Source: Candidatus Latescibacterota bacterium
GTDB taxonomy: Bacteria; Latescibacterota; UBA2968; UBA8231
Assembly (NCBI GenBank): GCA_965203175.1
Contig: OZ241867.1
Span: 736,001 to 800,000, forward strand
Length of the DNA stretch: 64,000 bases
Direction: 5' to 3'
A program made the translations under genes and the position numbers. Positions 1 through 64,000 of this stretch are shown piece after piece (the stretch's first letter is position 1; each line of letters opens with the position of its first letter). Under the pieces are notes generated by a model. The model did no database searches. It saw nothing but the letters and a program-made list of their open reading frames with translations, and was not told the origin of the DNA.

Positions 1-2
1 CC

Positions 3-1217
3 ATCGGGGGCATACTGGAATGTGAAGAGCGAAAGATGGCAGTTAGTCGTCAGACGAAAGCCGTCCAGCAATGCGATCGCCGCGGCGGCCTCCTCAGCCC
101 AGGCAATGTGGTTCCGGATGCGCTGGCGGAGGTCTTCGAGACCGTGCGCGCGCAACAGGAACCAGAGCTTGAGAGCGCGGAACCGGCGTCCCAAGGGGAT
201 CGTCCACTCGCTGTAATTGGTGATCTCGGTTTGGCCGAGGGTTTGCAGGTAATCTGGACGGACGCCGAGGGTGCGAACCTGCGGTTCTGGGTCCGCAAGA
301 AACTGGATCGAGCAATCGAACTGCGCACCGAGCCACTTGTGGGGATTAAAGGCGATGCTGTCGGCTCCCTCGACGCCCTCCCACAACGCCCGTAGCTCAG
401 GACAAATCATTGCAGAACCAGCCCACGCGGCATCGACATGAACGTAGAGATCGTGCTCCCGTGCCACTTCGATGGTCTGATGCACGCGGTCAGACGCGCC
501 GATCGACGTGCCCCCAACACAAAGGACGACACCGGCCGGGAGGAAACCCGCCACGCGGTCCGCGTCGATCGCCCGGCGCAACGCCTCCGGATCGAGCGCC
601 CAAGAACCATCGGTCGGGACTTTGACGAGATGCTGTTGGCCGATACCGGCGATTCGGATCGCCTTGTCAACCGACGAGTGGGTCTCCGGCGAGGCATAGA
701 CCCGGACCTGTTTCTCCCCCACCATGCCAGAATCGATCCCGCGCCAGCCGAGCGCGCGTTCGCGCATCGTCAGTACGGCACAGACATTGGCCGACGTCCC
801 CGAGTCTTGGATAACGCCTTGGAACCCCTCCGGTAGCCCAAGGGCCTGACGCATCCAATCGACCATCCGGGTCTCAATCTCCGTAGCGGCAGGAGAAGTC
901 TGCCAGAGCATACACTGGGCCGCCATAACCGCCGTCAAATTCTCTGCGATCATCGAAACCGGCGCGGCGTTGGCGCTGAAGTACGCAAAGAAACGCCGGT
1001 GTTGCCAGTGCGTCATGCCGTCGGGTACGATGCGCTCAAAGTCAGCGAAGATCGTCTCCATATCCACCGGCTCTTCCGGCGGCGCTAACGGCAGCATCGC
1101 AGCGATCTCACCCGGTGCAGTCTGCGCCCGAACAGGCCGCTCATCGAGCGTGTCCAGGTACTCGGCACCCCACCGAGCAGCTCGCTCAGCCCAGCGAAAG
1201 TAGTCTTCTCGTTTCAT
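3..1217 (-). CDS. Group II PLP-dependent (aromatic L-amino acid) decarboxylase, 3' end outside window
   Basis: Absent from the ORF track because there is no stop in the window. Manual translation from ATG 1217 gives MKREDYFRWAERAARWGAEYL...THWQHRRFFAYF...SPAATEIE...HVDAAWAG...FNPHKW (PLP Lys)...PLGRRFRALKLWF. Confidence 0.9.
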   Translation of the reverse strand, partial: MKREDYFRWAERAARWGAEYLDTLDERPVRAQTAPGEIAAMLPLAPPEEPVDMETIFADFERIVPDGMTHWQHRRFFAYFSANAAPVSMIAENLTAVMAAQCMLWQTSPAATEIETRMVDWMRQALGLPEGFQGVIQDSGTSANVCAVLTMRERALGWRGIDSGMVGEKQVRVYASPETHSSVDKAIRIAGIGQQHLVKVPTDGSWALDPEALRRAIDADRVAGFLPAGVVLCVGGTSIGASDRVHQTIEVAREHDLYVHVDAAWAGSAMICPELRALWEGVEGADSIAFNPHKWLGAQFDCSIQFLADPEPQVRTLGVRPDYLQTLGQTEITNYSEWTIPLGRRFRALKLWFLLRAHGLEDLRQRIRNHIAWAEEAAAAIALLDGFRLTTNCHLSLFTFQYAPD

Positions 1218-1250
1218 AAGACGGTCTGAATGAGATTGATAGTATCGCCT

Positions 1251-2177
1251 CTAAAGACCCTCAATCCGCCCAAATTCTTTTAACGCTTTTAGTATCTCAA
1301 CGGTCAAACAACTCTTCCAATGCAGTTCGGCTTGCTCCCAGACTTCTGGATACTGGCCATACCAGGACCAAGTAGGGGACCAAGAGCCATCTGAATTTTG
1401 ATGCTCAATATCAAAATCTAAATTCATATCTACTTCGCTCTTCAATGTCTCTGCTAGCAACGAGATGGGCGTAGCAGCTAACCAGAGCGGTCTGGCAGAG
1501 GGTTGCATCAATTCTTCCGGCGTATGAGCGACGACGGAGTGCGCTCTCTGAATTAGTATTTCCGCTAGCGTATCTTTCGCGGATTGGGGCAGGGCAGCCG
1601 TCTCAACCAGATGAACACAGCAAATAAAGTCGTACATGTTCATTTGATCTGATAATGTCTTTATATGCTCTATGACCTCTACCGTGAGCTGTTTAATCAG
1701 GTCTGTAGGTGCCAACTCGTGATGTTCATGTAGATAGCCCACGACCTCCGCACGAGGATTGGCCAGAAAATTGCCAAAAGTATCCGCCGTATTCTCAAAA
1801 TCCCACCACGGCGCATGGGGGTATTCATCCACCGCTTGCGGGACGATAGGCCATCTGCTCTGGGCCGAATCGTATTCAGCTAACAAATACTGGATTGCTT
1901 TCTGAACGATCTCATCATTACTCGTCGCTTTGACCTCTCTGAGAATGCGCAGCGCAATGGTCGTCGTGATAACGGATGAATCGGGCATTTGGATATCGGG
2001 TTCAAGGCCATTGCCGAAACCGCCATCCTGATTCTGATAGTTAGCAAGTTCGTCCAGGACCGCAGCTGGAGTTCCATCATCGAAATGATAAGATAGAAGC
2101 CGTCTTTCTAATTCCCGGCCCTGCTCCATCACGAAAGTCCTTGCTTTTTCGAATGAGTCACCAGTCAACAGCTTCAT
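1251..2177 (-). CDS. Prenyltransferase/squalene-cyclase repeat protein
   Basis: 308 aa ORF with QW-like repeats YQNQDGGFG and HQNSDGSW; AGGAG RBS. Confidence 0.65.
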   Translation of the reverse strand: MKLLTGDSFEKARTFVMEQGRELERRLLSYHFDDGTPAAVLDELANYQNQDGGFGNGLEPDIQMPDSSVITTTIALRILREVKATSNDEIVQKAIQYLLAEYDSAQSRWPIVPQAVDEYPHAPWWDFENTADTFGNFLANPRAEVVGYLHEHHELAPTDLIKQLTVEVIEHIKTLSDQMNMYDFICCVHLVETAALPQSAKDTLAEILIQRAHSVVAHTPEELMQPSARPLWLAATPISLLAETLKSEVDMNLDFDIEHQNSDGSWSPTWSWYGQYPEVWEQAELHWKSCLTVEILKALKEFGRIEGL

Positions 2178-2216
2178 CTCTCTTAACTCCTACAAATAGA
2201 TAGTCTTGAGCATTGC

Positions 2217-2963
2217 TTATTTGAAATCCAAATACATAAAAGTACACACACCGCTGGGATGCACCTCAAATGTACCTCTAGAAAGTACTTCGTCGATTGC
2301 AGCCTTGGGATTAGTCAGGGGGAGCGGATTATGACCATTGAGAATAAGGTCTATATCGAACGAGTCGAGTCGTTCGTACCTACGGCGCAGTTCAGTGCGT
2401 GATGGCGTGCCCGTGGCTCGTAGGCGGATACCCTTTTCCTGCATCCAGTACGAAACATTGCGTCCCCCCATACCACCTTGCTCATTCTGGCCGTAAATGG
2501 TGTCGGCATTGATTAGTACTTTCTTGCCTTTGGGAGTCTGCCAATACAACCATATTTCGCCGTTCTCATCCCCTGATTCAATGGTCTGTATCCCACCGGG
2601 TAGTGGTTGGGCTGCACCATAGCGTGCATTGAGCTTACGACCATACTTCGTGGTTTTCTTAGCCGAGGGAGGACCATAGACCGGTGCTCTATAGCGTCTA
2701 GCGGCTTCAGAAATATGCCGCTCGTGCAAAGGGGAAAGACTGAGAATGGCAGCTACCCGACCAGCACGCCGCTTGAGTACCTTCAGCGCTTCGCCCTGTT
2801 GTGGGAGCACCGGGTCTGTGATAAGCGTACCTTCAGGCGTATGCAACATAAAAGACTGCTGTAAATCGCCATTTCCCCATGAAGTCCACCGCGTGATTTC
2901 AGGCTCTTCTGGGGAGCCGACTTCTACAGAAAAGCCGGTGCCATGTTTGATAACGTATTCCAT
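2217..2963 (-). CDS. Metallo-beta-lactamase-fold hypothetical protein (degenerate motif)
   Basis: 248 aa ORF with LITDP, LSPLHERH (HxHxDH-like), INADT and LNGH; AGGAG RBS. Confidence 0.5.
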   Translation of the reverse strand: MEYVIKHGTGFSVEVGSPEEPEITRWTSWGNGDLQQSFMLHTPEGTLITDPVLPQQGEALKVLKRRAGRVAAILSLSPLHERHISEAARRYRAPVYGPPSAKKTTKYGRKLNARYGAAQPLPGGIQTIESGDENGEIWLYWQTPKGKKVLINADTIYGQNEQGGMGGRNVSYWMQEKGIRLRATGTPSRTELRRRYERLDSFDIDLILNGHNPLPLTNPKAAIDEVLSRGTFEVHPSGVCTFMYLDFK

Positions 2964-2971
2964 GTCTTCTC

Positions 2972-3676
2972 CTACAAATACGTTTGCGCCAACTCCAGAA
3001 ATTCCTCCCAGCTCCTAATCTCTGCATCAACAGGAATATCCGCAGGCGCTTGTTGTCGCCTGTTATACCAGATTGCACTCATATGGCACTGCTTCGCCCC
3101 CACCATATCGGTCTCCAACGTGTCTCCTACATACCATATCTCTGAAGGTGCCATGCCCAATCGGGTGGCCGCTGAGGTAAAAATCAGGGGATGGGGCTTT
3201 CTTATGCCATAATCGGCGCTAGAGATAACAAATTCAAAATAGTTGAGCAGTTCATGACGTTGAAGTTCCCAGGAGAGGAGCGTTCCAGACCCTGGATGGT
3301 TGCTTACTACCCCCATCCTCAAATTATGGGCAGATAAGGCGGTCAATACATCGGCAATGCCGGGCTCAGGAGAGAAAAGCATACATTCTTTCCAGAATTC
3401 CAGTTCGAGTACCTCCATGGGTTCACGAAAGGTGATGCCGAGTCGATCAAAGAGTAGTCGATTAAACTGATGATGCGTGAATTCGATGATTGAATTATCC
3501 GCAACAGCGACCTCACTATCGAGCCTTTTTGCTTCAGTCGTTACCTCTTCAGGTGATATACCTTTTCGATCCACTGCATATTCGAGCAGACGAGCGTTAC
3601 CTGCGATAGGATCGAATCTCATATTGCGTACGAGAGTATTTATGAAATCGAAGAGAATAGCCTGTGGCCTATTCAT
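2972..3676 (-). CDS. HAD-superfamily hydrolase
   Basis: Motifs ILFDFINTL, VVSN, KPHP and VGDTLETD. Confidence 0.85.
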   Translation of the reverse strand: MNRPQAILFDFINTLVRNMRFDPIAGNARLLEYAVDRKGISPEEVTTEAKRLDSEVAVADNSIIEFTHHQFNRLLFDRLGITFREPMEVLELEFWKECMLFSPEPGIADVLTALSAHNLRMGVVSNHPGSGTLLSWELQRHELLNYFEFVISSADYGIRKPHPLIFTSAATRLGMAPSEIWYVGDTLETDMVGAKQCHMSAIWYNRRQQAPADIPVDAEIRSWEEFLELAQTYL

Positions 3677-3762
3677 CTATGTGCTCCATTGGGGTATCCA
3701 ATGTCGTGTAACTGATTGTACCCGAACTAGTTCTCCATGGACAGACAATCTCAGGCGACGCA

Positions 3763-4740
3763 TTAGGTATTGAGAGCAGGCCCCCAATATTTCCAGAGGT
3801 TCCGTGGCACGTCGTATCGCGTGAGCTCCCGGCCTGGATGCCCCGGCGGTAGAAAGCCTGTCGGGGTGTTGCCTACGTACTCGGGCGGTGACGGCTTCGG
3901 GGGCGACCATGGCGTGCCATCCTTGTCGGGAAACATGACCATGGGTGCCTGCTCGCGCATTTCCCTGTGGGAGTACCGTGCAAACTGCGCCACCCTCGGT
4001 TGCTTTGACCCCGCCGCATTAGCCGAGTTGACGTGCGTAGTGAGGCCATGGAGCAGCATTGCGTCGCCAGCTCGCCCCGTCATACATACCACCTCGCCCA
4101 CACTGGGGTCCCCCTCCAAGATCGCCCGGTGCCCACCGCTCCGCACGGGCTCCGTGAAGAGGTACGAGCCGTCGATTTGCTCGGGATGTTCAAGGAAGTA
4201 TCGGTGGTTCGCCAGGTGCGACCTCGGCCAATAGGCCGTGCCCCCGCCCGTGGGGCTGCTGACGTCCCAGAACAGCACGACGAAGAACGCCATGAACCCA
4301 CCGCCCCAGCCTGTCGCATACCCATCGAGGTGACCATCGGCAGGAGGTGCCCACTCCGTACCCTGAGCGCTCGGCAGGATCACCCGCGTCATTGGAGTCT
4401 GCGGCGTCCACGGCTGCCCCGCCGGATGGGTGGGGGCAAAAGCGCCGCCACCGATCTGCTCCACGATGGACTGCAGACTCGATAAATCGTACAGGTTGGG
4501 ACTGAGCTTAGGCCAACCATCCTCGGGTGTGTACCGCCCGGCAGGCCAGGTGTTGGGATCATCGAGGTCCACGCCGCCAGAGCAAGCGGCGCGCATCTGG
4601 TCCTGCCATCCGTTAAGCACATCAGGAGGTACCAATCCCGGAATAGCGAGTACCCCCTCTGCTTTGAACTCATCTAGCTGCGCCGGTGACAGCAGCATAC
4701 TCGGCTTGGGGTCGGGTCCGTAACTGTCTGACTTATTCAT
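3763..4740 (-). CDS. Phytanoyl-CoA dioxygenase (PhyH) family protein
   Basis: LSPAQLDEFKAEG N-terminus, GHLDGY (HxD), GGTAYWPRSH, AGDAMLLHGLTTH. ATG 4740 preferred over GTG 4746. Confidence 0.8.
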   Translation of the reverse strand: MNKSDSYGPDPKPSMLLSPAQLDEFKAEGVLAIPGLVPPDVLNGWQDQMRAACSGGVDLDDPNTWPAGRYTPEDGWPKLSPNLYDLSSLQSIVEQIGGGAFAPTHPAGQPWTPQTPMTRVILPSAQGTEWAPPADGHLDGYATGWGGGFMAFFVVLFWDVSSPTGGGTAYWPRSHLANHRYFLEHPEQIDGSYLFTEPVRSGGHRAILEGDPSVGEVVCMTGRAGDAMLLHGLTTHVNSANAAGSKQPRVAQFARYSHREMREQAPMVMFPDKDGTPWSPPKPSPPEYVGNTPTGFLPPGHPGRELTRYDVPRNLWKYWGPALNT

Positions 4741-4753
4741 TATCACAGCCTTG

Positions 4754-5479
4754 TTAAGAAAAACACGTCCAATCTAATTGTTTGAGACCTGGCTTTAGAT
4801 CAAACAAGGATCGGATAACCAGTTCCGCACTCACATCCACGTGGCCCATGCGGTCTATGAGCACAGGAATCATTTTCGCTCGTTTCGCGCCCACAGTGTC
4901 CCACCTTGGATTATCTCCGATAAACAGGCACTCTTCTGGTTTGCATCCGAAATGATCCAATGCGCGGCGAAACATAGGTTGGGCAGGCTTCCGCCAACCC
5001 ACATCTGAACAAAAGATAGCCACCTCGCATCGCGTCGAAAGGCCATGTCGCCGCAGTTCTTCAAACCAAGGCTCACTCGGTGAACCCCAGGGACAGTTCG
5101 ATAGGATTCCTACGCGGTAGCCATCCGCCAGGTACGCATCCAGAGCCGGAAGGGTGTCTTCATAGATCTTGGCAATAGAAAAGATAGGCGCGAGGAAGGC
5201 ACGACAGATCGGCAGCCACTCTTCCTCCGAAACGCAAGGTGCGACCGCAAAGATACGACCAAGCCTCTTGTGGAGTGGACGAACGCGACTGTTTTTGGCT
5301 TCGTAGTTCTCAGCCGCGACACCGCGCTCGATCTCAGAATCCGAAGGCAAATCGTGTCCCGAACGCTCCAGTGCCTCTTTGGCTGCGTGAATCCCTGCCC
5401 GCAGCAAAGGAGGAAACTCTTCCCTGCGATAGTACTGGACAAGGGTGTCGCCAAGGTCAAACAGAAGAACTGGTCTCAA
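4754..5479 (-). CDS. HAD-superfamily hydrolase (probable integron-type cassette gene)
   Basis: LLFDLGDTL, ILSN, RKP and IGDNPRWD motifs. Flanked by complementary core sites GTTAAGA and TCTTAAC. Confidence 0.85.
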   Translation of the reverse strand: MRPVLLFDLGDTLVQYYRREEFPPLLRAGIHAAKEALERSGHDLPSDSEIERGVAAENYEAKNSRVRPLHKRLGRIFAVAPCVSEEEWLPICRAFLAPIFSIAKIYEDTLPALDAYLADGYRVGILSNCPWGSPSEPWFEELRRHGLSTRCEVAIFCSDVGWRKPAQPMFRRALDHFGCKPEECLFIGDNPRWDTVGAKRAKMIPVLIDRMGHVDVSAELVIRSLFDLKPGLKQLDWTCFS

Positions 5480-5513
5480 ACCTGAAACTCCTACTCGTCT
5501 CTTAAAGTATTTC

Positions 5514-5601
5514 TCTTAACGTTTCAGGGGTTGCGAACCCCGAAGGGATTGCCCGAAAAGCCAAGCGGCGAATGCGGTGTAGTGTGAAGCCAATGTTATT
5601 G
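5514..5601 (-). mobile_element. Degenerate attC-like recombination site
   Basis: The minus strand reads CAATAAC...GTTAAGA over 88 bp just after a stop codon, with an internal TTCG hairpin. The arms pair only imperfectly. Confidence 0.45.
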
Positions 5602-5615
5602 GAAGTGGAATAGGG

Positions 5616-6218
5616 TCAATCTAGACGATGACATCCTTGGCTGTCATACAGGACGAACAGCGCGGTTTCTTTGTCGTAGGACGCTGCTTTCTCCCAAGCA
5701 TGGTATATAGATAGCTGTTTTCTCCATAGATTGTCGAAAAATATCAAGACAAAAAGCAGTGTCGAAGCAGAGTCAACAGCATCTATGGCTCCAATATATG
5801 CTTGGACTCCGGCGGTCTTAAAAGCTTGAGCCATATGCTCTAAGCCTCCCTCACAGCACGTATTTACAACGAGCCGATCTGGCAGCCGGGCTTTCTGCGC
5901 GATATACTCCGAAGGTAGACTACCATCTCTCAGCATACTTGTGTCTATTTCATCAGCGAAATCGCCAAAGACAAAGCCCGTTTCATCGCCGTGGCCGCAA
6001 ATAACCAGATCTCGCGGCATTTCACTAGGGTCAGACAGCACACTTAGAAAGTCGCCAGGGCATCCTACCCCGTAATAACGGGTCACGGCATCTAAATGAT
6101 ACACGAAGTCATCAATTTTTTTAGCTTCACCACTACTACCCATAATGTCGATAATGGCTATAGGGTGACATGGGATATGAAACTGCGTTTCTACGGGAGT
6201 CCAGAAAGAAAAAGACAT
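5616..6218 (-). CDS. Small CHAT/caspase-fold-like hypothetical protein
   Basis: ATG 6218 follows a GAGGT RBS. LVICGHG and LVVNTCC motifs precede a helical C-terminus (AQAFKTAGVQAYIG). Confidence 0.55.
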   Translation of the reverse strand: MSFSFWTPVETQFHIPCHPIAIIDIMGSSGEAKKIDDFVYHLDAVTRYYGVGCPGDFLSVLSDPSEMPRDLVICGHGDETGFVFGDFADEIDTSMLRDGSLPSEYIAQKARLPDRLVVNTCCEGGLEHMAQAFKTAGVQAYIGAIDAVDSASTLLFVLIFFDNLWRKQLSIYHAWEKAASYDKETALFVLYDSQGCHRLD

Positions 6219-6305
6219 ATCTACCTCATGTGATATTGAGATATAACGATTGCAAAATCCGATATACGGCGGTGCGAAGGCCATAATGCCTAGGGACAAC
6301 CTATC

Positions 6306-7310
6306 TCAAGCGACGCGATACCTCTCCACCACCTCCATATCAACCTTGATCCCCAACCCCGACCCTGTCGGCACGGCAAAGTGCCCCTTCTCCAGCGCCA
6401 ACCCCTCGGCCACAACATCGGCCTCCCGCGTAAAAGGCAACTCGTCGCAAGGCAACGTGGCATTGGGCAGCGTCGCCTGCAAATGCACCGAGTAAGCCGC
6501 CATCACCCCAGTACACAACCCGCCCATCTGAATCCAGCAGGGCACATCCGCAGCCTCCGCCAGCGCCGCCGCCTTCCGCACCACCATCGCCGAACCGCTC
6601 AAGTTCACGTAGTCAATGCACTCGGCCCTGAGCGCCGCCAGCACGCCGGACGGCGCTCCCAAGTGCAGGGCGATAGGGATGTGGGTCTTCTCGCGCAGGA
6701 TGCGGTACCATTCGAGGTTGTTTTTGAGGATGGGATCTTCAAAAACCGATACCGTGCCAAAAGGCTCCAACTCGCTCGCCAAGCGCGCACCAGTGGGCAG
6801 CAGAGCGAATTCAGTATTGGGATCAACGCCGACCGTGTAGTCGGCACCCACCGCTTCTTTCATCAGCCGCACCGTCTCGACAATATTCCACGAGCGCGCC
6901 TTGAGCTTATGGTTGCTAAAACCCAGCCCGGCCCCTATTTCCGCCTCGGCCGCAGTCTCTTCTGGCGTCATGGGGCACGACCAGTACGACACCGGCACCT
7001 TATCGCGCACCTGCGCCCCAAAGAAGCGGTGCAGCGGAATGCCGTAGGCTTGACCCGCAATGTCGAGCAGCGCACAGGTGAAAGCATCGGGACGATTGTA
7101 CGGATCCAACGCCAACGGATCCTGCCCCACAAGAGCGTCGGCTTGCTCCTGACCAGCAGGCTTTTTGCTGAGGAACTCGCCCCAGCCCTCCAAGCCCTCA
7201 TCCGTCTGCACGCGGCAGAGGGTAATGTCATAGATCTTGGGATAGTAGCGGGCGATGGCCGGGATCGGCGGAATCTCAACTTCGTACAGCTCTACTTGGG
7301 TGATTTTCAC
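6306..7310 (-). CDS. Mandelate racemase/muconate lactonizing enzyme family (enolase superfamily)
   Basis: CRVQTDEGLEGWGE, LLDIAGQAYGIPL, HKLKAR, VDPN, FEDP and PTGSGLGI. Confidence 0.85.
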   Translation of the reverse strand: MKITQVELYEVEIPPIPAIARYYPKIYDITLCRVQTDEGLEGWGEFLSKKPAGQEQADALVGQDPLALDPYNRPDAFTCALLDIAGQAYGIPLHRFFGAQVRDKVPVSYWSCPMTPEETAAEAEIGAGLGFSNHKLKARSWNIVETVRLMKEAVGADYTVGVDPNTEFALLPTGARLASELEPFGTVSVFEDPILKNNLEWYRILREKTHIPIALHLGAPSGVLAALRAECIDYVNLSGSAMVVRKAAALAEAADVPCWIQMGGLCTGVMAAYSVHLQATLPNATLPCDELPFTREADVVAEGLALEKGHFAVPTGSGLGIKVDMEVVERYRVA

Positions 7311-7435
7311 AGGAGGCCTCCTCTGCCATAAGGTTTCCGTTGCGCGTCGTTTGTCGAAGAGCTAGAATGATACCAAATTGGCGAGGGATCACAAAGGGAT
7401 CTATCGATCCCGCCGAAAACCGCGAGGAGGACCTC

Positions 7436-8962
7436 ATGGACGACAAGACGATGACCAACGAAGAAAACTACCGCTTCGACGTGGCGGGGTATATGATTGT
7501 CCCCGGCGTCCTGACGGCAGCCGAACTGAACGCCTGCAATCAGGCCCTGGACCAGCTAGCGTCTAACAACGGGCCGCTGCGCTGGACGTCGCCCGTTTGC
7601 AATCCCCTGCGCGCCCTGCGCGAGCATCCAGTGCTAATGCAGTATCTGGAGCAGATTTGCGGCGAGGGCTTCCGGGTCGACGAATCGCCGCGACTCGTCG
7701 AATCATGTACCGAAGCGACAGATCTGTCGGGAGGCGACGAGTGGGTGGATTGGTCGCGGGCGTACCGCCAGTACAACGGGCATCGCTTCTGTCAGGGAGT
7801 GCGGGCCTTCTGGGCGCTGGCGGACGTGGGCGCAGAAGACGGGGGGTTGGTCGTAGTACGAGCCAGCCACAACAGCACAGTGCCAGCCCCGCAAGACCTA
7901 GTGGACGGAACCGACCCGATGGGACTCGTCGAGCAGCCGGTCTTGCAGGCGGGCGACCTCCTGCTCTGCACCGACTCGCTGATGCGCGGCGTGCGGCCTT
8001 GGCAGGGCGCGGGGCCGCAACGCCTGCTCGAATGCGGGTACATTAGCACTGGCGTGCGGCCGGGGGCGGCGTCCGAAATCCACGGCGAAGACAGCGCGTT
8101 GCCCGAGTGGGCCGGCGAGCTGACCGATATTGAGCGCGCCGTCTTGCACAATCCCAACCGCCCGTACCCACCGCCAGTCGTGCATTCGGACGGCGAAAAG
8201 GTTTGGCTAGCGGAGGAACCAGGAGTTTTCCATCCCTCGGTCTACATCCGCGACCCAGATTCCGAGATTGACGAAAAGGAATTTTTCCACTGGGATCTGT
8301 GCGGCCACCTCGTTTTGCGGGGCGTGATGGACGAGGAATGGCTGACCGCGGCCAACGAAGCCATCGACAAAAATCCCGACCGGATCAGCCACGGCGGATC
8401 GGCTGCCGGCGATTCAACGCCTTTGGCCGGTACTGGAGTCGGCCGCTCGTCCATGGGCAACCCGTGGGCGTTGCCCGCGCCATACGGCGAGCCGTTCCAG
8501 CGCATGATCGCCAATCCAGCGCTCGTCCAGCGCCTGAACTGGATCATGGGCAGCGGCTTCGAGTGCATGATGTGCAGCGGCTTCCTGTCCGGGAAAGGGT
8601 CGTCCGGGCACTTTCTCCACTCGCCCGCCACGCCAGCCAAGGTGGGCAATCACTACCGCCAACAGAACGGCCGCGTGTACGCCGAATCCCTCAACGTGGC
8701 TTGGCAATTGCGCGATGTGACGCGGGCCGATGGGGGCTTTGTCTGCGTGCCCGGCTCGCACAAAACCGCCTATCCCATGCCCGACGGCATCCGCACCTGC
8801 GATAATGAAATGGGCCTAGTTAAACACATAGAGATGAAGGCGGGCGACGTGCTGCTGTTCCTCGCGTCGGCGCAGGCGCACGGGGCGTATCCGTGGACGG
8901 GAGAACAGAATCGGCGGATGATATTTTTCCAGTACCGGTCGCGCAATATGTACGCGCCTTGA
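7436..8962 (+). CDS. Tandem two-domain PhyH-family protein
   Basis: GAGGAGG RBS before ATG 7436. Two repeats of Y/F-x-F/W-D-x-x-G...GG-x-V-x-V-x-x-SH...AGD-x-LL. Confidence 0.8.
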   Translation: MDDKTMTNEENYRFDVAGYMIVPGVLTAAELNACNQALDQLASNNGPLRWTSPVCNPLRALREHPVLMQYLEQICGEGFRVDESPRLVESCTEATDLSGGDEWVDWSRAYRQYNGHRFCQGVRAFWALADVGAEDGGLVVVRASHNSTVPAPQDLVDGTDPMGLVEQPVLQAGDLLLCTDSLMRGVRPWQGAGPQRLLECGYISTGVRPGAASEIHGEDSALPEWAGELTDIERAVLHNPNRPYPPPVVHSDGEKVWLAEEPGVFHPSVYIRDPDSEIDEKEFFHWDLCGHLVLRGVMDEEWLTAANEAIDKNPDRISHGGSAAGDSTPLAGTGVGRSSMGNPWALPAPYGEPFQRMIANPALVQRLNWIMGSGFECMMCSGFLSGKGSSGHFLHSPATPAKVGNHYRQQNGRVYAESLNVAWQLRDVTRADGGFVCVPGSHKTAYPMPDGIRTCDNEMGLVKHIEMKAGDVLLFLASAQAHGAYPWTGEQNRRMIFFQYRSRNMYAP

Positions 8963-9079
8963 CGAAGCATAGAGACTCGAATTGGAATTCGGCGGTAACA
9001 ACATCACCGACACCGTCGAATTCCGCGACTACTTTGCCTAATCGCGGTTGAATGCAATCGAGAATTACCCTAAGATCGA

Positions 9080-9106
9080 GGAACCTCTCGGCGAGTCAGG
9101 GCGTCT
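9080..9106 (+). promoter_or_regulatory. Putative ECF sigma-factor promoter
   Basis: GGAACC-N16-CGTCT about 60 bp upstream of the thioredoxin-like gene. Confidence 0.35.
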
Positions 9107-9163
9107 TTCGACGGACTGACCTCAACCCGACCACACCACAACTTTTTTAAATAGGAGCAAATC

Positions 9164-9607
9164 ATGCTGAAGTACGTCCTCACCCTCACCGCTCTAGCCC
9201 TTTTACTAGCCCCGCCCCCCACTCTCGCCGGCACTGTCCCAGTAGAAGGCGAAGGCGACCCAGCCTTGTATGTAGTCAAAGTCCACGCCGATTGGTGCGG
9301 CTCCTGCACAACCCTTGAGCCAATCCTCCAAGAAGTCCAAGCCGGCGTGGCCGATCATCCCGTCCTCTTCGTCCAATTGGACGTCACCGACTCAACGCTG
9401 ACATCCCAAGCCCGCCTGCTTGCCGCGGCCCTCGACGTAGAAGACCACTTCAAGGCCAACAACAAGACCGGCCTCGTCCTGCTCATCAACGCCCAAGACC
9501 ACACCCTGCTGGAAACGGTGACCAAGCAAAACTCCGCCGCTGAGATCGTCGGCAAAATCAAAACCCACCTTGCCGCACAAGCCAAGCAAGAAGAGGCTGC
9601 CGAGTAG
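9164..9607 (+). CDS. Exported thioredoxin-like protein
   Basis: Signal peptide, HADWCGSC CxxC motif and AGGAG RBS. Confidence 0.8.
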   Translation: MLKYVLTLTALALLLAPPPTLAGTVPVEGEGDPALYVVKVHADWCGSCTTLEPILQEVQAGVADHPVLFVQLDVTDSTLTSQARLLAAALDVEDHFKANNKTGLVLLINAQDHTLLETVTKQNSAAEIVGKIKTHLAAQAKQEEAAE

Positions 9608-9608
9608 G

Positions 9609-10037
9609 CTAACCGTTCAGCTTGTATTCGTCCACCAAGGCGCGCAACCGCGCTAAAAACGGGTCGATATCCTGCGGTTGATTGGCCGCGTTGTGGAGGA
9701 CTATATCCTCACCCGTCTCCGCGTGGAACACCGTCGCGGCCGGCGATAGGCTCACCTTTTCGACCTCGGCCCACGCCAGCGTCTGCCGACCAAACAGGCC
9801 CTCTTCAACGGTCACGCCTTCCGGTCCCAGCCAGACCAAGCGCCGATGGAGGCGGTGGACGAAGAACGCCGCCGCGCAAAACGCCGCGATCCCGCCGCCG
9901 AGCACTGCGAGTCCATACGCGAAGCCGCCGCGCTGGAACGCAATGGTGCTCAATATCAACTGGCAGACGCCCAATAGGGCGAAAACTAGGCGCTGGCTGG
10001 CACCGGGACTGGTGGATAAATCGAACTGTTCAGCCAT
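9609..10037 (-). CDS. Membrane protein with two TM helices and a bacterial PH-like domain
   Basis: Two hydrophobic segments, then GPEGVTV...LAWAEVEKV. Starts 3 nt after the upstream dehydratase stop. Confidence 0.55.
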   Translation of the reverse strand: MAEQFDLSTSPGASQRLVFALLGVCQLILSTIAFQRGGFAYGLAVLGGGIAAFCAAAFFVHRLHRRLVWLGPEGVTVEEGLFGRQTLAWAEVEKVSLSPAATVFHAETGEDIVLHNAANQPQDIDPFLARLRALVDEYKLNG

Positions 10038-10040
10038 ACC

Positions 10041-11201
10041 TCATCGCGGTGCGATCCAGTCTTCGTCTATTTCCATGCCAAAACCCGGCGCGTCCGAAGG
10101 AACCAAGCGCCCATCTTGAGGCACGGCCATGCCCGGTATGGCGGGTACTTCGTCTAGGGGAATGCCCGGCGCCGAGCCAAGCCAGTACTCGGCCATCGGC
10201 GACTCGGGAAAGGCAAAGGCAAAGTGTTGTCCGAAGATACTGTTGCCTCCGCCGTGGGGGATGGTGACGAGGCCGGTGGCTTCGGCAATGTAGTAGATCT
10301 TGACCGCCTCGGAGAGACCGCCGCACCAATTGAGGTCCGGTTGCAGCACATCGACGCAGCGGTGTTCCACCAGCTGGCGGAAGGCCTGACGACCGTGGTG
10401 ATCCTCGCCGGTGGCAATGGGCACGTATGGAGCGGCGCGCTTGAGCGCGATGTGACCTTCGAGATCCGTGGGAATCAGCGGTTCCTCAATCCAGCGCATC
10501 TGATAGGGCCTGAGCCGCTCGGCGACTTGGACGGCGTATTCGACGTTGTAGGACATGACCGCGTTGAGCATCAGCTCGCAGTCCGGGCCAATGGTCTCGC
10601 GCGCTTGAGCGATTTTGTCTTCGAGGCGGTTGAGCCCTTCCTGCCCCTCGCGGTAGTGAATCGGATTGGTAACCTTGAAGGCGCTAAACCCCAGTTCGAG
10701 ACCCCAGTCGAGGTCGTCGCCAGTAGCGTAGAGTTCGAGATGGTCGCGGCAGGGGCCGCCGAGCAAGCGGTACACGGGCAGACCCAGCAACTTGCCCTTG
10801 AGGTCCCAAAGCGCCAGATCAATCCCGCTTTGAGCAACGGCTGCGGTGCCAGCATGACCGAGGCGCTGAGCGGCGCGCCACATCAGGTCGTTGAGGAATT
10901 CCGTAGCCAGACAATCGCGGCCCATCAGTAAGGGCGCGAAAACCTGCTCGACGATGGCGGCAACCGGCGCGCCAAAGGAGCAGTTGCCCAAACCCCAAGT
11001 ACCGTCTTCAGCCGTGATCTGTACCCAGACGGGACCGCCACCCATGCCCGGCATCTGGCCGGGTAGGCGCGAAAATTCCGGATACTTGTTGATCGGCAGC
11101 GAACGCGGCGCACTCTGATTCCAAGAGGGGCGACGGGGCGCTGTTTTGGGCGGGTTGTGCGGAATCTTGAGATCAACTACGCGGATGGATTGTATTTGCA
11201 C
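10041..11201 (-). CDS. L-rhamnonate dehydratase-like enolase-superfamily enzyme
   Basis: PINKYPEF N-terminal motif, SGIDLALWDLKGK, WIEEPL, ATGED, LQPDLNWCGG and PGFGMEI. Confidence 0.8.
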   Translation of the reverse strand: MQIQSIRVVDLKIPHNPPKTAPRRPSWNQSAPRSLPINKYPEFSRLPGQMPGMGGGPVWVQITAEDGTWGLGNCSFGAPVAAIVEQVFAPLLMGRDCLATEFLNDLMWRAAQRLGHAGTAAVAQSGIDLALWDLKGKLLGLPVYRLLGGPCRDHLELYATGDDLDWGLELGFSAFKVTNPIHYREGQEGLNRLEDKIAQARETIGPDCELMLNAVMSYNVEYAVQVAERLRPYQMRWIEEPLIPTDLEGHIALKRAAPYVPIATGEDHHGRQAFRQLVEHRCVDVLQPDLNWCGGLSEAVKIYYIAEATGLVTIPHGGGNSIFGQHFAFAFPESPMAEYWLGSAPGIPLDEVPAIPGMAVPQDGRLVPSDAPGFGMEIDEDWIAPR

Positions 11202-11309
11202 GTCTAAAACCTTCTCAAATCTACATCGGGCGTTTTTCGCTACGTAAAAGGGGGATACATTATATCGCCGGGCGTTGGTAGCAGCAAGGTTGGCAGCGCG
11301 GTCAGGCCA

Positions 11310-12437
11310 TCAAAAGGAGTATTGTAGTTGCATCGAGTAAGTGTTGTCGGCGTAGCTCTGGATGGGGTCGTTCGAATCGTTGGTCGCAAACGCGTATTCC
11401 AGCCGCGCCGCAAGATTGTCGCGGAGATCCTGCTTAAAGCCGAAGCGCAACAGGGTGAGGTTGTCGCGCCGTTTGGAGCCGGTCCCAGGCACGATCCAAT
11501 CCTGGTACAACTTGAAATGATGGCGCGCAGCAAGGCTCGCGCTGGAACGCGGCGCGAGTCGCCAGATGAAAAAAGACCCTATGCGGTGGTTGGCGAAGTT
11601 GAAATCGACATCGTCCTCGTCGCCATCGTGATGGCCGAATTCACCCCTTTGCTCAGGCTCGCGAGAAAGGGGTTCGTGGCGCGGGAGTTCGCGGGAGGCT
11701 AGATCGATTTCGAACTGATATTTCAAATTCAGCAACACTCGCCCCAAGGCCATGCCCTCAAACCCGAGGCTAGCGGTCTGGCGAATCCCGCCCACGTTCT
11801 CGTTGAGTTCAGATGTAATGATTCTCGGGTCGATAACGCCCCGGTACGCGCGCACCTGATAGCCAGCGGAAACATGTGCAATCGCGCTGAGCTGCCGTCT
11901 GAGCCCGCCTTCGACCATGACACTGCTATACGTACTGCCTTCGTTGTTGGGAAAGTACTTGTTCCGCAGCTCGGCCCCGAACCGGGACGACCACGACGGG
12001 TTCCACCGTATCTGGAGTTGACCACTGATATCTTGCTTGAAGTACTCGTTGATGCGGTCATTGGGTTGGTGCCGCAGGCCGAGGTTGGCGACGGTTAGGA
12101 GCGTGGCATCGCCGGAAAGCCTGCGGTGCCAAAGACCTGACAGCAGGTGATCGTAGCGATTCTTCTCGGTTACGTCGGCAAAGCGACGCGGGGCCATCTC
12201 ATAGCGCACGGCGATGCGCGTACGAGGATCAAGCGCGGCCCTGACATGGACCCCTGCCCATATATACGCGGCAAAATCCCGTTGTTCGCCCAAGTCCTTC
12301 GGCACCTGCAAGACATTGTCTTCGTACTGGTAGCGGCAGTCAAAAAAGGGCTTGATCCGCAACGAAGACTCGGCGAAAACTAGGTACGGGGTGCTCAGCG
12401 CGAGCAACCATATCACAGCTACAATTCTCAATGACAC
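11310..12437 (-). CDS. Putative outer-membrane beta-barrel protein
   Basis: Signal peptide, alternating amphipathic strands, C-terminal YSMQLQYSF (terminal Phe) and an acidic/His loop GHHDGDEDD. Confidence 0.7.
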   Translation of the reverse strand: MSLRIVAVIWLLALSTPYLVFAESSLRIKPFFDCRYQYEDNVLQVPKDLGEQRDFAAYIWAGVHVRAALDPRTRIAVRYEMAPRRFADVTEKNRYDHLLSGLWHRRLSGDATLLTVANLGLRHQPNDRINEYFKQDISGQLQIRWNPSWSSRFGAELRNKYFPNNEGSTYSSVMVEGGLRRQLSAIAHVSAGYQVRAYRGVIDPRIITSELNENVGGIRQTASLGFEGMALGRVLLNLKYQFEIDLASRELPRHEPLSREPEQRGEFGHHDGDEDDVDFNFANHRIGSFFIWRLAPRSSASLAARHHFKLYQDWIVPGTGSKRRDNLTLLRFGFKQDLRDNLAARLEYAFATNDSNDPIQSYADNTYSMQLQYSF

Positions 12438-12449
12438 GTGGGGATACCG

Positions 12450-13343
12450 TCACTTTCCTTGGAGCATATTCTCGAGTTCCCGGGCGAGTTGTATCGCTTT
12501 CTCACCGTGGATTTTTTCTTTGGCGTACCAGCTCTCCCGTTTGGCGCGCCAAATTTCCAGCGCCGATTCCGCATCCGCAATCTGTCCTTCCAACTCGGCG
12601 ATATCGAGGCTGCGGTCGAGATCAAACTCGTCTTCTTCCCCGCGGCGAATGTCGCGGAGCAACTCTAGCATATTGCGCCGCAAATCGAGTGCTTTACTGG
12701 TTTCGCGGATCTGCCGGTCGAGCTCTTCGATTTTGCTCCGTATAATATCCTGTTGGTCTTGCAGCACGGCCAATTTCTGCTGGATCTCATCGGGGCCGTC
12801 GGTTTGCGCCGGGGCGACATCCAACGACAACAGCAACTCGCTCGACTCTCTGGCCATTTGCCCCCGGTAGGTTTCTGCTTCTTCCTGAAGTTTTAGCACC
12901 TCGGCAAGGGTCCGGGTCTTGGTCTTGGCGTCTTTGGCGACGCGGGCTTCCCCAGAAAGCCGCTCAATCTCGTCATTCAGCATGCCCACGAGCGTGCGTT
13001 GCTTGGCGACCGATTCCTCGGTGAGCGCATAGATCTGGTTGTCGAGCGCTTGGATCCGGTCCGATAATTCCCGGGACGCCTGTAGGTCGTCCTGCAACTG
13101 TCGCTCAAGCAGTCGGCTGCCGCCTTGTTGCAGGTCTTGTTTGGCCGTGCGGATCCTATCGGTCAACTGCTTGTTTTCGCGCAGCAGCTTGTTGCTCTCC
13201 GCCGAGATGCCGGCGACCTGTTCGGCGAGTTGTTCAATCTGTATTCTCAAGTTTTGTAGAGTTAGCTCCTGCGTAAACGCCGCTGGCACCGCCCCGATTG
13301 AGATGGCGCAAAACAGCAGGAGATACCGCCAGCTAAAAAGCAT
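12450..13343 (-). CDS. Exported coiled-coil protein
   Basis: Signal peptide followed by a heptad-rich E/Q/L/R sequence. Lies in an operon with the two-component genes. Confidence 0.7.
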   Translation of the reverse strand: MLFSWRYLLLFCAISIGAVPAAFTQELTLQNLRIQIEQLAEQVAGISAESNKLLRENKQLTDRIRTAKQDLQQGGSRLLERQLQDDLQASRELSDRIQALDNQIYALTEESVAKQRTLVGMLNDEIERLSGEARVAKDAKTKTRTLAEVLKLQEEAETYRGQMARESSELLLSLDVAPAQTDGPDEIQQKLAVLQDQQDIIRSKIEELDRQIRETSKALDLRRNMLELLRDIRRGEEDEFDLDRSLDIAELEGQIADAESALEIWRAKRESWYAKEKIHGEKAIQLARELENMLQGK

Positions 13344-13366
13344 GGTCCTGAACGCTCGCCGAGAGA

Positions 13367-14704
13367 CTAGAGTTCATACTTTTCAAATTTGTAGCGGAAA
13401 GTGGTTCGTTCGATACCCAGCAACTTCGCGGCGTCAGCTTTGACCTTGTTTGCCTTTAGATAGGCATCCCACAAAAGCTGCTTTTCAAAAGCCTCGACGC
13501 GCTCCGTCAATGTGCCGCTTTCTAGGTGGTGTTCAGGCGATTGAGCATTTAGTGAGAGGTCATCAGGCGCAATCTCGTTGCCCTGCGCCAACACTACAGC
13601 GCGTTCGATGGCGTTTTCGAGTTCCCTGACATTGCCGGCCCAAGCGTGCGTCGTCAGCAATTCCATTGCGCTGGGATGCACTGACGACACCTTCTTGCCG
13701 ATCTCGGCGTTGTACTTGAGTAGGAAATGGGCCACCAGCAGCGGAATGTCTTCGCGGCGTTCGCGCAAGGGCGGGACCTCGATGGGCACCACGTTGAGGC
13801 GATAGTACAGATCCTCGCGGAATGTCCCTTCCCTGATGCAGTCGGGCAAGTTTTGGTTAGTCGCAGCGACGAGCCGGACATCGACCGCGATCGAGCGGGT
13901 TCCCCCGACCCGCTCAAATTCCCGTTCCTGCAAGACGCGCAGCAGTTTGACCTGCATCGCCGGCGTGCTCTCGCCGATCTCATCGAGAAACAACGTACCG
14001 CCATCGGCGATCTCAAAACGACCGGGTTTCATCTTCACGGCTTGGGTAAATGAGCCTTTCTCATGGCCGAAGAGTTCGCTTTCCAGCACGCCCTCTGCCA
14101 GCGCCGCGCAATTGACTTTGACGAAGGGTTTTTCTCGGCGCGTACTGTGCTGGTGGATCGCTCGGGCAATTAGCTCTTTCCCAGTGCCGCTTTCCCCGCC
14201 GATGAGCACGGTCGAATGGGTTGGCGCGGCGGTTTGTATCCTGCGAAAGACCGCTTGCATCTGCGGGCTTTCACCCATGATCTCGTCAAAGCTGTAGCGC
14301 AGCTCGTCTTCTCGGCGCAGGTAGGCGTTTTCCTGACTGAGACGGCGTCCGGCAAGCGCCTGTTCAATTTTTACTTCGATCTGTTCGAGCGTGTACGGTT
14401 TGGTTATAAAGTCCACCGCTCCCTTCTGCATGGCCTCAACGGCCAACTCGATCGTGCCAAAAGCTGTCATCATTACGACACTCGTTTCGGGCGAGATCTC
14501 AGCAAAGGCTTCGAGGACTTCAATCCCGGTCTTCTTTGGCATCTGGATATCGACCATGGCCAAATCGAAGGAGTACTTCTCGACCGCGGCGATCGCATCC
14601 TCTCCGTCAAATGCAACATGGGTCGAATACCCCAATCCCCCAAGCGCGAGGGCGAGCCCTTCTCTGGTGCTTTTATGATCGTCGGCGATCAGTATCCGGC
14701 TCAT
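13367..14704 (-). CDS. Sigma54-dependent response regulator (NtrC/AtoC/ZraR family)
   Basis: Receiver ILIADD...DIQMP...KP; AAA+ GESGTGKE, ESELFGHEKGSFTQA, FLDEIGE, FREDLYYRL, WAGNVRELEN; Fis-type HTH. Confidence 0.95.
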   Translation of the reverse strand: MSRILIADDHKSTREGLALALGGLGYSTHVAFDGEDAIAAVEKYSFDLAMVDIQMPKKTGIEVLEAFAEISPETSVVMMTAFGTIELAVEAMQKGAVDFITKPYTLEQIEVKIEQALAGRRLSQENAYLRREDELRYSFDEIMGESPQMQAVFRRIQTAAPTHSTVLIGGESGTGKELIARAIHQHSTRREKPFVKVNCAALAEGVLESELFGHEKGSFTQAVKMKPGRFEIADGGTLFLDEIGESTPAMQVKLLRVLQEREFERVGGTRSIAVDVRLVAATNQNLPDCIREGTFREDLYYRLNVVPIEVPPLRERREDIPLLVAHFLLKYNAEIGKKVSSVHPSAMELLTTHAWAGNVRELENAIERAVVLAQGNEIAPDDLSLNAQSPEHHLESGTLTERVEAFEKQLLWDAYLKANKVKADAAKLLGIERTTFRYKFEKYEL

Positions 14705-16161
14705 GCCTGTCTTTCTCGCTCCATAGTCGTCGGCAGTTTGAGGGCAAACGTCGTACCATCGCCTTGCTTACTCGTGCATTCGATTGTTCCGCGGTGATGC
14801 TCGACCAGCCGTTTGACGATGGCCAACCCAAGCCCCGTACCCTGGTCTTTCGTGGTAAAAAACGGGATAAAAGCGCGATCCGCCGTCTCGGGGGACATAC
14901 CCACTCCGGTATCCCGAACCTCGATGCGGATGGCATCGGCGTCCGCATCGACAAAACCTTCGATGGCGATGGTTCCGCCCCGGTCAATTGCTTGTGCGGC
15001 ATTCTTGACCAGATTGGTGAACACCCACTTGAGTTGGTCAGCGTCTGCTTCGATGGTGGGCAAGGTGTCCAAGTTTACCGTTTGAACCTCGACAGCGCAC
15101 GCACGCAACTCCGCATCGAGTAGCGCCAGTACTGAAGCGACTACGTCCGCCAAATCCACCGGCCCGGTCTGCAACGGCGTCGGACGCGCAAAGTCGAGAA
15201 ATTCGCTGACTAGCTGATTCAATGACTGCACTTCGCCATCCACTTGTTCAATCAGTTGCTCCGCTTTCGGGTCGGCGGAGATTTGGCGTTTGAGCAAGCC
15301 CAGAAAAATCCGCATCCCGTTAAGCGGGTTTCTGACTTCATGGGCGAGCCCAGCCGATAACTGTCGAAGCTCCTCGGCCAGCCGCGATACCTGCTGGTCC
15401 CGCTCTTGAATCGCGATACTCATCTCGTTGAATGTCATGGCTAGTTCGCCGACTTCGTCTTTGCTGCGCGTTTCAACCTGCGTCCCGAACGCCCCGGCCT
15501 TGATTTGTTGGGTCGCTTGCGAAAGTCTTTTAATCGGCACGACGATCGACCGAGCTAAAAAGATGCTGAGAACAACTGCAAAAACCGTACCAACGACGCC
15601 GATGAGTACCATATTGCGGCTCATTCCCGCAAGGCTTTCGAGGAACAGCACACTCGCATCCACGGCGAGAATGGCGACAATATCACCGTCTTCGTCGCGA
15701 ATGGGCGCATAAGCCGATCGGTAAAAAGCATCGTCTTTGCCGTGGAAAGCGACGGAGGCAGCCCCTATCCCTCGTTTGGCCTGGTCAATATGGATTCTGT
15801 CTTCGCCCAGTGAGTGGTATTGACTGCCAATGGGAACGTCGAGGCGGGAATCGACGAGGCTTTTGTATTCAAGGTCGAACACGTACATCGCCCGCGCTTC
15901 GGAAGCATCGCGCATGGACTGCAGCTTCTTTTGCAGCGTCGGGTACAAATTCCTGCCTTCGTCGCCCGGCTGAAGTGCGCTGAAGTAGCTTCCATTGAGT
16001 TGCGCTGCAGAGGTCTTGGCGACTACCACGAGCCGTTCGCCCATCTCGGCGTCGAGCGCACGTTTTGCCGTGTCGTAGAATAGATAACTACTAGCCGTCA
16101 AAACCAAGACCACCAGCAGCGCAATGGTGAGGGTCGTCTTGGTTTGGAGTCGGATCTTCAT
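14701..16161 (-). CDS. HAMP-domain sensor histidine kinase
   Basis: Two TM helices flank a periplasmic Cache-like domain. HAMP (DEVGELA), AHEVRNPL, NLVKNA, DTGVG, FFTTK and GTGLGL. ATGA overlap with the regulator. Confidence 0.95.
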   Translation of the reverse strand: MKIRLQTKTTLTIALLVVLVLTASSYLFYDTAKRALDAEMGERLVVVAKTSAAQLNGSYFSALQPGDEGRNLYPTLQKKLQSMRDASEARAMYVFDLEYKSLVDSRLDVPIGSQYHSLGEDRIHIDQAKRGIGAASVAFHGKDDAFYRSAYAPIRDEDGDIVAILAVDASVLFLESLAGMSRNMVLIGVVGTVFAVVLSIFLARSIVVPIKRLSQATQQIKAGAFGTQVETRSKDEVGELAMTFNEMSIAIQERDQQVSRLAEELRQLSAGLAHEVRNPLNGMRIFLGLLKRQISADPKAEQLIEQVDGEVQSLNQLVSEFLDFARPTPLQTGPVDLADVVASVLALLDAELRACAVEVQTVNLDTLPTIEADADQLKWVFTNLVKNAAQAIDRGGTIAIEGFVDADADAIRIEVRDTGVGMSPETADRAFIPFFTTKDQGTGLGLAIVKRLVEHHRGTIECTSKQGDGTTFALKLPTTMERERQA

Positions 16162-16270
16162 GCGCTTTTTCGCACGTAGTAATTAATGAATAGCGACCTG
16201 AGAAAAAATTGGTCCATGGCGTGGGCCGTGTGTTGAGCCTCCACTGAATTTATCGGAAAAATGCCTTCCC

Positions 16271-16328
16271 CGGCAAATTTCTGCCGTCCTCGACGAAAAT
16301 TTGCCGCGTCCCGTGCCAAAATCTGCCC
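16271..16328. promoter_or_regulatory. Three spaced palindromic sites, candidate enhancer (UAS) for the adjacent regulator
   Basis: CGGCAAATTTCTGCCG (16271), CGACGAAAATTTGCCG (16291) and GTGCCAAAATCTGCCC (16313), spaced 20-22 bp apart. Confidence 0.55.
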
Positions 16329-16358
16329 CAAACCCCCTTTGATTCAGTGCCTTTTTCG

Positions 16359-16375
16359 TTGGCACGGAAATTGCA
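16359..16375 (+). promoter_or_regulatory. Sigma54 -24/-12 promoter
   Basis: TTGGCACGGAAATTGCA matches TGGCAC-N5-TTGC and lies about 95 bp upstream of the lipoprotein ATG. Confidence 0.85.
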
Positions 16376-16470
16376 GAGTGCATAGGTGTCCAATGCCATG
16401 GCAAAAAATGCACAATGCAGCAACGCGGTGTTCATAGTTTGAACTACCCGCTTAACTCGGAGGAGAGACC

Positions 16471-18078
16471 ATGAAACTCAACATGAGCAAACCAATCGTT
16501 GCGGTGCTTATTCCCGCACTTATTGGAATAATCAGCTGTTCTGATAATCCAATAAAGTCCGGCGGCGAAAACGCTGAATCGGGCAGGTCTGAGTCGGCCG
16601 GAGAACATAGCGGTAACGCAGAAGGCGCAGGCCACGAAGGTCGTGAAGGTAGCGAAGGCGGAGCAGGCCGTTTAGTCGCCAGTTCAGGCGGTGGTGAAGG
16701 CGGAGAGGGCGGCGGTGAGCACGGGAGCGGTGCAGGTGGTGGCGAAGGCGGTGAAAGCCACGCCGGCAGCGAAGGCGGCGATGCTGGCGGCGAAGGACAG
16801 CCACTAGCCCCCGACCAGCGCTACGACCAGACGCGCAACGGCGCACGGTTAGTCATGGTGTACGATTCCACCAGAAATGCGTTCTACGGCCTAGTGAAGA
16901 ATACGACCAATCAAACGTTGACCCGGGTGCGGGTGGAAATACATCTGTCTGACGCAGCCAACGCAATCATCGCGGAGTTGGGGCCCACCACGCCGACGGA
17001 CCTCGCGCCGGGTGGGATGCTGCCCATCACTCTGTCAGCCGCCGGCCAGACTTTTACTGCCTGGTCGCCCCATGTGGAAGTCGGCTCTGGCGAAGGCGGT
17101 GAAGGCAGCGGTGAGCACGGAAGTGGTACAGGTGGTAGCGAAGGTGGTGAAGGCGGCGGAGGCGAGGGTAATGAGACCAGCGGCCATGCCGAAGGCCCCG
17201 AAGGCGGCGGAGGCGATCCATCGAGCCCAATCCTCGCGCTCGACGAGTCGTTTGACGGCGTCGTCAACGGCGTGCGCGTGGCCATGTCCTATGACCCGGT
17301 CAGGCGCTCGTTCTCGGGCACCGTCGAGAACGCGATGGCGCTGACTGCCTGCTCCGTCCAGATCGAACTCAACCTCAAGCAGGGCACGCGCACGGTCGTC
17401 GAGTTGGGGCCGTCCCCAGTCGGCGATTTAGCACCGGGTGCCAGTGCGACCACTGAACTGTTGGTCGACGACGAGCCGCTGGCGGCGGGAGTAGCTTTCG
17501 ACGCCTGGGAGATCCATCCGGAGGTGTTTGACTGCAACTGCCCCGTTCCCAACTCCTCAAGTGGCGAAGGCGGCGAAGGCGGTGAAAGCCACGCCGGTAG
17601 GGAAGGTAGTGAAGGCAGCGAAGGCGGCGACATAGCTCAGCAACTGGCCCCCGACCAGTCCTACGACCAGACGCGCAACGGCGCACGGTTAACCATGTCG
17701 TATAGCCCCAGCCAGGATGCGTTCTACGGCACAGTGGAGAATACGACCAACCAAACGTTGACCCGGGTGCGGGTGGAAATACATCTGACGGACCAGTCCG
17801 GCGCGATCATCGCGGAGTTGGGGCCCACCACGCCGACGGACCTCGCGCCGGGTGGGATGCTGCTCATCACTCTGCCAGCCGCTGGCCAAGCTTTTACTGG
17901 CTGGTCGCCCCATGCGGAGGTCGGCTCTGGCGAAGGCGGAGAGGGCGGAGGCAGTGAAAGTGGCGGTGAGCACGGGAGCGGTGCAGGTGGCGGCGAAGGC
18001 GGCGGTGAGCACGGGAGCGGTGCAGGTGGTGGCGAAGGTGGTGAAAGCCACGCCGGCCGTGAAGGCGGCAGCGGGTGA
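16471..18078 (+). CDS. Lipoprotein with three FxLYD-like Ig-type domains and Gly/Glu/His-rich linkers
   Basis: GGAGGAG RBS and lipobox IISC. Three repeats of YD...G-V-ENTT...V-V-E-HL...ELGP...DLAPG...W-PH-EV separated by GGEGGE/EHGSG linkers. Confidence 0.8.
   Translation: MKLNMSKPIVAVLIPALIGIISCSDNPIKSGGENAESGRSESAGEHSGNAEGAGHEGREGSEGGAGRLVASSGGGEGGEGGGEHGSGAGGGEGGESHAGSEGGDAGGEGQPLAPDQRYDQTRNGARLVMVYDSTRNAFYGLVKNTTNQTLTRVRVEIHLSDAANAIIAELGPTTPTDLAPGGMLPITLSAAGQTFTAWSPHVEVGSGEGGEGSGEHGSGTGGSEGGEGGGGEGNETSGHAEGPEGGGGDPSSPILALDESFDGVVNGVRVAMSYDPVRRSFSGTVENAMALTACSVQIELNLKQGTRTVVELGPSPVGDLAPGASATTELLVDDEPLAAGVAFDAWEIHPEVFDCNCPVPNSSSGEGGEGGESHAGREGSEGSEGGDIAQQLAPDQSYDQTRNGARLTMSYSPSQDAFYGTVENTTNQTLTRVRVEIHLTDQSGAIIAELGPTTPTDLAPGGMLLITLPAAGQAFTGWSPHAEVGSGEGGEGGGSESGGEHGSGAGGGEGGGEHGSGAGGGEGGESHAGREGGSG
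16798..17940 (+). repeat. Intragenic domain duplication (about 300 bp; 16798-17100 vs 17638-17940)
   Basis: Long identical stretches, e.g. CTACGACCAGACGCGCAACGGCGCACGGTTA and ATCATCGCGGAGTTGGGGCCCACCACGCCGACGGACCTCGCGCCGGGTGGGATGCTG. Confidence 0.9.
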
Positions 18079-18129
18079 AATTTCATAGTTGCCAACTCGC
18101 CCACTCGGCGAGATAGCGAAAGCAAGGGT

Positions 18130-18165
18130 AAAGCTGGCCGGTTGTACATTCAATCGGCCAGCTTT
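18130..18165. terminator. Hairpin between convergent genes (likely bidirectional terminator)
   Basis: AAAGCTGGCCGGTTG-TACATT-CAATCGGCCAGCTTT. Confidence 0.7.
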
Positions 18166-18176
18166 CTCTATTTCTT

Positions 18177-19397
18177 CTACCTCCCCAAGTGGCGGTCGGC
18201 AAAGTCCAAGTACTGCTCCCAATCGTACTCGGCGAGGTCGTGACCGCCGCTGCGGATGTGGTAGCCGATTTGGCCCATGACCGGCTGATCGACGGCGGGC
18301 ATCTGCGCAGCCGGCAAGCCATCGGTCCCGAGCAGGCGATAGACGGGATCGGCGGCGAGGGCAGAGAGAAATTCGCCGCGCGGATCGGCCCAGCCGTCCT
18401 CGACAGCGCTAGCTACGTACAGAGGACGCGGCGCGCAAAGTGCCAATAGCTGATGCTGATCTACGGGCAGCTCGTCTTCGGCATCGTTATAGCGTCTGAA
18501 ATTGTCGCAGAACCAGTGCGGGAACGCATGATTAATACGCGCAACGGTCTCGCCGTAGCGCCGCCGCGAGAGCGCGGCCCCACCGCAGCCAGAGTCGTTG
18601 GAAATGACCAAGGCAAAGCGCAGGTCGCAGGCCCCGGCCCACAGCGCGGTCTTGCCCAGCCGCGAGTGGCCGAGCACGGCGACCCGTTCGTGGTCGCAGT
18701 CCGGGTCGATTTGCAGATAATCCACAACCCGGCTCAAACCCCACGCCCAAGCGCCGATAGCACCCCACTCGTCAGGGGCGGGCCGGTTTTGTCCCTCTTG
18801 GTAGAACAGCGGATGGACGCCGTTTTGATAGCCGTCGTCGTAGTCGGGGTCGAGGTCGCCGCAGTACATGGTGGCCAAGCCGTAGCCGCGCGCGATGATC
18901 TTGGCGACGGGCCAGCGTCTTTCCAAGCAGCCGCGCGAGTTGAAAGTGGCGCGGTGATTGACGATGCCGTTTTGCGCCTCGGCGCGCATCCAGCGGGTGT
19001 TGAGGTGGATCGCGGGATCGCGTTGGATGGAGTGATTGCCAAAGAAGTTGAGACCCAAGAAGACCGGCACCGGGCCAGACGCATCGGCGGGTCGATAGAG
19101 CAGGATGTCCATGCTCGGGCCGTTATGGTCATCGGTAAAGCACACGCGGACTTGGCGTCTCAGAGCACTACCTGAAAGAGCCTCACCCTCTTCGGTGGTA
19201 ACGAAGTGGATGCTGGGCAGAGGACCGAGCATCTCGCCGAAGACATGCGTCTTGAAGAGCTGAAGAATCTCCGGGCGGCGCACCTCAGTCCAAGTAGCCG
19301 CGTCGGCCACGGGTTCGCCGCTGGCCATCGTCAGCGGGTCGGGCAACGCGTACGAGGGGACTTTGGCTTCGTCGTAATTGGCTTCGCTTGGGGGCAT
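18177..19397 (-). CDS. CE15-family glucuronoyl esterase-like hydrolase
   Basis: [33 protein letters not shown] nucleophile motif, [15 protein letters not shown] and GGH. Start taken at ATG 19397. Confidence 0.85.
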
Positions 19398-19437
19398 AGT
19401 CGCTGGTATGAGGGGGTGCGAGACTTTGGGCCGTGGT

Positions 19438-20319
19438 TCAGTCGTCGAAGTTATAGACGAAGGAGAGCCAGGGGATGGGAAATCCCTCTTTGAGGACCTC
19501 GCCGATGATAATGACACCGGCATCAACAGCTATCCTAGGACCGAAAAAGCGGAGGGCGAGGCCCAACGGCTGTTGGTCGAGCCCGAGATCTTCGCCGGTA
19601 ATGAGCCAGTTTTCCGAAACCAAGGCCATGCTCTCGGAGAGGCGGATATTGCCGCCGAGGAGGAGAACTGGATGCTCGGCGAAATCCACATCCTCGTCCT
19701 CCTCGGCGATGTAGCCTAGACCGATGCCACAGGTAAAGCTCTCGTCGGGGGTGCCTTTGGACCCTACCACAAAGACCATACCTCCAGCTCCTTCGTTGGC
19801 GACATTCATATAGAGCACGCCCGCGGAAAGGGCGACATCGTCGCTGTCGTAGAGGCTGAACTTGGGAGCCACTGACAGGACTTGGTCGCTCAATCCCAAC
19901 CCAGGGACAACCGACAGACCCGCCGCCACGCCGAGGCGGTCGGTGAAACCGTAGGCCATGCCGGGGAAGAATACGTAGTAATCGAAGAAATAGCGATCTC
20001 CTCGGCGCAATGGCCTGCCAGTAGGTGCGAACATCAGGCGGGTGTAGTTGGGGTCAGGACGGGAGAAAGCACCAGCACGGCGCTTTTTTATCGCAACAAT
20101 GGACGTTCTCGGCACCTTTATTTCTAGGCCCGACAGCGTCTCGACGAGGATGTAGGTTTCGGTCTCCTGAATGATGGCACCTTCAAGTTGGGTGCCGTCG
20201 GTGAGGGAAATGGACGTCAGCGAATCGGCGAGGCTGTCCTGCTCCTCGGCACCCGAGGGCATGGCCACTTGAAGCAAGAGCCAGAGCGCATAAGAAACCC
20301 ATTTGATCTGTGGATTCAC
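19438..20319 (-). CDS. Exported/outer-membrane hypothetical protein
   Basis: Probable GTG start at 20319 with a signal peptide. [11 protein letters not shown] domain, [14 protein letters not shown] and a barrel-like C-terminus PWLSFVYNF. Confidence 0.65.
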
Positions 20320-20335
20320 TGCGTTTTGCGCCGCC

Positions 20336-21136
20336 TCAATCGCCCGCCAGAATCGGGTGCAGCGGATGATCCCAGGGGCCGCCGGCTTCCATCTCGTCGG
20401 CCGCGCCAGCCGCGTCGTGCGTCCCGGTAAACGTGGTGTAATCGGGCATGTAGATAATGGCAAACGCGCGGCGCGGCGCAGCGGTCTGGTTGGGACCGGC
20501 GTAGTGGAAGGTGCAGCCGTGGTGGAAGGTAATGCCGCCGGCTTTCATGTCCATGGTCACCGGCTCGGGCACGTCGTAACCCTGTTCCTTCATTTTATCG
20601 ACGATACTCTCGCCAGCAACGCCTAATTTGATCGGTTCGAGCCGCTCGTACTGGTGCGAACCAGGCACAAAGTGGAGGCAGCCGTTGTCTGCGGTCACGT
20701 CGTCCACTGCAATCCACGCCGACAGCGCGCCGACTGGGTCCATCGGCCAATAGGGAGCGTCCTGATGCCAGTTCGTCTCCTTGCTCGTTTGGCCAGGCGG
20801 CTTGATCATCGCGTGATCGTGGTAGATGCGCACGTGGCGGCAGCCGCTCAGGCGGCGGGCGGTCTCGGCCAAGCGCGAATGGAAGGCGATTTCCTTGGCG
20901 TCCGGATAGTCGGTCCAGAGATTGACCATCTGATTGAAAACGCGCTCGTACTCTTCCGACCCGCGGCCATCATTCTCGGCCCCTCTGATGCGGGCGCGAT
21001 GCGTGTCGATGGCGTGGTCAATGGCTTGGCGCAGCGAAGCGATCTCCTCGGCGGAGAAGAAGTGCTCGTAGCGGATGTAGCCGTTTTGCTGAAAGAATTC
21101 GGCGTCGGCTGGCGTCGCCGGGCTTATTGTAGGCAT
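20336..21136 (-). CDS. PhyH-family dioxygenase
   Basis: FFQQNGY, WHQD (HxD), SAWIAVDD, NGCLHFVPGSH and FHHGCTFH. Confidence 0.9.
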   Translation of the reverse strand: MPTISPATPADAEFFQQNGYIRYEHFFSAEEIASLRQAIDHAIDTHRARIRGAENDGRGSEEYERVFNQMVNLWTDYPDAKEIAFHSRLAETARRLSGCRHVRIYHDHAMIKPPGQTSKETNWHQDAPYWPMDPVGALSAWIAVDDVTADNGCLHFVPGSHQYERLEPIKLGVAGESIVDKMKEQGYDVPEPVTMDMKAGGITFHHGCTFHYAGPNQTAAPRRAFAIIYMPDYTTFTGTHDAAGAADEMEAGGPWDHPLHPILAGD

Positions 21137-21191
21137 GAAGGCAAGGCCTTAATTTTTGCGGTGGCAATCAAACACTCAACAGGGGTAGAAC

Positions 21192-21539
21192 ATGGCCGAA
21201 GTAACGATGTACCACAACCCACAATGCTCTAAAAGTCGGCAGACGTTGGCTCTATTGTCCGAGCAAGGCGTGGAGGCAAACGTCGTCGAATACTTACAAA
21301 CACCGCCGGACGCCAAAACCCTAGACGAGCTTTTGCAAAAGCTCGGACTGGAACCTCGGGAACTAATGCGCACCAAAGAAGACGAATACCAAGCGCTGGG
21401 GTTGGCCGAGGTGACGGACCGCGCGCAGCTCATTCAGGCGATGGTCGAACACCCCATCTTGATCGAGCGGCCCATCGTCGTCAAGGGAAATCAAGCGCGT
21501 CTCGGGCGACCGCCGGAGCAAGTCCTGGACATCCTCTAG
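21192..21539 (+). CDS. arsC: Arsenate reductase (glutaredoxin), ArsC family
   Basis: YHNPQCSKSR, LIERPIV and RLGRPPE. Confidence 0.85.
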   Translation: MAEVTMYHNPQCSKSRQTLALLSEQGVEANVVEYLQTPPDAKTLDELLQKLGLEPRELMRTKEDEYQALGLAEVTDRAQLIQAMVEHPILIERPIVVKGNQARLGRPPEQVLDIL

Positions 21540-22148
21540 ATGCTAAAACTGGGGTTTCTCGCCTCGCACACCGGGTCGAACATGCAGGCGATCATCGATG
21601 CCTGTCAGGCGAGGACGCTAGCGGCCGAACCGCGCGTAGTGATTAGCAACAACTCGCAATCGGGTGCGCTGGTGCGAGCGCGGCAGGCGAACATCGCGGC
21701 GTACCACCTGAGCGAGCGGACGCACAGCGAGGCGCTGGGAGGAGCGATTCTGGCAGCAATGCAGCGGCACGAGGTCGAAGTGATCTGTCTGGCCGGATAC
21801 ATGAAGAAGCTAGGGGCGGAGATTTTGGCAGCCTACGAAGGGCGGATTTTGAATATCCACCCCGCCCTGTTGCCCAAGTTCGGCGGACAGGGCATGTATG
21901 GGATGCGGGTTCACGAGGCCGTATTGGCCGCTGGAGAGCGCGAGAGCGGGGCGACGATCCACCTAGTAGATGAAGAATACGACCACGGACGGATCCTCGC
22001 ACAGGAAAAGGTTCCGGTTAAAGCAGAAGACACGCCCGAGACGTTACAAAAACGGGTGTTAGCAGTGGAACACCAGCTCTACGCGGCGACCCTCGCGCGG
22101 ATCGCGGCCGGCGAAATCACTATTCCTCTTCCTCGCTCCCGCGCATAA
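21540..22148 (+). CDS. purN: Phosphoribosylglycinamide formyltransferase
   Basis: GSNMQAI, LAGYMK, NIHPALLP, GATIHLV and YDHG. Confidence 0.93.
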   Translation: MLKLGFLASHTGSNMQAIIDACQARTLAAEPRVVISNNSQSGALVRARQANIAAYHLSERTHSEALGGAILAAMQRHEVEVICLAGYMKKLGAEILAAYEGRILNIHPALLPKFGGQGMYGMRVHEAVLAAGERESGATIHLVDEEYDHGRILAQEKVPVKAEDTPETLQKRVLAVEHQLYAATLARIAAGEITIPLPRSRA

Positions 22149-23601
22149 TGCGTCGCAAGTGCCCAAGCTCCTCGACGATGGTGCGACGCTCTAGCAGCCC
22201 GAGAACAATCCCGTACGCCAACGCCATAATCCCGCTCCGCAAGACAAAATCGCCCACCGCATAATCCAAGACCCAACGGTCGTACAACCACCCGCATACC
22301 GCAGCGGCCAACAATCCCACGGCCGGCGCGGCCAATACCTTGAACCAATTGACGCGCACATAGGCGCGCAAACCAACGCACAGTCCTAAGAAACCCACGC
22401 CAGCCACCGCGCCCATGCTGTACGCCACGCCCTCCGCACCCCACAACACGCCCAGCGCGGGGACGGCAAAAAGAGCCACTACCCCCTGTATCCCCACTAT
22501 GCACGCGGACCGTCGCGTCGCCCCTACGGCCCACAGCAGACTAAACCCATCACTGAGCAGCGGACGCAACAGCGCATACGCCGCCAGCCAAACCACAATG
22601 CGCGATGACGCAGCCCATTGGCCACCTAAGAGGGCGATTACTTCGCGGGCATTAAAAACCAAAATTAGCGACACTGGAGCCGACACTCTCAACACTAGGC
22701 TGATCATCTTGGAGAACAACTCGCCCAATCGCTCGCGCTCGTTCCGATACCGCGAGTACAGGGCACCGCTGTAGTTGAGGATAATATGCGCGATGACCGC
22801 AGTGGGAATCTGCACCAGCCACCAAGCCGTCTCGTAGAGCGCGAGCGCCGTATCGCCGACGACCAAGCGCACGACCAATTTGTCGTACCACCAAATAAAA
22901 ATCTGCAAGACCCAGCCAATCCAGATCCACACGCCATAGCCCAATAAGCGGCGCGCCCAAACCCAGTCGAAGTGCAGCAAGGCGAGGCGCAGGGGTCGGC
23001 TACACCAAGTAGCAGTAGAAAAAAACAGCACGTACACCACGCTGAGCACCGAGTACGTAGTCCACCCCCCCAATATCAAACTCCACTCTTCCCACCCAGC
23101 GCGGGCCGCCAACAGCGCGCAACTCAAGGCCAACAGCGTCCCCACCCCGTGAAACAGGGAGAGCCTGCCAAACTCAAAATCCATCCTCAGCAGGGCCTCT
23201 GAAGTCAGGCTCAGTTGGCGCACAAAGTGCAGCGCCGCCAGTACCCACGCGACTTGGGCAAAGGTCCAGGAAAAATCCTCTGGGAAGAACAACGTCAAGG
23301 CCAAGACGACCCCGCTGGTCAACAAACACGACAGCAAGGTAATGCACGCATTCAGCGCAAAGTGCGTGCCGACGAATTCCTCGACTCGATCCTGAAAGTG
23401 CAACAGCGCGTGCGTCAGGCCGAATTCGCGCAGACTGGACAGCATGGTAAAGACCGTCACGCCCAAAAACACATCGGCAAAAACACTCGGTTCGAGCTGT
23501 CTTTTGATCAGAACCGTCAGTCCCACGCTGCACAGCCTCGCAGCATAGCCCGTGCCCAAGGTATAGAAAAATCCCTTGAACATCTTTTGCGGCGTAATCA
23601 T
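22120..23601 (-). CDS. Oligosaccharide flippase (Wzx/PST family)
   Basis: 493 aa protein with many TM segments and EFGL..ALL and DKLVV...G...LALY motifs. Confidence 0.8.
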   Translation of the reverse strand: MITPQKMFKGFFYTLGTGYAARLCSVGLTVLIKRQLEPSVFADVFLGVTVFTMLSSLREFGLTHALLHFQDRVEEFVGTHFALNACITLLSCLLTSGVVLALTLFFPEDFSWTFAQVAWVLAALHFVRQLSLTSEALLRMDFEFGRLSLFHGVGTLLALSCALLAARAGWEEWSLILGGWTTYSVLSVVYVLFFSTATWCSRPLRLALLHFDWVWARRLLGYGVWIWIGWVLQIFIWWYDKLVVRLVVGDTALALYETAWWLVQIPTAVIAHIILNYSGALYSRYRNERERLGELFSKMISLVLRVSAPVSLILVFNAREVIALLGGQWAASSRIVVWLAAYALLRPLLSDGFSLLWAVGATRRSACIVGIQGVVALFAVPALGVLWGAEGVAYSMGAVAGVGFLGLCVGLRAYVRVNWFKVLAAPAVGLLAAAVCGWLYDRWVLDYAVGDFVLRSGIMALAYGIVLGLLERRTIVEELGHLRRIMRGSEEEE

Positions 23602-23607
23602 GGGTTC

Positions 23608-24960
23608 CTAGCGGACGCGGGCCGCTCCGCATCGGTAGTCGCGTGGGTCGCCGAGGCGGGCTTGTAACGCGTTGCCTGTCATATCAGTATGACGCTGGAC
23701 CCAGTTGACCTCGTCGGCCAATGTGCAGTCGAAAAGGCCGGGATCGTCGGCACCAATGGCCAGTCGGACATCGGAGGCCAAGAAGCGATGCACTGGATGA
23801 TCCTTGGCGTCGGGCACCGCACCGATGCGCAAGTTGGAGGTCGGACAGGTCTCGACGACCGTGCCGAGCGCGATCAAGCGGCTAAGCGCGAAGTCCTGCC
23901 GCCTGCGCACTGCTTCGCGGCGCGGAGGATCGTATGTGCGGCAAACGAGCGCATCGCGAGGCCGCGCCGAGAGGCGGCTGCGTTCCCGCATCAGGGCTTG
24001 GTCATCGACCGGGACGCCGAATTTTTCCAACGCGTCCTTGTGATGCAAATCATAGGCAATCTGGGCCAAGCGTTCGCTAACCCGCTCCCTCTCGTGGGCT
24101 TGGGGCCGGCGAGTCACGGCGATCTCCGGGTCGAGCCCGAGCGCAGTACAGTGCCCCAAGCGATGCGCACCCAACTCTGCCGCTTGGTGGCACCAGCGCA
24201 CTGCGCTTTCAAGCGATTTGTCAAAGTACACTTCGCCCACGTGATAGGCCACGTCGAGCGCGCGCTCCGGGTGCCGCTCGTTGTCGCGGCGCAGGCGGCG
24301 GAAGAAGGCGCGGGTGCTCGCGGGCGGGTAGCCTTCCTCAAAGTGGCAGAAGTCGAGACCGACGATCGCGGGGATCAAATCCTCGTTTTCGTCGAGCAGG
24401 CGTTGAACTAGTCGGTAGCATTCGAGCGGTGCCCAGCGCGGCAGGCTGATGAGATAGCGGGCGGTAAAGTCCGAGGTGCAGGCTTGGGCGATGGCGCGAG
24501 CAGTCAGCTCGTGAAACTGCACGAAGGCTTCGGGCTGAATGTGGTCATAGGGAGCCATGGCGCGGTATTCGACGTAGCGCAGCCCTTCGCGCCGATGGTG
24601 GGCAAAGATCCGGTGCAGTATTTCTTCTGGCTCGCCCAAAACGTTCCACCAATGGCGATAGATGCAGATGGCCAAGTTGAACTTGGCTTGGAAATGGGCA
24701 AAGTCGCCGCCGTCTTCTGCGCCGTACACGCAGTGCGCCTTGAGCGCGTCGAGACATTGGCTGTGAAGCGCCTCGCGGAATAGCGCGACCGGATCGGGAC
24801 GCCGGCCATAGGCGCGTTCGAAGCTATCGACAAACAGCGACCAGTCGATTTTTTCGTAGTGGTCGCGGGCCAAGTCGAGGAGATCGGCGGCAAAGAGGCT
24901 GCCGCCGATGTGGACGTGAAGCTCGCAGGTCTTGGCAGCCTGGAGGGAGGGCTCCGTCAC
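23608..24960 (-). CDS. Adenosine deaminase-family metallohydrolase
   Basis: ELHVHIGGS, AYHVGE, RLGH, ETCPTSN and ADDPG. Confidence 0.8.
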   Translation of the reverse strand: MTEPSLQAAKTCELHVHIGGSLFAADLLDLARDHYEKIDWSLFVDSFERAYGRRPDPVALFREALHSQCLDALKAHCVYGAEDGGDFAHFQAKFNLAICIYRHWWNVLGEPEEILHRIFAHHRREGLRYVEYRAMAPYDHIQPEAFVQFHELTARAIAQACTSDFTARYLISLPRWAPLECYRLVQRLLDENEDLIPAIVGLDFCHFEEGYPPASTRAFFRRLRRDNERHPERALDVAYHVGEVYFDKSLESAVRWCHQAAELGAHRLGHCTALGLDPEIAVTRRPQAHERERVSERLAQIAYDLHHKDALEKFGVPVDDQALMRERSRLSARPRDALVCRTYDPPRREAVRRRQDFALSRLIALGTVVETCPTSNLRIGAVPDAKDHPVHRFLASDVRLAIGADDPGLFDCTLADEVNWVQRHTDMTGNALQARLGDPRDYRCGAARVR

Positions 24961-24963
24961 CCG

Positions 24964-25980
24964 TCACTCCAGCGCAGGCATATCGACCGCGTCGTCGCGG
25001 CGCTCGTGCATGTTCGCTTCCATGGCCTCTGGGTAGCGATGTGGGAGGTGGGAGACTTCGTCGAGCCGGGCGCGAGCCTCGTCCGGGAGACAAAAGCTGC
25101 CAGCGAGCATGTTGTCGCGCGCCTGCTCGACGGTGCGCGCGCCAATGATGACCGAAGTGATGGCCGGTTGTTCCAACACCCAGCGCAGGGCAACTTGCGC
25201 CGGCGAACGGCCCATCTCGTCGGCTACCGCTATGAGCGTCTCTAAGGTCTGGTCGGCATTGGCGGCAAAATAGCTTTGCGGGTAGGCCCAAGCATCCGCG
25301 GAGCGCGTGCCTTCCAAGGTGCGCTCGCCGGGTTTGTATTTGCCGGAGAGAAAGCCGCCGCCGAGCGGACTCCACACCACCACGCCCAGTCCCTTGAGCT
25401 GACAGACGGGAATCAGCTCCTGCTCGATGTCGCGCACGACCAAGCTGTATTGCGGCTGGAAGCACTCAAAGCGCGCCAATCCATTCGCATCCGATATCCA
25501 CAACGCCTCCATCAAACGCCACGCCTGATAGTTGGAACAGGCGGTATAGCGCACCTTGCCTTGGCGAACCAAATCGTCGAGCGCGCGCAGCATCTCCTCC
25601 AACGAAGTCTGGGTATCCACGTGGTGAATGTAATAGAGGTCGATGTAATCTGTTTGCAATCGCTGGAGGCTGTCCTCAACGGCATTCATAATGCGCACCC
25701 GCGACATCCCCGAGTCGTTGGGGCCAGGCCCCATGGGGTTGAAGAACTTGGTGGCGATGACCGCATCGCGGCGACGGCCCTTGAGCGCCTTGCCGGTGAT
25801 GACCTCGGACTCGCCGCCGCCATACGAATCGGCCGTGTCGAAGAAATTGATACCCGCGTCAAACGCCAGATCAACGATCCGCTTGGCCTCCCGTTCGTCC
25901 GTGCTGTGGCCAAAGGTCATGGTTCCAAGGCAAATTTCCGATACTTTGAGGCCGGTGCGGCCCATTCTGCGGTATTCCAT
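24964..25980 (-). CDS. Aldo/keto reductase
   Basis: GGAGG RBS before MEYRRMGRTGLKVSEICLGTMTFG. FDTADSY, DYIDLYYIH and WSPLGGG. Confidence 0.92.
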   Translation of the reverse strand: MEYRRMGRTGLKVSEICLGTMTFGHSTDEREAKRIVDLAFDAGINFFDTADSYGGGESEVITGKALKGRRRDAVIATKFFNPMGPGPNDSGMSRVRIMNAVEDSLQRLQTDYIDLYYIHHVDTQTSLEEMLRALDDLVRQGKVRYTACSNYQAWRLMEALWISDANGLARFECFQPQYSLVVRDIEQELIPVCQLKGLGVVVWSPLGGGFLSGKYKPGERTLEGTRSADAWAYPQSYFAANADQTLETLIAVADEMGRSPAQVALRWVLEQPAITSVIIGARTVEQARDNMLAGSFCLPDEARARLDEVSHLPHRYPEAMEANMHERRDDAVDMPALE

Positions 25981-25991
25981 GGTTTTACCTC

Positions 25992-27188
25992 CTAAGCTTC
26001 CACTGCCTCTCGCTGATAGTACTCCGCAAGGATCTCGGCCACCTCCGGCCGCGCAAACTCCGGCGGCAGGGCCTCGCCAGCGGCTAGCATCTCGCGGACT
26101 TGGGTTCCCGACAGGAACAGGTACGCGTCGCCGCTGTCCGGGCAGTCGCGCATCATCACCACCGCGTTGCACTTCTTGCACCAGACCGTGTGATCGCCGC
26201 GGAAAATTTCGATTTCGAGGGCGTCGTCGATATCATCGAAAATGGTCTGCGCGTCAAACGCTCCGTAGTAATCGCCAACGCCCGCGTGGTCGCGGCCTAC
26301 GATCAGATGCGTGCAGCCGCTGTTCTGGCGGAAGATGGCGTGCAGCACGGCTTCGCGTGGACCGGCGTAGAGCATGTCAAAGCCATAGCCGGCGATCATC
26401 ACTGTGTTTTCCGGGAAGTAGAGCTCGACCATCTTGCGGATAGAGGCGTCGCGCACGTCGGCCGGGATGTCGCCGGCCTTGAGCTTGCCCAGCAGCATGT
26501 GGATGAGGATGCCATCGGCCTCGACGGCCTGCTGGGCCATGCGGCACAGCTCCTCGTGGGCGCGGTGCATGGGGTTGCGGGTCTGGAAGGCCACGACCCG
26601 GTCCCAACCGCGCTCGGCGATCTCGGCGCGCAGCTCGACCGCGGTGCGGAAGGTCGCGGGAAAGTCGCCGGGGAAGTACGAGAAGTTGAGCACCTCAATT
26701 GGCCCAGCGATGAGGGTGTCGCCTGCAGCTTTGAACGCCGCGACTCCGGGATGGGCGTCGTCGTCCGTGCCAAAGACTTGGTCAATGATGGCGGCGCGCT
26801 CCGCATCTGACAGCAATTCGACCGCAGTCACTCCCTGGATGGCAATAATGGGATTGCCGTCCACATTGGGATCCAACAAGGCGATGCGACTGCCGGGGAC
26901 CACGCCCTCCGGAACCTGATCGCCGGGGACCATATTGACGACTGGGGTGGGCCACAGCAGGCCGTCGGTCGTGTGCATGTTGGCAGCTACGCTCTTGGCG
27001 TCAGCGGCGTCCATAAAGCCTGTAAGCGGGGTAAAGTATCCCGAGCCGAGCATGACGGCTGAGGATGCAGCAGCGGAAGAGACGACTACAGCGGGCAGGC
27101 CAGCGGCTTCTTCTAAAAGCTGGGCACGCACTGCATCGTCTTCGACGTAGAGCGGTTTGAGTTCTTCTGCGCCGTGGGGTTTAATCAC
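25992..27188 (-). CDS. sat: Sulfate adenylyltransferase
   Basis: GTG start after AGGAG (IKPHG). AFQTRNPMHRAHE, YAGPREA, HLIVGRDHAGVG and LSGT. Confidence 0.93.
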   Translation of the reverse strand: MIKPHGAEELKPLYVEDDAVRAQLLEEAAGLPAVVVSSAAASSAVMLGSGYFTPLTGFMDAADAKSVAANMHTTDGLLWPTPVVNMVPGDQVPEGVVPGSRIALLDPNVDGNPIIAIQGVTAVELLSDAERAAIIDQVFGTDDDAHPGVAAFKAAGDTLIAGPIEVLNFSYFPGDFPATFRTAVELRAEIAERGWDRVVAFQTRNPMHRAHEELCRMAQQAVEADGILIHMLLGKLKAGDIPADVRDASIRKMVELYFPENTVMIAGYGFDMLYAGPREAVLHAIFRQNSGCTHLIVGRDHAGVGDYYGAFDAQTIFDDIDDALEIEIFRGDHTVWCKKCNAVVMMRDCPDSGDAYLFLSGTQVREMLAAGEALPPEFARPEVAEILAEYYQREAVEA

Positions 27189-27214
27189 AGTATTCTCCTT
27201 GGTTAGCTGTGCGT

Positions 27215-28078
27215 TTAATGTACGGGAATGCCGGCTTCGGCGAGGATGCGGTGGACATTGGCGGCGGCTCTGGGGTATTTCTCGTTGGGCAAGTGTTCGA
27301 GGAGCATGTAGCCGTCGGGATGGGCGTCGTGCCACAGCTTGAGCGCGGTGGCGACATCGAGTTCGCCGTCACCGGGTATCTCTTCGTCGATGTGGAGCAC
27401 CAAGCCAGGAGACAGCTTGATATCCTTGCAATGCCCGACGCTGGAGATGGGATTCATAATCTCAAATATGTGCTGCAGACGCTCGGTGCTGTTGTACACT
27501 TGGTCCAAGTTCTGAAAATGGTTGACGTAATCCATCACCACGGTCATGCGCTCGGAGCCAACTTCTTGCAGCACGTCGCGGTTTATCTCCGGCGATCCCA
27601 TGATGGTGAGCAGATGCGTCTCAATGACCACCGTGACAGCTTCGGACTCGGCTTTGGCCGCCACGCGCTTGAGGGTCTCGACGAGCAGGGCGCGCGCCTC
27701 GGGCGTGAGATTGAGTGGCGACGGCGAGTACGAGCCGACTGGGTTGCGGCTGCCCGTGCGGATCAGACAGGTGTGGGCAGCCAAGTCGCGGGCGACTTCA
27801 ATGCCGCGCTCGATCTTGCTTACTACTTGGTCGCGCACCGCAGAGTCGGGATCAAACAGGCACTCGGAAAAGCCAATGCCGAACTGGGGTAGCTCCATGC
27901 CCGCGGCCGCAATGGTATCGCGCACCTTGTGGCACTCTGCGGCGGTGATGGCAGATAGATTTTCCCCTGGGGCGTGAAAGGCCGTGCCCGTGAGGTTGAG
28001 CGCCTTGATCGCCGCTAGGTGTTGGTCGCTGATTTCGCGAAAGTCCGAGGGCAACATGCCGACGACGCCGAGCCGCAT
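27215..28078 (-). CDS. Sugar phosphate isomerase/epimerase (xylose isomerase-like TIM barrel)
   Basis: AGGAG RBS before ATG 28078. IETH, MDYVN, HCKD, PGDGELD and LLEH. Confidence 0.85.
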   Translation of the reverse strand: MRLGVVGMLPSDFREISDQHLAAIKALNLTGTAFHAPGENLSAITAAECHKVRDTIAAAGMELPQFGIGFSECLFDPDSAVRDQVVSKIERGIEVARDLAAHTCLIRTGSRNPVGSYSPSPLNLTPEARALLVETLKRVAAKAESEAVTVVIETHLLTIMGSPEINRDVLQEVGSERMTVVMDYVNHFQNLDQVYNSTERLQHIFEIMNPISSVGHCKDIKLSPGLVLHIDEEIPGDGELDVATALKLWHDAHPDGYMLLEHLPNEKYPRAAANVHRILAEAGIPVH

Positions 28079-28239
28079 GAGGAAAGCTCCTTGTTGAAAT
28101 TGTGCAGTGAACAGGGGCCGAATCACCTCAAAAACTGACCATTGGTACAGATAACGTCAACACGCGAGCCGTTTGCCGAACCGAGGCGAGGAGCCTACTA
28201 TTTGATGTTTTGACCACTCTAACAACTTCCTAACGAACC

Positions 28240-29040
28240 ATGACCTTCGCCCTGTCGTTTATCACCACCCTCGTCTCCGGCCTCTACACCTGCTTGTGGG
28301 GCGCGTTCAAAGACGCTCCGTATGAGGGCTTCAAGCCCAAGACCTTTCCGCGCAGCATGTACTTCCACATCGCGATCTTTTTGCCGCTGTACTTCATCCC
28401 GTATTTCAGCGCGCAATTCCAGCATCTCGGCCTCGTGCAAATGTTTTTCCTGATCATGGGCCTAGAGCGCTTCCTCGCCGAAATCTACAAGGGCTTCTTC
28501 CGCACTGAAGATCAGCAAAAGTACTTCGTCCCCTCGCGCATAACCTTCTTTGGCCGCCCGATCACCAGCGACCTCGTCCGCCATAGCGCAGGAGTCCTAA
28601 TCGTCGCCATTGTCTTCGCCTTCCTCCTCGTAGCCGCGCCCATCGAGAGCTTCTGGGGCTATCTGGTAACCGGGTATTGCACCGGGCTGCTCGTGGCCTC
28701 GGGGGGTGCTTATAAGGACGCGCCCTTCGAGGGATTCAAGTGGCTCAAATTCCAGCGCTCTGGAGTCGTCTTGGCCGCCTTGAGTCCGCTGTTTTACTTC
28801 CTCGGCAACCCCGAACACCCGGTCGGGCTGGGCTTTCTCATCTACATGAACGGCGGGCTAGAGCGATTCACCGTCGAGTACTACAAGACTTATATCCAGC
28901 GCAATATGTCCGGGAAATTCCAACCCAACCTGCCCCGCATCCAGCGCGAATTGGCCACCCGCGAGAAGTTCCACTACGCGGCCTTGGTGATTATCGCCGG
29001 ACTAGCCGCGCTCTACGCCCATGAACGCGGCGCACTATGA
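28240..29040 (+). CDS. Membrane protein with internal duplication
   Basis: Two copies of GA[FY]KDAP[YF]EGFK...F.RS and GLERF..E.YK within hydrophobic helices. Confidence 0.7.
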   Translation: MTFALSFITTLVSGLYTCLWGAFKDAPYEGFKPKTFPRSMYFHIAIFLPLYFIPYFSAQFQHLGLVQMFFLIMGLERFLAEIYKGFFRTEDQQKYFVPSRITFFGRPITSDLVRHSAGVLIVAIVFAFLLVAAPIESFWGYLVTGYCTGLLVASGGAYKDAPFEGFKWLKFQRSGVVLAALSPLFYFLGNPEHPVGLGFLIYMNGGLERFTVEYYKTYIQRNMSGKFQPNLPRIQRELATREKFHYAALVIIAGLAALYAHERGAL

Positions 29041-30508
29041 CGCAGTAGTCATCGGCTCCGGGTTCGGCGGCTCACTGGTGGCCCACGCGCTGGTGCAAGC
29101 CGGGCTGAAGACCGCGCTGCTAGAGCGGGGCCAATGGGCCAAGCGCGATGCCGCCGACTGGGATCAGCGCACTATCCTGCTGCAAAAGCGCTACCGCTCG
29201 GCCTCGCCCCTTCTGATCAAGCAGTACGGACGCCGCACCTTCCAGCGCACCTATCCCAACGAGGTCGTCGGCGGCAACTCGGTCTTTTTCGGCGGGGCGT
29301 CGCTGCGGCTGCGTCCGGCGGACTTTGCCTGCTGGCCCTTGTCCTATGCAGACCTAGCGCCGTACTATGCCCGCGCCGAACAACTCCTCGGGGTCCACGG
29401 CGAGGTGGGTACCGATCCCTACCAACCCCCGGGGCTGGAGGCCTATCCGCGCCGCGCCGTTGAGCTGAGCGCGCCGGCCCAGCGCATTTACCAAGCGGGG
29501 ACAGACATAGGGCTACAACCGTTCAGGATCCCGCTGGCAATCAACTTTTCCGACCGCACCCGGCCCCTCTGCCTGCGCTGCATCACCTGCGATGGGTTCC
29601 CCTGCAAGGTAGAGGCTAAAAACGACATGGCTTCCACTGTGCTGGCCACTGCTTCGGCGGCCGGACTAGAGATCATCGTCGGCGCGGTAGCACAGCGGCT
29701 AGTGCAACGGAGCGGACGCGTCGAGCAGGTCGAATACGTGGACAGCACTTCCCGGCAGACCCACGCGCTCTCGGCCGACTTAGTGATCCTAGCCGCTGGG
29801 GCGCTCAACAGCCCGGCCCTGATGCTCCGCTCGGGATTCAACCACCCCCTGATTGGGCGCTTTCTCATGCGCCACTGCAACGGGATTGCCAATTGCATCT
29901 TTCCCTTTCGCACCAATCCGCAGCAGGTCTTCCACAAACAACTCTGCTTTTCCGATTTCTACGAAGACCTGCGCGCGGAATTGGGCACGGCCGTGGGCGT
30001 CATCCAAGACATCTACACGCCGGCTCCCCCCATCATCCGGCACCACGCCCCGTGGGGCTTCAAGACGCTCGTCGGGCTGCTGACTGGCTATATGCAGAAC
30101 TTGCTCTGCATTGCCGAGGACGATCCAAGCCGCGACAACCGCGTGTCACTGTCCAACGAGCAGGACATCTTCGGCATGGAACTGGTGCAGGTAGAGCACG
30201 CCTATAGCGACGCCGACTGTCGCCGCCGCGATTACCTGCTGGCCAAAGCAGAAGCCGTATTGCGCCAAGCAGGTGGTCTGCTGCGCTATCGCTACTTGAT
30301 CGATTCCTTCTCTCACGCCATAGGCACCCTGCGCTGCGCCACCGCGCCAGAAGAAGGCGTCCTCGACGTGGATTGCCGCTATTGGGGCAGCGAAAATCTC
30401 TACGTGTCCGACGGCAGCTTCATGCCCTCTTCGGGCGGGGTAAATCCGAGCTTGACCATTGCGGCCAACGCACTGCGGGTCGCCGAGCGGATCTTGGAGC
30501 AGCGATGA
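29021..30508 (+). CDS. GMC-family FAD oxidoreductase
   Basis: VIGSGFGG, VGGNS, CxxCxxC (CLRCITC), AAGALNSP, SHAIGT and VNPSLTIAANALR. Confidence 0.9.
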   Translation: MNAAHYDAVVIGSGFGGSLVAHALVQAGLKTALLERGQWAKRDAADWDQRTILLQKRYRSASPLLIKQYGRRTFQRTYPNEVVGGNSVFFGGASLRLRPADFACWPLSYADLAPYYARAEQLLGVHGEVGTDPYQPPGLEAYPRRAVELSAPAQRIYQAGTDIGLQPFRIPLAINFSDRTRPLCLRCITCDGFPCKVEAKNDMASTVLATASAAGLEIIVGAVAQRLVQRSGRVEQVEYVDSTSRQTHALSADLVILAAGALNSPALMLRSGFNHPLIGRFLMRHCNGIANCIFPFRTNPQQVFHKQLCFSDFYEDLRAELGTAVGVIQDIYTPAPPIIRHHAPWGFKTLVGLLTGYMQNLLCIAEDDPSRDNRVSLSNEQDIFGMELVQVEHAYSDADCRRRDYLLAKAEAVLRQAGGLLRYRYLIDSFSHAIGTLRCATAPEEGVLDVDCRYWGSENLYVSDGSFMPSSGGVNPSLTIAANALRVAERILEQR

Positions 30509-31440
30509 AAAAGGTCTGTCTAATAGGATGCGGCACCATCGGTCGCCTGCACGCGAAAAACCTCGTCGGCAAGGTCGAGCTATCCTTTCACAGCCGCACG
30601 CCGGCCAGCGCAGAGGCCCTCAGCCGCCAATGCGGCGGTGGGCAGATCTTCGCATCGTACGCCGACGTCCTCGACAGCGCAGTGGATGCGGTGCTAATCA
30701 GCTCGCCGCCAGATGCCCATCGGCCGCAGGTCGTCTCCGCATTGGCAGCCGGCAAGGGAGTGCTGGTGGAAAAACCGTTGTGCGCCACAGAAGACGATTT
30801 AGCGGCGATTGGCGCGGCATCAGCAGCCCATCCAGACGCACTGCTGATGATCGCGGAAAACTACTACTACAAGCCCTCGCTCAAGCTCCTCAAGTGGATC
30901 ATCCAACAGGATTTTATCGGCCAAGTGCAACAGGCGACCCTTGGCAAGTGCTTTACCCAGCAGGCCACGGGATGGAAAAGCAGCTATGGCGCACTGCTAG
31001 AGGGAGGGATCCACTTCGTGGCCCTCGGAGCAGACCTTTTCGCCGAGGCACCCCAGCGGGTGACTGCGGAGTTCCCCGGACACCAAGCGGGCGACCCGGA
31101 GCGGAATTCGGTAGTGCGGGTCGAATACCCATCGAGGGCCGAGCTAGTGTTGCGCTACGCTTGGAACGCCTTCAGCTTGACCAAGGGCACCTTTCAGCAC
31201 GCGCGGATTTTGGGGACTGAGGGGCGGATCGTCTTCGAGTGCAATGGGCTATACGTGCGGTTGCGGGGGCGGCGGAAGCGGCTCTACTTTCCGGGCATAG
31301 GGGACTTGATGGGCTACAAAGGCATGATGCAGGATTTCTTGCAGTGCTTGCAGGAGCCGGGGCGACAGCCGTATTCGAACTTGGCTCGGGCTGAGCGAGA
31401 CCTAGGCATTGTATTTACAGCGTATAAAGGATTGAAATAA
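30505..31440 (+). CDS. Gfo/Idh/MocA oxidoreductase
   Basis: ATGA overlap with the GMC stop. LIGCGTIG, VLVEKP and GALLEGGIH. Confidence 0.9.
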   Translation: MKKVCLIGCGTIGRLHAKNLVGKVELSFHSRTPASAEALSRQCGGGQIFASYADVLDSAVDAVLISSPPDAHRPQVVSALAAGKGVLVEKPLCATEDDLAAIGAASAAHPDALLMIAENYYYKPSLKLLKWIIQQDFIGQVQQATLGKCFTQQATGWKSSYGALLEGGIHFVALGADLFAEAPQRVTAEFPGHQAGDPERNSVVRVEYPSRAELVLRYAWNAFSLTKGTFQHARILGTEGRIVFECNGLYVRLRGRRKRLYFPGIGDLMGYKGMMQDFLQCLQEPGRQPYSNLARAERDLGIVFTAYKGLK

Positions 31441-31441
31441 C

Positions 31442-33124
31442 ATGAGCGAAGCGGAAAAAATCATCTATTCGATGTACAAGGTGAGCAAGCACTACAACCG
31501 GAAGGCGATTATCACCGACATTTCACTGTCGTACTTCTACGGGGCCAAGATCGGCGTGTTAGGCTTGAATGGGTCGGGGAAGAGCACGCTGTTGCGGATT
31601 ATGGCGGGCATCGACGGCGAGTACGAGGGGACCATTAGCATCCAGCCGGGATTTACCGTCGGATTCCTGGAACAGGAGCCCGAGTTAGAAAAAGGCAAGA
31701 CGGTCAAGGAGATCGTCGAGGAAGGGGTACAGGAGACCGTGGATTTGCTGCGCGAGTACGAGGACATCAACGCCCAGTTCGCCGAGCCTATGGACGACGA
31801 CGCCATGAACGCCTTGATCGAGCGGCAGGCCACCGTGGCCGAACAACTCGACGCAGCCGGAGCCTGGGATCTGGACAGTCGGTTAGATATGGCCATGGAC
31901 GCCTTGCGCTGTCCGCCCGAAGACCAGGAAGTCTCCACGCTTTCGGGCGGCGAGCGGCGGCGGGTGGCGCTGTGTCGGTTGTTGCTCCGCCAGCCGGATA
32001 TTCTGCTCCTCGACGAGCCGACCAACCACCTCGACGCCGAGACGGTGGCGTGGCTGGAGGGGCATTTGCATCAGTACCAGGGGACGGTGATCGCCGTCAC
32101 CCACGACCGGTATTTTCTCGACAATGTGGCGGGCTGGATTCTGGAGCTGGATCAGGGACATGGCGTACCGTGGAAGGGGAATTACTCGTCGTGGCTAGAG
32201 CAGAAAAAGGAGCGCCTGCGGCTAGAAGAAAAAAGCGAGAGCGAAAGACAGCGGACGCTGGAGCGCGAACTGGAATGGATTCGCATGACGCCAAGGGCCA
32301 AGCAACAGAAGAACAAGGCCCGGATCAGGGCCTACGAGGAACTGCTAAATCAGGATCGAGTGCAGCGGAACGAGGAGGTGCAGCTCTACATTCCGCCGGG
32401 GCCGCGGCTGGGCGATATCGCCATTGAGGCCAAAGGCGTGAGCAAGCGCTACGGCGACCGCATTATCTTCGAGAACATGGATTTCGCGCTGCCCTCGGGC
32501 GGGATCGTCGGAGTCATCGGACCCAACGGCGCGGGCAAGACGACCCTGTTCCGGCTGATTACCGGCCAAGAGACCACCGACAGCGGCCAGCTCCACATCG
32601 GCGAGACCGTGCAACTGGGATATGTAGATCAGAGCCGGGAAACCCTGGTAGGGGAAAACACGGTCTGGCAGGAAGTCTCGGGCGGCGAGGAAGAGCTTGA
32701 GCTGGGCGAGCGCAAGGTAAATTCGCGGGCGTACCTCGCGCGCTTCAACTTCCTCGGTGCCGACCAACAGCAAAAGGTGGGTACGCTCTCTGGCGGACAG
32801 CGCAATCGGGTGCATCTGGCCAAGGTGCTCAAAGAGCAGGCCAATGTATTCCTACTCGACGAGCCGACCAACGACCTAGACGTGCATACGCTGCGCGCAT
32901 TAGAGGAGGGGTTGGAAAACTTCGCTGGCTGCGTGGTAGTCATCAGCCACGACCGGTGGTTTTTAGACCGCATCGCCACGCACATTCTAGCGTTTGAGGG
33001 CGACAGCCAAGTCTATTGGTTCGAGGGCAACTTTTCGGAGTACGAGGAAAACAAGAAGGCGCGGCTAGGCGAGGATTCCGTCGTGCCTCAGCGAGTCCGC
33101 TACCGCCAACTGACGCGGGACTAA
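31442..33124 (+). CDS. ettA: Energy-dependent translational throttle protein (ABC-F)
   Basis: GAKIGVLGLNGSGKST, LSGGERRR, LERELEWIR, IPPGPRLG and two ABC domains. Confidence 0.95.
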   Translation: MSEAEKIIYSMYKVSKHYNRKAIITDISLSYFYGAKIGVLGLNGSGKSTLLRIMAGIDGEYEGTISIQPGFTVGFLEQEPELEKGKTVKEIVEEGVQETVDLLREYEDINAQFAEPMDDDAMNALIERQATVAEQLDAAGAWDLDSRLDMAMDALRCPPEDQEVSTLSGGERRRVALCRLLLRQPDILLLDEPTNHLDAETVAWLEGHLHQYQGTVIAVTHDRYFLDNVAGWILELDQGHGVPWKGNYSSWLEQKKERLRLEEKSESERQRTLERELEWIRMTPRAKQQKNKARIRAYEELLNQDRVQRNEEVQLYIPPGPRLGDIAIEAKGVSKRYGDRIIFENMDFALPSGGIVGVIGPNGAGKTTLFRLITGQETTDSGQLHIGETVQLGYVDQSRETLVGENTVWQEVSGGEEELELGERKVNSRAYLARFNFLGADQQQKVGTLSGGQRNRVHLAKVLKEQANVFLLDEPTNDLDVHTLRALEEGLENFAGCVVVISHDRWFLDRIATHILAFEGDSQVYWFEGNFSEYEENKKARLGEDSVVPQRVRYRQLTRD

Positions 33125-33143
33125 TTCTGTAGTTCACCACCGC

Positions 33144-34466
33144 TTACATACTATGCAGCGCGCTCTCGACCCTATTGAGCGCTTCGTCGATATCGTCCAA
33201 GGTGTGCTGGGCTGACACGCCGTGGTGGCCGGCGACGAGCGTGCCGTAGTCGTGGAAATAGACCCCTTTGTTGGCGCAGACGCGGATGAATTGCCCGGCC
33301 ATCTCCTGATCGCGGTTGAGGCTATCGTCAAACCGCTCGACCGGATCGGTGAAGCCGAAGAAGATGCCGAAACGCGCACCCAGCCCCTGCACCCGGGCGG
33401 GCACGCCAGCGCGCTCAAACAGTCCGGCCAAACCGTCGCAGAACCGACCTCCAGCTTCATAGATGTGATCGTAAAACCCCGGACTAGTCAGCTCGTTGAC
33501 GGTAGCCAGCGCTGTCATGACGGCCGGCGGGCTGCCGGTGAAGGTCCCACTCTGGGCCACCTCGCCAAGCGGTCCCACCTGGTCCATGATTTCGGCTTTG
33601 CCAGCGATGACGGTGAGCGGAGCGCCAGCGGCGACCGCCTTGCCCAAAACGCAAACATCCGGAGTGACGCCGTAGTACCCCTGCGCGCAGTCGGGCCCAG
33701 TGCGGAAGGCCGAGAGCACCTCGTCGTATATGAGGACGATATCGTGGGCACTGGCTTGGTCGCGGACGAACTGCATGTACTCGGTGTCGGCGACGATGCA
33801 ACCTTGGTTGTAATTGATCGGCTCCATGATGATGCCGCCGATCTCGTCGCCGTGCTCGCGCAGCGCTCTTTCCAAGGCGGCCTCGTCCTTCCACGGCACG
33901 ACGATGATGAGGTCGTCCATCTGCGGAGGCATGCCCGCAGACTCACCACAAGGTTCGACGTAGCTGCCCGGAGTCACCGGCGTCAACGGCGTGTGCGCAT
34001 TGAACATGACGTAGTCGTAAAGACCGTGAAAGTGCCCCCAGAATTTGAGAATCTTGTGCTTGCCGGTATGGGCGCGAGCCAAGCGAACACAGACCATCGT
34101 CGCCTCTGAGCCGGTATTGCCGTAGCGAACGCGCTCGGCGCAGGGGACGATCTCGGTGATCCGCCGCGCCAAGTCAGTATGTGCTTCGGTTTCGTAGCCG
34201 GAGAGAATGCCCGCGTCCACTGCCGCGGTCATGGCCTCGCGCGTTGCCGGGTGGTTGTAGCCCAAAAACGCGGCTCCGTGGGCCAAGTTGAAATCGATGT
34301 ACTCCTTGCCATCGACATCGTAGATGCGGCAGCCCTCGGCATTGCGCAGGTAGAGGGCGTACCCCAGGCATGGGTTGTGCCGTGCCGAAGCGCCGACGCC
34401 TCCCGGCAAGTAGCGCTTGGCTTCGGCTCTGAGATCACTCTGTGACATCGTCTGTATCGTGGACAT
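33144..34466 (-). CDS. Class III aminotransferase (glutamate-1-semialdehyde aminomutase-like)
   Basis: LPGGV, DVDGKEYIDF, NTGSEA, GHFHG, LIYDEV, LGKAV and SGTFTG. Start taken at ATG 34466. Confidence 0.85.
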   Translation of the reverse strand: MSTIQTMSQSDLRAEAKRYLPGGVGASARHNPCLGYALYLRNAEGCRIYDVDGKEYIDFNLAHGAAFLGYNHPATREAMTAAVDAGILSGYETEAHTDLARRITEIVPCAERVRYGNTGSEATMVCVRLARAHTGKHKILKFWGHFHGLYDYVMFNAHTPLTPVTPGSYVEPCGESAGMPPQMDDLIIVVPWKDEAALERALREHGDEIGGIIMEPINYNQGCIVADTEYMQFVRDQASAHDIVLIYDEVLSAFRTGPDCAQGYYGVTPDVCVLGKAVAAGAPLTVIAGKAEIMDQVGPLGEVAQSGTFTGSPPAVMTALATVNELTSPGFYDHIYEAGGRFCDGLAGLFERAGVPARVQGLGARFGIFFGFTDPVERFDDSLNRDQEMAGQFIRVCANKGVYFHDYGTLVAGHHGVSAQHTLDDIDEALNRVESALHSM

Positions 34467-34537
34467 CGCTGTTCGTTCCTTTGTGAAGATAGACTGGTCC
34501 TTTCGCTGTTCCATTATTGTCCTTTTTAATCGCACAA

Positions 34538-34664
34538 GTCAAGACGCCTTGCCCGAATGACCTTGTGAAGTACCATCCAAAAAGGCAAGTATGCTAATCT
34601 TTTTGTCAAATATACTTGACATTACAATTTTTTAGATTATGTTCTTTAGTAAAGCAAGCTTTAC
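34538..34664. promoter_or_regulatory. Three operator-like palindromes around a sigma70-like promoter
   Basis: GTCAAGACGCCTTGCC (34538), GTCAAATATACTTGAC (34605) and GTAAAGCAAGCTTTAC (34649). TTGACA 34616 - N16 - TATGTT. Confidence 0.6.
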
Positions 34665-34687
34665 TTTATGCAAAGGACAGCAGACTT

Positions 34688-35107
34688 ATGGAGAAGCCAA
34701 TGGTCAATTTGAGTTGTCTTACTAGCGGCAGTGCAAAAAACACAATTCGTTTTCTTTGTTGGACCCTTGCTTGGTCAATGACGATGGTGTTGGCCGACAA
34801 AGCGATATTATACGAATGGCATTCCTCTGCTTTGATCTCCGCTATCGCAATTGTCCTCAACGCGGGCATCGGCATCGGCATGATCCTGTCGTATTTGCGC
34901 CATCTGAAATACATGGATGAGCTACAGCGCAAAATCCAACTCGATGCACTGGCTATAGCTATGGGCGTCGCGCTCGTCGGCAGTTTTAGTTATTCGCTGA
35001 TGGTAACTGCAAAATTCATAACGGATGCAGAAGTCTCAGATATCATTTTGCTGATGACGTTTACATTCGTGGTCTCCGTTATCGTTGGCCATATCCGCTA
35101 CCGATGA
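34688..35107 (+). CDS. Small membrane protein typically paired with an XRE regulator
   Basis: Four TM segments and MDELQRKIQLDALA motif. ATGA overlap with the HTH gene. Confidence 0.75.
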   Translation: MEKPMVNLSCLTSGSAKNTIRFLCWTLAWSMTMVLADKAILYEWHSSALISAIAIVLNAGIGIGMILSYLRHLKYMDELQRKIQLDALAIAMGVALVGSFSYSLMVTAKFITDAEVSDIILLMTFTFVVSVIVGHIRYR

Positions 35108-35307
35108 AAAACCGCCTAAAGGTGTTGCGCGCCGAGCGCGACTGGACCCAGGCCGATCTCGCGGAGCGTCTGGAGGTCTCGCGGCAAACGGTGAACGCCC
35201 TAGAAAAGGGCAAATACGACCCCAGTCTGCCGCTGGCATTTAAGATCGCCCACGTGTTTTCCGCGCCGATCGAAGCAATCTTTATACACGAGACGGAAGT
35301 CAGTTGA
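35104..35307 (+). CDS. XRE-family HTH transcriptional regulator
   Basis: MKNRLKVLRAERDWTQADLAERLEVSRQTVNALEKGKYDPSLPLAF. Confidence 0.95.
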   Translation: MKNRLKVLRAERDWTQADLAERLEVSRQTVNALEKGKYDPSLPLAFKIAHVFSAPIEAIFIHETEVS

Positions 35308-35437
35308 CGCGGGATTAAATTGCACCGCAAAACCTTGCTCCTGTTCTCATTCTAATGTACCGTACACATTAGGACCATATGGCAGAATGTATCTGACTAC
35401 GACTTTTCCTGATGGAGCGGCGTAGCCTCCCTTCACC

Positions 35438-35644
35438 GTGCATACAGAACGCGAAAATACCTTGGACGACACCGAGCGGCTGCAACTCGCCCGCCAAGCC
35501 TTTGCCGACAACTACGCCCGCTGTTTCTGGTATATGCGCCGCGACTTGGAAATAGGCGTCGAAGATATACCCGAGATCGCCCGCGGCTTGCGCCTGCACG
35601 GAGGTCGGCAGGGATTTATTCTGGCCGCCCGCCTATGCCCCTAA
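35438..35644 (+). CDS. Small hypothetical protein, candidate antitoxin
   Basis: 68 aa ORF (RCFWY motif) overlapping the start of the nucleotidyltransferase gene. Confidence 0.55.
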   Translation: MHTERENTLDDTERLQLARQAFADNYARCFWYMRRDLEIGVEDIPEIARGLRLHGGRQGFILAARLCP

Positions 35645-36426
35645 GCGCGTTTCAGCAATCCATCCTGCGCTTGTTAGCGCAAAACCGCAGCCCAGAAAGC
35701 TATGTAGCTGGTGCTACGGTCCTGCACCAAATTCCCGACAGTCCGCGTTTTTCCGATGACCTAGATATGTTCCACGACGCGGAAGACAGCGTCGCGCGGA
35801 GTGCCGCGTTCGACGTTGCCGTCCTAGACGCGAATGGCTTTGCGATCGAATGGATTTTGCGGCAGCCAGCCTATCTCAGGGCCATCGCGGCGAAGGAAGG
35901 GCAGTCCCTTAGATTGGAGTGGGCTCAGGATTCCGCTTTCCGCTTCTTTCCCGTTGAACAAGACGAACTATGCGGCTACCGCCTGCACCGGGCCGACGCG
36001 GCCACCAACAAGGTGTTGGCTTTGGCCGGACGCCGGGAGGCGCGCGATTTCATCGACGTTCTGCACTTGGACAGCAGCTATCTCTCGTTAGGAGCGCTGT
36101 GTTGGGCAGCCTGTGGGAAAGATCAGGGCTATACGCCGGATTTCTTGCTCAACCAATTGAATCGCAACGCGGCTTTTACCCAAGAGGAAATCCAGCGACT
36201 AGACTTGGCGATCCCCCAGAAGCTACCGGATCTGAAGCGTCAGTGGTGCGCGGCAATGGAGCGGGCCGGTAGATTGCTGACCGCACTGCCTGCGAACGAA
36301 GTGGGTTGCCTCTATCTGGACAGACAACAGTCCGCTCCTGTGCAACCCGACCCAACACACGAGGCATTTGCCTCATTGCAACGACATTTTGGGTCCGTGC
36401 GCGGAGCCTGGCCTACGATCTGTTGA
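35635..36426 (+). CDS. AbiEii/AbiGii-like nucleotidyltransferase toxin
   Basis: YVAGATVL, RFSDDLDMF and NKVLAL.GRREARDFID. Confidence 0.75.
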   Translation: MPLSAFQQSILRLLAQNRSPESYVAGATVLHQIPDSPRFSDDLDMFHDAEDSVARSAAFDVAVLDANGFAIEWILRQPAYLRAIAAKEGQSLRLEWAQDSAFRFFPVEQDELCGYRLHRADAATNKVLALAGRREARDFIDVLHLDSSYLSLGALCWAACGKDQGYTPDFLLNQLNRNAAFTQEEIQRLDLAIPQKLPDLKRQWCAAMERAGRLLTALPANEVGCLYLDRQQSAPVQPDPTHEAFASLQRHFGSVRGAWPTIC

Positions 36427-36558
36427 ACGGAGCTTCTTTGTCAAAACAGACGATCTCTGAAACTGGACAGAAATAGGTAGTGGGGTATTATGAAAAAAGG
36501 CGGACATAAACACACTTGTTTTATGGGCCTAATCTTGATCGTCTAGGACGATCGGGCT

Positions 36559-37095
36559 TTATGGGCCGAGGCCGCCTCTTCTCCCGAGTACTAAGCTCAA
36601 CCCGATCTCGTTGTAGTTGCCATCAACCCATCGGCTGTAATCAATCTTGACCTGCCAGACAAAGGGTCGCTCTTTCATCGTCTGGTAGCCCAATCCAATT
36701 CCCACAGTGGCATCTTTATCCCCACTGGGAAAGTATCCACCTATTTCCCCCTCTATATAATACCCATCTTGGTTATGCCCTCGCGGGTAATAGGACACGA
36801 TCCCTCCTAGCTTCCGATACCAGGGGTTGGGATAGTCGTCATTACTCCAGGTATAACCCAAGTAGGCATAGGGGCCAAAAGCGGCGTATTGGCTAGGGAA
36901 CCACTTGAGGTAGAGCGCGCGTGTCGAAGGTATGCTTATGGTGATAAATCGGCTATCCTTATCTGCAAGAGACGATACAACACCAAACTGCGCCCCCAGT
37001 TCAAAAGAAAAAGCCGCAAGGGGCCAGCCAAAAACAAGAAGGCTTCCAACACAAAGCTTAGTACACCAGTTCTCTCCAGTAATCCGACGGATCAT
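36559..37095 (-). CDS. Hypothetical exported beta-strand-rich protein in a low-GC patch
   Basis: 178 aa ORF with a signal-like N-terminus and aromatic beta strands. Confidence 0.5.
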   Translation of the reverse strand: MIRRITGENWCTKLCVGSLLVFGWPLAAFSFELGAQFGVVSSLADKDSRFITISIPSTRALYLKWFPSQYAAFGPYAYLGYTWSNDDYPNPWYRKLGGIVSYYPRGHNQDGYYIEGEIGGYFPSGDKDATVGIGLGYQTMKERPFVWQVKIDYSRWVDGNYNEIGLSLVLGRRGGLGP

Positions 37096-37362
37096 CTATC
37101 CATCTCCAGTAATGGATTTGGGTGACCGTAATATCACGACCGTCAAAAGGCTCTGCAAATCGGTTGCACTCTTGGTCTGCTTAGCTTTTGCTTCTTCCGC
37201 ACCGGGCGTGATAGTGCTTGATTTTGTTTCAAACCCACTGGTAGGTGTTGCAGCAGGTGTCGTAGCCGGACATGTGGGGTCTGAGTATGTAGGACTTAGA
37301 CCAATAATGCCGGTAGTAGGTTCCTTTGAAATCTAGTCGTTGCTGAGTGACTCACTACCATA

Positions 37363-37401
37363 GAATAACCCCCGATGCAGGTCGAGCACCGGGGGCTATT
37401 C
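37363..37401 (-). terminator. Hairpin downstream of coxM
   Basis: GAATAACCCCCG...CGGGGGCTATTC inverted repeat. Confidence 0.55.
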
Positions 37402-37420
37402 CTGTTAGGTACGATGGCAC

Positions 37421-38236
37421 TCAGGCGATGGCCGCAAGCGCCTTGCGGGCGAAAACCTTGGCCAAGTGACGGCGGTACTCTTCGCCAGCAAAGTGGTCGG
37501 CGAGTACCTCCTGTCCGTCGGCCGCCTGTGCAGCGGCAGCAGCGATCGATTCCTCGCTCAAGCCGCCGCTGAGGGCCTCTTCAACCCCACTATCGCGGAA
37601 GGCCGCATTGGCCACGCCCGTAAAGGCCACCTTCACCGCGCCTCCGGCCGAGGCGACAGCGCAGCCCACCACGGCAAAGCGCGAGGCTGGATGCGGAAAC
37701 TTGACATACGCCGACTTGTCCGCAGCCGAAACTCGCACCTCAGTGATGATCTCATCCGGCGCGAGCGCGGTCAAAAACAGATCGATGAAAAACTCGTCGG
37801 CCGGAATCGAACGCCCGCCGTCGGGTCCCCTGACGACAATCTCAGCCCCCAACGCCAAAATCGCAGCCGGGTAGTCAGCCGCCGGATCGGCGTGGGCCAA
37901 GGACCCGCCAATAGTGCCCTTGTTGCGCACTTGCGGATCGCCGATGACCGAAGCAGCTTGGGCCAAGGCCGAGGCATTGGCACTCACCAAGTCCGAGGAC
38001 GCAATCTGCTGGTGGGTAGTAGTCGCACCAATAGCAATGGTGCCGCCGTCCTCTCTGATGTAGTTGAGCTCGGCGATCCGGCCAATGTCGATCAGCGCGC
38101 CCGGTGACGACAGGCGCAGCTTCATGGCCGGCAACAGGCTGTGGCCGCCAGCTAAGAGCTTGGCGTCGTCCGAGAGGAGCTCAATCGCCTCATCTACTGA
38201 AGAGGGACGATGATAGTCAAACGCGACAGGTATCAT
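37421..38236 (-). CDS. coxM: Mo-hydroxylase FAD-binding medium subunit
   Basis: LLAGGHSLLP.MKLRL, IGDPQVRNKGTIGGS and DPAAD. Confidence 0.9.
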   Translation of the reverse strand: MIPVAFDYHRPSSVDEAIELLSDDAKLLAGGHSLLPAMKLRLSSPGALIDIGRIAELNYIREDGGTIAIGATTTHQQIASSDLVSANASALAQAASVIGDPQVRNKGTIGGSLAHADPAADYPAAILALGAEIVVRGPDGGRSIPADEFFIDLFLTALAPDEIITEVRVSAADKSAYVKFPHPASRFAVVGCAVASAGGAVKVAFTGVANAAFRDSGVEEALSGGLSEESIAAAAAQAADGQEVLADHFAGEEYRRHLAKVFARKALAAIA

Positions 38237-38249
38237 GGTCGTCTTCTCC

Positions 38250-40622
38250 TTAGCTGGCTTGTTGGATGGCCTGCCACACCTTCTGCGGCGTCAGCGGCAT
38301 AGCCAAGTCGCGCACGCCCAAAGGCCACAGGGCATCAATTACGGCGTTGACAATGGCCGGCGGCGAGCCAATCGTGCCGGTCTCGCCAGCACCCTTGACG
38401 CCGAGAGGATTGTGCGGGCAGGGCGTGACAGTGTGGTCGGTTTCAAAGGAAGGCAAGTCGTCGGCGCGCGGCAGGACGTAGTCCATGTACGAGCCAGAAA
38501 TGAGCTGGCCACTGTCGTCGTACACAGCCTCCTCAAACAGGGCTTGGCCAATGCCGTGCGTAATGCCGCCGTGGACTTGGCCTTCGACGATCATGGGATT
38601 GACGATATTGCCCACGTCGTCAACAGCGACGTAGCGCCGCACCGCAACCACGCCGGTCTCGGCATCCACCTCCACGACCGCGATGTGAGCACCGAAGGGA
38701 AAGGTAAAATTGGCCGGGTCGTAGAAGCTGGTAAACTCCAACCCCGGCTCCAGCCCCTCGGGAAAATTGTGCGGCACGTACGCGGCCAGTGAGACCTCGC
38801 CAAAGGAGATTGACTGGTCGGTGCCCTTGACCGTCCAACTGCCCTCGGCGAATTCGAGGTCTTCCTCGGCGGCTTCGAGCAAGTGGGCCGCGATCTTGGC
38901 CCCCTTCTCCTTGATCTTGTCCATGCTCTTGACGATGGCTGTGCCGCCGACAGCCAGCGAGCGCGAGCCGTACGTGCCCATGCCAAAGGGCACGGACTCG
39001 GTGTCGCCGTGAATGATATCCACGTCTTCGATCCCCACGCCCAACCCATCGGCCACCACCTGGGCGAAGGTCGTCTCGTGCCCCTGCCCGTGCGAGTGGC
39101 TGCCGGTGAAGACCGTGACTTTGCCGGTCGGCTGGACGCGGACGCCCGCGCTCTCAAACAGGCCAGCGCGCGCACCTAATGCGCCAACCACGGCCGAGGG
39201 CGCGATACCGCAGGCCTCGATATAGGTCGAAAAGCCAATGCCGATATGGCGACCGTTGCCAGCGGCGCGCACCTGTGCCTGCTCTGCGCGCAGTTCGTCG
39301 TAGCCGATGGCCGCGAGGGCCTTTTCGAGCGCGGCCCCGTAGTTGCCGCTGTCGTATTGCAGGGCCACTTGGGTCTGATAGCCCTCCTGCTCGACGCCGT
39401 CAAAGGCTGGGATAAAGTTTTGGCTCCGCAGTTGGGCCGGGTCGCGGCCCGTCTCCAAGGCAGCCTGCTCAATAGTGCGCTCGAGGACGTACGTGGCCTC
39501 GGGGCGGCCCGCGCCACGCAGAGCATCAACTGGCGTAGTGTTGGTGAAGACGCCGGTGACATCGACGTGGACCGCCGGGGTCGTGTACAACCCCTGCAAA
39601 AGCGTGCCGTAGAGATACGTGGGCACGCACGGCGCAAAGGTCGATAGGTACGCGCCGAGGTTGGCGACGGTCTTGACCCGCAGGCCGACGAAATTCCCAT
39701 CGGCGTCGAGGCCGAGATCTACCTTGGTGTGATGGTCGCGGCCGTGGGCGTCGGTGAGGAATGCCTCGCTGCGGCTGGCAGTCCACTTGACCGGACGGCC
39801 AATCTGGCGCGAGCACCACGTGACGAGGACTTCTTCGGCGTAGTGAAAAATTTTCGAGCCAAAGCCACCGCCCACATCCGGCGACACCACGCGCACCTTG
39901 TGCTCGGGCAGACCCAAGACAAACGCCGTCATCAGCAGGCGAATGACGTGGGGGTTCTGCGACGAGGTGTAGAGCGTGTAGTGGTCGCGCGCGCCGTCGT
40001 AATCGCCGATGGCGCAGCGCGGCTCAATCGCGTTGGGGATGAGCCGTTGGTTGTCGAACTCCAACGTGGTGATGTGCGCGGCGCTGGCCAAGGCGGCGTC
40101 CGTGGCCGCTTGATCGCCGAGCTCCCAGTCGAAGGGCGTGTTGTTGGGCACATCGTCGAACAACTGCGGCGCGCCCTCGGCCGTCGCTTGGGTTGCCGCG
40201 ACGACCGCGTCCAAAACCTCGTACTCCACGGCCACCAACTCAGCGGCGTCCGCAGCTTGTTCGCGGCTCTCGGCCAAGACGATGGCAACCGGGTCGCCGA
40301 CGTGGCGCACCTTGGTCGCAGCCAACACCGGATGGGCCGGCTCCTTCATGGTGTCGCCACTTTTGAAATCCACCTGCCAGCCGCAGGGCAGGCCGCCGAC
40401 GCCAGCAGCTTCGAGGTCGGCACCCGTAAAGACGGCGACCACGCCATCGGCTGCGGCTGCGGCCGTCGTATCGACGTTATTGATCGCGGCGTGGGCATGC
40501 GGGCTGCGCACGAGCGCCGCAAAGGTCGAGTTGGGCAGGGCAATGTCATCGGTGTAGCGACCCTTGCCGGTGATAAAGCGCTGGTCTTCGACGCGCTTGA
40601 CGGATTGTCCTATGACTCCCAT
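38250..40622 (-). CDS. coxL: Form II CO-dehydrogenase-like molybdoprotein large subunit
   Basis: [23 protein letters not shown], active-site loop ALRGAGRPE (form II type), HGQGHET, GTYGSRS and GVKGAGE. Confidence 0.88.
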
Positions 40623-40631
40623 AGCGGCCTC

Positions 40632-41096
40632 CTATGCGCTTTCGGCGGCGTGTTGGACCGCCTTGATGATGTTGTCGTAGCCCGTGCAGCGGCAAAAGTT
40701 GCCTTCGAGCGCGTGGCGAACCTCCGCGTCGCTGGGCGTTGCATTGCGCTCTAGCAACTGCCAAGCGGCCATGATCATGCCGGGCGTGCAAAAGCCGCAC
40801 TGCAAGCCGTGGGTCTCGCGGAAGGCTTCCTGTAGCGGGTGCAGCGTGCCGTTGGCCGCAAGCCCTTCGATGGTCGTTATCTCCGCGCCGTCGGCTTGCA
40901 CCGCAAGCATGGTGCAGACCTTGACGGCTTGGCCATCGACGATAGCGGTACAGGCACCGCAGTTGCTGGTGTCGCAGCCAACGTGCGTGCCCGTCAGGCC
41001 CAACTCATCGCGCAAATAGTTGACGAGCATCTGGCGCGGCTCCACCTCGTGCTCGTGGGTCTGACCGTTGACAGTGACCTTGATTGCTACTGACAT
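40632..41096 (-). CDS. coxS: (2Fe-2S) small subunit
   Basis: [18 protein letters not shown] and CRCTGY. AAGGAGGT RBS before ATG 41096. Confidence 0.92.
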
Positions 41097-41113
41097 AGCC
41101 ACCTCCTTGAATG

Positions 41114-41182
41114 GAATTGCGAATTGCGAATTGCGAATTGCGGCCGGGGCCGGGAATTCGCAATTCCTAATTCCTAATTGAC
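41114..41182. repeat. Inverted arrays of heptamer tandem repeats
   Basis: (GAATTGC)x4 at 41114-41141, then AATTCGC-AATTCCT-AATTCCT-AATTGAC at 41155-41182. Confidence 0.8.
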
Positions 41183-41613
41183 ACTTCGCGCTCCAGCGCC
41201 TTAAAAAACTGATTGGTAAACATCCGCGCCACGCCCGAGAGCAGGCGCTGCCCCATGCTCGCCAACCGGCCCGTCAACTGCGAGCCGCCCTCGACTTCCA
41301 CCGTGGTCGTCTCGTGGTCTTGGTCAGTGAGCTGGACGTGGCCCTCGGCCGCGATCTGGCCGATTTTGCCATCGACGTCGATGAGCAGGCGATAGCTTTC
41401 CGGCTCCTTGCTATCGACGACTTGCAGCGCACCGTTGAAGGTACTGTTGATCGGTCCCATTTTGATGTGCAGCACAGCTTGGTACTGGCCGGGGCCAGTT
41501 TGCTCCAAGGTATCGACACCTGGCGTGATGCGCGCCAACACCTCGGGATCGTTGAGCAAGTCCCACATGACTTGCCTTGGGGCGCGAAAAGTATGAGAAC
41601 CTGCAAGCTGCAT
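41167..41613 (-). CDS. coxG: CoxG (SRPBCC family)
   Basis: [16 protein letters not shown] and [11 protein letters not shown]; lies upstream of coxS. Confidence 0.85.
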
Positions 41614-41770
41614 GGGCCGATACTATTGTTAAGGGCCAGAAGCAAGTGACGCGGTGGTGGATAGTACAAAATTTTGCCTGTCTTTGTCAATCAAGTGATT
41701 GCTCTGCCAGCTAAAGCAGGCGGTCTTACGGCGAGTTGGATAAGCTAACGCAGCGGAGCGACGGATTGAG

Positions 41771-42370
41771 ATGACCAGATTCGCAAATCTTAGCGGAATC
41801 GTGCTAGCGGCGGGGCGTTCCTCCAGGATGGAGGGTACCAATAAGTTGCTGCTGCCTTGGAAGGAGCAATGCGTCCTTCAAGTCGTGGTGGAGCAGGTCT
41901 GCGAGGTGGGTTTGGGGGAAGTGGTCGTGGTGACAGGGCATCAGCGGACAGAGGTAGAGGAAGCACTGAGCCGCTATCCCGTGCGGCTGGTACACAACCC
42001 AGATTTTGCCGAGGGAATGGCCGCCTCTATCAGAGTGGGCGTGGAAGAGGCAGTCGGCGAGCAAGGGTATCTCTTTGCCCTAGGAGATATGCCGCAGATA
42101 GCTGGTACGACGATGCTAAAGGTCGCCGAGGCGTTGAAAAGCAGCGAGACTATCGCCGTGCCAGTGAGCAACGGGCGACGCGGCCATCCAGTAGCTATCG
42201 GCAGCGCCTATCGAGATGCCTTGCTCGCGTTGATTGGCGATCGGGGAGCGCGGCCAGTCTTGAAAAAAAACGCAGCCAGCGTCGTCGAAGTACCCGTTGA
42301 GGACGAGGGCATCTTCGTGGATGTGGATACGCGGGAAAGCTATCGAGCGGCGCGGACCGCATTGCAATAG
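41771..42370 (+). CDS. mocA: Molybdenum cofactor cytidylyltransferase
   Basis: VLAAGRSSRM, NKLLL, GMAASI, LGDMP, GHPV, GDRGAR and DVDT, next to the cox genes. Confidence 0.82.
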   Translation: MTRFANLSGIVLAAGRSSRMEGTNKLLLPWKEQCVLQVVVEQVCEVGLGEVVVVTGHQRTEVEEALSRYPVRLVHNPDFAEGMAASIRVGVEEAVGEQGYLFALGDMPQIAGTTMLKVAEALKSSETIAVPVSNGRRGHPVAIGSAYRDALLALIGDRGARPVLKKNAASVVEVPVEDEGIFVDVDTRESYRAARTALQ

Positions 42371-42375
42371 AACAA

Positions 42376-43179
42376 TTAACCAACCAATAGCTGCAGCGCG
42401 GTTTCCACGTTCAACATCGCCGCGTCTTCCTCCCGTTCCAAAAACGGACGCACATCGGCCGCCACCTGATCCCACTCCAGCACCCGTAGCCGGCTGCCGA
42501 CCACTTCCCGCCAAGTCCGCTCCGTTAGTGCCTCGCCAGGCCACTGCGTCTGCTGCAACGCCGCATTGAGTAGAGATAGATTGGGCGCAGGCCACGTCCG
42601 GTCACTCAAGTACCATATCAAGTCGTATAGATCCCGCCCTTTGGTATAAGGGCGCTGTAGGATCGCATGTAGTTTGCCGGCTAGCAGGGAAGCTCGGTCG
42701 TGATGCTGGAGCCGCAGTGTCACGTGTCGGCGCACCAAACGGGTCTCCAGCACGACACCAGTTGGCGGGTTCGTATCGACCTCGATGCGCACGGAGAGAA
42801 TTGCGTCTTGATGCGGAGAAAGACCGGCCTCGTACAGCAGGCCCTTGAAGCGCACGAACGCGCGGTGGACGGTCTGCCGGTCGTTTAAGCCGAGCCCGAC
42901 TTCGTACCCCTCGCGAGCAAATTCTGCGCGAATGGCTGTTAAATAAGCGCGCAAATCGTAGAGAGCCGGATCGCCTTCGAGCGTAAAGTCGAGGTCTTCG
43001 GAGTAGCGCGGTAGCGCAAAGAGAAAGCGCAGGCTAGTGCCCCCCTGAAACGCCAGCGGCACCATCGCCCCCGCGCGCTGTAAAGCATCCAAGATGCGGG
43101 CTTGCAAGTATTCGCGCAGGATGTTGCGCCCCTGCAAGGAATCCGCCGCCTGCACGAGTTGAAACAGGTGATACTTCAT
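42376..43179 (-). CDS. AbiEii nucleotidyltransferase toxin (type IV TA)
   Basis: LREYLQ, FQGGTSLR, RYSEDLDF, AGKLHA and KGRDLYD. ATGA overlap with the antitoxin. Confidence 0.9.
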   Translation of the reverse strand: MKYHLFQLVQAADSLQGRNILREYLQARILDALQRAGAMVPLAFQGGTSLRFLFALPRYSEDLDFTLEGDPALYDLRAYLTAIRAEFAREGYEVGLGLNDRQTVHRAFVRFKGLLYEAGLSPHQDAILSVRIEVDTNPPTGVVLETRLVRRHVTLRLQHHDRASLLAGKLHAILQRPYTKGRDLYDLIWYLSDRTWPAPNLSLLNAALQQTQWPGEALTERTWREVVGSRLRVLEWDQVAADVRPFLEREEDAAMLNVETALQLLVG

Positions 43180-43814
43180 AGCTGCTCGTAGCCCAACGTC
43201 TCGTCTTGGGCTAGTGAGCGAATGCACCGCACGGCTCTCAGTAACTTGGGACGGGCGGCGATAGCAGCCAATCTATCCAGTTCCGCTAGGTCGAGGCTCC
43301 CCCAGTCGAGGCGCAGCTCATTGATATAGGCAGGTGCATCACCACTCGGCTGCAGATAGATCAGATCGAGCAGTGCCTTTTCTGGCGCAGCGACAAAAGC
43401 CAACTGGCCATGTGCCAACTCCACGTGTTGATAGCCGTAGAGCAGATCGGTCTTGAGGTGGCGAAAGGAAAAGCGACCTAGCGGCGTCTGGCGGAGCTGC
43501 GGACGTCCGGCCGTCACACTGGTCACTTCCGGCACGTACTCGGGAATCACACCAGCGTGGGCCAACGCCGACAGACCGCTGACATACGAGCCGCGCACCA
43601 GTCGATTGGCGACGAGGAAGGGATGGGGCGCGGTCTGGCGGTAGGGCGGCGCCAGCGCGTAGAGCCCGCGCCGTAGCTGGTGCAGTCGTCCAGCTTGGGT
43701 CCAGCGCACGAGCTGCCGCCGCATATCGCTTGGATTTACGGACCCAGCCAAGAGCAGGCCGGTTTCAAATACCGGCTCATCGGCCACAATGGCGAGCAAT
43801 TGATCGAATTTCAT
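43176..43814 (-). CDS. AbiEi antitoxin (type IV TA)
   Basis: QLRRGLY, SYVSGLSALA..G.IPE and A.PEKALLD..Y. Confidence 0.88.
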   Translation of the reverse strand: MKFDQLLAIVADEPVFETGLLLAGSVNPSDMRRQLVRWTQAGRLHQLRRGLYALAPPYRQTAPHPFLVANRLVRGSYVSGLSALAHAGVIPEYVPEVTSVTAGRPQLRQTPLGRFSFRHLKTDLLYGYQHVELAHGQLAFVAAPEKALLDLIYLQPSGDAPAYINELRLDWGSLDLAELDRLAAIAARPKLLRAVRCIRSLAQDETLGYEQL

Positions 43815-43816
43815 AA

Positions 43817-43846
43817 CAATAAATTACCTTTAATGGCAATTTATTG
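43817..43846. promoter_or_regulatory. Inverted repeat upstream of abiEi (candidate autorepression operator)
   Basis: CAATAAATTACC-TTTAAT-GGCAATTTATTG directly upstream of the start codon. Confidence 0.6.
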
Positions 43847-43867
43847 CAATAAAACATGCTTTTGTCG

Positions 43868-46198
43868 TCACTCCTCCGGCGGCACCAAGCGCTGCGTCGT
43901 CTCCGCCCGGTCGCGTATCTCCTGCCAATCCCACAACTGAGGTATGAATTCCACATCGGCCCAAAGCTGGGCTTGGTCGGCGTAGTGCGGGCTAGCCGGG
44001 TGGCCGGAGGCCCCCAGCGGCGCGATCCAGCGCGAGCGGGTCCAGTCGGAGGGATCGAAGATATAGCGGTTGACCGAAAGACCCGTAACTGTGAAGTCGT
44101 CGAAGGCGTAGCTGCCGGCTAGGGGCGTATCGCCATCGCCGTGGACGGAGAGCGAAGGGGGGTCGAGAAAGGAAGCGGCCTCGGGAAAAACCACAGAGAA
44201 TGGGTGCTGAGGTCGGGTGCAGTGCAATCGGCCCCAACTCCATTGGCTCATGTCGTCGCCAAGAGCCTCTTTGAGAGCAGCGAGCGCGCCGGTCAAGGCC
44301 CCGGTCAGAGCCTGGGACCAAGTTTGACCGGACGGTAGCAGTGCCGTATCGCCGCGCTCAATAGCGAGAGTCGCTTCGAGGGTGATGAGACGCCAGTGGG
44401 CGTCGCCGCCAGCCTCTGCGAGCAAGGTCATGGCGTCGCCGCCAAATAGGTTCTGCGCGATGTGGTAGCCAAGTAGGGCGCGGGTTTGCGCATAGATCGT
44501 CGGCTGGACTTGGTCGCGGTCCATCCGGCAGTCCCACTGGCGCAGCAAATCGAGAGCTTGGGCGCAGTCGGCGTCGGGCGGATCGATGGCGAGCAAGGCC
44601 CGCGTAAAGACCTGGGCCGGCAGCGAGACGCATTCGGCGTGGATGCGGCCCATCGCCTCGGGCGTGGCCGTGCCCTTTGCCAGTTCGAGAATGCGGGTCT
44701 GGATGCGGCGGGCGCGGTAGTCGGGGCTAAAGACGAGCCCGACGTAGTAGGGATAATCCGGGCCGGTCACGCGCTGGTTGCAGGTGATGGCATAGCCCGT
44801 TGCGGGGTCTATGGCCTTGGGCAACTCGGCGTGGGGGATGTAGCCCTGCCACTCGTGCTCGCCGCTCCAGCCGGGAACGGCGCGCCAGCCGTTTGCAGCC
44901 TCGCGCACCGGGATCCGGCCCTCGTGCAGATAACCGAAGCAGCCGTGGACATCGGCGACGGCGTAGTTGTTGACGCGGTCGTTCCAGCGGGCGAAAGCTT
45001 GGTGCAAGTCCTCGACCGAGCGGGCGCGCATGGCATCGCGGGCCGCGTCGGCCCAAGGAGTACCTTCGATGAGGCCGGGGTCGCTGATGGCGATGGCCTG
45101 ACCTTTGCGCGGGTCTCCAGCGATGATAGGTCCGTGGTGGGTAATGACGACCTCAGCGGTAACGGATGCCGCGCCGCGGACGTGGATTTCTTCCCGCAGG
45201 ATTTCCGCTGGCCGCCACGCGCCGCTGAATTCGTACTCCAAGCCATCGGCCGTTTCGCGAAAGCGCTCGACGAACAGATCTTGGGTATCTGCACTGCCGT
45301 AGGTCATGCCCCAAGCCACGTACTCGTTGTGGCAAAAGTGCAGGGTGCCGGGGACGCCGGGCACAGAATAGCCGCTGACGGCGAAGTCGGGGCAGGCGAT
45401 ATGGACTTGGTAATAGACGGAAGGAGTGTCGAGGCCGCGGTGTGAGTCGCCGGCCACCAGCGGCAAGCCCGAATCCGTGTACTCTCCCGCGATGGACCAC
45501 GCATTGGAGCCGGGGTCGGTCTCGCGGCTGAGGGCCGTGAGGCCGTCGAGAGGTTCTCCCTGGTACTCAGCGCCGGGAGGCACGGTGAGCAGGTGGCCTT
45601 GGGGATAGCCTTTGATTAACTGAGCAAGGTTCGCGGCCACAATACTGTAGCCGGACTGCTCAGGGCCGACGACTTGGGCCAGACGAGTGCGCCAGAGCTT
45701 GGATTCAAAGGTGCCGAGCAGGCTGTTGCGCATCTTGTACACAGCGAGGCAGTGCCAGCTTTCCCACGGCTCGGGGCGCTGGCCGAGGAGTTGGTACTCA
45801 ACAGGCAGGGCCGTTGTCGTCGCCAAAAAGGCGTTGACGCCAGCGGCGTACGCGTCGAGCATGGCGCGAGCTTGGGGACTGGACGCTTCGTAGTCCAACT
45901 TGGCGGTGCGGCCCATGCCCGCGGCGCGCAAAAGGCGGTCGCGGTCCAGTCCTGCAGGGCCAGCCCATTCAGACCAGCGGCCCAAAGCCTGATGGCGATC
46001 GAAGTCCATATGCCACAGGCGGTCTTGAGCCGTGGCAAAGCCCTGAGCGAAGAACATATCGGCTTCGCCTTCAGCTTGGATATGGGGGATTCCCCAAGGA
46101 TCGCGGTGGATGGTGACGGTATTTTCAAGGCCCTCGCAACACTGGGTGCTTTCGAGGTCGGGAAGGGCGGCTTGAAGGTCTTCGGCACTGATAGGCAT
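43868..46198 (-). CDS. Penicillin acylase family Ntn-hydrolase (no signal peptide seen)
   Basis: RDPWGIPHI, AQGFATAQDRLW, GSNAW (beta-chain Ser), AGDSH and GASGHP.SPHYADQ. Confidence 0.92.
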   Translation of the reverse strand: MPISAEDLQAALPDLESTQCCEGLENTVTIHRDPWGIPHIQAEGEADMFFAQGFATAQDRLWHMDFDRHQALGRWSEWAGPAGLDRDRLLRAAGMGRTAKLDYEASSPQARAMLDAYAAGVNAFLATTTALPVEYQLLGQRPEPWESWHCLAVYKMRNSLLGTFESKLWRTRLAQVVGPEQSGYSIVAANLAQLIKGYPQGHLLTVPPGAEYQGEPLDGLTALSRETDPGSNAWSIAGEYTDSGLPLVAGDSHRGLDTPSVYYQVHIACPDFAVSGYSVPGVPGTLHFCHNEYVAWGMTYGSADTQDLFVERFRETADGLEYEFSGAWRPAEILREEIHVRGAASVTAEVVITHHGPIIAGDPRKGQAIAISDPGLIEGTPWADAARDAMRARSVEDLHQAFARWNDRVNNYAVADVHGCFGYLHEGRIPVREAANGWRAVPGWSGEHEWQGYIPHAELPKAIDPATGYAITCNQRVTGPDYPYYVGLVFSPDYRARRIQTRILELAKGTATPEAMGRIHAECVSLPAQVFTRALLAIDPPDADCAQALDLLRQWDCRMDRDQVQPTIYAQTRALLGYHIAQNLFGGDAMTLLAEAGGDAHWRLITLEATLAIERGDTALLPSGQTWSQALTGALTGALAALKEALGDDMSQWSWGRLHCTRPQHPFSVVFPEAASFLDPPSLSVHGDGDTPLAGSYAFDDFTVTGLSVNRYIFDPSDWTRSRWIAPLGASGHPASPHYADQAQLWADVEFIPQLWDWQEIRDRAETTQRLVPPEE
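45632..45658 (-). repeat. 27-nt in-frame hairpin element, copy A (in the acylase gene)
   Basis: Sense strand GAG|CAGTCCGGCTACAGTATTGTGGCCGCG, encoding QSGYSIVAA. Confidence 0.65.
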
Positions 46199-46395
46199 TG
46201 CGTTCCTCTTGCGTTATTGGTTTAGAGTATTCTGCAAGGCAAATGCGTTTGCCGCAACATGTATATTGATACGTTTTAGAATTGGCAGTCGCTTCCCAGA
46301 CATCTATCATCATAACTCATAGTCGGCTGAAGAGAAACGACTCGGTCCTCCTTTTTTTATTGCCATTGTTCAGGCTCGCGTTCAGCCTCTAGAAC

Positions 46396-48492
46396 ATGGC
46401 ACTTTTCATCCTCTTCAGGGTCCGAGGCGGCGCAGTTTTGCGTCTATGTCGCCTGCCTCTCGCTCACGCGGCTTCATTCTGGCTTCTCCTACTCATTGCA
46501 GCCGTCCCGACGCGTGCTGAATCACCGGACGACTCCACGCGCGCTGTAACGGCCTTGCGCGTCGATCAGCCGCCGCAGATTGACGGTCATCTCTCCGAGC
46601 CTGATTGGCAGAAGGCCGAGGTAGCCGGGAACTTCTTCCGCGCTCAGCAAAATCGCGGCATGCCCGCACGACTGCGCACGGAGGCATTCGTTCTCTACGA
46701 TGCGGTGGCGATCTATGTCGGCTTCCGCTGTTGGGAGCCGGATATGACCGGACTCCGCGAAACCCTGACGCGCCGCGACACGCGGATTTGGGACGACGCC
46801 GTCGAAGTCATTTTCGATACCTACCACGACGACCGCAATGCCTACATCTTCGGCATCAACACGCTCGCAACGCAGATGGATCAGCGCGTCAGCAACGAGA
46901 GTTCCTTCACCTTTGCCTGGGACGCCTCGTGGGAGGCAGAGGTACAGAAGTACGCAGACCACTGGACCGCTGAATTTGCCATACCGTTGGCCGAACTGCA
47001 GTACGATAAAGAGGGCACCACGTGGGGTGTGAACTTCTGGCGGGCGCACCCCATCGATCAGGAATCCTATTCTTGGTCCGACACAGGCGGTGACTTTGGC
47101 CGCATCTCCGAATTCGGTGAGCTGCGAGGGCTTCAGCTAACCACGGTCACAACAGAGACCGTCCGCCTAGCTTTTCTGCCCTACGCCAGCTACCGCGCCC
47201 TCGAAGATCGCCCCGACGACGGAGATGCTGGCATCGATTTAATCTACCAGCCGTCGGCCAGCCTGATCGGCAACCTGACAGTGTTTCCCGATTTCTCACA
47301 GCTAGAGAGCGACCCAACGCTGATCAACGTCAACGACGAACGCGAGCTGTCTTTGCCCGAACGCCGGCCATTCTTTCGCGATGGAGCAGAACTTTTCGAT
47401 CTGCCTCTGCGCCTGTTCTACACGCGCCGAGTGCAAGAAATCGATTTAGGCGTCAAGGGCACGGGAAAAATGGGCGGCTACACGTGGGCCGCTGTAAACA
47501 CGTACGGCAAGCTCATCGACCGCTACGACGGCAATGCCAAACGACGCGCCAACCTCGTCAACCTACGCCTCAACCGCGACATTGGCGAGCGCACCGTCAT
47601 CGGCGCCATGGCGGTCCACAAGCACCAGAGCGACCGCGATGTGGGCCTGCTGTCCCTCAACGGTCGCCTCGGTCTCGGGCGCGACTGGACCGCCACGAGC
47701 CAGTTCGTAGGCAACTCCACCGGCAGCAGCCCTCATTATGCCTATCACGTCTCGACCGAATGGCGCAACCAGTCGGGTCTGAGTGGTTTTGTCGAACTCG
47801 AAGAGATTCGCGACGGATTTCGGCCGAACGAAACCGGTCTGGAAGACGAGGCGTATCGCCGCGCACGGGGCAGCTTTACCTTCCTCAACGAGTATTCAGA
47901 AGGCAGCACACTCAATGCCCTCGTGCTGCGCGGCCGAGTGTTCCGGCAGACAGACGAGACGGGTCGTCTGCGCGAACAGTACGCCCAAGCTGAGGGGTCG
48001 TTCGATGTGGGCCGTTTCGATTTCTATTCGCTGGCCCGCGTCGGACAACTGCGGGAAGCCGGACGCCTCTGGAACACGCGATTTACTGGTGCCGACCTCG
48101 AATACACATCGACATGGGGTTTCGTCGGTATCTACAACCAGATCGGCAGCCGCCAAGGCATTTTCAACTGGTTTGTCAGCCTAGACGCCAACGCCAACCT
48201 TTTCAGCCGACTGACCATCAGCTTGGCTGCACACCGTTTCGACTGGCGCGACCGACGGGAAACGCTCGTCATGCGCACGACGACGAACTACCAGTTCACC
48301 CGCCACGTCGGTCTGCGGCTGTTCCACGAGCGCGTAATTGAGCAAACCGACGGCACCACTAAGGACAATTTCAACACGGTCTTCGACTATGAATTCACCC
48401 CCGAGAGTCACTTCTTTCTCGTCTTCGTGCGCGACCGCGACCGCACCAAAGCCGCTTTCAGCAAAATCGCCTATCTGTTCGGTGGAATCTGA
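46396..48492 (+). CDS. CBM9-like domain plus DUF5916-type beta-barrel protein
   Basis: PQIDGHLSEPDW, YD..AIYVGF.C, D.VEVIFDTYHD, WTAEFAIP, PDFSQLESD and ERRPFF. Confidence 0.8.
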   Translation: MALFILFRVRGGAVLRLCRLPLAHAASFWLLLLIAAVPTRAESPDDSTRAVTALRVDQPPQIDGHLSEPDWQKAEVAGNFFRAQQNRGMPARLRTEAFVLYDAVAIYVGFRCWEPDMTGLRETLTRRDTRIWDDAVEVIFDTYHDDRNAYIFGINTLATQMDQRVSNESSFTFAWDASWEAEVQKYADHWTAEFAIPLAELQYDKEGTTWGVNFWRAHPIDQESYSWSDTGGDFGRISEFGELRGLQLTTVTTETVRLAFLPYASYRALEDRPDDGDAGIDLIYQPSASLIGNLTVFPDFSQLESDPTLINVNDERELSLPERRPFFRDGAELFDLPLRLFYTRRVQEIDLGVKGTGKMGGYTWAAVNTYGKLIDRYDGNAKRRANLVNLRLNRDIGERTVIGAMAVHKHQSDRDVGLLSLNGRLGLGRDWTATSQFVGNSTGSSPHYAYHVSTEWRNQSGLSGFVELEEIRDGFRPNETGLEDEAYRRARGSFTFLNEYSEGSTLNALVLRGRVFRQTDETGRLREQYAQAEGSFDVGRFDFYSLARVGQLREAGRLWNTRFTGADLEYTSTWGFVGIYNQIGSRQGIFNWFVSLDANANLFSRLTISLAAHRFDWRDRRETLVMRTTTNYQFTRHVGLRLFHERVIEQTDGTTKDNFNTVFDYEFTPESHFFLVFVRDRDRTKAAFSKIAYLFGGI

Positions 48493-48533
48493 AGGAAGAA
48501 ATCGCGCTGTATCCTAAGTCGCTGCCGGCCGCG

Positions 48534-49715
48534 TCAAGCCGGCCGATCGTGGATCGGCCCCGGATGGTCGCGGAGCGAGCCGCCTTGGCGGCCGGTGAGC
48601 GCGGCTTGGATTTCGCCGAGAATGGATAGGGCGATTTCCTCGGTCGTTTCAGCGCCAATGTCGAGTCCGACGGGGCTGAACAGGCGTGCGGCCTGCTCAG
48701 CGCTTGGCGCGACGCCTTCTTTCTGCAAATCGGCGAGCAGGCGCTGGGTGCGCTGATGTGGGCCGAGGACGCCCAAGTAGGCGAGGGGCGCGTCGATCAA
48801 GTCCCGCAACAGAGCTTGATCCTGTAGATAGTTGTGGCTCATGATGACGGCGCACGAGCGGTTGTCGAACTGCAGGTCCTCGGGCAGATGATCGGGCTGG
48901 GCGAGGAGGACTTGCCTAGCCCAAGGGAAGCGCTCGGCGCGGGCATAGGCGGGCCGGTGGTCGGCGACGGTGACGCGCCAACCGAGTTCGCTAGCTAACT
49001 GGGCTAGGGGCACGGCGTCGTAACCAGCGCCGAAGAGATAGAGGGCGATGGGTGGCAGCAAAGGCTCTATGAGCAGGGCGGCCTTGCCGTGCGTCAACTC
49101 GTAGTGGCGCGTGTATCCCGGGGCGATGGGCAGTCGGGTGTCGTCGAGTGTCGCGAGGATTCCACTAGCAGCGTTAAGCGCAATCTCGCGCAGCTCCAAA
49201 TCGGCGATGTCATCTCGGGCGTCTGCGGCCCCCATGCGGAGGCCGGACTGCTCCCGCTCGTCGAGGATCAGATGTTGGCCCGGCGCGGCATTCGTTGCGC
49301 CCTCGGTAGCAAAGACCGTGACGAGGACGCCGTGCCGATTCTCCAGGGCGCAGCCGTGCAAAAAGGTCGGATAATGAAACGGCGCATCTTGGGGCAGGCG
49401 CTCTAAGAGCACATCCACCGTGCCACTACAACCCAGACCAGTACCCCAGAGAATGTCGTCCTCAGAAGTGGCGTCGTAGTGCAGGAGGCGAGGTTGACCG
49501 TCGGCGAAGACAGCTTGCGCGTTTTCGCGCACATCGCCTTCGAGGCAGCCGCCGCTGATGGTGCCCAAGCTCTGAAGATCGGCTTCAATGAGCATGCGGG
49601 TGCCCGGGCCGCGATAGACCGAGCCAGAGGTCTGGACCACAGTGGCTAGAACATAAGACTCACCCGCCTCGTCGAGCACCCGGGCGCGACGGAGAATCGT
49701 CTGCAAGTCTTTCAC
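48534..49715 (-). CDS. xdhC: XdhC/CoxI-family Moco insertion chaperone
   Basis: ATVV...GSVYRGPG.RM, GTISGGCLE, GLGC.G, FGAGYDA, MSHNY and SPVGLDIGAET.EEIA. Confidence 0.9.
   Translation of the reverse strand: MKDLQTILRRARVLDEAGESYVLATVVQTSGSVYRGPGTRMLIEADLQSLGTISGGCLEGDVRENAQAVFADGQPRLLHYDATSEDDILWGTGLGCSGTVDVLLERLPQDAPFHYPTFLHGCALENRHGVLVTVFATEGATNAAPGQHLILDEREQSGLRMGAADARDDIADLELREIALNAASGILATLDDTRLPIAPGYTRHYELTHGKAALLIEPLLPPIALYLFGAGYDAVPLAQLASELGWRVTVADHRPAYARAERFPWARQVLLAQPDHLPEDLQFDNRSCAVIMSHNYLQDQALLRDLIDAPLAYLGVLGPHQRTQRLLADLQKEGVAPSAEQAARLFSPVGLDIGAETTEEIALSILGEIQAALTGRQGGSLRDHPGPIHDRPA
49224..49250 (-). repeat. 27-nt in-frame hairpin element, copy B (in xdhC)
   Basis: Sense strand GAG|CAGTCCGGCCTCCGCATGGGGGCCGCA, encoding QSGLRMGAA. 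Confidence 0.65.
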
Positions 49716-50989
49716 GGCTCAACTCCAAAGCGCCGGTACCAATCAGCCCTCGTCGGTGCGGCGGGCAGGGCTTTCGTCGGCGCAGGTGGCTCAGGCCGTC
49801 GGCGCAGGTATTGCGCAGCCGTCGCACCGCGCAGCGTCATCAGGTATCCAACGAGCGCCTTGAGACTGTCGATATTGTGGGCTGGGGCAAAGAGGTCGAT
49901 GTACGGCAAGGCGGCCTGCATCCCGCGCGTGGCGGGCCGATAATCCGGGCTGCCCAGCAAAGGGTTGAGCCAGATGAGGCAGCGGCTGCGGCGCTGCAAC
50001 GCGTGCATACTTTCTTCGAGGATCTCAATATCGCCGGTGTCCCAGCCGTCGCTGACGATCAGCAGTGCGGTCTGGTGATCAACGAGATCGGCGTGTTCGC
50101 TGAGAAAAGTCTCCAGCGCGGCCCCAATGCGCGTGCCGCCCGACCAGTCCGGCACCTGCGCGGCAATCGCATCCAAACCCGCGCTTAGGTCGTTGCCCCT
50201 CAGCAGGGGCGCGACGTGGTGTAGCGAGGTCGCAAACACAAACGTCTCGATGCGGCGATAGGCGTTTTGGAAGGCGTACATGAACTGGATCAAAAAGCGG
50301 CTGTACAGATCCATGGACTTGCTGACATCGCACAGCAAGACCAGCTTGGGCTTCTGGCGGGTGCGGCGGCAATAAGAAAGATCCAACAACTCGCCGCCTC
50401 GGCGCAGGCTGGAACGAAGGGTGCGCCGCAAGTCGAGGCGGCCCGGCGGACGCGCGGGCCGATAGCGGCGGCTGAAGCGCGTGGCGAGCGCGCGGGCAAT
50501 GGCTTGCAGCAACCGCCCGATTTCCTCCAGCTCTTCGGCGTTAAAGTCCTTAAAGTCGCGCTTTGTATGGACCTCAATGGGGCTGTATCCAGCGGCCTCG
50601 CGCTCCTCTTCGGTCGGCTCGCCCTGTTTGAGCCAATCGCGAACGCTCGTCAAACCATTCTTACCGGGACGGCTGGCACTATCCTTTTCAGAGGCAGAGG
50701 GCTCGGGCTGGGGCTGACCCAACTCGCCGGCGCGATCCCATACGGACCAATAAATATCAAAAAGCGCGTCGAACAGCTTCTGCTCGGCGGGCGTCTTGGC
50801 CAAAACCGTCCGCAGGCTTAGCCGGAAGTCCTCTGGGTCTGACAGGTCAATAGCTGCCAGGGCGCGGAGCGCGTCTTGCTCCTCGCCCAAGGCCACGCCG
50901 GCACGCTGGGCGCGCAACAGGCGACAGAAACCGACCACATTCGCGCTCAACGCGCCGTGCAATGCGATGTCGTCGATCTTGTGGTTCAT
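49712..50989 (-). CDS. coxE: vWA-domain CoxE-like protein
   Basis: LDLRRTLR, LCDVSKSM (MIDAS), WSGGTRIG, VSDGWDTG and WLNPL. Confidence 0.9.
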   Translation of the reverse strand: MNHKIDDIALHGALSANVVGFCRLLRAQRAGVALGEEQDALRALAAIDLSDPEDFRLSLRTVLAKTPAEQKLFDALFDIYWSVWDRAGELGQPQPEPSASEKDSASRPGKNGLTSVRDWLKQGEPTEEEREAAGYSPIEVHTKRDFKDFNAEELEEIGRLLQAIARALATRFSRRYRPARPPGRLDLRRTLRSSLRRGGELLDLSYCRRTRQKPKLVLLCDVSKSMDLYSRFLIQFMYAFQNAYRRIETFVFATSLHHVAPLLRGNDLSAGLDAIAAQVPDWSGGTRIGAALETFLSEHADLVDHQTALLIVSDGWDTGDIEILEESMHALQRRSRCLIWLNPLLGSPDYRPATRGMQAALPYIDLFAPAHNIDSLKALVGYLMTLRGATAAQYLRRRPEPPAPTKALPAAPTRADWYRRFGVEP

Positions 50990-51882
50990 CGTTCCGGAGC
51001 CAGCTTGGCGCGGACCCCCAATCCTTCTAAGAACTCGGCCAGCGATTGCTTCACCTGCGCCACGTCGCGTTGGTCCTTGAACACAATGCCCAAGGTATCC
51101 GCCACGACCTCGAGGTCGAGGTGGTGCTGGTGCAGGGCGACGAGGGCCTTGGCCCAGTCGAGGGTTTCGGCGACGCCGGGGACCTTTTCGAGGCGCTGCA
51201 TGCGGATCTTTTCCATGAAGCGGCAGATCTGTTCGGCGAGCTGGATGTCGATCCCATTCACCTTGCGGCGCACGATCTCCACTTCCTTGTCAAATTCCGG
51301 GTAGTCGATCCACAAGTAGAAGCAGCGGCGGCGCACGGCATCGGAAAGCTCGCGGGTGCGATTGCTAGTCAGGATTACGTGCGGCCGCGCCGCCGCGCTG
51401 ATGGTGCCGATTTCGGGGATGGTAATCTGCCAGTCGGACAGCACTTCGAGGAGAAAGCTCTCAAATTCCTCGTCGGCCCGGTCGAGTTCGTCGATCAGCA
51501 GCACCGGCGGGACGGGCTGGGTGATGGCTTGGAGCAAGGGGCGCTTGAGCAGGAAGTCCTCGGAAAAGAGGTCGGCCTCGCGCTCGGCTAGGGGGCGTTG
51601 GCTCTTCTCGTCGAGCTTGATGTGCAAAAGCTGGCGCTGGTAGTTCCACTCGTACAGCGCGGCGTGGGCATCTAGCCCCTCGTAGCACTGCAAGCGGATC
51701 AACTCGGTGTCGAGGGCGCGGGCTACGACCTTGGCGACCTCGGTTTTGCCGACGCCAGCCGGCCCCTCGATGAGCAAGGGACGCTCCAAGGTCTGAGCAA
51801 GGTACACGGACATGACAACTTGGCGATCGGCGACATACCCGTGCTCGGCGAGCATCTCTTGGATCGCGTCAGTGGTACTCAT
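50986..51882 (-). CDS. coxD: MoxR-family AAA+ ATPase CoxD
   Basis: EGPAGVGKTE, RLQCYEGLD, YEWNY, LLIDELDRAD and KVPGVAETLDW. Confidence 0.9.
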   Translation of the reverse strand: MSTTDAIQEMLAEHGYVADRQVVMSVYLAQTLERPLLIEGPAGVGKTEVAKVVARALDTELIRLQCYEGLDAHAALYEWNYQRQLLHIKLDEKSQRPLAEREADLFSEDFLLKRPLLQAITQPVPPVLLIDELDRADEEFESFLLEVLSDWQITIPEIGTISAAARPHVILTSNRTRELSDAVRRRCFYLWIDYPEFDKEVEIVRRKVNGIDIQLAEQICRFMEKIRMQRLEKVPGVAETLDWAKALVALHQHHLDLEVVADTLGIVFKDQRDVAQVKQSLAEFLEGLGVRAKLAPER

Positions 51883-52074
51883 TAAACCTCTCTCGTTGCG
51901 CAGTATAGTGTCCTATTCGCCGCCTGCAACGCTTATCACAGGCGGGTCAAGTCCCTTAATATCACGCGCCGACTTCCGTACAGCAAGAACGCGCCCGCCG
52001 CGCCTGACATTGCCCACCGCTAGGGATTCTCTATATTCTCAAGTCTCTTTAACTCCGTCTGTGGATGCCTTTGT

Positions 52075-53124
52075 ATGGCCCTTGAAACATCCGCCAAAAC
52101 CGAGTTAGTGCGCGACCTTTTGGGCCGCCCGCTGGCCTCTTTGCGCGTGTCGGTAATCGACCGCTGCGACCTGCGCTGCCAGTACTGCATGCCCGAAGAG
52201 CACTACACTTGGCTGCCGAGTGAAGATATTCTCAACGCCTCCGAGCTCGAGCGCGTAGTCGATGCCTTTTGCCAAGTTGGCGTCCGCAGCGTGCGCCTGA
52301 CCGGCGGCGAGCCGCTGTTGCGCGCCGATCTACTCGAACTCATCGCCCGACTCACACGACTACCGCTGGTCGAGGACCTAGCGCTGACGACCAATGCGAG
52401 GCGATTGGCGCACCGGGCTGAGGCGCTGCGAGAAGCCGGGCTGCGGCGGATCACCGTCAGCTTGGACTCGCTGCAATCGGCGCGCTTTGAGGCACTGACG
52501 CGGAGAGCCGCGCACGCCAAGGTCCTGGAGGGAATCCGCGCCGCCGCCGCGACTGGCTTTGACTCAATCAAAATCAACTCGGTCGTGATGCGCGGCTTCA
52601 ACGACGACGAGTTGGTGGATCTGCTCGAATTCGGACGGGAGATAGGCGCAGAGGTCCGCTTCATCGAGTACATGGACGTCGGCGGGGCCACCCACTGGTC
52701 GCTCGGAGAGGTGGTGTCGCAGCAGGAGATGCTAGCGAAGCTGGAGGCGCACTACGGCCCTATCGAGCGCGAGGCAGGGCGTGGTTCTGCACCCGCAGAG
52801 CGCTTCCGCCTGCGCGACGGCACGAGCTTTGGCATCGTCGCGTCGGTCACCGAGCCGTTTTGCGGAGCTTGTGATCGCAGCCGATTGACAGCCGACGGCC
52901 TGTGGTACTTGTGCCTCTATGCCCAGCAGGGCACTGACCTGAAGCCTTTGCTGCGCAACGGAGCGGACCGCGAGCAACTGGTGCGACACATTCGCGCGGG
53001 ATGGGCGGGACGGACGGACCGCAGCGCCGAAGAACGGCGAGAAGATCCACATCGCGGCGTGCTCTATCAAGTCGCAGAATTGCAAGCCGATCCGCACCGC
53101 GAGATGCACACCCGCGGCGGTTGA
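52075..53124 (+). CDS. moaA: GTP 3',8-cyclase
   Basis: LRVSV.DRCDLRCQYCMP, RLTGGEPL, RFIEYM, FCGACDR.R...CL and C-terminal RGG. Confidence 0.95.
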   Translation: MALETSAKTELVRDLLGRPLASLRVSVIDRCDLRCQYCMPEEHYTWLPSEDILNASELERVVDAFCQVGVRSVRLTGGEPLLRADLLELIARLTRLPLVEDLALTTNARRLAHRAEALREAGLRRITVSLDSLQSARFEALTRRAAHAKVLEGIRAAAATGFDSIKINSVVMRGFNDDELVDLLEFGREIGAEVRFIEYMDVGGATHWSLGEVVSQQEMLAKLEAHYGPIEREAGRGSAPAERFRLRDGTSFGIVASVTEPFCGACDRSRLTADGLWYLCLYAQQGTDLKPLLRNGADREQLVRHIRAGWAGRTDRSAEERREDPHRGVLYQVAELQADPHREMHTRGG

Positions 53125-53142
53125 GCCGCACCTTCCCACTAC

Positions 53143-55254
53143 ATGGATTACTTTCGCGCCAAACGCTATTTGGACGCCCTGCCCGACTGGGAGGTCGGCC
53201 GTCCAGCGCTCGGGCCAATCGAGGATTACCTGCCGAGAATGCGCTCCCTGCTGACCCGCCTCGACGATCCGCAGACGCGTTTCCGCTCAATCATTGTCGG
53301 CGGCACCAACGGCAAGGGGACGGTCGCCAGCCTACTCGCCGCTATTCTAAAGGCGCACGGACACAAGGCCGGGCTGTACACTTCGCCACATCTACACACC
53401 CAGCGCGAGCGGGTCCGCATTGACGGCGAGATCCTCAGCAAGGAACAATGGGCCGACGCCGTATCGCATCTCGACGATTGCACCCGCGACTTTGGCCGGG
53501 AGACCTTGGGTTCGTTCAGCAAGTTTGAGGCCCTGACCGGCCTCGCGGCCCATCTCTTCGCGCAACAGGATGTGGAATTCGGGGTTTTCGAGGTAGGGCT
53601 TGGGGGCCGCTACGACGCGACTAACGCTTGGGACTCGGAGCTAGCAGTTCTGACGGCCATCGGCCTAGACCACGTGGACCTGCTGGGCAATACTTTGGAA
53701 GAAATCGCCGCTGACAAGCTGCACATCGCCCGATCGGGTCGCGTACTCGTCACCACGGCGGCGCAGGCACCCGAGGTGATGGACCTAATCCGGCAGACCT
53801 GTGTAAAACAAGAAGTGAAGTTACAAATCGCCGGAACGGAATGGCCCCTAGGCCACCTAACAGGCCATCCAGCAATCTACGCGGAAAATGCGCGGCTGGC
53901 CCTTGAAGCAGCGCAGAGACTCGTCCGAAGACTAGAAGACGAGATAGCGCACCAAGCCGTGGCGTCCCATCACTGGCCGGGCCGCTTTGAAGTCGCGCAA
54001 GAAAAGCCGTTGGTCCTACTCGACGGCGCGCACAATCCAGCGGCTGCCGAGGCGTTGGCCGGAGAGTTACAGCGGCTGAGCGGAGAGCGTCCCGTCGCCA
54101 ATACCGGCGACGCATGGGTACTGCTCGTCGGCGCGGGAACAGGACACGATGCCGCAGGAATTTTGCGTGCCCTAGCGCCGGTGGCACAGCGGGTCTTGCT
54201 GACTTCGTCTGATCATCCACGAGCTCTGGCACCAGCGGTGCTAGCAGACTTGGCACCGGACGGCCTAGCCATAGAGCAGATACCTGCAAGCAGCCAAGCG
54301 CTCAAGCACGCGCGGGCGCTAGCGGGGCCCAAAGGCCGAGTCTGCGTGGCCGGGTCCCTGCACTTGGTAGCGCGGGCGCGGGAGTTTTTCAACCTGCCCG
54401 GCGAGCGCGACGGCATCACCGAAGACATGGCGCTGGAGAATCTGGAGTGCGTTGCCGAGGCGGGCCGGCGACAGGGACTCATCTGCGCGTGGATCTCGGA
54501 CGACGGCACGCGGCTCAAGCTATCGGGCGGACGGCGTCCCTTGCGCTTCTGGCGCAACAAGCACCCCTTCAACGACTACGTCGAAGCCCGCCTCGCCGAA
54601 GACAAGGCATACCAATACGAGGATTTCGCCGCCGCCGGATTGCCAGTCCCCGATACGCTCAAGCTCTTCAACCCCTTAGCCGACGCGCGCTTCGACCGCT
54701 ACAAAACGCACGCCACAGTCGCGGAAATCGTCGAAGAAGTAGTAGCGCGGTTCGAGTTCCCCCTATTGGTCAAAAAGTGCCATAGCTCACTGGCGCAGGG
54801 CGTGTTCTTGGAACACAACGCAGCAGACCTCGGCCAGCGGCTCGAAGCCCTCTTTGCCAACAGCGGCTTTTTAGACAACATCGCGCTAGTGCAGCAATAC
54901 GTAGCCGGGCCGGAATATCGGGTCGTCGCCAGCCGCAACGAACTGTTACTGGCCTATCGCAAGGAAAGCGAGGCCGTGGGCGCAGACGGAGACCTCAATC
55001 CGCTGCATCAAGCTACGGGGCGCGCCGTGCGCGTAGAAGACGCGGCCCTGCTAGCGCAAATGCAACAGCTAACCGCACAAGTGGCCGGTGTGTACTCGCT
55101 CGGTTTTTACGCCATTGACCTCATCCACGGCGCGGACGGTTTCTCCATTATCGAAATCAATCCCAACCCCATGTGCTACGCGTACAACCGCGACAACGGC
55201 CGCCGGGACTTCATTCGGCTATACGAGCGGCTGCTCACCCAATTTGCCCTGTAA
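53143..55254 (+). CDS. folC: FolC (dihydrofolate/folylpolyglutamate synthase) fused to a C-terminal ATP-grasp domain
   Basis: FolC part: GGTNGKGT, LYTSPHL, FEVGLGGRYDATN, LDH, WPGRFE, LDGAHN, AGSLHLV. ATP-grasp part: EDK...GLPVP, FPLLVK, GV, VQQYV, EYRV, IDL, IEINPNP. One uninterrupted frame. Confidence 0.85.
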   Translation: MDYFRAKRYLDALPDWEVGRPALGPIEDYLPRMRSLLTRLDDPQTRFRSIIVGGTNGKGTVASLLAAILKAHGHKAGLYTSPHLHTQRERVRIDGEILSKEQWADAVSHLDDCTRDFGRETLGSFSKFEALTGLAAHLFAQQDVEFGVFEVGLGGRYDATNAWDSELAVLTAIGLDHVDLLGNTLEEIAADKLHIARSGRVLVTTAAQAPEVMDLIRQTCVKQEVKLQIAGTEWPLGHLTGHPAIYAENARLALEAAQRLVRRLEDEIAHQAVASHHWPGRFEVAQEKPLVLLDGAHNPAAAEALAGELQRLSGERPVANTGDAWVLLVGAGTGHDAAGILRALAPVAQRVLLTSSDHPRALAPAVLADLAPDGLAIEQIPASSQALKHARALAGPKGRVCVAGSLHLVARAREFFNLPGERDGITEDMALENLECVAEAGRRQGLICAWISDDGTRLKLSGGRRPLRFWRNKHPFNDYVEARLAEDKAYQYEDFAAAGLPVPDTLKLFNPLADARFDRYKTHATVAEIVEEVVARFEFPLLVKKCHSSLAQGVFLEHNAADLGQRLEALFANSGFLDNIALVQQYVAGPEYRVVASRNELLLAYRKESEAVGADGDLNPLHQATGRAVRVEDAALLAQMQQLTAQVAGVYSLGFYAIDLIHGADGFSIIEINPNPMCYAYNRDNGRRDFIRLYERLLTQFAL
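54088..54114 (+). repeat. 27-nt in-frame hairpin element, copy C (in folC)
   Basis: Sense strand GAG|CGTCCCGTCGCCAATACCGGCGACGCA, encoding RPVANTGDA. Confidence 0.55.
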
Positions 55255-55273
55255 ACCAGCTAAGGAAATCTCA

Positions 55274-56413
55274 ATGGATATTCAGACCCGCCTCGTCCAC
55301 GCTGGCGAGGAGCGCATAAACGGTGCCGTGGTGACGCCGATCTTCCAGAGCTCGACTTTTGTTTCACCTAAGGAGGAAGAGTACCACGACATCCGCTATC
55401 TCCGCCTCAACAACACACCCAATCACCGCGCCTTGCACGCCAAATTATCCGCTGTCTGCGGCGGCGAGGACGCCTTGGTCGCCGGCTCCGGGATGGCGGC
55501 GATCACCACTGCATTGATGACCGTGCTCAACAGCGGTGATCACCTGCTGATCCAAGACTGCCTCTACGGGGGCACGCACAGCTTTGTGACGCAGGATGCG
55601 CCGGGCTTGGGGCTGAGCTACGACTTTATCGCCGGCAACGCGCCCGAGACGTGGGCCGCCAAACTCCGGCCCGAGACGCGGGCGATCTACGTGGAGACCA
55701 TGACCAACCCGCTGATGGAGGTCGCCGATTTAGAAGCGGTAGTAGCGTTTGCCCGCGAGCACGGGCTAGTCTCGCTGATCGACAATACCTTTGCCTCGCC
55801 GTGCAACTTCCGCCCGCTGGAGATCGGGTTCGACATAGAGCTACACAGCGCGACCAAGTACCTCAACGGCCATTCGGACCTCGTCGCGGGCGTAGTCGTC
55901 GGCTCGGCTGAGCACGTCAAAGCCATTAAACACAAGCTGAATCACTTGGGCGGCTCGCTGGATGTCCACGCCTGCTTTTTGTTGCAACGGGGCTTGAAAA
56001 CCTTGTCGCTAAGAATGCGGCAACACGACGAAAATGGATTGCGGCTAGCGCGCTTTTTGGCTGAGCAGGCCCAGGTGGCGAAGGTGAACTACCCAGGACT
56101 GGAGAGCCATCCGCAATACGAGCGGGCGCAGCGGCTGTTTGCCGGGGCGGGTGGAGTGTTGAGCTTTGAGTTGCACGGGGGCGTGGAGGCCGCCGAGCGG
56201 TTGCTGTCCAAGCTGGTTTTGCCAGCGTCAGCCCCCAGTCTCGGCGGGGTCGAAACCCTCATCACTCGGCCCGTCACCACGTCGCACAGCGGCTTGAGCC
56301 GAGAGGAGCTAACGGCCATAGGCATAGCCGACGGCTTGGTGCGAGTGGCGTGCGGCATTGAGGCCGCCGAGGATTTGTGCGCGGACTTTGCACAGGCGCT
56401 GGCTGAAGTGTAG
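55274..56413 (+). CDS. Cys/Met metabolism PLP enzyme (cystathionine gamma-lyase/synthase family)
   Basis: TPIFQSSTF, SGMAAI, YGGT, ETMTNP, IDNTFASP, HSATKYLNGHSD and SLGGVETL. Start at ATG 55274 after AAGGA. Confidence 0.92.
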   Translation: MDIQTRLVHAGEERINGAVVTPIFQSSTFVSPKEEEYHDIRYLRLNNTPNHRALHAKLSAVCGGEDALVAGSGMAAITTALMTVLNSGDHLLIQDCLYGGTHSFVTQDAPGLGLSYDFIAGNAPETWAAKLRPETRAIYVETMTNPLMEVADLEAVVAFAREHGLVSLIDNTFASPCNFRPLEIGFDIELHSATKYLNGHSDLVAGVVVGSAEHVKAIKHKLNHLGGSLDVHACFLLQRGLKTLSLRMRQHDENGLRLARFLAEQAQVAKVNYPGLESHPQYERAQRLFAGAGGVLSFELHGGVEAAERLLSKLVLPASAPSLGGVETLITRPVTTSHSGLSREELTAIGIADGLVRVACGIEAAEDLCADFAQALAEV

Positions 56414-56541
56414 GGTTTTGTTCATACGTCTACACAATCACAATACCGTTCTGGGGCTTATCGTTGATAGTATGTGTTTGTGTGGAAACGACAGTATATA
56501 TTTGTGTAGAAACGGCTCGGCCCACCGTAAGATTTGCTCGA

Positions 56542-56766
56542 ATGATTATACACCAACCCGCTCAAGATGTATGGCCCATGCTGACCCCTGTTGTGTTCGT
56601 CCCCCAGGCAGAGAGCGAATATCAACGGCTTGTGGCTGTACTAGACGATTTGATCGATGTAGTAGGCGAGGACGAAAATCACCCCCTAGCCTCATTAATG
56701 GAGGTTATAGGTGTGCTGGTTGAGAAATATGAAGAGGAGCACGTCCCTGAACTAATGGCAGAGTAG
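56542..56766 (+). CDS. HigA-like N-terminal domain protein without an HTH (orphan antitoxin or remnant)
   Basis: EYQRLVAVLDDLIDVVGEDENHPLASLMEVIGVLVEKYEEEH resembles the HigA N-terminal helices. Confidence 0.6.
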   Translation: MIIHQPAQDVWPMLTPVVFVPQAESEYQRLVAVLDDLIDVVGEDENHPLASLMEVIGVLVEKYEEEHVPELMAE

Positions 56767-56814
56767 TTCCGCTCTGTTATCTAATAATTCGCAAGAGAAA
56801 AGCAAATTCAATAC

Positions 56815-56883
56815 TTGATATAGAGATATTTTATGTCTATATACATACAGAGTGCTGCAAACGTGTTCATTGCAACGTGTCTA
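56815..56883 (+). promoter_or_regulatory. Sigma70-like promoter with LacI-type operator(s)
   Basis: TTGATA-N17-TATATA, then TGCAAACGTGTTCA (56856-56869) and a related adjacent site TTGCAACGTGTCTA. Confidence 0.45.
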
Positions 56884-56955
56884 TTAAGCAAGTGCCGGAT
56901 ACACTACCTAAAATCGGCCTGTTTTTACCACGTTGGATAACTTAGGAGGTCAACT

Positions 56956-59769
56956 ATGATTAACACGTGTCACAAACTTATTTATGCCGCGGTTCGCCGA
57001 ACCTTAGCCAATGGTCAGGTACTCCGAAGCAGCTTAGCCGCGCTGGTTTTGTGTGCATCCATGGTTGCGCCCCAGGCCGCCGCCGAAGAGGAAGAGCAGC
57101 AGAAGGTGGTGGAAATGGAAGAAATAGTCGTTATCGGCTTTGCCGGTTCTATGCAGCGCGCTGCCGATATTAAGCGTTTTTCCAATCAGGTGGTGGACGC
57201 CGTCTCCGCCGAGGATATCGGTAAACTTCCAGACCCCAATATCGCTGATGCACTGCAACGGGTGACCGGGGTGCAGTTAACGCGTCAGGACAATGCTGGG
57301 CGCGAAGTCAGTATTCGCGGTTTGTCTTCCTTCTTCACCAAAGTGACGGTGAACGGCGTAGGAATGGCCCCAGGTGCTGCCGCTGACGACAGTGATGGTC
57401 TGGATATCGGCGTGCTAGGGGCCGATTTGGGCACAGCACTCGAAGTGTATAAAAGCCCCACGGCTAAGCAGATCGAAGGCGCGGTTGGAGGTACGGTCAA
57501 TATCCGCACGGCGCGTCCGCTAGCACTGGACAAAGATCTGGTCATTACCGGTCGTCTGCGCGGCAACTATGAGCCGCTACAGGGCGATATCACGCCGGCA
57601 GGCTCCATCCAATTCGGTAAAATTTTCAACGACAATTTTGGCCTTATCATCGATTTCCACCAGGGGGTCCGCGAATACCGCCGCGATGCGTACCACGACG
57701 ATCGATCCGGTGGTTTCCGCAGCGAATTTGACGATGTAAACGGCGACGGCATAGATGATCTACACCCGGAAAAATCCCGCACCCGCTATAACGAGAGGGA
57801 GGACGATGAGCGCACGGTCAATTTGTCCTTGCAGTGGCGGCCCAATGAGAGAATGAATCTCTTCCTCGATGCTACGGCGTCTGAGAAGGAGAAGTTTCGC
57901 CAATACAGTCAAAATGAGATCGGCTGGCGGCGTTCCGAACTGGTGCCGGGAACCGCGGTTGTCGATCAGAACAATACCATTGTTGAGGCCGAGTTCTCCG
58001 AGGTGAGTTTTCTCACTCGTAGTGCCGTGCGCCAAGATACCGAAGAACTCGAGATATACAATTTTGGCACTGAGTATGTGTTTAATGACCGCTTTCTTAT
58101 GAGCAGCGCACTGTCTTATACCTCGAACGCGGTTGAAGAACTCACTCAGGGTAATGCTGTCATAGAGAACAGAGGCTTTGCCCTGCCCGAAGGCGAGACC
58201 TTTGGTTATCGCCTCAGTGGTGGGGAGGCGGGCTTCTCCTTTCTCAATCCCAGCGGCTTCGATTTTACCGACCCGTCTCTATACCTAGATATGCCCGACC
58301 GGCGCTTGACGTTCAATGACGGTGGTAACTTCGATCTCTATGACCACGACCAAGTGGCCGTCCAACTCGATTTCACCTACGACTTGCAGCGTAGCTTCTG
58401 GAATGATCTCGAGTTCGGTGGCCGCTGGTTCTCTCGGCAAGAGGAGCGCAATCGCCCTGGGCACGAGTTTACGGGCGAGACCGATGACCTGATGACGTTC
58501 TTCGATAATTTGGATGGGTCGCCATCGGACTATGGCAATCTGCTGCACATCGACGGCTTTGATCCGTTCGTTTTTCCCGATGCGTCTGCGATGTTTAATG
58601 AGGCGAGGTCTATGGGCTTGCTCTCGTCTAACGACGGACGCACCGATCGTCTGTTCGAGGACAACTATATCAGCGAAACGGATTCTTGGGCCGCCTATGC
58701 GCAGTTCAACGGTGCCGGCGAGTTGTTCGGCATTTCCGCACGCGGCAATATCGGGCTGCGCGCGGTGGGTACCAATTTTGAGTCCACCGGTGTTACGGTG
58801 GTCAACGACCGCGATTTTGATCCCGGTGATTTTGCCCAAACGCTGGCCACTGTGGGTAATGAGTACGCGAATTTTTTGCCCAGTGCCAATATTGCACTAG
58901 ATGTAACCGATAACCTGATCGTGCGGACTGCCGTGTCGCGCGTAATGAAGCGGCCTCGCCCGGAAGATACCCGCGCAGCATTCAACGTCTATGATGTTGT
59001 AGATGATGCTGACGGCTCCATTTTGCCGCCGGATTCGGAGACCGGTGCCTATGAAGCGTTCAACGGCAACCCCGAGCTCGATCCCTTTGTGGCGAATCAA
59101 ATCGACCTCTCCGCTGAGTACTACACCGAGGCCGGTGGGTTATTTGCAGCGGGCGTATTTTACAAGGACGTCAGCGACCTGACCGGGTTTGGTGCCACTG
59201 GTCGCATCGTGCCGGTAGCCGTGTTTAACCCTATTACCAAAGAGACGCTGACGGTTGACGCCTTGCTGACTTCACCCGTCAATATCGATGGCGAAATCAG
59301 GGGCTTTGAACTGTCTGCACAGCAACTGTTTGTTTTCCTGCCCTCGCCGTTTGACGGACTGGGCGCACAGGCGAACTATACTTTCACCGATGCCGAAGAC
59401 GAGGAAGGCCGTGAAATCGGCGGTACTTCGGAAAAGGTTTACAACCTGATCGCTTTTTATGAGCAGAGCGGCTTTGGCATTCGCCTAGCTTACAATTTCC
59501 GGGATAGTTTTCTCGATTCTCCCGACCGGGGTGAAACGATTGCGTTGCCGGATGGCTCAACGATCAGAGGTGGACGCTGGACTGATGACAACGAGCGACT
59601 CGACCTGTCCGCCTTCTACGAGATCAACAAAAACCTGATGATTACAGTAGAGGCTGTCAATCTAACCGAGGAGGGCAGTCGCAGCTTCTTAGACGGATAC
59701 AAGAACCGCCTCAATGCGTACGAGCAAACCGGCACCCGCTGGTTGACAGGTGTGCGTTTCAAGTTTTAG
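56956..59769 (+). CDS. TonB-dependent receptor
   Basis: AGGAGG RBS. EEIVVIG TonB box, VDAVSAEDIGKLPDPNIADALQRVTGV plug, GNPELDP and C-terminal GVRFKF. Confidence 0.95.
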   Translation: MINTCHKLIYAAVRRTLANGQVLRSSLAALVLCASMVAPQAAAEEEEQQKVVEMEEIVVIGFAGSMQRAADIKRFSNQVVDAVSAEDIGKLPDPNIADALQRVTGVQLTRQDNAGREVSIRGLSSFFTKVTVNGVGMAPGAAADDSDGLDIGVLGADLGTALEVYKSPTAKQIEGAVGGTVNIRTARPLALDKDLVITGRLRGNYEPLQGDITPAGSIQFGKIFNDNFGLIIDFHQGVREYRRDAYHDDRSGGFRSEFDDVNGDGIDDLHPEKSRTRYNEREDDERTVNLSLQWRPNERMNLFLDATASEKEKFRQYSQNEIGWRRSELVPGTAVVDQNNTIVEAEFSEVSFLTRSAVRQDTEELEIYNFGTEYVFNDRFLMSSALSYTSNAVEELTQGNAVIENRGFALPEGETFGYRLSGGEAGFSFLNPSGFDFTDPSLYLDMPDRRLTFNDGGNFDLYDHDQVAVQLDFTYDLQRSFWNDLEFGGRWFSRQEERNRPGHEFTGETDDLMTFFDNLDGSPSDYGNLLHIDGFDPFVFPDASAMFNEARSMGLLSSNDGRTDRLFEDNYISETDSWAAYAQFNGAGELFGISARGNIGLRAVGTNFESTGVTVVNDRDFDPGDFAQTLATVGNEYANFLPSANIALDVTDNLIVRTAVSRVMKRPRPEDTRAAFNVYDVVDDADGSILPPDSETGAYEAFNGNPELDPFVANQIDLSAEYYTEAGGLFAAGVFYKDVSDLTGFGATGRIVPVAVFNPITKETLTVDALLTSPVNIDGEIRGFELSAQQLFVFLPSPFDGLGAQANYTFTDAEDEEGREIGGTSEKVYNLIAFYEQSGFGIRLAYNFRDSFLDSPDRGETIALPDGSTIRGGRWTDDNERLDLSAFYEINKNLMITVEAVNLTEEGSRSFLDGYKNRLNAYEQTGTRWLTGVRFKF

Positions 59770-59804
59770 GATACATGCAATAACATAGGCCATCGCCACA
59801 AAAA

Positions 59805-59860
59805 AAGCCCGGATTTGCGCTGAAGAGGTGTACCCTTTCTTCAAACGTTCATCCGGGCTT
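59805..59860. terminator. Long imperfect hairpin with the T-tract on the minus strand
   Basis: AAGCCCGGAT...TGAAGA...TCTTCA...ATCCGGGCTT preceded by an A run. Confidence 0.5.
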
Positions 59861-59944
59861 ATCGTTTTCTTTGGGCGAGCGCGCAGTGCTTGTGCGCTTT
59901 GTAACCGGGGTGTATGCAGAAATTGTGATCGGAGACAATGCGTT

Positions 59945-61960
59945 ATGGGGATTAAGTTGTGGATCGCGCTTATAGGTGTTTTTGCCGGTTTTGTGCTTCT
60001 GGTGCCGGGGATGGGATATGTCGCATTTTACCTTTCGCCACGCGATCCAGATGCCATACAACGGGCAGCGGAATTTGAGGCTGTGATGGCGGATGTTGAG
60101 ATCCCCAATCGCCATCCCGAAGCAACGGGGACGGTGCATCGGGTGGCTGAATGGGCGGGTGGACGATTTGGCGAAGCGCCCCTTCTCGCTCAACGGGTGC
60201 GAGAAGGGCATCTGCCGCCCGTAGCGCAACGCCTGCCCGAAAATCCTCTAGTTATTGTACCGCCGCAACAGCATGGGCCTTATGGTGGGACGTGGACGCG
60301 GTTTGCCACTGGTCCTCGCGATGTGGGTATTGTCGAAGCCCGGTTTGCATACGAGGGGCTGGTGCGATGGGATGCGATGGCGCAGAAAGTGATCCCCAAT
60401 CTGGCCGTGCGGTGGGAGATTGCCGATGGTGGGCGCAGTTTTACATTTTATTTGCGCCGAGGGGTCAAGTGGTCAGACGGACATCCATTTACGGTCGATG
60501 ATCTGATTTTCTGGTATGAAGATGTGTTGCAAAATGAAGAGATAACACCTGTTGTTCCGCGCGATTTTAAGCGGGGTGGACAGGTGATGGGGTTGCAAAA
60601 GGTCGATGATTATACAGTGCGGTTCACATTTCTGGAACCCAATGGATTGTTTATCGTGAAATTGGCGTCGGGGCGCGGTTATGAGATGTTGCGCTATCCG
60701 GCCCATTACATGAAGCAATTTCATCCGCAGTACGCGTCTTTGGAAAAGCTCGAGGCAATGAGCGAGGCGGCGGGGTTTGATTTGTGGAGGCAGCTTTTTG
60801 CAGACATGCACGATTGGCGCAATCCGGATATCCCGCGTTTGTGGCCGTGGATTGTGGTCGCCCCACCGCCTGCGCGCCCGGCAGTGCTGGAGCGCAATCC
60901 CTTTTATTGGAAGGTCGATCCCGCTGGGAATCAACTGCCGTACATCGACCGCATGACTTTTGAGATTTTTGATGCAGAGACCATCAATCTCAAGGCGATC
61001 AACGGGGAGATGGGTATGCAGGGGCGGCACCTTCAGTTTCAGAATTATCCGCTGTTTATGGAAGGGCGAAAGAAGGGCGATTATCGGGTTGTGCATTGGA
61101 TTAATGGATCTGCGGGGTCAAATATTCTGGCGTTGAATTTGAATCACCGCGATCCGGAAATGAAGAAAATTATCGGCGATCACCGCTTTCGCAAAGCTCT
61201 GTCGCACGCGTTGAATCGCGACGAATTAAACGAGGCGGATTACTTTGGGATTGGGAAGCCGAGGCAAGTTTGTCCGCCGCCATCGTCGCCGTTTTACGAT
61301 GCGGATTACGAGCGCGCATATATTGAATACGATCCCGACCGCGCAAATGCATTGCTCGACGAGATGGGTTTGAAACGCGGGAGAAATGGCATGCGATTGC
61401 GGGCAGATGGCGTGCCCATCAAGCTCTACATTGAGACGACGTCTCTGAACAATCGCATTCTGGAACTGGTGGCGAGCTATTGGACTGCGGTGGGGGTGCA
61501 GTCAGAAGTCAAGGAAGAAGCGCGGCAGTTGTTTTACGAGCGCAAAAAGGGGTTGTTGCACGATGTTGGCGTGTGGGGTGGGGCAGATGAGCAGATCGCT
61601 GTTTTGGATCCGCGCTGGCTCGTTCCATTTAGCGATGAGTCTGTCCACGCGGTGGATTATGCGCGCTGGTATCGCACGGAGAAAAAACGCGGCGCAGAAC
61701 CCCCGGAGGATATTCGGCGGTGTATTGAGCTGTTTTGGGAGATTGAGAAGACGATTGACGAAGATGAACAGATCAGGCTTATGCAAGAAATTATCGATTT
61801 GAACCGCAAGAATCTGTGGGTTATTGGCACGGTGGGGGCATTGCCCTCGTTTTATCTGGTCAAAAATTCATTTCGCAATGTGCCCGAGGTCGCGATGTCT
61901 GGCTGGGCATTTCGCACGCCTGGGAATACGGCGGTTGAGTGTTATGCGATTGAGGAATAG
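59945..61960 (+). CDS. ABC transporter substrate-binding protein (family 5)
   Basis: EAP.LA..V..G.LPPV..RLP.NP, YGGT, PNLA..W, LR.GVKWSDG.PFT.DD and RNPFYWKVD..GNQLPYID. Start taken at ATG 59945. Confidence 0.9.
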   Translation: MGIKLWIALIGVFAGFVLLVPGMGYVAFYLSPRDPDAIQRAAEFEAVMADVEIPNRHPEATGTVHRVAEWAGGRFGEAPLLAQRVREGHLPPVAQRLPENPLVIVPPQQHGPYGGTWTRFATGPRDVGIVEARFAYEGLVRWDAMAQKVIPNLAVRWEIADGGRSFTFYLRRGVKWSDGHPFTVDDLIFWYEDVLQNEEITPVVPRDFKRGGQVMGLQKVDDYTVRFTFLEPNGLFIVKLASGRGYEMLRYPAHYMKQFHPQYASLEKLEAMSEAAGFDLWRQLFADMHDWRNPDIPRLWPWIVVAPPPARPAVLERNPFYWKVDPAGNQLPYIDRMTFEIFDAETINLKAINGEMGMQGRHLQFQNYPLFMEGRKKGDYRVVHWINGSAGSNILALNLNHRDPEMKKIIGDHRFRKALSHALNRDELNEADYFGIGKPRQVCPPPSSPFYDADYERAYIEYDPDRANALLDEMGLKRGRNGMRLRADGVPIKLYIETTSLNNRILELVASYWTAVGVQSEVKEEARQLFYERKKGLLHDVGVWGGADEQIAVLDPRWLVPFSDESVHAVDYARWYRTEKKRGAEPPEDIRRCIELFWEIEKTIDEDEQIRLMQEIIDLNRKNLWVIGTVGALPSFYLVKNSFRNVPEVAMSGWAFRTPGNTAVECYAIEE

Positions 61961-61970
61961 TAAAAGATAG

Positions 61971-62966
61971 ATGCTAAATCTGGTGATCAAACGCCTGTTG
62001 TGGATGATTCCCACGATGGTGATTATTTCGTTCATTTCATTCTCGATTATCCAGCTTCCACCGGGGGATTATCTCACGTCGTATATTGCAGCGCTAGGTG
62101 AAACCGGGGAGACGGTGGATGAGGCACAGGCTGCGGCTTTGCGGGCGCGGTACAATCTCGATCGGCCTTTTATGGTGCAATACTATCGCTGGCTGGTCGG
62201 CATGGTACAGGGCGATTTGGGGATGTCATTTGAGTGGAATCGGCCCGTGACAGAGCTGATTGGCGAACGCATTTTGCTGACATCTATTATTTCGATTGTG
62301 ACACTGCTGGTGACGTGGGCACTAGCGATTCCGATTGGGATTTATTCGGCTGTGAAGCAGTATTCACTGCCGGATTATTGTTTTACGTTTTTGGGATTCA
62401 TCGGACTTGCGACGCCCAATTTTTTGCTCGCGCTCGTTTTTATGTACATCGGGTATTCCGCGTTTGGGGTGAGTGCGGGCGGTCTATTTTCACCCGAATA
62501 TCAGAATGCAGCGTGGTCTTTTGGCAAATTTCTCGATTTGCTCGGGCATTTGTGGATCCCGGTGATTGTGATTGGTACTTCTGGTACGGCGGGATTGATA
62601 CGGGTGATGCGGGGCAATTTGCTGGATGAATTGCGCAAGCAGTACGTGATGACGGCCCGCGCCAAGGGCGTGCGCTACTGGGTGTTGCTGATGCGGTATC
62701 CGGTGCGCGTCGCGCTCAATCCGCTCGTCAGTACTGTGGGATGGGTTTTGCCTGGCATTGTGTCTGGGGCGACCATTACGTCAGTGGTGTTGGGTTTGCC
62801 GACGACGGGGCCGCTGTTGTTGCGCGCGCTTATGAATCAGGATATGTATTTGGCGGGCAGCATGGTGATGATGTTGAGTCTATTGACACTTGTTGGTACG
62901 CTCATTTCAGACATTTTGTTGTTGTGGCTCGATCCGCGCATTCGCTACGAAGAGGGGGAGCATTAG
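61971..62966 (+). CDS. ABC transporter permease (DppB/OppB type)
   Basis: IQLPPGD, GDLGMSF, YVMTARAKG and QDMYLAG. Confidence 0.93.
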   Translation: MLNLVIKRLLWMIPTMVIISFISFSIIQLPPGDYLTSYIAALGETGETVDEAQAAALRARYNLDRPFMVQYYRWLVGMVQGDLGMSFEWNRPVTELIGERILLTSIISIVTLLVTWALAIPIGIYSAVKQYSLPDYCFTFLGFIGLATPNFLLALVFMYIGYSAFGVSAGGLFSPEYQNAAWSFGKFLDLLGHLWIPVIVIGTSGTAGLIRVMRGNLLDELRKQYVMTARAKGVRYWVLLMRYPVRVALNPLVSTVGWVLPGIVSGATITSVVLGLPTTGPLLLRALMNQDMYLAGSMVMMLSLLTLVGTLISDILLLWLDPRIRYEEGEH

Positions 62967-64000
62967 ATGGCTACGCCCATGCGGGAAGAGGTTGTAAAGC
63001 GAGATGCGCTGACCGAGGAAACGGGAGCTTATGCCGCGTCTCAGTGGCAGTTGATGTGGTGGAAATTTCGCAAGCACCATCTGGCAATGGCTGCGGGTCT
63101 GGTTATTGTCGCGCTTTATGTAGTGGCTACATTTTGCGAGTTTTTGGCACCTTATACACTCAATCATCGGCAGGTCGCATACTCGTTTGCCCCGCCCCAG
63201 CGTTTGCATTTTGTGTCGGATGAGGGAGTGCATTTCCGGCCCTTTGTGTATGGGATCAAAGGCGTGCGGCATCCGGAGACACTGCGGAAATTCTACGTAG
63301 AAGACCGAGAGCAGCTCTATGCCGTGCGTTTATTTGTGCGGGGCGCGCCCTATCGGTTTTGGGGATTGTTTGAGACAGATGTCCACCTCTTCGGCGTCGA
63401 TGACGGAGGTACGCTTTTTCTTTTGGGTACGGATCATCTCGGTCGGGATTTGCTTTCGCGGATTATTTACGGTTCGCGCATTTCGCTGACCATAGGGCTA
63501 GTGGGGGTGACGCTGAGTTTTGTGTTTGGTCTGGTGATCGGCGTGGTGTCTGGGTACTACGGGGGCTGGATCGACAATCTCATTCAGCGCGGGATTGAGA
63601 TTCTCAGGTCGTTTCCATCTATTCCGCTGTGGATGGCCTTGGCCGCGGCCCTGCCTTCGTCTTGGTCGCCCTTGCAGATCTATATGGGCATTACGGTTGT
63701 GTTGTCCTTTATTGGGTGGACGGGTTTGGCTCGGCAGGTGCGCGGGAAAATTTTGTCGTTGCGCGAAGAGGATTTTGCAACTGCTGCGCTACTTGTCGGC
63801 GCGAGTCGCTGGCGGATTATGACGCGGCATCTGCTGCCTTCGTTTATGAGCCATATTATCGTGAGTTTGACGCTCGCTGTGCCGGGCATGATTTTGGGCG
63901 AGACCTCGCTGAGTTTTCTCGGTCTTGGGTTGCGTCCACCAGTGACGAGTTGGGGCGTGCTGTTGAAAGAGGCGCAAAATGTTCAGGCTGTGGCTTTTCA
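62967..64000 (+). CDS. ABC transporter permease (DppC/OppC type), truncated by window end
   Basis: Manual translation gives ASQWQLMWWKFRKH, LGTDHLGRDLLSRIIYGSRISL and ILGETSLSFLGLG. Confidence 0.9.
   Translation, partial: MATPMREEVVKRDALTEETGAYAASQWQLMWWKFRKHHLAMAAGLVIVALYVVATFCEFLAPYTLNHRQVAYSFAPPQRLHFVSDEGVHFRPFVYGIKGVRHPETLRKFYVEDREQLYAVRLFVRGAPYRFWGLFETDVHLFGVDDGGTLFLLGTDHLGRDLLSRIIYGSRISLTIGLVGVTLSFVFGLVIGVVSGYYGGWIDNLIQRGIEILRSFPSIPLWMALAAALPSSWSPLQIYMGITVVLSFIGWTGLARQVRGKILSLREEDFATAALLVGASRWRIMTRHLLPSFMSHIIVSLTLAVPGMILGETSLSFLGLGLRPPVTSWGVLLKEAQNVQAVAF

Follow-up and report, generated by a model that had tools for sequence, protein, structure and literature searches.

We analysed a window of 64,000 nucleotides (by window we mean this whole stretch of DNA) from a Candidatus Latescibacterota MAG of 6.58 Mb, a sponge-associated genome from sponge metagenomes that we refer to as the source genome (G000). 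Three of its genes each contain a hairpin of 27 nt, and a further site in the window is empty in the source genome and occupied in a relative. The features are as follows, in window coordinates.

21114 to 21133, plus strand: site empty in the source genome; a congener record has a copy here within a 39-nt longer stretch (locus L138)
43868 to 46198, minus strand: penicillin amidase (acylase) family gene, an Ntn hydrolase (PF01804, E 2.6e-191)
45633 to 45659, minus strand: copy in the penicillin amidase gene, read as QSGYSIVAA (residues 181-189); target CCTGA^AAAC; covariance model score 40 bits
48534 to 49715, minus strand: gene for an XdhC/CoxI-family accessory protein (PF02625, PF13478)
49225 to 49251, minus strand: copy in xdhC, read as QSGLRMGAA (residues 156-164); target GGGA^AGAC; covariance model score 45 bits
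53143 to 55254, plus strand: fusion gene of a Mur-ligase (FolC-like) N-terminal part and a RimK-type ATP-grasp (PF08245, PF02875, PF08443)
54087 to 54113, plus strand: copy in folC, read as RPVANTGDA (residues 316-324); covariance model score 30.2 bits

A first-pass annotation of this DNA had placed three hairpins here in sense orientation within long ORFs, each directly after a GAG codon and in the same phase, and both sequences and ORFs agree with this at all three sites. The sense strands, folded as DNA, adopt the geometry it described, with a stem of 8 bp in the acylase and xdhC copies and of 7 bp in the folC copy of the source genome. In the penicillin amidase, whose beta chain begins at residue 231, the insert falls in the C-terminal part of the alpha-chain region; in XdhC it lies between two conserved blocks (18-110 and 221-377), and in the FolC-like protein within the Mur_ligase_C match (280-405). 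The xdhC copy belongs to a subfamily with a C-G closing pair (CC..GG), and the folC copy, an older and decaying one, to the CGTCGCCA-stem subfamily; in the source genome its loop is inverted (ATAC) and one of its pairs is broken.

Orthologues were compared within a genus set of 31 genomes (the source genome and 30 congeners), with up to 29 congeners in the alignments at the three window sites. At the acylase site seven of the 29 aligned congeners are filled, one has a nested double copy, one a 9-nt remnant and 20 a clean 27-nt gap; the 25 congeners at the xdhC site comprise three with a single copy, two with a nested 54-nt form, one with a decayed nest and 19 that are empty; and at the folC site the copy is full length in 16 of 24 congeners, truncated in three and missing in five. 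Since congeners have clean 27-nt empty sites in all three genes, the inserts are evidently true 9-aa insertions, as the first-pass annotation had suggested. Differences of 27 nt between genomes also occur at positions 677487, 678846, 1286913, 1331920, 1146257 and 1228732 of the source genome, the gap at 1290449 measures 54 nt and the difference at 6254713 is 26 nt, and across the aligned stretch around one copy of G003 it is the source genome that is 27 nt shorter. No indel is listed at the three window sites for the DNA contigs of X1 and X2, and two metatranscriptome runs showed zero read depth at each of them.

These gaps uphold the unit length of 27 nt given in the first-pass annotation and correct its position, placing the unit one base 5' of the codon-aligned one; the first two bases of the GAG codon and the A at the end are part of the target and lie outside the element. 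From empty sites such as GGGA^AGAC, CTGA^AAAC, GGA^ATGG and CTA^ATTC, insertion is shown to have occurred without target-site duplication, at the point marked in G-A^A-W, after its second base. The usual form of this target is the Glu codon GAA, which after insertion becomes GAG...GCA. Some boundaries are fixed only to within 1-2 nt: the folC empty site of G040 and G042 (GGA^GCA) and the site at 1331920 fit a unit displaced by 2, and the empty site corresponding to 677487 in G041 can be explained by a displacement of 1 or by a synonymous change. Among seven folds, the target lies within a hairpin loop for the xdhC empty site and is ambiguous in this respect for the acylase and folC sites. Of all GAA trinucleotides in long ORFs, 65% stand in codon phase 1, and the sense intragenic copies divide by phase 10:4:1 against an expectation from GAA of 65:27:8% (chi-square p 0.98). 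The common codon phase of the copies is thus explained by the GA^A target, mostly the Glu codon GAA, a caution that target preference alone can produce a common reading phase.

The three window hairpins belong to a family with about 40 copies dispersed through the 6.58-Mb genome. The IUPAC pattern proposed in the first-pass annotation has six matches in the source genome, all of which form the hairpin though the pattern leaves the stem positions free, and the genome-wide scan against a control that it called for bears the family out: a descriptor score of at least 20/26 was reached at 45 places in the genome and at 2 when the sequence was reversed. Five of the 45 (1416119, 2737958, 3553311, 3808137 and 4300550), which show no hairpin by eye, and the duplicate copy at 363134 were left out before counting. 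A covariance model (CM) trained on 40 copies matched 37-38 copies in the source genome and 2-23 copies in 23 of the 30 congeners, so that 24 of 31 genomes in the genus are positive, and it had no match in an outgroup of 101 genomes from 30 other genera within the class. The family very probably arose inside one subclade of this sponge-associated Latescibacterota genus. In a scan of genome contigs that took in other phyla at least 114 loci match the pattern; among the matches listed, the records from outside the genus have one match each, as chance predicts (about 10 by our estimate), and a Nostoc MAG likewise has one, at chance level. Several MAGs labelled Gemmatimonadetes or Gemmatimonadota have several matches each and were considered as an occurrence outside the phylum; this was rejected, because they align to the source genome at 79-96% and so belong with its genus.

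The unit is exactly 27 nt long and consists of a tag GCWG, a spacer YC, an 8-bp stem starting CG, a loop GYAT, the return stem and a final C. Its tag is drawn from 39 copies, in which position 1 of the unit is G in 37, position 2 is C in 33 and T in 5, position 3 is A in 19 and T in 15, and position 4 is G in 30. Eighteen of the 39 copies in the source genome lie deep within ORFs, with Pfam support for 17 of these 18 hosts, and the copy-bearing genes include those for penicillin amidase, XdhC, the FolC-like ligase, MutL, an ABC ATPase and sulfatases. Many intragenic insertions are tolerated, since the length of 27 nt is divisible by three and all but one of the element's six reading frames are open. 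Counts of 14-mers in the source genome gave no further small hairpin families, the top words being coding repeats, an IS of about 16 copies and a 99-nt tandem coding array. The orientation of copies shows no bias with respect to replichores defined by GC skew, which is flat where most copies sit. IS608-like elements do show an orientation bias of this kind.

The stem covaries. In 40 copies 96.6% of 320 stem cells are paired (slid controls, 24-48%), with 50 double-change cells spread over five of the eight pairs, a count reached by none of 500 shuffles, and the flanks of 39 copies have G at -2 in 34, A at -1 in 24, A at +1 in 27 and A or T at +2 in 30, with nothing conserved further out; both sets of figures lean towards the model, because the score by which copies were chosen rewards the flank letters G, A and A and four of the eight stem pairs. 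Subfamilies differ by complementary stem changes and G.T pairs are present, a T.G (G.U) wobble being conserved, and at the acylase and xdhC copies the sense strand forms a better hairpin than the antisense strand. This supports the earlier proposal, made from three copies, of a mobile hairpin of REP-like kind and minimal size whose stem covaries.

Some copies have been inserted into others. A second 27-mer stands between the T and the A of the outer loop in the acylase gene of G014 and in xdhC of G034 and G035, and the inner 27-mer of these three nests is the xdhC copy of the source genome, save for one base in G035; in the source genome the copy at 1290449 sits within a degenerate outer copy, and 1945053 and 1945080 are two abutting units in tandem. 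These arrangements show that the element has also entered the GT^AT loop of resident copies, giving 54-nt nests, and the position directly behind copies. An excision scar, another of the earlier suggestions, does not fit a 40-copy family that has nested and tandem insertions. Orthologous copies lose pairs through one-sided changes and deletions: the 16 full-length folC copies retain 8/8 pairs in six cases, 7/8 in seven, 6/8 in two and 5/8 in one, which shows decay after insertion. Stems covary among paralogues yet decay at orthologous sites, and the hairpin would therefore serve mobility and not the host.

On a local tree of 3.3 kb the minimum number of state changes is 6, 4 and 4 for the three window sites. 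Such homoplasy is consistent with one site being used repeatedly, with precise loss, or with both, and allele exchange via recombination could yield part of the patchy distribution. At the acylase site there is a hint that empty sites of GAG type are confined to neighbours of filled lineages, as precise excision would predict. The single xdhC copy of G000, G003 and G038 matches the unit inside the nest of G034 and G035 and is not derivable from that nest by one simple step. The evidence for mobility consists throughout of comparisons between species.

Taken together, we think it very probable that each of the three hairpins is a copy of one mobile DNA element, REP-like, non-autonomous and exactly 27 nt in length. 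Such a unit would enter G-A^A-W without target duplication, usually in the Glu codon GAA, and many an intragenic insertion would then persist, being translated as nine extra residues. The hairpin, with its T.G wobble and 5' tag, would be the structure recognised on one strand of single-stranded DNA, and a putative trans-acting enzyme would cut and rejoin precisely, in the Y1/HUH "peel and paste" style of RAYT and IS200/IS605.

The HUH/RAYT link put forward in the first-pass annotation found no support in our searches. PF01797 finds only two tnpA genes in the source genome, both of IS605 type and in tnpA-tnpB units (L001 and L002) whose end hairpins are unlike the element; on reading, these ends contain no element-like hairpin, and they have no CM match. 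An IS605 origin was rejected on this comparison of ends. No RAYT gene was found in the source genome, where the Y2 transposase family PF04986 is represented by one fragment at 1754569. In the genus, PF01797 (Y1) matches occur in 15 of 31 genomes and are lacking in 16, among them the complete genomes G012, G038 and G041, which have 22-23 copies of the element each. The annotation had also called for a search for a RAYT- or IS200-like tnpA flanked by copies; around 13 Y1 loci of the genus, out to 1.5 kb, the CM detects no copy (filters off, E<0.5).

If the family instead spread via an RNA intermediate, a small hairpin RNA would have been put into transcripts, or reverse-transcribed and recombined back into the genome. 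RNA-intermediate spread has been proposed for cyanobacterial SDR elements, and here it would account for the excess of sense copies within genes (15 against 3 antisense, where the expected antisense share is 45%; P = 0.012), for the conserved wobble that makes the sense strand the better hairpin, and for Y1 searches of the source genome and the genus that found no DNA transposase. We nevertheless consider it improbable, given the three antisense intragenic copies and the lack of sense bias at gene edges and between genes (6 against 10, by our own ORF calls), and peptide-level selection can also account for the bias within genes. Still less probable, and very unlikely in our view, is a host-level cis element in mRNA that acts in processing, stability, protein binding, as a micro-intron or in translational bypass and is kept by selection. 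The predicted fold does give a stable hairpin in sense transcripts, and a survey of REPs reports that they act on mRNA elsewhere (Di Nocera et al. 2013, PMC3733652). However, presence and absence in the same gene differ among close species, orthologous copies lose pairs by one-sided changes and deletions, the host genes are unrelated, and all five frames used are open, which makes removal needless; an Rfam search of 10 kb around the sites at E<=1 found no family at the element, with one weak chance match elsewhere.

It is also conceivable that there was no transposition, and that recombination, duplication and gene conversion instead dispersed a small number of ancient hairpins among related genomes, with slippage giving rise to the tandem and nested forms. 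Interspecies recombination would predict the patchiness on the local tree just as well, and one pair of copies, 356114 and 363134, are indeed passengers of a single 490-bp inverted duplication, whose inverted copies at 356-363 kb enclose a 6.4-kb segment encoding LRR, dockerin and PPC proteins and no transposase. On the other hand, the roughly 40 unlinked sites share no flanks beyond G-A...A-W, the empty sites are base-exact with differences always of 27 or 54 nt (the 26 nt at 6254713 apart), identical 27-mers recur at unlinked positions and, from one species to another, in different genes, and slippage cannot make a nest in a 4-nt loop, all of which leaves this reading extremely unlikely.

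Returning to a mobile DNA element of 27 nt, a bolder version, which we put forward tentatively and regard as possible though doubtful, is that the singlet hairpin is a complete transposable unit, with its G-A^A-W target, precise empty sites and self-nesting, moved by means other than a RAYT or IS200-type Y1 enzyme. The mover would be an unrecognised enzyme or an RNA-mediated route, the latter suggested by the sense-strand bias. If this is true, few mobile elements whose insertion anatomy is known to the base would be as small, and sponge-symbiont proteins would routinely acquire nine-residue insertions from it. The mobility of REP singlets and SDRs is still argued largely from copy statistics; in this family, base-exact filled, empty, nested, tandem and decayed states in about 31 related genomes fix boundaries, target and life cycle, and the family has been retained by genomes in which no Y1 transposase gene is present. 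It also offers a concrete case of mobile DNA leading to nine-residue insertions in enzymes, inserts that annotation would otherwise take for lineage-specific loops.

As described in the REP survey (PMC3733652), GTAG/GYAG REPs are short stem-loops of 20-40 bp with an unpaired 5' tetranucleotide tag, like the 27-nt element, and GTAG-1/2 REPs have a dinucleotide spacer and short tail, as it does; complementary-change subfamilies and G.T pairs occur in both, and single in-frame REP units inside ORFs, including DNA-repair genes, have their counterpart in the MutL copy. The earlier remark that palindromic elements inserting in frame are several times longer is incomplete, single intragenic REPs of 20-40 bp having been published (PMC3733652). 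In some REP families the GTAG tag degenerates to GYAG (PMC3733652), and it is with this variant, not with GTAG, that the element's GCWG overlaps, having C at position 2 in 33 of 39 copies. REPs are high in copy number and mostly extragenic, whereas the element has 2-38 copies per genome, 18 of 39 of them deep within genes. When REPINs and RAYT transposases are taken as the comparison system (Bertels & Rainey 2011, PMC3116915), the element differs in that it lacks inverted doublets and has only head-to-tail and nested forms (copies less than 1 kb apart in the source genome are same-strand pairs only, 1290404/1290449 and 1945053/1945080), and in that its genomes have no RAYT gene or Y1 gene flanked by copies. 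Latescibacterota are not among the eight phyla of the REP survey (PMC3733652).

Rickettsia palindromic elements are palindromic repeats inserted in frame and translated, and the 27-nt element is in frame likewise. RPE-1 is several times longer than the element. Their tag is CGTC and their host alphaproteobacterial, in contrast to ours, and the REP survey places the short RPE-4 and RPE-6 among the CGTC REPs (PMC3733652). IS200/IS605 elements share with the 27-nt element the lack of target duplication and a short specific motif adjoining the insertion; they use a strand-specific DNA hairpin, and the clean empty sites of our element would be compatible with their precise excision. Unlike them, the element has one hairpin and not two subterminal ones, and many element-bearing congeners have no Y1 gene at all.

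SDR elements are hairpin units of 21-27 nt with compensatory changes, self-nesting, a narrow clade and no known transposase. The 27-nt element resembles them in behaviour only, that is, in size, compensatory changes, self-nesting, restriction to a narrow clade and the want of a known transposase. To our knowledge, the sequences of SDR1-8 are unrelated to it. SDR1-8, reportedly described in Nostoc and its relatives (Elhai et al. 2008, Genome Res 18:1484), come from another phylum, and the 27-nt element is set apart from them by a defined 3-4-nt target and by its frequent in-frame coding insertions.

The three 27-nt units singled out by the first-pass annotation are present where it had placed them, all in sense orientation within long open reading frames (ORFs), and belong to the following genes:

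43868-46198, minus strand, penicillin-amidase gene (acylase; PF01804, E 2.6e-191), copy at 45633-45659
48534-49715, minus strand, xdhC (PF02625 and PF13478), copy at 49225-49251
53143-55254, plus strand, Mur-ligase/FolC-like and RimK ATP-grasp fusion of 703 aa ("folC"), copy at 54087-54113

The architecture of folC is itself unusual, a Mur-ligase/FolC-like part carrying a C-terminal RimK-type ATP-grasp domain. Single-stranded DNA folding gave the predicted hairpin on the sense strand of all three copies, the stem being 8 bp long in acylase and xdhC; the folC hairpin carried by this genome (G000) has a stem of 7 bp. The inserts correspond to residues 181-189 of the acylase, close to where the alpha-chain region ends (residue 231 is the first of the beta chain), residues 156-164 of XdhC, between two conserved blocks, and residues 316-324 of the FolC-like protein, within the Mur_ligase_C match. 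The folC copy has an inverted loop, ATAC in place of GTAT, with tag and tail still in sense orientation, which looks like a loop flipped between the stem arms; the same loop occurs in 15 of the 16 full-length orthologous copies, the exception being congener G014 (GTAA).

Orthologues have clean gaps at these positions, and the backbones that had been proposed for the uninterrupted proteins (GPE-NLAQ, DERE-DARDD and LSGE-W) are thus the state found in relatives. When xdhC DNA was aligned from 12 congeners, the 27 nt were present in G000 and its closest relative, G003, and absent from the ten others, whose empty site reads GGGA^AGAC (^, insertion point) with no base duplicated or lost. Across 25 genomes this site is occupied by a single copy in three, by a nested 54-nt form in two and by a decayed nest in one, and is empty in 19. 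The acylase site (empty form CCTGA^AAAC) is filled in seven of 29 genomes, nested in one, reduced to a 9-nt remnant in one and empty in 20, and the folC site holds a full-length copy in 16 of 24 genomes, a truncated one in three and none in five. The gaps bear out the length of 27 nt and correct its placement, since the unit they define, GCAG...CGC, starts one base 5' of the codon-aligned unit first described, which assigns to the target both the first two bases of the GAG codon and the A behind the unit. The empty acylase site has two synonymous variants. One, GAA-AAC, is shared by all four outgroup-like genomes and many more; the other, GAG-AAC, is found in G010, G032, G034 and G038, and G033 and G035 have sequences close to it. 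Some sites of the latter type adjoin filled lineages, and this form may be a footprint left by excision or may reflect simple codon drift.

Presence and absence also vary elsewhere in the chromosome. Sites 677487, 678846 and 1286913 are filled in G000 and empty in G041 and/or G038, sites 1331920, 1146257, 1228732, 6254713 and window positions 21114-21133 are empty in G000 and filled in relatives, and 1928436 retains half a copy. About 14 of the 25 copies in G003 lie at sites shared with G000; the aligned G000 stretch is 27-33 nt shorter at three sites, and G000 has 27 nt extra at two common sites. A local tree built from the 3.3 kb separating the sites (IQ-TREE quick mode, 25 genomes) requires at least 6, 4 and 4 state changes at the three window sites; being a one-locus tree with several weak forks, it does not discriminate between recurrent occupation of a site, precise loss and recombination.

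These copies belong to a dispersed family. G000 is a single 6.58-Mb contig of 59% G+C that holds the window at 736001-800000, and in it the IUPAC pattern from the first-pass annotation has 6 matches, the three new ones pairing at pattern-free positions as well, with new compensatory stems. A consensus search allowing up to 8 substitutions found 34 places, and a descriptor combining 22 conserved letters and 4 free pairs (maximum 26, threshold at least 20) found 45, against 2 in the reversed sequence, so that the genome-wide count exceeds its control. Exclusion of five places without a hairpin and one duplicate in a 490-bp inverted repeat left 39, to which one clear member scoring 19 was added. 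In the resulting alignment of 40 copies, 96.6% of the 320 cells of the 8-bp helix are paired and 50 double-change cells are spread over five of the eight pairs, a covariation matched by 0 of 500 shuffles (slid controls, 24-48% paired), although the selection score itself favoured pairing at four pairs and the flank letters G, A and A. A covariance model, used as an independent control, recovered 37-38 copies in G000. Of the 30 other genomes in the genus, 23 yielded 2-23 copies and the 7 most divergent yielded none, as did 101 genomes representing 30 other genera of the class. Rfam had no match at the sites. Several multi-hit metagenome-assembled genomes labelled Gemmatimonadetes or Gemmatimonadota, among the matches listed, align at 79-96% to G000 and so belong to the same genus; the window stretch was found mainly in sponge metagenomes.

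The flanks of 39 copies are conserved from -2 to +2 (G 34/39, A 24/39, A 27/39 and A/T 30/39) and not outside. In nested forms, at acylase in G014 and xdhC in G034 and G035, a complete second 27-mer splits the outer GTAT loop between T and A, and the inner unit equals the xdhC copy of G000, with one base different in G035. The copy at 1290449 also lies within another, degenerate copy, both (54 nt) being absent in G041, and at 1945053/1945080 a second unit abuts the first at ..GC^A. Together with the flank letters, these nested and tandem sites indicate that the target is G-N^A, with GA^AW preferred. Boundaries vary in sharpness: the empty folC site of G040 and G042 (GGA^GCA) and site 1331920 fit a two-base shift, as perhaps does 1228732, and the empty 677487 site in G041 fits a one-base shift or a synonymous GAA>GAG change. 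One anomaly is that the single xdhC copy of G000, G003 and G038 equals the inner unit of the G034/G035 nest, no single step linking the two states. The xdhC site has been taken by different element forms in different lineages, and for its empty form in G012, G001 and G042 a small hairpin, CGGG-AAGACG-CCCG, is predicted whose loop contains the target GA^A; the acylase and folC targets have no comparable predicted fold. Three or four clustered copies, two abutting, at G003:C54:285925-286222 (L242, L245, L251) lie upstream of a site with one copy in G000 (1169020) and point to local pile-ups.

By our own ORF and codon-score calls, checked with Pfam, which assigned a family to 25 of the 29 host ORFs and also to the three window genes, 18 of the 39 copies lie deep in ORFs, 6 in the last few codons, 10 at or before ORF starts and 5 without a convincing frame. 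The deep hosts are HTTM, an ABC ATPase, two sulfatases, a class-V aminotransferase, a luciferase-like monooxygenase, MutL and hybrid histidine-kinase linkers, NFACT, an FG-GAP protein, T9SS-tailed proteins, a C39-like peptidase, an alginate-export porin, one ORF without a family and the three window genes. Deep copies occupy sense frames S0, S1 and S2 in 10, 4 and 1 cases and antisense frames A0, A1 and A2 in 2, 1 and 0, A2 containing a TGA. The GAA triplets of long G000 ORFs have their G at codon positions 1, 3 and 2 in 65, 27 and 8% of cases, which the 10:4:1 distribution fits (chi-square p 0.98). The common phase after GAG in the three window genes is thus a by-product of target choice. The excess of sense over antisense among deep copies (15 vs 3; P = 0.012 in a post hoc comparison with 45% antisense, an expectation corrected for the stop frame) is absent at gene edges.

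Chromosomally, 32 of 40 copies lie at 0.35-2.2 Mb, a span including the window that may be origin-proximal or rearranged, since cumulative GC skew there is flat and near its minimum; listed copies in complete congeners also bunch within about 1-1.5 Mb. Each arm of the ~490-bp inverted repeat (355958-356445 and 362804-363290; 1459-1946 and 8305-8791 of L204; 96-100% alike) holds one copy, and the arms bracket 6.4 kb with two LRR/dockerin/PPC/CARDB surface proteins, internal 66-nt repeats and no recombinase seen.

The stem covaries among paralogous copies and decays at one orthologous site. The 16 full-length folC copies keep 8/8 pairs in six, 7/8 in seven, 6/8 in two and 5/8 in one, all changes being one-sided, and three further copies have internal deletions; G009 has ragged remnants at the xdhC and acylase sites. 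Such a combination is what a hairpin needed for spread, and not kept up by the host, would show. A T.G wobble conserved in the main subfamily lets the tagged strand fold better than the other (-6.7 vs -5.3 and -8.2 vs -6.7 kcal/mol), so the active form would be one strand of DNA, or RNA.

Y1/HUH "peel and paste" transposition, known from RAYT and IS200/IS605 systems, has four hallmarks: the target is not duplicated, the 5' flank is short and fixed, the hairpin is strand-specific and empty sites are base-exact. The element shares all four, from which we infer that it moves in a Y1/HUH-like, single-strand manner. The RAYT link raised in the first-pass annotation was not borne out: the only Y1 genes of G000 are two IS605-type tnpA-tnpB units whose end hairpins are unrelated to the element, PF01797 has no match in 16 of 31 congeners, among them three whose complete genomes each hold 22-23 copies, and no copy lies within 1.5 kb of the 13 Y1 loci of the genus. 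A Y2 transposase fragment is present. The family may therefore be the relic of a lost enzyme, the user of an unrecognised one, or RNA-moved; we regard a non-Y1 or RNA route as rather unlikely, and RNA-level options for the hairpin are not supported. In G040, G013, G039 and G008 (L198, L200, L203), and not in G000, open frames of 1203-1288 aa contain weak matches to Y1_Tnp (profile positions 24-121 or 40-121) that may represent a fused HUH-like domain. An insertion sequence is present in G000 some 16 times in nearly identical form (29653, 1347464, 1428930 and ~13 more; shared end word CATGCAACAACGCC, 32 occurrences), and coding repeats of 99 nt form a long array at 2.233-2.242 Mb.

We found no literature report of such an element for the phylum Latescibacterota, and one paper on sponge Latescibacterota, in its passages that bear on repeats, mentions only CRISPR and protein repeats. 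Elhai and colleagues reportedly described, in 2008, Nostoc SDR hairpins of 21-27 nt with nested self-insertions. Passages of Di Nocera et al. 2013 (PMC3733652) describe REPs as units of 20-40 bp with a GTAG tag, degenerate to GYAG in some families, some with a dinucleotide spacer and short tail, with complementary stem subfamilies and G.T pairs, found singly inside ORFs of several species, often in repair genes, and including CGTC REPs without a dedicated transposase. The mobile unit in the parts of Bertels and Rainey 2011 (PMC3116915) concerned is the inverted doublet, or REPIN, with RAYTs. The element departs from the REP/RAYT system in RAYT, doublets, copy number and extragenic bias, but it behaves like REPs, REPINs and Nostoc SDRs, and its clean 27-nt empty sites and covarying stems support the original proposal of a minimal REP-like mobile hairpin that gives rise to 9-aa insertions.
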